From Gemmatimonadota bacterium (GTDB taxonomy: Bacteria > Gemmatimonadota > Gemmatimonadetes > Longimicrobiales > RSA9), in assembly GCA_040905425.1 (NCBI GenBank), contig JBBDRO010000031.1, positions 1-20,484 of the forward strand: a DNA stretch of 20,484 bases, written 5' to 3'. Shown piece by piece: positions 1 through 20,484 of this stretch (positions within the stretch are counted from its first letter, which is position 1; each line of letters starts with the position of its first letter). Both the position numbers and the translations under genes were made by a program. The notes under the pieces are model-generated. The model was not told where the DNA came from. It did no database searches and saw only the letters and a list, made by a program, of their open reading frames with translations.

Positions 1-104
1 CTTACCCGATTCTTGCACGCCCCCCGGCCGGCGGACTTTCGTGCGGGCCCCGCGGGCGCGATGATTCCGTCCTCGACCCTGAGCGCACCCGGAGAACGGA
101 CGGC

Positions 105-2012
105 ATGACCTGGAACAAGCAGGAGGCCCTGGACCTCTACAACGTGGAGGGCTGGGGGATCGGCTACTTCGGCATCAATGACAAGGGCCACGTCACGGTG
201 CACCCCTCGCGGGAGACCGAGCGCGGCCTGGACCTCTTCGACCTGTCCATGGATCTGGAGCAGCAGGGCGTGGGTCTGCCGCTCCTGCTCCGTTTCAGTG
301 ACATCCTGCGCGCGCGCATTGCCACGCTGACGGAGCGCTTCCAGGCCGCCATCGAGGAGTACGAGTTCACCGGCGAGTATACCACGGTCTACCCGATCAA
401 GGTGAACCAGCAGCGCCACGTGGTGGAGGAGATCGTGGCCTTCGGCCAGGAGCACGGCGTGGGGCTGGAGGTGGGCAGCAAGCCCGAGCTGCAGGCGGTG
501 CTGGCCATGAACGAGCGCACGGACCACCTGATCGTGTGCAACGGCTACAAGGACGAGGAGTACATGCGGCTGGCCCTGATCGGCCAGAAGCTGGGCCACA
601 AGGTGCTCATCGTGCTGGAGAAGATCGGGGAGGTGGACACGCTGCTGAAGGTGGCCGACTCCATGGACGTGATCCCCACGGCGGGCGTGCGCGTCAAGCT
701 GTCCACGCACGGCGCGGGCAGGTGGTCCCAGTCGGCCGGCGAGAAGAGTAAGTTCGGACTGAACTCCGCGCAGCTCATGCGCGTGCTCGAGCGGCTCGAG
801 TCGGTGGGGCGGCTGGACGCCCTGCAGATGGTGCACTTCCACCTGGGTTCGCAGATCCCCGACATCCGCAACATCAAGATGGCCATGACCGAGGTGGCGC
901 GCTTCTACGTGGAGCTGCGGCAGATGGGCGTGGACATCCAGTACGTGGACGTGGGGGGCGGGCTGGGCGTGGACTACGACGGCTCGCGCTCCACCGCGCA
1001 GGCCAGCGTGAACTACTCCATGCAGGAATATGCCAATGACGTGATCTACACGCTGGCCGAGGCGTGCCGGGAGAACGAGGTGCCCATGCCTCACGTCATC
1101 TCGGAATCGGGACGGGCGCTGACGGCGCATCACGCGCTGCTGCTGGTCAACGTCATCGATCTGGAGACGCAGGCGCCGGACCCTCCGGCGGAGGTGCCGG
1201 AGGATGCCCATTCGGTGGTGCACGAGCTTTACGAGACGTACCAGGAGGCCAGCCGCTACGAGCCCGGGGAAACGCGTGGCCTGCGGGAACTCTACCACGA
1301 CGCGGCCTTTGCCAAGGACCAGATGCAGGCGCTCTTCAACAGCGGCGTGCTGCCGCTGGCCGAGCGGGCGCTGGCCGAGCGCTTCCACCTGGCGGCCATG
1401 AATCGCATCCACGAGATGGCGGCGGCGGATCCGGACGAGTTCGACGACATCATACCGGACGTGGAGGCCATCCTCACGGACCGCTACTTCTGCAACTTCT
1501 CCCTGTTCCAGAGCCTGCCGGATTCGTGGGCCATCGACCAGCTCTTTCCGATTATGCCCATCCACCGGCTGAACGAGCAGCCCACGCGCTACGGCACGCT
1601 GCAGGACGTGACGTGTGACTCGGACGGCAAGATCGACCTGTTCATCGGCTGGCGCGAGCCCAAGCGGGCGCTCGAGCTGCACGCCTTCGAGCACGGCCAG
1701 CCCTACATCCTGGGCATCTTCCTGACGGGGGCGTACCAGGAGATCCTGGGCGACCTGCACAACCTCTTCGGGGACACCAACGCCGTGCACATCCGCCTCT
1801 CGGAGGACGGCTACGAGATCGGCGACCTGGTGCACGGGGATACGATCACGGAGGTGCTGGACTACGTGCAGTTCGACGCGCGCGAGCTCATTGCCACCTT
1901 CCGCCGCAAGGTGCAGAAGGCGGGGCTCAGCCGCGCGGAGGCCAACGCGTTCATTGCCGACTATGTCGAGGGTCTGGCGGGCTACACGTACCTCGAGGGA
2001 GAGCTGACCTGA
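105..2012 (+). CDS. speA: Biosynthetic arginine decarboxylase (PLP-dependent, fold type III)
   Basis: 635 aa; PLP-lysine motif VYPIKVNQ, GLEVGSKPEL, CNGYKD, HFHLGSQI, DVGGGLGVDYDG, ESGRA, YFCNFSLFQSLPDSWAIDQLFPIMPIHRL, DVTCDSDG, GAYQEILGDLHNLFG; GGAG RBS at about 91-94. Confidence 0.97.
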   Translation: MTWNKQEALDLYNVEGWGIGYFGINDKGHVTVHPSRETERGLDLFDLSMDLEQQGVGLPLLLRFSDILRARIATLTERFQAAIEEYEFTGEYTTVYPIKVNQQRHVVEEIVAFGQEHGVGLEVGSKPELQAVLAMNERTDHLIVCNGYKDEEYMRLALIGQKLGHKVLIVLEKIGEVDTLLKVADSMDVIPTAGVRVKLSTHGAGRWSQSAGEKSKFGLNSAQLMRVLERLESVGRLDALQMVHFHLGSQIPDIRNIKMAMTEVARFYVELRQMGVDIQYVDVGGGLGVDYDGSRSTAQASVNYSMQEYANDVIYTLAEACRENEVPMPHVISESGRALTAHHALLLVNVIDLETQAPDPPAEVPEDAHSVVHELYETYQEASRYEPGETRGLRELYHDAAFAKDQMQALFNSGVLPLAERALAERFHLAAMNRIHEMAAADPDEFDDIIPDVEAILTDRYFCNFSLFQSLPDSWAIDQLFPIMPIHRLNEQPTRYGTLQDVTCDSDGKIDLFIGWREPKRALELHAFEHGQPYILGIFLTGAYQEILGDLHNLFGDTNAVHIRLSEDGYEIGDLVHGDTITEVLDYVQFDARELIATFRRKVQKAGLSRAEANAFIADYVEGLAGYTYLEGELT

Positions 2013-2050
2013 GACGGCGTTGCCGCCGCCGGGCAGGAGGAGGATCCATC

Positions 2051-2596
2051 ATGCAAGCCAGACAGCCCTTCGTACTTGTGGCCTGCGCCCTGCTGACGCT
2101 GGCCGCCTGTGAGGGGGCGCCCGAACCGGCAGCCGACCCCGCCCCGCCCGCCCCCGCGGGCGAACTCGATGGCGTCACCTTCGATACCGCCTCCGCGCGG
2201 GTGCTGACGGACACGGACACCCTCCCCATCACGGTGGAACTGGCGGCCACCGAGGCCCAGCGCGCCTACGGCCTCATGGATCGGGAATCGCTGCCGGAGG
2301 ACCACGGCATGCTCTTCACCTACGGGGCGGAGCAGCCGGGCAGCGCGGGCTTCTGGATGTATCGCACGCTGATCCCCCTGGACATTGCGTTCCTGGACGG
2401 GGACGGCCGCATCGTGGCCGTCCTGCAGATGGACCCCTGCCGCAGCGCGGACCCCGCGCAGTGCCGGGTGGCCACGTACGCGCCGGGCGTGCCCTACCGG
2501 AGTGCCCTGGAGATGGCGCGCGGCTGGTTCGCGGTGCGCGGGGTCGGCGTGGGGGACCAGGTGGTCGCGCCGGGGGTATCCGGAACGGGCAGCTGA
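2051..2596 (+). CDS. DUF192-family lipoprotein
   Basis: Motifs VELAAT..QRAYGLMDR, GMLFTY, FWMYRTLIPLDIAFLD, ALEMARGWF..GVGVGD are typical of DUF192; lipobox LAAC (Cys20); strong AGGAGG RBS upstream. Confidence 0.9.
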   Translation: MQARQPFVLVACALLTLAACEGAPEPAADPAPPAPAGELDGVTFDTASARVLTDTDTLPITVELAATEAQRAYGLMDRESLPEDHGMLFTYGAEQPGSAGFWMYRTLIPLDIAFLDGDGRIVAVLQMDPCRSADPAQCRVATYAPGVPYRSALEMARGWFAVRGVGVGDQVVAPGVSGTGS

Positions 2597-2642
2597 GCGG
2601 GAGCGCGGCGGCCGTACGGCTCCCCCGACATTGGAGATCCCC

Positions 2643-3215
2643 ATGCGCCATCGGGCTCTGATCCTGATCGTCACGACCGGCATGACGCTGGCCGCCGTGC
2701 CCCCTGCGGTTGCCCAATCGGCCGGCTCCCCCCTCCACGCCGATCGCGCCGCCAGCTCCCTGGTGCACGGCCCATCCCCTGTGCTTGGCCAACAGGCCAG
2801 GAACGCGTACGTGGCGCCGCCCCCACCCCTGGCCGGCATGGCGGAGGACAGCGCCGCGGCTGACCCGGACCTGATCATGGCGGCGTTCCTGGGGGCCGTG
2901 GGTGGCATGGCGCTCGGCGCCTGGATCGGCCCCGAACTCGGCAACCAGGAGTCGCTCGGGCGGCTGGCCGGATTCGTATTTGGCATGCTGGCCGGCTCCG
3001 CCGTGGGGCCTCCCCTGGCCGTGCACCTGGCCAACGACCGGCGCGGCTCCCTGGCGCAGGGCATCGGGGCCGGGGTCGTGGTGGCCGCGGCTGGGATCGG
3101 TGGCGTGGCCCTCACGCATAGTGTCATACCGCTGTTGATCGTACCCGCGGTGCAGATGGGGGTGGCGGTCTCGGTGGAGCGGCGGACATCCCCGCCGGCG
3201 GAGGGTGGCGGCTAG
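2643..3215 (+). CDS. Hypothetical exported/membrane protein with Gly/Ala-rich hydrophobic helices
   Basis: Internal ATG of ORF 2385..3215 at 2643 with GGAG just upstream; Sec-type signal (MRHRALILIVTTGMTLAAVPPAVA), then about 4 small-residue-rich hydrophobic segments. Confidence 0.7.
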   Translation: MRHRALILIVTTGMTLAAVPPAVAQSAGSPLHADRAASSLVHGPSPVLGQQARNAYVAPPPPLAGMAEDSAAADPDLIMAAFLGAVGGMALGAWIGPELGNQESLGRLAGFVFGMLAGSAVGPPLAVHLANDRRGSLAQGIGAGVVVAAAGIGGVALTHSVIPLLIVPAVQMGVAVSVERRTSPPAEGGG

Positions 3216-3218
3216 GCG

Positions 3219-3731
3219 CTAGCGCTTCCTGCGGGTCTTCCTGGGCTCCTTCCGCGCGGGTTCCGGCTCCTCCTCCTTCTCCACCAGGATCGTCCCCCTG
3301 CAGTTGTCCGCGCCGCAGGCGCACGGGTAGAGCGCCCGGGCCTCCTCGTCGTGCTCGTCTTCCAGCTCGAAGTTGTAGTCGTAGGTGAGTTCCTCCCCCG
3401 GATAGATGGTGCGCATGGCCTCGATGAAGATGCGGCCATCCTCGTCCACCGCCTCGCAGTTCGGATCGCAGGAGTGGTTGATCAAGGACGCCTCGTTGCC
3501 TTCCCGGCCGCCGTCGATCACGGTCTCTTCGTCCACGCTGAAGAGGAACGTGTGGTGGCGCTCCATCTCATCGTCGGGGTAGCGCTCCTCCGCCTCCTCG
3601 TGGGAGATGCGCTCTCCCAGGTACTCGATGACACGCGTCCCCTTGCGAATCTGGTGGATGGCAAAGGCGCCCCGGCCCTGGATTGCGGAGCCGCGGATGA
3701 TGAAGGGCAGTTCCCGCTGGTGTCGAGCCAT
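3219..3731 (-). CDS. SET-domain protein-lysine methyltransferase with post-SET zinc motif
   Basis: SAIQGRGAFA, IEYLGE, INHSCDPNC, GEELTYDY, post-SET CACGADNCRG. Start placed at ATG 3731 (Met35 of ORF 3219..3833) because the upstream extension looks non-coding. Confidence 0.93.
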   Translation of the reverse strand: MARHQRELPFIIRGSAIQGRGAFAIHQIRKGTRVIEYLGERISHEEAEERYPDDEMERHHTFLFSVDEETVIDGGREGNEASLINHSCDPNCEAVDEDGRIFIEAMRTIYPGEELTYDYNFELEDEHDEEARALYPCACGADNCRGTILVEKEEEPEPARKEPRKTRRKR

Positions 3732-3909
3732 CGTTCCGTAATGCTTGTAAGGTGACCGGCCGCCGCACGAGCCGGACGGGCCGCGGCGGCGGCGCAGATT
3801 AGGGGCCGCGGGTCCCGCGCACCAGCCCTCCATGGCCTGGGTCCGCCTGCACGGCGGCTACGCCCCCTTGGCCCACGGCCCGGCACACAGCATGCACCAC
3901 GGGCGCCTC

Positions 3910-4851
3910 ATGATGAAATGGTATTTCGCGGGCATGGTTCTGCTGGCCCTGGCGCTGGCCGCGGCGCTGGGGCTCGTGGACGCGACCGACGGGACGGCGG
4001 ATGCCCCCCCACGGGCGCCGGGAGCCTCTGCCGTGGCAGATACGACGCGGGCGGATGCCTGCACGGTGGTCCGGCCGCCGACGCGCCTTGCGCGTGACGT
4101 CCGGGAGACGAGCGGGCTGGCGCTCGGCGCGGCGGGCGTGCTGTGGACCCACAACGATGCCGGTGGCCGGCCGGAACTCTACGGCTTCGATACCGCTGGC
4201 CGGCTGGTGGCGCACGTGGCGGTCACGGGCGCCCGGCTCACGGACTGGGAAGACATGGACGCGGCGCCGTGCGGCCAGGGAGCCTGCCTGTTCATCGGGG
4301 ACATCGGTGACAATGACGGCGTGCGCGACCACGTCACCATCTACCGGGTCCCCGAGCCGGAGAGCGGCCAGGAAGCCGTGCCCGCCACGGCCTACCACGC
4401 GCGCTACCCCGAGGGGCCGCAGGATGCGGAAGGCCTGATCGCCACCCCCGGCGGTGACCTCTTCATCCTCACGAAGGGGGCGCACGGGCCGGTCCGCCTC
4501 TACCGCATGCCGCGCAACCGGCAGGCGGGAGCCCTCCATCCGTTGGAGCTGGTGCGCGACGTGGCGCCGCGGCCGAACCGGAGGGGCAATCAGGTGAGCG
4601 CGGCCACCGCCAGCCAGGACGGCCGCTGGGCCGCCTTCCGCACCTACGACACCCTCTACTTCTTCGCGGCCGACGCGCTGTTCGGGTCGGCGCCCGCCGC
4701 GCCGGCCGCCACCTTCGATCTGCGGCCGCTGGGTGAGCCGCAGGGTGAGGCCCTGGCCCTCGGTACGGGGGGCGCGGTATGGCTCACGAGCGAGGCCGAA
4801 GGTGGCGGAGAACCCTTTCTCACCGGGCTTTCCTGTCCCTACGGAGGCTGA
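3910..4851 (+). CDS. Secreted beta-propeller protein (phytase/esterase-like or SdiA-regulated-like), function unknown
   Basis: Signal peptide MMKWYFAGMVLLALALAAA; repeated blade-like motifs ETSGLA, LWTHNDAG, DWEDM, IGDIGDN, DAEGL, QGEAL. Start chosen at ATG 3910 (ORF track starts at 3832). Confidence 0.72.
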   Translation: MMKWYFAGMVLLALALAAALGLVDATDGTADAPPRAPGASAVADTTRADACTVVRPPTRLARDVRETSGLALGAAGVLWTHNDAGGRPELYGFDTAGRLVAHVAVTGARLTDWEDMDAAPCGQGACLFIGDIGDNDGVRDHVTIYRVPEPESGQEAVPATAYHARYPEGPQDAEGLIATPGGDLFILTKGAHGPVRLYRMPRNRQAGALHPLELVRDVAPRPNRRGNQVSAATASQDGRWAAFRTYDTLYFFAADALFGSAPAAPAATFDLRPLGEPQGEALALGTGGAVWLTSEAEGGGEPFLTGLSCPYGG

Positions 4852-4872
4852 GCGTCCCATGCGGCAGAGGTC

Positions 4873-5946
4873 TTGCATGGGGAGGGCCGCTGTCACGTAT
4901 CAGAAAACCCGAACCCAGCAGCGCATTTGACGCGGAATCGAACCCACGCAGGCCGCCGGCCCAGGCACGTGCCGATCATCCGGTTCCTCGGGTACTACGC
5001 AGCGCTCGTGGGCGTAGCCGCCCTGCTGGCCACGTTCGTGCCGGCCGTGCAGCGCGCCTTCGTCTCGCCCATCGTGGTCCCGGGGATCGGCATGGACGCG
5101 GGCGCGCTGCTGGAGCCTGGCGCGCCGCTCACCGGCACACCGGCGGTGGCGCCAGGCCCATTCGGCGGCAGCCTGGAGCGCGCCCTGACCACGGCGCTCG
5201 TCAGTCTGGGCCTGCTCGCGCTCATCATGCCCGTGTCGTGGGTGTACATGTACACGCGGCGCTTCCGCTACGACCGGGCGCTCGTCCAGTCCATCATCAT
5301 CCTGCCGCTCGTGGTGGCCGGCATGGTGATGATCGTCAAGAACAGCCTGGCGCTGGCGTTCAGCCTGGCCGGCATCGTGGCCGCCGTACGTTTCCGCAAC
5401 ACGCTGAAGGACCCACGGGACGCCGTCTACATCTTCCTCTCGCTGGGGCTCGGACTGGCCGCCGGCGTGCAGGCGCTGGACATCGCGCTGGTGATGTCCC
5501 TCTCCTTCAACCTGGTGGTGCTGCTGCTCTGGCGCGTCAACTTCGGCGCGGTCTACAGCGGCGAGGAGGGCACGGGCGGCATGCTGGCCATCGGGGATCC
5601 CGGCCTGCGCCAGGCGCACACGCCGGACGCACGGCGGAAGCTCGTGGAGAGCTACGCGGAGGCTGCCCGTGACATCAAGGCGGACGGCATACTGCTGGCG
5701 TACGGCGTGGAGCCAGGCGCCGCGCGCACGGCCATCGAATCCGCCATCAGCGGCCTGGGCAAGGACTGGGTCTTCGTGGAACCCACGGCTGGGCACCACG
5801 GCGTGATCATGCTGCCCGCGCTGATCCGCTTCAAGAAGAAGGCATCACCCACTGACCTGCTGGCCGAGCTGGACGAGTACTGGGCCAGCCACGTGGCGGC
5901 CGCCGAGTACGTGCCTTTCACAACCGACGAGTATGACCGCAAATAG
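4873..5946 (+). CDS. DUF4956-domain inner-membrane protein
   Basis: Signature NSLALAFSLAGIVAAVRFRNTLKDPRDAVYIFLSLGLGLAAG; about 6 TM segments plus a soluble C-terminal alpha/beta domain. Start uncertain (TTG 4873; GTG 4969 is a plausible alternative). Confidence 0.88.
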   Translation: MHGEGRCHVSENPNPAAHLTRNRTHAGRRPRHVPIIRFLGYYAALVGVAALLATFVPAVQRAFVSPIVVPGIGMDAGALLEPGAPLTGTPAVAPGPFGGSLERALTTALVSLGLLALIMPVSWVYMYTRRFRYDRALVQSIIILPLVVAGMVMIVKNSLALAFSLAGIVAAVRFRNTLKDPRDAVYIFLSLGLGLAAGVQALDIALVMSLSFNLVVLLLWRVNFGAVYSGEEGTGGMLAIGDPGLRQAHTPDARRKLVESYAEAARDIKADGILLAYGVEPGAARTAIESAISGLGKDWVFVEPTAGHHGVIMLPALIRFKKKASPTDLLAELDEYWASHVAAAEYVPFTTDEYDRK

Positions 5947-8575
5947 GTCCGGCCACGGCTGGCGGGCCGCGTTGCTGTGCCTGGCCGGCGCGTGGCTCAC
6001 GACCCTCCCCGCCACCGCCCAGAAGCAGGACAGGCCCACCGCCGTGGCGGTGGCCGGGCCACAGTACGAGGCTCGGGCACTGCAGCGCCTGCTGCTGGGC
6101 GGCAACTGGCGTGTGCTCTGGACCACGCCGGTGCGTGTGCCCGTCCTGGACCTGGGCACGTACGCCGGCGGACTGGAGCCGTTCGAGGAGGGCGGCCGGC
6201 AGAGCAGGACGCTCCATTTCCGGACCCCGGACGAGCGGCGCTACATCTTCCGCTCGGTGGGCAAATACCTGCACCGGGAAGCCCTGCCGCCAGCGGTCCG
6301 CCATACGCTGATGGGGGACGTGATCCAGGACGGCATCAGCATGCTGTTGCCCGGCGTGGGCCTGATCATGGCTCCCCTGCAGGAAGCGGCCGGCGCGCTG
6401 CACAGCCCCTCCGAATTCGTGGTGATGCCGGATGACCCGCGCCTCGGCGAGTGGCGGGAGACGTTCGCCGGCATGCTCGGGCAGATCGAGGAGAACCCCG
6501 ACGAACTGCCGGATGACGAGCCGGGCTTCGCGGGCTCCCGCAAGGTGGTCAAGGCCGCGAGCATGCTGGAGCGGTTGGACGAATCCACGGAGCACCGGCT
6601 GCACAGCCGGGATTACCTGGCCCTCCGCCTGGTCGATTTCCTGGTCAACGATACGGATCGCGGCGGCGACCAGTGGAAGTTCGCCCGCTTTCCCGAGGGT
6701 GACCGATACGTGTGGCGTCCCGTGCCGCGCGACCACGACTTCGCGCTGCTGAAGTCGGGCGGGCTGTTCGGCTTCATCGCGCAACTGGGCTATCCAAAGC
6801 TGAGCTCCCTGGACGATGACTTTCCGTCACTGAAGACGCTCACCTTCATGACGCGGGACATGGACCGCCGCCTGCTGGCGGACATCCCCCGGCCGGCGTG
6901 GGACAGCGTGGTGAGCTCGCTGCAGACCGCGCTCACCGATGACGTCCTGGCCGCCTCCATCGGCCGCCTGCCAGCGGAGTACCAGCCGCACACCGGTGGT
7001 CTGGTGGCCACCCTCCGCGCGCGCCGGGACCGCCTCCATGAGGTGGCCGACGAATTCTACGCCATGGTGGCCACCGAGGCGGATGTCTTCACCACCGACG
7101 AGCCGGAGCGGGCCCGCGTGGAGCGCCTCGGCGATGGCGCCGTGAACGTAACGGTCACCAGCATCGAACACCCCGACCGAACGGTCTTCGAACGGCGCTT
7201 CGTACCCGGTGAGACCCGCGAGATCCGCCTCTTCATGCGCGGCGGAGACGACGAAGTCCTGGTCCACGGCTCGCCGGCTGAGGGCATCAAGCTGCGCGTC
7301 GTCGGCGGGGACGGGGCCGACGTGCTGGCGGATTCCGTGGCCGCCTCCAGCGGCGCCGCCACGACCCTGTATGCGGACGAGGATGACCGGGTGAGCGCTG
7401 CTGACGGCACCGAGGTGGACCGGCGGCCGTTCGAGCACACCGCGCCCGGCCGGCCGGAGGACCTCTACGGCATGTGCTGCGGTGAGGAGCCGGGGGACGA
7501 GGACCTGGAGGGCCAGGCCGGCAACGAGGACGTTGAGCGCAGGCTGGCCGGCGCGCGCTACCGCGACTGGGGCTCCACCGGCGGCTTCGGCCCCGTGGTC
7601 CAGCACCGCAGCGGGGTGGGCATCGTGTTGGGGGTGGCGCACACCCGCACGAGCTTCGGCTTCCGCCACGTACCGCACGAGTACACCATCGAGGCGCGGG
7701 CGCTCTATGGCGTGGAGAGCGGCAAGTTCGGAGCAGAATTGTTCGCGCAGTACCGCCCGGAGAACGCCTCGTGGGGGCTGGAGGCCGACGCGCACGCGTG
7801 GCAGTTCGAGTCCTTCCGCTTCTTCGGCTACGGCAATGACACGCCGGAGGACCTCACGGGCACTCGCGTCCATCGCGATGATGTGCTGCTGCGGCCCGCG
7901 CTCTTCTGGGAACGTGCCGCGGGGCGGCTCTCGGTGGGTCCCGTGGCCCGGTACGGGAAGCTGCGCTACGACGAGGGCAGCCTGATCGCGGGGGAGCAGC
8001 CGCTGGGCAGCGCTGCGTTGGGCCAGGTGGGCGCCTGGAGCCGGGCCGAACTGGCCATCGGCCCGCTGTCCGAAGCGCGCCCGGGCGGCATGCGCGTCGA
8101 ACTGGAGGGGGCGGGCTATCCCGCCGCGTGGGACGTGCCCGACGCCTTCAGCCGGATCGGCGGGCTGGTGCACGCCTTCCTGCCCGTGCCGGGTGCCGGC
8201 GCCACCTTCCTGGTCGTGCGGGGCGGCGGCGAGAAGCTCTTCGGCGATTTCCCGGTGCACGAGGCGGCGTTCCTGGGCGGCCGGCACACCCTGCGGGGCT
8301 ACGCCACGGACCGCTTTGCCGGGGATGCATCACTCTACGGCAGCACCCAGTTGCACGTGCCCCTGGGCACCATCGAGCTGCTCGTGCGCGGCCAGCTGGG
8401 CGCGTTCGGGCTGGCGGACGCCGGACGGGTGTACGTGGACGGCGCCTCGCCCGGCGGATGGCACACGGCGTTCGGCGGCGGGCTGCGCTTTGCCTCGCTG
8501 GGCCGGGCGGTCAGCGTGAGCTACGTGCAGGGTGAGGGCCGCCGCGTCTACCTGCGCATGGGACTGCCGTTCTGA
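5933..8575 (+). CDS. Omp85 (BamA/TamA superfamily) outer-membrane protein with N-terminal atypical-kinase-like domain
   Basis: Signal peptide; C-terminal barrel with the LGGRHTLRGY lid motif and terminal aromatic (..RMGLPF); N-terminal DFLVNDTDRGGDQW...PVPRDHDFAL resembles catalytic and Mg-binding loops of PI3/4K/HipA/CotH-type kinases; GGD(G)xD beta-roll-like linker. Overlaps the upstream CDS by 14 bp. Confidence 0.82.
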   Translation: MTANRSGHGWRAALLCLAGAWLTTLPATAQKQDRPTAVAVAGPQYEARALQRLLLGGNWRVLWTTPVRVPVLDLGTYAGGLEPFEEGGRQSRTLHFRTPDERRYIFRSVGKYLHREALPPAVRHTLMGDVIQDGISMLLPGVGLIMAPLQEAAGALHSPSEFVVMPDDPRLGEWRETFAGMLGQIEENPDELPDDEPGFAGSRKVVKAASMLERLDESTEHRLHSRDYLALRLVDFLVNDTDRGGDQWKFARFPEGDRYVWRPVPRDHDFALLKSGGLFGFIAQLGYPKLSSLDDDFPSLKTLTFMTRDMDRRLLADIPRPAWDSVVSSLQTALTDDVLAASIGRLPAEYQPHTGGLVATLRARRDRLHEVADEFYAMVATEADVFTTDEPERARVERLGDGAVNVTVTSIEHPDRTVFERRFVPGETREIRLFMRGGDDEVLVHGSPAEGIKLRVVGGDGADVLADSVAASSGAATTLYADEDDRVSAADGTEVDRRPFEHTAPGRPEDLYGMCCGEEPGDEDLEGQAGNEDVERRLAGARYRDWGSTGGFGPVVQHRSGVGIVLGVAHTRTSFGFRHVPHEYTIEARALYGVESGKFGAELFAQYRPENASWGLEADAHAWQFESFRFFGYGNDTPEDLTGTRVHRDDVLLRPALFWERAAGRLSVGPVARYGKLRYDEGSLIAGEQPLGSAALGQVGAWSRAELAIGPLSEARPGGMRVELEGAGYPAAWDVPDAFSRIGGLVHAFLPVPGAGATFLVVRGGGEKLFGDFPVHEAAFLGGRHTLRGYATDRFAGDASLYGSTQLHVPLGTIELLVRGQLGAFGLADAGRVYVDGASPGGWHTAFGGGLRFASLGRAVSVSYVQGEGRRVYLRMGLPF

Positions 8576-8577
8576 GC

Positions 8578-11500
8578 ATGATCAGCGATCGCGTCCTCCG
8601 TTTCATCGTGCCGGACCATGAGGCGCTCGGGCGCATTGCCACGGCGCCGCTGCCCCTGGAGCTGCACGAGGTGGGGGCGGATCTGGATGTCTTCCGCATT
8701 GTCTACTTCGACACCCGGGCGGGCGACCTGACACGCAAACGCGCCAGTGTGCGCCTGCGCATCCGGCCGGACGAGACGCAGCTGCTGCAGGTGGAGGTGG
8801 ATGCGCCGGCGGCGCGCGAGGATGGCGTGTTGCGGCGCCATGCGGAGGCCGATGTGCCGTCGCTGCCCGCCGCCGAGCTGTTCGCGGGCACCTCCGAGCC
8901 GGCCCGTATGCTGCGCGCGCTCGTGGACCCCGCGCACCTGAAGCCGGCCTTCGAGCTGGAGACGGTCCGGCAGGTACGGATGGCGGCGCCCGCGGCGGGA
9001 GGCGCGGAGACGATCCGTTTCTCCTTCGATGCCGTCACCGTACGCAAGGGCAACGTGAGCGGCGAGCTCCACGAGTTGGAGGTGGCCATCAAGGCCGGTG
9101 AGCCCGTGGGTTCCTACGACGGGCTGGTGGAGGACATCGAGCGCGCTTACGGCGTTCATCTCACGCTGGCGGACACGGTGGCGCGGGCGCGCCGGCTGCT
9201 GGACCAACTGATGCTGGACCGGCTGGAGCAGGACGTGCGCGGCGCGCGTGAAGTAGCCGTCGTCGCTTATCAAGGGGGCCGCATTGCCCTGGCGCGAAAC
9301 GGCAAGGAGCTGCGCATTCCCACGGGCCATGGTTCGGGGCAGGACGCCTGCCGGCGCGTGCTGCGCAACGTGTTCGGTAAGGCCTACGCGCGCATCCGTC
9401 TGCTGGGCACCAGTGCCGGCGTGGAGGCGCGGCCCGGTCTGGAGGTATGGCTGGCGGAGGGGCTCACCCACAACGACGGCGAGTGTGACTGGCTGCCGCT
9501 GGATGACGTCCTCGAGCGGGTGGGTTCGCCGCGCCTGCGGGATGCGCGTACGCTGGCCGCCCTGCACACCATCGCGCGCTCCGATCTGGCCGTGCGCGCG
9601 GCCAACGGCGGCGAGCCCACGGCCCGGGCTCCCGCCTACCCGATCTTCGCGCGGGCGGTATCCAAGGCCAAGGTGGACGCCATGCTCGAGCAGCCCGAAT
9701 CGGAGAAGGTGGCCTCCGAGCTGCTGCTCAACCCCGAACTCAGCCGGCTCTCCTTTGACGAGCGCATTCTCTTCATGGCCGAGGACGAGCACACGCCCCT
9801 CCTGGAGCGGGTGCGCTTCCTGTCCATGTTCGGCCAGCGGCTGGATGATTTCTTCATGACCCGGGTGGCCGAGTTCAAGCAGGAGTTGGCCGCAAAATCC
9901 ACGGAGACCACCCCGGACGGCCTGACCGCCGGCGAGCAGCTGGACGTGGTGCGGATCCGGGCGCGCCAGGTGGCGAGGCGCGCCTACCGGCTGCTCGGTG
10001 ACCAGCTGCTGCCCACCCTGGAAGCCAACGGCATCCACGTGCTGGGCTGGCAGGAACTGGGGGAGGAGGACCGCGCGCACCTGCGGCAGAACTTCACCGC
10101 CAAGGTGGAGGCGGTGACCACGCCGGTGATCGCGGACCCCACGCATCCCTTTCCCCACATCCGCAACCTGAGGCCGGCCCTTGCCGCCACGCTGCGGCTG
10201 CCCGAGAGCCGGGACGAGCACTTCGTGGCTATCGAGCTGCCCAGCGGGCTGCCGCGCTTCGTGCCGCTGCCCGACGGCCGCCGCTTCGTGCCGCTCGAGG
10301 ACATCATCCTGGCCTCGCTCCCGAACCTCTATCCGGGGCTGGAGCTGGTGCAGGCCAACACCTTCCGCGTGACGCGGAGCGGCGTCATCGAGCTGCAGGA
10401 GGAGCCGGCGGGCGGCGTGCTGAGCGCCATCGAGGAGGAGATCGAGCGGCGCCCGTTCGGTGACGTGGTCCGGCTGGAGGTGCAGAGCACCATGCCCGCC
10501 GCGGTGCGGGACCGGCTGCTGCGCGAGCTGCAGTACGAGCGGCCCGACGTGGAGTCCAACCTGTCGGTGGCGGACGTGCACGTGGTGGACGGTCTCGTGG
10601 ACCTGGCGGCGCTGCGGGAGCTGGGCGCACTGGAGGTGCCCGCCCTGCACTTCCCGGCGCAGGAGCACTACAGCCCCCTGGAGGCCGACCGACCGGTGCT
10701 GGACCAGATCCGCGAGGGGGACGTGCTGCTGCGTTTTCCGGAGCATTCCTTCGACGACACGCTCGAGCGCTTCATGGCGGAGGCGGCGGAGGACCCGGAC
10801 GTCGTGGCCATGAAGATCACGCTGTATCGCACCAACCCCGACTCCCGGCTGGTGCGCGCGCTGGCCGACGCCCGCAGCCAGGGCAAGGACGCCTTCGCGC
10901 TGGTGGAGCTGAAGGCCAGCTTCGACGAGCGGCGCAACATCGAGTGGGCGCGCTCGCTGCAGAACGCGGGCATCCACGTGGTCTTCAGTCCCGCCAACAT
11001 CAAGGTGCACGCCAAGATCGCCCTCGTCGTGCGCAGGGAGGAAGACGGCCTGCACCGCTACGTCTACATCGGCACGGGCAACCTGAACGCCGCCACCGCG
11101 CGGGCCTACACGGACGTGGGGCTGCTGTCCTCCCGTCCCGAGCTGGGGGAGGAGGTGAGCGCGGTCTTCAACCTGCTCACGGCCTACTCCGGGGATCGCA
11201 CCTTCGAGCACCTGCTCGTCTCACCCTTCACCATGCGGCCGCGCTTCCTGCAGTTGATCGAGCGCGAGATCGAGCACGCCAAGGCGGGCCGCGAGGCATA
11301 CATCCGGGCGCAGATGAACGGCCTGGCCGATCGTCGGCTGATCGCCGCCCTCTACCGGGCGTCGCACGCCGGCGTGCGCATCGACATGGCGGTGCGGGAG
11401 ATCTGCTGCCTGCGCCCCGGCGTGCCGGGCCTTTCGGAGCACATCCGCGTGGTCAGCGTGCTCGGCCGCTTCCTGCAGCATTCACGCATCTTCTATTTCC

Positions 11501-11712
11501 ACAATGCGGGTGAGCCCGAGTACTTCCTGGGCTCCGCGGACTGGCGGCCGCGCAACCTGTCCAAGCGCGTGGAGGTGGCCACGCCCATCATCGAACCGGC
11601 GCACCGCGCCGTGCTCGACGAGATGCTGGAAGGCGTCCTCCGCCATCCGGAGGCGTGGGAGCTCACCGGTGACGGCACCCTGGTGCGCGGGGACGACGTG
11701 GTGGCCATCTGA
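8578..11712 (+). CDS. ppk1: Polyphosphate kinase 1 with N-terminal CYTH-like and NUDIX-like domains
   Basis: PPK1 from about aa 382: NPELS.LSF, PLLERVRFL, HPFPHI, KITLYRT, KVHAK (phospho-His, aa 811), GTGNLN, AYTD, RFLQHSRIF, GSADW, RNL..RVEV. aa 1-210 CYTH-like (YFDT...L....SVRLR, DAV, ELEV); aa about 222-340 NUDIX-like. Starts 2 bp after the previous stop. Confidence 0.93.
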   Translation: MISDRVLRFIVPDHEALGRIATAPLPLELHEVGADLDVFRIVYFDTRAGDLTRKRASVRLRIRPDETQLLQVEVDAPAAREDGVLRRHAEADVPSLPAAELFAGTSEPARMLRALVDPAHLKPAFELETVRQVRMAAPAAGGAETIRFSFDAVTVRKGNVSGELHELEVAIKAGEPVGSYDGLVEDIERAYGVHLTLADTVARARRLLDQLMLDRLEQDVRGAREVAVVAYQGGRIALARNGKELRIPTGHGSGQDACRRVLRNVFGKAYARIRLLGTSAGVEARPGLEVWLAEGLTHNDGECDWLPLDDVLERVGSPRLRDARTLAALHTIARSDLAVRAANGGEPTARAPAYPIFARAVSKAKVDAMLEQPESEKVASELLLNPELSRLSFDERILFMAEDEHTPLLERVRFLSMFGQRLDDFFMTRVAEFKQELAAKSTETTPDGLTAGEQLDVVRIRARQVARRAYRLLGDQLLPTLEANGIHVLGWQELGEEDRAHLRQNFTAKVEAVTTPVIADPTHPFPHIRNLRPALAATLRLPESRDEHFVAIELPSGLPRFVPLPDGRRFVPLEDIILASLPNLYPGLELVQANTFRVTRSGVIELQEEPAGGVLSAIEEEIERRPFGDVVRLEVQSTMPAAVRDRLLRELQYERPDVESNLSVADVHVVDGLVDLAALRELGALEVPALHFPAQEHYSPLEADRPVLDQIREGDVLLRFPEHSFDDTLERFMAEAAEDPDVVAMKITLYRTNPDSRLVRALADARSQGKDAFALVELKASFDERRNIEWARSLQNAGIHVVFSPANIKVHAKIALVVRREEDGLHRYVYIGTGNLNAATARAYTDVGLLSSRPELGEEVSAVFNLLTAYSGDRTFEHLLVSPFTMRPRFLQLIEREIEHAKAGREAYIRAQMNGLADRRLIAALYRASHAGVRIDMAVREICCLRPGVPGLSEHIRVVSVLGRFLQHSRIFYFHNAGEPEYFLGSADWRPRNLSKRVEVATPIIEPAHRAVLDEMLEGVLRHPEAWELTGDGTLVRGDDVVAI

Positions 11713-11721
11713 GCCGGTGCG

Positions 11722-12129
11722 TCAGTCCCGCCTGCGCAGGCGGAGGCGCACGGTCGGCACCGAATCACGGGTGACGATCACGCGGGAGCCGGCGATGCCC
11801 GCGTCGCGGAGCGCCCGACCGGCACGGCCGAGCGCCGCGGTATCCGCCCCGAGCACCTCCACGTCGAGCAGCGGGTAGCGCGCCAGCAGCGGCGCCACGA
11901 GCATGGCGCCGATCACCACCGCGGAGCTGTTCAGCGCCAGGCCCAGGGTGGCAATGGCCCCGGACAGGATCAGGATCGACCAGTAGGGCAGGTCATTGTC
12001 CACCGCCGCGGCGGCCGTCTCCTGGAAGATCAGCGGTCAATCCCACCGCCCCACGCCGAGCTGCTCGCCCGCGGCGTCCTCGATGGCGCTCGGCTGATCC
12101 GCTTCGGAGCTGCTCGCTTTCGACGCCAT
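11722..12129 (-). pseudogene. Disrupted DUF389 (TIGR00341-like) membrane protein gene
   Basis: One frame from ATG 12129 reads MASK...GVGRWD*PLIFQETAAAAVDNDLPYWSILILSGAIATLGLALNSSAVVIGAMLVAPLL..., with an in-frame TGA at 12037-12039. The IATLGL..NS.AVVIGAMLVAPL signature is followed at once by a short soluble tail, so most TM helices are missing. Confidence 0.82.
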
Positions 12130-12337
12130 GGGCAGACCTCTGTGGAGGGGAATCGGACGTCCCCGAAGCACGAACCGTACCCCGCTCCCGCACCCGTGCG
12201 GTCCTTTGGCAGCGCCACCGCGCTGGACCCGGCGGCGTCGGGGGCGTATCGTTTTGCATCCCTCGGAGCTTCGCCGCCGCCCCCCGGGGCCGGCGCGGTC
12301 ACATGGCACCCTCCCCCAGAGCAGGAGCCGCCCGCTG

Positions 12338-14482
12338 ATGGCCACCACCGCGGCCGCAGGCACCACCGGGTCCGATCCGCAGGCCGTCCGCCGGGCGGCC
12401 ATCGAGCTCGTGGTAGTCTCCTTCATCGTGCTCTTTCAGGAGCTGGCGCTCATCCGCTGGCTGCCGGGGCAGGTGCGGGTGGCCGCCTACTTCCCGAACC
12501 TGGTGCTCATCAGCGCGTTCCTGGGCCTGGGGCTCGGCAGCCTGCGCGCGCGGCGGGCCAGCCTCCTGTGGACATGGCCGGTGAGCCTGCTGGCGCTGGT
12601 GGCCGGCGCCCTGTGGGCCAGCGGCATTGCCTTCACGAGCAATCCGGAGACCGAGCACCTCTGGCTGCTCTACGCGGATCTGCCGGAAGGGGCGCGGGTG
12701 GTGGACGGGGTGCGCCTGCCGATCGTGGCTTTCTTCGTGCTCTCGGCAACGAGCTTCGTGGCGCTGGGACAGGTGGTGGCCGCGCGGCTGCTGGCGCTCC
12801 GTGACAGCCTCGGGGCGCTGCGCGGCTACGCCCTGGACCTCACCGGCTCCCTGCTCGGCGTGACGGCGTTCGCGCTCGCGGCGCTCCTGCTGAGCGCGCC
12901 CTGGGTGTGGTTCACCACCTTCCTGCTGGCCGGACTGGTCCTGTTCCGCGGGCGGCGCCGCTCCGGCGCTCTCTACGTGGCCTGCGCGGCGGCCGTACTG
13001 ACCCTGGTTGTGGTGGGTGAGCGGGCCAGCTACTACAGCCCCTATTACGCGCTCAGCGTACGTGACCTGGGGGAGGGCGCGCTGGCCGTGGAGACGAACG
13101 GCTCGCTGCACCAGGTGGCACTCCCCATGAGGCGCGGCGACGGGGGCAGCAATCCGCTCCACACCCAGGTGCGCGCCGGCTACCACCTGCCCTTCCGCTA
13201 CCTGGATGCCCCGCCCAAGCGCGCCCTGGTGCTCGGCGCCGGCACGGGCAACGACGTGGCCGTGCTGCTGGACGAGGGCGTGGAGCGGGTGGACGCGGTG
13301 GAGATCGATCCGGTCATCCTGGACATCGGGCGCATTGCCCACCCCAATCGCCCCTACGACTCGGAGCGCGTGCGGGTGTTCAATACGGACGCGCGCTCGT
13401 TCCTGAACCACGGCACGGAGCTCTATGACCTGATCGTGTTCGGCACGCTGGACTCCATGACCCGGCTGTCCGCGCTCTCCAACGTGCGCCTGGACAATTT
13501 TGTCTACACGCAGGAGTCCATCGATGCCGCCCGCGCGCGGCTGGCGCCGGGCGGCGGCATGGCGCTCTACTTCATGTCCTCCACGTCCTACATCGACGAT
13601 CACCTGGCCGCCATGCTGACCCGCGCCTTCGGCACGCCGCCGGCGCTGCACGCCAACTACTACCAGCTCTTCAACCGCCTCTACCTGACCGGGGACGCGT
13701 TCGCCCATGTGGGTGCCGAACCCGGCTGGAGCCGGCCGGACGGCGCGGCCGCGGCGGTGGTGCCGAGCGACGACTGGCCGTTCCTCTACCTGGCCGAGCG
13801 CACCGTCACGCCCTTCTACCTGTCCCTGATCGCCATCTTCCTGGCCCTGGCCGTGGCCGGCATCTTCGCCGCCTCTCCGGAGATGCGGGCCTCGCTGGGC
13901 ACTCGGGGCGGGGTGGACGCCGAGATGTTCCTCTTCGGGCTGGCGTTCCTGCTGCTGGAGACGCACTTCGTCACGGCCATCAACCTGGTGTGGGGGGCCA
14001 CCTGGCTCACCAGCGCCGTGGTGTTCGGCTCCATCCTGGCCATGGTGCTCATGGCCACACTGCTCACGCACGTCCGCCCGCTCACCTACCGGCTGGCCGC
14101 CACCGGACTGGTCGGATCCCTGCTCGTGGCCTACTTCATTCCCGTGGACGCGCTGCTGCTGGCCAACCCGCTGGCGCGCCTGGCGGCGTCCGTGCTCTAC
14201 GTGGGCGTGCCCATCTTCTTTGCCGCCGTATGCTTCGCGGTGCGCTTCAACACACGCTCGGCGGTGGACGTGGCCTTCGGCTGGAACCTGCTCGGCGCGG
14301 TGGCCGGCGGGCTGCTCGAGTTCCTGGGCATGGCTACCGGCCTGAAGGCGCTTACGCTGGTGGCGGTGGCCGCCTACCTGCTGGCCTTCGCGCTGGCCGC
14401 GCGCCGCGGCGACCCCACGCCGGTGCCGCCCGCTCCGACACCCCGGTCGGCCGCTCCCGAGCCGCTGCCGGCGGGCGGATGA
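12338..14482 (+). CDS. Multi-pass membrane protein with a spermidine-synthase-like class I SAM-binding domain
   Basis: About 7 N-terminal TMs; central RALVLGAGTGNDVA, VDAVEIDP, TDARSF, YDLIVFG, PGGG; SDDWPFLYL; about 6 C-terminal TMs. ATG 12338 has AGGAG upstream. Confidence 0.85.
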   Translation: MATTAAAGTTGSDPQAVRRAAIELVVVSFIVLFQELALIRWLPGQVRVAAYFPNLVLISAFLGLGLGSLRARRASLLWTWPVSLLALVAGALWASGIAFTSNPETEHLWLLYADLPEGARVVDGVRLPIVAFFVLSATSFVALGQVVAARLLALRDSLGALRGYALDLTGSLLGVTAFALAALLLSAPWVWFTTFLLAGLVLFRGRRRSGALYVACAAAVLTLVVVGERASYYSPYYALSVRDLGEGALAVETNGSLHQVALPMRRGDGGSNPLHTQVRAGYHLPFRYLDAPPKRALVLGAGTGNDVAVLLDEGVERVDAVEIDPVILDIGRIAHPNRPYDSERVRVFNTDARSFLNHGTELYDLIVFGTLDSMTRLSALSNVRLDNFVYTQESIDAARARLAPGGGMALYFMSSTSYIDDHLAAMLTRAFGTPPALHANYYQLFNRLYLTGDAFAHVGAEPGWSRPDGAAAAVVPSDDWPFLYLAERTVTPFYLSLIAIFLALAVAGIFAASPEMRASLGTRGGVDAEMFLFGLAFLLLETHFVTAINLVWGATWLTSAVVFGSILAMVLMATLLTHVRPLTYRLAATGLVGSLLVAYFIPVDALLLANPLARLAASVLYVGVPIFFAAVCFAVRFNTRSAVDVAFGWNLLGAVAGGLLEFLGMATGLKALTLVAVAAYLLAFALAARRGDPTPVPPAPTPRSAAPEPLPAGG

Positions 14483-15375
14483 ACGCCGCCTGGCTCGTCC
14501 CCGCGCTGATCCTGTCCTCCCCCGCGTGCGCCCTCCAGGACGCCGCGCGGGAGACCGAGCGGCAGGTGGTGCTCATCACCGGCTCCACCGACGGCCTGGG
14601 CCGGGAGCTGGCGCTGCGCCTGGGCGCCGCCGGCGCGCACGTCATCGTGCACGGGCGTGACACGGCACGCGGCCGTGAGGTGGTGGAAGCCATCACCATG
14701 GAGGGGAGCGGCAGCGCCCGCTTCTACGCGGCCGACTTCGCCTCCTTCGCGGAGGTCCGCGCGCTCGGCCAGGCCATCCTGCGTGACTACGAGCGCCTGG
14801 ACATCCTCATCAACAACGCCGGCATCGGTCCGGGAGCGCCCGGAGCGCCGCGCCGCCTGAGCAGCGACGGCCACGAGCTGCGCTTCCAGGTGAACTACCT
14901 GGCGGGCTTCCTGCTCACCCGCATGCTCCTGCCCCGCCTGCGGGAGAGCGCGCCGGCGCGCATCATCAATGTCTCCTCGCGCGGCCAGCAGCCCATCGAC
15001 TTCACCGACCTGACCATGGAGCGGGACTTCAGCGGCGGCCTGGCCTACCGGCGCAGCAAGCTGGCCCAGATCCTCTTCACCTTCGACCTGGCCGGGGAAC
15101 TGGCCGGCTCCGGCGTGGTGGTGAACGCCGTGCATCCCGCGCCCGCCATGGACACCGGCCTGGTGCGCGAGACGGGCGGCCAGCCGCAGAGTTCCGTGGC
15201 GGACGGCGTGCGCAGCGTCCTGCTGCAGGTCACCCGTCCGGACCCGACGAACGGCCAGTACTTCCACGAGACGGAGCCCGCGCGCGCCCACGAGCAGGCG
15301 TACGATCCGGCGGCCCGGGAGCGGCTGCGGGAGCTCTCCTACGAACTCACGGGCCTACGGCGCGAGCGCCCCTGA
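14479..15375 (+). CDS. Short-chain dehydrogenase/reductase (SDR)
   Basis: ITGSTDGLG Rossmann motif, LDILINNAG, FQVNYL, NVSS, catalytic YRRSK, VHP; ATGA overlap with the upstream stop. Confidence 0.93.
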   Translation: MNAAWLVPALILSSPACALQDAARETERQVVLITGSTDGLGRELALRLGAAGAHVIVHGRDTARGREVVEAITMEGSGSARFYAADFASFAEVRALGQAILRDYERLDILINNAGIGPGAPGAPRRLSSDGHELRFQVNYLAGFLLTRMLLPRLRESAPARIINVSSRGQQPIDFTDLTMERDFSGGLAYRRSKLAQILFTFDLAGELAGSGVVVNAVHPAPAMDTGLVRETGGQPQSSVADGVRSVLLQVTRPDPTNGQYFHETEPARAHEQAYDPAARERLRELSYELTGLRRERP

Positions 15376-15483
15376 AGCGCACACCCCTTGTAAGCGACGT
15401 CCCCGCGCCGCCTTCCACGCGCACCCCACGCACCGTACCTTCCTCTTTCTTCATCCGAACCGACGCCCCACACGGAGCTGATC

Positions 15484-16569
15484 ATGACGCCACGACGCCT
15501 GCGCCTTGCCGCCCTTCTCCTGGTCCCGATCCTGGCGGTGGGCTGCGGTGACACCGCCCGGGAGGGCAGCATGGAGGAGACTACCTTCGACGCCGCCGAT
15601 GACACCGCCCCGCGCGTGGAGTACGGCATGGTCATCCACGGCGGCGCCGGCACCATCACCCGGGAGTCCATGACGCCCGAGCTGGAGCAGCAGTACCGCA
15701 CCAGGATGGAGGAGGCGCTGCGGGCCGGCCACGAGGTGCTCGCGGGCGGGGGCCCGGCGCTGGACGCGGTGGAGGCCACGCTGCGTCTCCTGGAGGATTC
15801 GGAACTCTTCAACGCCGGCCGCGGCGCCGTGTTCACGGCCGACGGCACCAACGCGCTGGACGCCTCCATCATGGACGGCGCCACCCTGCGGGCCGGCGCG
15901 GTGGCCGGCGTCAGCACGGTGCGGAACCCCATCACCCTGGCCCGCTACGTCATGGAGCGCTCACCGCACGTCATGCTGAGCGGCACGGGCGCCGAGCAGT
16001 TCGCGCGCGAGCAGGGCATCGAGGTGACCCCGGCCGACTACTTCCGCACCGACCGGCGCTGGCAGCAGTTGCAGGAGGCGCAGGAGGCCGAGCGCGCCGC
16101 GCAGGCGGGCGGCGCGGGGATGGCCAGCGGCAGGGCGCCCGCCACGTGGAAGTACGGCACGGTGGGCGCGGCCGCGCTCGACCAGGCGGGCAATCTGGCC
16201 GCCGGTACCACCACGGGCGGCATGACCAACAAGAAGTGGGGGCGCATCGGGGACTCGCCGGTGATCGGCGCGGGGACCTATGCCAACGCCAGCTGCGCCC
16301 TCTCGGCCACGGGCTGGGGGGAGTACTTCATCCGCAACGTGGTGGCCTACGACATCTGCGCGCGCGCCGAGTACCTCGAGGTGCCGCTTCCGGAGGCCGC
16401 GCGCCAGGTCATCATGGAGAAGCTCGAGGCGCAGGAGCCCGAGACCGGCGGCATCATCGGCCTGGACAGCCAGGGCCGCGTGGTCATGGCCTTCAACAGC
16501 CAGGGCATGTACCGCGGCTGGGTGGATCAGGACGGCAACGTGACCGTGGCCATCTACCGGGACCCGTAG
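15484..16569 (+). CDS. iaaA: Isoaspartyl peptidase / L-asparaginase (Ntn hydrolase), predicted lipoprotein
   Basis: IHGGAG, LEDSELFNAGRGAV, LDASIMDG, RNPI, autocleavage G|TVG, TTTGG, GRIGDSP, SATGWGE; lipobox LAVGC (Cys21). Confidence 0.93.
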   Translation: MTPRRLRLAALLLVPILAVGCGDTAREGSMEETTFDAADDTAPRVEYGMVIHGGAGTITRESMTPELEQQYRTRMEEALRAGHEVLAGGGPALDAVEATLRLLEDSELFNAGRGAVFTADGTNALDASIMDGATLRAGAVAGVSTVRNPITLARYVMERSPHVMLSGTGAEQFAREQGIEVTPADYFRTDRRWQQLQEAQEAERAAQAGGAGMASGRAPATWKYGTVGAAALDQAGNLAAGTTTGGMTNKKWGRIGDSPVIGAGTYANASCALSATGWGEYFIRNVVAYDICARAEYLEVPLPEAARQVIMEKLEAQEPETGGIIGLDSQGRVVMAFNSQGMYRGWVDQDGNVTVAIYRDP

Positions 16570-16588
16570 CGCGCACAACGCCTGCGGG

Positions 16589-16620
16589 GCACAGCCCGGG
16601 CGCACTGGCCCGGGCTGTGC
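16589..16620 (+). terminator. 13-bp perfect inverted repeat after iaaA (terminator-like or RNA-stabilising hairpin, no U tract)
   Basis: GCACAGCCCGGGC-gcactg-GCCCGGGCTGTGC, 20 nt after the iaaA stop. Confidence 0.55.
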
Positions 16621-16679
16621 GCTGTGGCCTCCGGCACCGGCTGCCGTGCCGCCGGGAGACCACAGCCACCGGAGTCATC

Positions 16680-17774
16680 ATGCGCCTCACCTTCTTCGGC
16701 TCATCACTGGTATCCACCTACCGCAACGGCGCGGCCTCCTATTATCGCGGCCTGCTGGCGGCACTGGCCGACCTGGGCCACGACATCGTGTTCTGCGAGC
16801 CGGCGGACGCCGAGCGGGAAGCCCACCGTGACCTCACTCAGGACCCGCCCTACGCACGGGTGACGGTCTACGGTAGTGAGGCCGAACGAGACACGTTGGT
16901 GCGCACGGCGCTCGAGGAGAGTGACTGGGTTCTCAAGTGCAGCCGGGTGGGCACATGGGACGCCGAGCTGGAATGGGCCATCTCCCGGCTCAAGGGCCGG
17001 GCCCGAACCGCCTACTGGGACATGGAAGCTCCGGCCACCCTGGCCAGGCTGGCCGCGGACCCGCGTGATCCGCTGCGGGACGCCCTGCCCCGCTTCGACC
17101 GCGTCTTCACCTACGGCGGCGGCCCGCGCGTGGTGGACGGCTACACCAGCGTGGGGGCGCGGGCCTGCACGCCGATCTACAACGGGCTCGACCCGCGCGT
17201 GCACCACGTGCCTGAGCCCCTGCCCGAAGTGCGCTGGGATGTGCTCTTCATGGGCAATCGCCATCCCGACCGGGAGGAGCGCGTGGCGGAGTTCTTCTTC
17301 GGGGCGGCCGGCAAGGCACCGGAGGCGCGCTTCGCTCTGGCCGGCGCCGGGTGGGAGGGCGTGTCCATGGCGGACAACGTGGAGTACCTCGGCCACGTGC
17401 CACCCGCCGAGCACAACCGGGTGAACCGCACCGCGCGCCTGGTCCTGAACGTCCACCGGCAATCCATGGTGGAGAGCGGGTGGTCACCGGCCACGCGCAT
17501 GTTCGAGGCGGCGGGCGCGGCGGCCTGCCAGATCACGGACCCGTGGCGCGGACTGAATGAGTTCTTCGCCCGCGGCAAGGAAATTTTGGTGGCCGAGAGC
17601 GGGGCCGAGGTGGCCCGCCTGATGCGCGACATCGGGGCGGAGCGGGCGGCCTCCATCGGCTGGGCCGCCGCACGCCGCGCGCTGACGGAGCACACGTACG
17701 ACCGGCGCGCCGCGCAGGTGGCTGCGCTGCTCGGCCAGGAAGCCCGTGAGGCGCGCCCACTGGAGGTGGTCTGA
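16680..17774 (+). CDS. CgeB-family glycosyltransferase
   Basis: MRLTFFGSSLVS.Y.NG.A.YYRGLL, YWDMEAPATL, TYGGGP, PIYNGLDP, GNRHPDREERV.EFF, LNVHR.SM, SPATRMFEAAG, HTYDRRA; GGAG RBS before ATG 16680. Confidence 0.9.
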   Translation: MRLTFFGSSLVSTYRNGAASYYRGLLAALADLGHDIVFCEPADAEREAHRDLTQDPPYARVTVYGSEAERDTLVRTALEESDWVLKCSRVGTWDAELEWAISRLKGRARTAYWDMEAPATLARLAADPRDPLRDALPRFDRVFTYGGGPRVVDGYTSVGARACTPIYNGLDPRVHHVPEPLPEVRWDVLFMGNRHPDREERVAEFFFGAAGKAPEARFALAGAGWEGVSMADNVEYLGHVPPAEHNRVNRTARLVLNVHRQSMVESGWSPATRMFEAAGAAACQITDPWRGLNEFFARGKEILVAESGAEVARLMRDIGAERAASIGWAAARRALTEHTYDRRAAQVAALLGQEAREARPLEVV

Positions 17775-17821
17775 GTCGGCCACCCGCGCAAGAAAATGCT
17801 GGACCGGAAGCACCCTTTGCA

Positions 17822-17838
17822 TTACCTTGGAGAGGTAA
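17822..17838. promoter_or_regulatory. Operator-like palindrome TTACCT-N5-AGGTAA
   Basis: Perfect 6-bp dyad inside a locally AT-rich intergenic patch; regulator unknown. Confidence 0.35.
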
Positions 17839-17856
17839 AGTGGCAGTAGCGCGAGG

Positions 17857-17885
17857 AGGCGCGGGCGGACAGCCCGCGCCTTTTT
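17857..17885 (+). terminator. Rho-independent terminator
   Basis: AGGCGCGGGC-ggaca-GCCCGCGCCT followed by a T run. Confidence 0.8.
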
Positions 17886-17969
17886 ACATGCCGCTCAGGG
17901 TCTGCGGACAGGGCCCATCCGGACGGCGGCGTCCCGGTCATCAACGCTGATCGTATCGGAGAGTGCACC

Positions 17970-19253
17970 GTGAGTAGTTCATCGACGACCCCGGATCAAC
18001 TCCGCACCCCGGCCCGCCGCCGGTCGCCGACCCGTGCGCCCACACAGCGGCGTGCCCCCGACGCAGCCCAACCGGCCCCGCGCCCCACCCCGCTCCGCCT
18101 GCTCATCACCACCGACGCGGTGGGTGGCGTCTGGGACTACACGGCCTCGCTGGCGCGCGTACTCTGGTCGCGCGGCGTGGAGGTCTTCGTGGGCGTGCTC
18201 GGCACGCCGCGGCGCGCGCACCTGGCTTCCCTCGGCCCGCAGATTCCCTGGAGCGCGGCACCCTTCCACCTGGACTGGATGCCAGGGGGGGTGGAGGACG
18301 TGCGCACCGCCCGCGAGTGGGTGCGCTGGCTGGCCCAGGAGTGGCGCGCCGACGTGGTGCACGTCAACCAGCTGGCACTGGCGGGTGATCTGGGCCGCCC
18401 CACGCTGGTGGTCTCCCACGGGGATCCCTTCTCCTGGTGGCGGGAGGTGCACGGCAACACGCCGCCGGACGCGTGGACCCGCTTCGGCGACCTGGTGGCC
18501 GAGAGCCTGCTCCACACGGACCTGCTGGTGGCGCCCACGCGCTACCAGTCGGAGCTGCTCGGCAGTTCGTACGCCCGCCGGGCTGACCGCGTGATCCACA
18601 ACGGCGTGGCCATTCCCGAGCCGCCCGCTGAGGGGCGGCCGCGGCGCTGGCTACCGCCGGGGGCCCGCCAGACGAACGGCCCCGTGCGGGATCCGCACCG
18701 GATCGTCACGGTGGGCCGGGCCTGGGATCTCGCCAAGGGCATGGACGTGGTCGAGCAGGCTCTGGCGCTGCTCGGCCATGACGCGCCGGACGCCCACCTG
18801 GTGGGTGAAATCCACGGCCCCGCCGGCGAGCGCTTCGAGCCCCGGCGGCTGCGCGCCGAGGGGCGGCTCGGCCGCCGCGGCGTGAACCGCTGGATGCAGC
18901 GCTCCGGAATCTACGTATCCGCATCCCGCTACGAGCCGTTTGGCCTGGCTCCCCTCGAGGCGGCGCTGCATCGCTGCCGCCTGGTGCTCAGTGACATCGG
19001 CTCCCATCGCGAGTTGTGGGACGGCTGCGCGGAGTTCTTCCCATCGGGAGACGCGGCGGCGCTGGCCAGCGTGCTCCAGGATATCTTCGAGATCCCCGCG
19101 CACCGCCACGCCACGCCCGAGCGCGCGGTGCAGCGGGCCGTCCGCCGCTACGGCCTGGAGGGGATGGCGGACGCGTACGTCACCGCCTACGCCGAACTGG
19201 CCAATCGGCCGCTCTCCGAACTCCGCAGGGACGCCGCGCTGGAAGCGCACTGA
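17970..19253 (+). CDS. Glycosyltransferase family 4 (GT-B)
   Basis: LLITTDAVGGVWDY, DVVHVN, VIHNG, VGRAWD.AKG, EX7E motif SRYEPFGLAPLEAA, LVLSDI; GTG start after GGAG, start position somewhat uncertain. Confidence 0.92.
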   Translation: MSSSSTTPDQLRTPARRRSPTRAPTQRRAPDAAQPAPRPTPLRLLITTDAVGGVWDYTASLARVLWSRGVEVFVGVLGTPRRAHLASLGPQIPWSAAPFHLDWMPGGVEDVRTAREWVRWLAQEWRADVVHVNQLALAGDLGRPTLVVSHGDPFSWWREVHGNTPPDAWTRFGDLVAESLLHTDLLVAPTRYQSELLGSSYARRADRVIHNGVAIPEPPAEGRPRRWLPPGARQTNGPVRDPHRIVTVGRAWDLAKGMDVVEQALALLGHDAPDAHLVGEIHGPAGERFEPRRLRAEGRLGRRGVNRWMQRSGIYVSASRYEPFGLAPLEAALHRCRLVLSDIGSHRELWDGCAEFFPSGDAAALASVLQDIFEIPAHRHATPERAVQRAVRRYGLEGMADAYVTAYAELANRPLSELRRDAALEAH

Positions 19254-19299
19254 GACGCACGAACATTGTCTGAACGCCGCCGTGCCCCGAGCTTGGGGC

Positions 19300-20034
19300 A
19301 TGTCGGAACTCACGGAGCGGTACCGCGCCGCCCGCAAGGACGATGACCTGGTGGTGCTGGAGGGGCTGCACGCCCTGAAGCACGCCCTCCGCTTCGGAGC
19401 GGAGATCCTGCACGCCGCAACGGCCAACCCCGACGCGCTGGAGGTGCTGGCCAGCCGCCTTTGCCCCGACCTCCGCGAGCGCATGCTGGCGCTGGCGGAG
19501 CCGGTGGATGCCATGCTCTTCCGCACGCTGGCGCCGGTGCCGCCGGATACCGGCGTGATGGCGCTGGCGCGCCGGCCGCCGACGGATCCGGCGGCCGCGC
19601 TGGATGCCGCTGGTCCGGAGCCGGTGGTGCTGCTCGAGGAACCGTCGCATCCGGGCAACGTGGGCGCGGCTGTGCGGGTGGCGGCCGCCGCCGGGGCGGC
19701 GGGGTTCCTGGTGCTGGGCATGCTCGACCCCTGGCGGCCGGCGGCCGTGCGCGGCGGTGCCGGGCTGCAGTTCGCGCTGCCCACGTGCCGCCTAGCACGC
19801 CTCCCGCCGCATACGCGCCCGCTCGTGGCGGTGACCGCGGACGGGGAGCCGCTGCGGCCAGGCACACTGCCGGCAGGGGCGCTGCTGGCCTTCGGCTCCG
19901 AGCGCCGGGGGCTCTCGCCCGAGTTGCGGCAGGCGGCCGCGCTGACGGTGGGGATTCCCATGCGGGAAGGAGTATCGAGCCTGAACCTGGCCACGGCCGT
20001 GGCCGTGGCGCTCTACATGGGAGGGGGGAGTTGA
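19300..20034 (+). CDS. TrmH/SpoU-family (SPOUT) RNA 2'-O-methyltransferase
   Basis: VVLEG, LLEEPSHPGNVGAAVR, FGSERRGLS, IPMREGVSSLNLATAVAVALY; start at internal ATG 19300 of ORF 18940..20034. Confidence 0.92.
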   Translation: MSELTERYRAARKDDDLVVLEGLHALKHALRFGAEILHAATANPDALEVLASRLCPDLRERMLALAEPVDAMLFRTLAPVPPDTGVMALARRPPTDPAAALDAAGPEPVVLLEEPSHPGNVGAAVRVAAAAGAAGFLVLGMLDPWRPAAVRGGAGLQFALPTCRLARLPPHTRPLVAVTADGEPLRPGTLPAGALLAFGSERRGLSPELRQAAALTVGIPMREGVSSLNLATAVAVALYMGGGS

Positions 20035-20064
20035 GCGCGCCCGGCGGCGCACTCCCTCAGGCGG

Positions 20065-20262
20065 CTAGGCCGCTTCGGTGGCGCCCCGGCGTTGTTTCTC
20101 CGCGGCGAAGCAGGATGGGCAGTAGGGGCGGCCGCCGGACACGGACACCACGCCGTCATCCTTGAGCCACACGGCCTCGTGCTCGCGGATGTAGTCACCA
20201 CAGGAACCCTGGCAGGCGTACTCCATCACGCCGCACACCGAGATCCGCACACCTTCGGTCAT
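20065..20262 (-). CDS. Small (65 aa) putative zinc-binding protein
   Basis: ATG 20262 preceded by GAGGAGAGGT; CQGSC...YCPSC Cys pairs; G/C-rich third codon positions. Confidence 0.72.
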   Translation of the reverse strand: MTEGVRISVCGVMEYACQGSCGDYIREHEAVWLKDDGVVSVSGGRPYCPSCFAAEKQRRGATEAA

Positions 20263-20421
20263 ACCTCTCCTCACCTGCTATCGGGACGCCTCACGGGGCG
20301 CTGGAAATGTGTCGATCTGTCGGCCGCCGCCATCCCGGAGGATCGACGCCGGCACCCCGGTAGATAGCAACGATCGGACCACATTCACGTGTACCGGCGA
20401 ACCCCGCCCGGCCCGGCGTGC

Positions 20422-20484
20422 GCTCAGCCCGCTCAGCCCGCTCAGCCCGCTCAGCCCGCTCAGCCCGCTCAGCCCGCTCAGCCC
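20422..20484. repeat. Perfect tandem repeat (GCTCAGCCC) x7, truncated by the window end
   Basis: Seven exact 9-bp units counted directly. Confidence 0.97.

Follow-up and report, generated by a model that had tools for sequence, protein, structure and literature searches.

A candidate PPK1-based envelope module with a DUF4956 protein and a kinase-fold Omp85 barrel in a Gemmatimonadota bacterium

Organisation of the locus

The window analysed here is a stretch of 20.5 kb that forms an entire contig in the genome (96.7% complete) of a Gemmatimonadota bacterium from sediment. Four co-directional ORFs lie on its + strand and encode a beta-propeller, a DUF4956 membrane protein, a barrel protein and a CYTH-Nudix-PPK1 fusion. 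From DUF4956 onwards the genes are tightly coupled, as described in the initial annotation, with an overlap of exactly 14 bp between the DUF4956 and barrel ORFs (5933 against 5946) and a gap of exactly 2 bp between the barrel and PPK1 fusion ORFs (8575 to 8578). The features of the region are:

3219-3833, minus strand: SET-domain gene, divergent neighbour
3910..4851 (ORF start 3832/3910), + strand: predicted secreted six-bladed beta-propeller of YjiK / SdiA-regulated / phytase-like type
4969..5946 (ORF open from 4873), + strand: DUF4956 inner-membrane protein, 325 aa (PF16316)
5933-8575, + strand: 880-aa outer-membrane barrel protein
5933..6019, + strand: signal peptide of the 880-aa protein, MTANRSGHGWRAALLCLAGAWLTTLPATA/QKQ, as read from the sequence
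6035..7132, + strand: CotH/PI4KII-like atypical kinase-fold domain, residues 35-400 (predicted structure)
7133..7564, + strand: beta-rich linker, residues 401-544, with two GGxGxD-like motifs
7565..8575, + strand: C-terminal Omp85/ShlB-type beta-barrel, residues about 545-880
8578-11712, + strand: CYTH-Nudix-PPK1 fusion, 1044 aa
8578..9207, + strand: CYTH / triphosphate-tunnel fold domain, residues 1-210 (Pfam CYTH and predicted structure)
9244..9603, + strand: Nudix-fold domain, residues 223-342 (predicted structure)
9718..11712, + strand: complete PPK1 with N, middle, C1 and C2 domains (Pfam, TIGR03705)
11722-12003, minus strand: doubtful 93-aa ORF
12128-14482, + strand: next clear downstream gene

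The four genes had been described as bounded by a divergent and a convergent gene; the divergent one stands, as the SET-domain gene, but the convergent one is represented only by the doubtful ORF, which has no family match, and the next clear gene runs in the same direction as the module. The genes that flank the module vary from locus to locus.

Domain structure of the encoded proteins

The propeller has a hydrophobic signal at its N-terminus and falls under the cut-off of the Pfam Phytase-like model (21.8 bits against 27.6), and its profile (A6) matches the designed Pizza6 propellers (E 1.5e-5) and E. coli YjiK (3qqz, E 0.012). Many acidic residues are invariant in the family and resemble those of calcium-binding propellers, which suggests a calcium-type propeller.

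The DUF4956 gene scores 43.6 bits against PF16316 (cut-off 30.6), and alignment with homologues places its true start likely at the GTG at 4969. Hydropathy and positive-inside reasoning predict about six membrane helices in residues 1-193 and a soluble tail in residues 194-325. Of the 37 forms compared, whether linked to VTC, linked to PPK1 or fused, 35-37 keep R141-F142-R143, D151, G162 and G166. No solved structural relative was found, and searches of transporter families gave only weak membrane-helix matches, none of them over threshold.

The 880-aa barrel protein is probably cleaved after its signal peptide at MTANRSGHGWRAALLCLAGAWLTTLPATA/QKQ. Sequence-family searches gave no support to the labels "kinase-like" and "NUDIX" that had been given to this protein and to the PPK1 fusion respectively; predicted structures uphold both. 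The model of the N-terminal domain (pLDDT 93.5, pTM 0.91) has 51 PDB matches in Foldseek at E<=1e-3, all of them kinases among the matches listed, with CotH and PI4KII leading the search at E 9e-6; comparison by VIA gives Z 15.1 for PI4KIIbeta and 14.6 for CotH, and a wide search independent of Foldseek ranked CotH (5jda_A) first at Z 14.3, with kinases making up 49/50 among the matches listed. Alignments of the domain show conservation of F106-R107-S108..K111, D133, D240-x-D242-R243..D246-Q247 and D267-x-D269. The linker has no match in family searches and conserves D440, G446, G459, D463 and D467. The barrel matches the NCBIfam Omp85_fam model under the family cut-off (E 4e-10, residues 779-854) and, weakly, PDB entry 9ccg. 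Pfam Omp85 is matched by 13 of 16 aligned homologues and ShlB by 15. Sequence searches of the 880-aa protein revealed no POTRA domain.

At the N-terminus of the PPK1 fusion Pfam CYTH scores 28.8 bits (cut-off 23.2), the domain profile matches YgiF (5a60, E 6.6e-4 and 0.0025) and the tunnel fold is recovered by structure search (Foldseek E 1.1e-10; VIA Z 14.4 for 2gfg_A and 11.7 for Vtc4, 3g3q). The ExExK signature is degenerate in alignment, in agreement with the initial annotation. The following domain has no match to the Pfam NUDIX model. In VIA it comes nearest to DR2204 (2w4e_B, Z 13.7, 117 residues at rmsd 2.6), and numerous ADP-ribose pyrophosphatases rank next. The Nudix box has the consensus REUxEExG; its position here holds R260-V-L-R-N-V..G267, so that the fold is present though the catalytic glutamates are absent, and by its sequence the domain is judged inactive. 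The four PPK1 domains match Pfam at E 1e-27 to 3e-60, TIGR03705 at 676.6 (cut-off 465.85) and PPK1 structures in the PDB at E 1e-160. PF13090 matches once in the genome, making this the sole PPK1 found there, and neither VTC, CotH nor PPK2 was found in that genome.

Recurrence of the gene linkage

That DUF4956 accompanies VTC and CotH had been given as established, and is borne out both by passages of 10.1101/768473 and 10.1101/2024.04.20.589940 and by loci in this analysis. In 121 Gemmatimonadota genomes 62 DUF4956 places lie above the Pfam cut-off and were tallied by hand. A polyphosphate polymerase adjoins 30/62, either VTC (7) or PPK1 (23, comprising 19 of CYTH type and 4 in-frame fusions), and an exported kinase-like gene adjoins 44/62, being CotH in 4, a new family, S, in 23 and the barrel type in 17; 7/62 had no partner found or lie at a contig end. 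Conversely DUF4956 adjoins CYTH-PPK1 in 19 of the 23 genomes that have it. The propeller, which is an accessory fourth gene of the module, adjoins 14/62 places and is present in 13 fetched loci, and 15 of its 17 strongest matches in the 121 genomes adjoin DUF4956, barrel or PPK1 genes.

When loci are anchored on the barrel, DUF4956, barrel and CYTH-PPK1 recur in the same order as here in 12/74, PPK1 adjoins the barrel in 16/74, no DUF4956 match lies near the barrel in 52/74, and DUF4956 was not found in 7 of the 35 genomes with a barrel-type domain. Four loci (L146-L149) have an exported S gene directly coupled to CYTH-PPK1 with no DUF4956 nearby, and in three of their genomes DUF4956 was not found at all. 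Exported metallophosphoesterases recur at L086, L090 and P0398. Across the families of the phylum the same partners appear in differing order, and an independent metagenome sample repeats the gene orders of the Gemmatimonadota loci, with a partner gene at 60/80 DUF4956 loci; 17 of the 20 that have none carry less than 1.5 kb of downstream sequence. The linkage of these genes is thus far above chance. The arrangement is not mutually exclusive with VTC and CotH, as had been asked, since three genomes (G110, G103 and G096) carry both cassettes.

Fusions and phylogeny of PPK1

In four genomes DUF4956-PPK1 was confirmed to be encoded by a single ORF. Database searching gave 72 proteins with the fused N-terminus; 67 of them have both PF16316 and the PPK1 domains, and DUF4956-CYTH-PPK1 forms occur among them. 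The loci of fusions also contain PPX, CHAD, histidine phosphatase and a second PPK1. Phylogenetically, PPK1s of the CYTH type group with the fused and doubly fused ones in one clade of 72 sequences (support 1.0), apart from which stand 24 short PPK1s. CYTH-Nudix is absent from most DUF4956-PPK1 fusions and from Gemmatimonas locus L075; the module is therefore dispensable in relatives and cannot be an obligatory hand-off device. The proposal that the CYTH tunnel stands in for VTC is not supported in the form first given: besides being dispensable, the domain is not specifically VTC-like when profiles are compared (hhalign 1.5%).

A possible route for polyphosphate outside the cytoplasm

Taken together, the folds, linkage, fusions, PPK1 clade and metagenome loci lead us to regard this locus as a counterpart to the VTC-DUF4956-CotH cassette, itself uncharacterised, with PPK1 as the polymerase, in keeping with the rewired version first proposed for it. 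We found no paper on a PPK1-DUF4956-kinase-barrel system. The genes very probably form a real functional module, and PPK1 is likely to be physically coupled to DUF4956. A dedicated PPK1 lineage, bearing in this genome the CYTH tunnel domain and the presumably inactive Nudix domain, would dock on the cytoplasmic face of DUF4956 and polymerise polyphosphate from ATP. DUF4956, with its universally conserved Arg-Phe-Arg loop, may then pass the polyanion or phosphoryl groups to the periplasmic side, where the CotH/PI4KII-type kinase domain, anchored at the outer membrane by its Omp85 barrel, would use or handle polyphosphate as substrate or donor, and the secreted propeller, putatively of calcium type, would act together with the kinase-barrel protein. 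That polyphosphate does reach these partners is a tentative proposal, somewhat short of an even chance; that the four genes are a single conserved envelope module, extracytoplasmic polyphosphate use included, seems to us evenly balanced. Several findings weigh against this reading: the S/CYTH-PPK1 loci and the barrel-type genomes in which DUF4956 was not found, the lack of CYTH-Nudix in most fusions and at L075, the cytoplasmic duties of a sole PPK1, PPX and CHAD at the fusion loci, the probable Arg at a key position of the kinase domain, and profile comparisons that give no significant link to CotH. The arrangement nonetheless suggests a candidate route for polyphosphate use outside the cytoplasm.

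It is also possible, though less likely, that DUF4956 only anchors and regulates PPK1, for example through ligand sensing by its soluble tail, with polyphosphate staying in the cytoplasm and the propeller, kinase-barrel and phosphoesterases being co-regulated phosphate-scavenging or envelope enzymes that act on other substrates. Since the genome yielded no other polyphosphate synthase, this PPK1 must also serve cytoplasmic needs, and the PPX, CHAD and histidine phosphatase at fusion loci speak of cytoplasmic polyphosphate metabolism (PPX and CHAD are cytoplasmic granule proteins); the phytase-like or YjiK-like propeller, the recurrent exported metallophosphoesterases and the S/CYTH-PPK1 pairs without DUF4956 would fit as well. 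Simple tethering does not, however, explain why the unrelated VTC and PPK1 should both pair with DUF4956 and exported kinase-fold proteins (44/62 places), why this pairing is as tight as translational coupling, or why VTC-linked and PPK1-linked DUF4956 have the Arg-Phe-Arg loop in common. Nor is there an obvious nucleotide supply for an exported kinase.

In an improbable alternative, DUF4956 would be a channel for ions or phosphate in the service of the polymerase, importing phosphate or counter-ions such as Mg2+ or Ca2+ or balancing charge, and not a conduit for the polymer, with the exported partners handling these ions or this phosphate beyond the cytoplasm. Its small, polytopic form and conserved charged loop residues are in keeping with this, as may be the acidic residues of the propeller, and no solved relative constrains its function; yet it has no above-threshold similarity to any transporter family, and fusion to a whole polymerase would be easier to explain with a conduit for the product than with a mere ion channel. 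A merely historical clustering of neighbours without shared function is hardly credible: flanking genes do vary and the barrel lies away from DUF4956 in 52/74 loci, but the same partners recur in different orders, families and an independent metagenome sample, in-frame fusions exist and the coupled PPK1s have their own clade.

Comparison with known systems

The nearest counterpart of the PPK1-based module is a set of accessory genes, cotH, a VTC-type polymerase and DUF4956, described for Gram-positive pel loci of Streptococcus, Clostridium and Bifidobacterium in the parts of 10.1101/768473 and 10.1101/2024.04.20.589940 that treat them, the function of which is itself putative. Both combine a polyphosphate polymerase, DUF4956 and an exported CotH-fold kinase. 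Here, however, the polymerase is PPK1 and not a VTC/TTM enzyme, the kinase is of another sequence family and joined to an Omp85 barrel, DUF4956 is a long form with its own tail, and there is an extra propeller. Within the Gemmatimonadota the VTC-DUF4956 cassette occurs in 7/121 genomes and CotH adjoins it in 4.

In the eukaryotic VTC complex (Vtc4/Vtc3/Vtc1) polyphosphate synthesis is coupled to translocation via a channel lined with basic residues, according to the account of it in PMC9911596, and this serves as the model for the route proposed here. A polymerase is joined to membrane helices in both systems, the fused DUF4956-PPK1 uniting catalytic part and helices, and in fold the CYTH domain is similar to the tunnel of Vtc4; in this genome without a VTC domain, however, catalysis comes from PPK1, and CYTH lacks the ExExK signature. 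The likeness is one of layout, which does not imply kinship between DUF4956 and the VTC helices, and translocation would be the step that the two may share.

The kinase domain shares its fold with Bacillus CotH and human PI4KII kinases (Z 14.3-15.1 over 244-260 residues). Its two conserved Asp motifs lie 25 residues apart, and the catalytic D228 and D251 of B. subtilis CotH, as given in the relevant part of PMC7821199, are 23 apart. It differs in having no match to the Pfam CotH model and hhalign values of 0.2-2.7%, never significant, in being exported and barrel-fused, and in having Arg in place of Lys at the strand position that model and alignment together suggest binds the nucleotide.

In PlpD-type (type Vd) proteins a single chain carries a patatin lipase as its N-terminal enzyme domain and an Omp85-family barrel at its C-terminus. 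The barrel protein has the same layout, with an enzyme-type domain ahead of the barrel, but its passenger is a kinase fold. Finally, the PPK1 has all four domains of a housekeeping enzyme such as E. coli Ppk (PDB 1xdo) and passes TIGR03705, but differs in its 380-residue CYTH-Nudix extension, in belonging to a separate, membrane-coupled PPK1 clade and in being encoded in an envelope operon.

Gene content of the module and its surroundings

The genome from which the window derives is 4.12 Mb in size and 96.7% complete, the window constituting one entire contig with a G+C content of about 70%, and the named relatives of its proteins are found in the Gemmatimonadota, mainly in the Longimicrobiales. 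The DUF4956 and barrel ORFs overlap by exactly 14 bp and the barrel and PPK1 fusion ORFs are separated by exactly 2 bp.

Features of the module and of the gene upstream of it
3219-3833, minus strand: SET-domain gene (PF00856, E 2e-25), divergent, upstream of the module
3910-4851, plus strand: ORF, propeller
4873/4969-5946, plus strand: ORF, DUF4956 gene (PF16316)
5933-8575, plus strand: ORF, 880-aa barrel protein
8578-11712, plus strand: ORF, 1044-aa PPK1 fusion

When the genome was searched for the VTC domain (PF09359), CotH and PPK2 no match to any of the three was found, and its sole Ppx/GppA match is sub-threshold (25.5 bits vs 27); apart from the PPK1 of the window, no polyphosphate synthase was found in this genome.

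Polyamine genes lie on both sides of the module, with a biosynthetic arginine decarboxylase 5' of it (105-2012, plus strand) and, co-directional and 3' of it (12128-14482, plus strand), a gene whose 784-aa polytopic product includes a SpeE-like domain (aminopropyltransferase or methyltransferase). None of these flanks reappears in related loci, and a search for conserved flanks across these loci found none recurring outside the module genes. The SET-domain protein has a weak, far sub-threshold likeness to the Legionella AnkI/LegAS4 model. A doubtful 93-aa ORF (11722-12003, minus strand), the first ~40 residues of which resemble the N-terminus of polytopic membrane proteins and which diverges thereafter, had no match in a family search and is probably a gene remnant. 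Scans of the window for promoters and terminators were uninformative, with one minus-strand site resembling a promoter and four sites resembling terminators (2.1 expected).

Association of DUF4956 with two kinds of polyphosphate polymerase

The initial annotation raised the possibility that CYTH-PPK1 and the kinase-Omp85 protein recur together with DUF4956, and this has been borne out: among 74 barrel-anchored loci taken from one-genome-per-species contigs, 12 contain DUF4956, the barrel gene and CYTH-PPK1 in the order seen in the window. PPK1 adjoins the barrel gene in 16 of the 74 and DUF4956 is nearby in 22, the remaining loci being paralogous barrel genes in other contexts. The distribution of the individual components was determined in an even sample of the phylum.

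Occurrence of module and reference-cassette components in 121 Gemmatimonadota genomes
PPK1: 97 genomes
DUF4956: 54 genomes
N-terminal domain of the kinase-barrel protein: 35 genomes (including the unpublished G057, which contributes to no other result)
CYTH-Nudix extension: 23 genomes
VTC: 7 genomes
CotH: 6 genomes (20 of 401 in a wider sample)

A tally by hand of the 62 places in this sample at which DUF4956 scores above the Pfam cut-off shows PPK1 within 8 kb and on the same strand at 23 of them, 19 being of the CYTH type and 4 in-frame fusions, where for genomes of ~3.5 Mb having one or two copies of PPK1 chance adjacency would be ~1%. VTC adjoins DUF4956 at seven places, always a short-form DUF4956 and at four of them with CotH too; an exported kinase-like gene adjoins at 44 and a propeller at 14, with no partner found, or a contig end, at 7. 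Counted from the polymerase, DUF4956 lies beside CYTH-PPK1 in 19 of the 23 genomes that have the latter. The suggested mutual exclusivity of VTC-type and PPK1-type cassettes does not hold, both being present in each of three genomes (G110, G103 and G096). Two VTC-DUF4956 cassettes have additional neighbours, a DUF2490 protein after DUF4956 in one (L089, from G103) and an HlyD-type adaptor before VTC in the other (L094, from G020).

An independent set of 80 DUF4956-anchored metagenome loci has a partner gene in 60, and 17 of the 20 loci with DUF4956 only have <1.5 kb of sequence downstream. Writing D for DUF4956, R for the propeller, O for the barrel gene, CP for CYTH-PPK1 and S for an exported family described below, the metagenome orders include D-O-CP (12 loci), D-R-O (13 loci, in 3 of which a PPK1 lies convergent) and S-D-CP.

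Fusion proteins and the PPK1 tree

In four genomes the membrane part of DUF4956 and a complete PPK1 are encoded by a single uninterrupted ORF. A database search with the fused N-terminus returned 72 proteins, 67 of which have both PF16316 and the PPK1 domains; most DUF4956-PPK1 fusions are 913-954 aa in length and seven, of 1255-1319 aa, are DUF4956-CYTH-PPK1 proteins. In public records the fusions go under the plain name "polyphosphate kinase 1". PPX, a second short PPK1, a histidine phosphatase and a CHAD protein are also found at fusion loci, and small polyphosphate islands surround the fusions in three genomes (L079-L081, from G109, G112 and G093). Because of these in-frame fusions, docking of PPK1 on DUF4956 is strongly suggested.

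A midpoint-rooted tree was built from 96 PPK1 catalytic regions, leaving out 19 redundant locus-derived CYTH types and a random 37 of 62 fused proteins. Every PPK1 of the CYTH-type, fused or doubly fused kind belongs to a single clade of 72 sequences (SH-like support 1.0), in which the fused forms are nested (support 1.0 and 0.992) and from which the 24 short PPK1s are excluded.

The 1044-aa fusion of the window is a PPK1 by TIGR03705 (676.6 vs a curated cut-off of 465.85), with all four Pfam PP_kinase domains (N, middle, C1 and C2) matched at E 1e-27 to 3e-60. Its N-terminal extension scores 28.8 with the CYTH profile PF01928 (cut-off 23.2), and a comparison of the CYTH profile with the VTC profile gave 1.5%. 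In a predicted structure of residues 1-375 (pLDDT 85.8) residues 1-210 adopt the tunnel (CYTH) fold, matching YgiF in Foldseek at E 1.1e-10 and, in VIA, 2gfg_A (Z 14.4), YgiF (Z 13.5) and Vtc4 (Z 11.7). Residues 223-342 adopt the Nudix alpha/beta/alpha fold, with 2w4e_B first in VIA (Z 13.7, rmsd 2.6, 117 residues aligned) and numerous Nudix entries after it. The N-terminal metal-binding signature ExExK is the consensus of CYTH proteins, or triphosphate tunnel metalloenzymes; an alignment of 33 fusions has E/D4-x-V6-x-R8 in its place, the second glutamate being missing. Likewise the Nudix box has the consensus GX5EX7REUXEEXGU, and where REUxEExG is expected the fusion has R260-V-L-R-N-V..G267, again with the glutamates missing, so that the description of these domains as degenerate was apt for both. 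PF00293, run on the genome of the window at E<=10, matched at seven places, none of them in the window. The CYTH-Nudix module is missing from most DUF4956-PPK1 fusions and also from a locus of a Gemmatimonas relative (L075) that has the barrel gene, DUF4956, PPK1 and the propeller.

The kinase domain of the barrel protein

Residues 35-400 of the 880-aa protein were modelled from 79 homologues with a pLDDT of 93.5 and a pTM of 0.91. A Foldseek search with this model gave 51 PDB matches at E<=1e-3, kinases throughout among the matches listed, the best being B. cereus CotH (E 9.3e-6), CtkA and PI4KIIalpha; VIA gave PI4KIIbeta at Z 15.1 (rmsd 4.6, 260 residues aligned) and CotH at Z 14.6 (rmsd 3.9, 244 aligned). 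In a Foldseek-independent search of 48,161 representative chains CotH was first, at Z 14.3, and 49 of the best 50 entries were kinases. As modelled, then, the domain is a bilobal protein-kinase-like fold of the CotH, PI4KII and CtkA group that covers most of its length, and since the searches with predicted structures match both folds, the labels "kinase-like" (from Foldseek, VIA and the wide search) and "NUDIX" (from VIA) in the initial annotation are right at the level of fold. The neighbours of the domain in Atlas feature space, CotH, HipA, Fam20C and LepB_N, lie at 0.76-0.77, below the level that counts, and served as a lead that the fold searches later bore out. The invariant residues are R107/K111, D133, D242-R243..D246-Q247 and D267-x-D269; going by their positions in the model, R107/K111 (a strand), D133 (the next helix) and the Asp motifs would correspond to the usual kinase elements.

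The sequence of this domain has no match in Pfam, CotH (PF08757) included, even at E 5, and none in NCBIfam; the same two collections have no match for the tail of DUF4956, nor for family S save for one of 12 members (CotH, E 0.009), DUF4956 itself matching PF16316 (43.6 bits vs 30.6) at profile positions 5-107, its membrane part only. For the kinase domain, S and DUF4956 alike, sequence-profile searches of the PDB came back empty. Profile-profile comparisons between the barrel-type domain, S and CotH gave probabilities of 0.2 to 11.6%, never significant (by hhalign, 0.2-2.7% for the kinase domain and 6.5-11.6% for S, each against CotH); the two Asp motifs are in register in seven of the ten top alignments, which is no more than a hint.

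The C-terminus of the window protein (about residues 545-880) falls below the cut-offs for a barrel (ShlB E 0.013, Omp85 E 0.27, NCBIfam Omp85 39.7 vs 200), and among 16 full-length homologues Omp85 is matched in 13 (best E 2.3e-10) and ShlB in 15. The linker (residues 401-544; 7133-7564, plus strand), where any POTRA domain would lie, matches no family; it has two conserved GGxGxD-like motifs that bring calcium-binding repeats to mind. The family to which the kinase-fold domain belongs is large and unnamed, comprising 3436 representative clusters when the threshold is E<=1e-3 and 1726 when it is E<=1e-30; one form in it has a metallophosphoesterase in addition to the kinase domain and an Omp85 barrel.

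The propeller, family S and other exported partners

The propeller scores 21.8 with Pfam Phytase-like (cut-off 27.6), its profile matches Pizza6 propellers (E 1.5e-5) and YjiK 3qqz (E 0.012), and its Atlas neighbours are SdiA-regulated proteins (0.87-0.89). Across the 121 genomes this profile has 17 strong matches, 15 of them beside DUF4956, barrel or PPK1 genes and in varied orders (D-R-O, D-CP-R-O and D-O-CP-R), and the propeller is therefore a member of the module.

Almost every DUF4956 gene that seemed solitary precedes the sequence of a secreted ~280-aa domain, which constitutes a new family, S, with four invariant cysteines and the motifs IGNTDWS..LHN..PxxYDFDWSG (L098, L100-L105, L107-L111 and L146-L169; e.g. 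L102:7645-8466). Family S occurs in 39 of the 121 genomes, adjoins DUF4956 at 23 places, and is a putative kinase-like exported family. In four loci an S gene is coupled directly to CYTH-PPK1 with DUF4956 not nearby, and in three of these genomes no DUF4956 was found at all.

Exported metallophosphoesterases also recur with the module (L086, about 8402-9850, minus strand; L090:1968-3065; protein P0398): one gene separates DUF4956 from CYTH-PPK1, another lies 5' of a DUF4956-CotH-VTC cassette, and the third enzyme forms a 1335-aa polypeptide with the kinase domain and an Omp85 barrel. Two apparent fusions, P0275 (DUF4956-propeller) and P0276 (DUF4956-S-type), were rejected as genuine; each has an Arg-rich, apparently out-of-frame stretch and then a fresh signal peptide, and they are probably merged gene calls that still show adjacency.

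A proposed mechanism

DUF4956 partners either of two unrelated polyphosphate polymerases and, at most places, an exported kinase-fold or kinase-like protein. Of 37 DUF4956 sequences, VTC-linked, PPK1-linked and fused, 35-37 share the residues R141-F142-R143, D151, G162 and G166, and positive-inside reasoning would place the Arg-Phe-Arg loop on the cytoplasmic side. There is a precedent in the yeast VTC complex, in which the polymerase is mounted on a channel whose lining is basic, and synthesis and translocation are coupled (PMC9911596). The pairing pattern, the conserved residues and this precedent lead us to a reading in which PPK1 would be docked on DUF4956 and, as we infer for the steps past docking, might feed polyphosphate, or phosphoryl groups, to the kinase domain borne by the barrel.

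A fuller version, which we regard as rather unlikely, is that in two-membrane bacteria PPK1 docked on or fused to DUF4956 would thread nascent polyphosphate into the periplasm, where exported enzymes of the CotH/PI4KII fold would phosphorylate envelope or surface targets from polyphosphate, not ATP, and the propeller and metallophosphoesterases would trim the polymer. The exported enzyme would be Omp85-anchored in the window and elsewhere a soluble S family protein or CotH.

Significance and relation to known systems

Gemmatimonadota are known for polyphosphate accumulation, and the PPK1 of such a phylum is here recast as, in part, an envelope enzyme. Two questions, how bacteria place polyphosphate outside the cytoplasm and how exported kinases obtain a phosphoryl donor, become testable with defined genes, the assets being one membrane protein that pairs with either unrelated polymerase, natural fusions that fix the stoichiometry, and a large unnamed kinase-fold family. 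In the one literature library searched, no paper turned up that describes DUF4956-PPK1, CYTH-PPK1 with or without Nudix, or a kinase-Omp85 protein. Some bacteria are described, in the portions of the literature that bear on this, as secreting or accumulating extracellular polyphosphate by a route that those portions do not name, and the relevant passages of two papers on pel operons list cotH, a polyphosphate polymerase and DUF4956 together as accessory genes, the role of all three being given as unknown (10.1101/768473, 10.1101/2024.04.20.589940).
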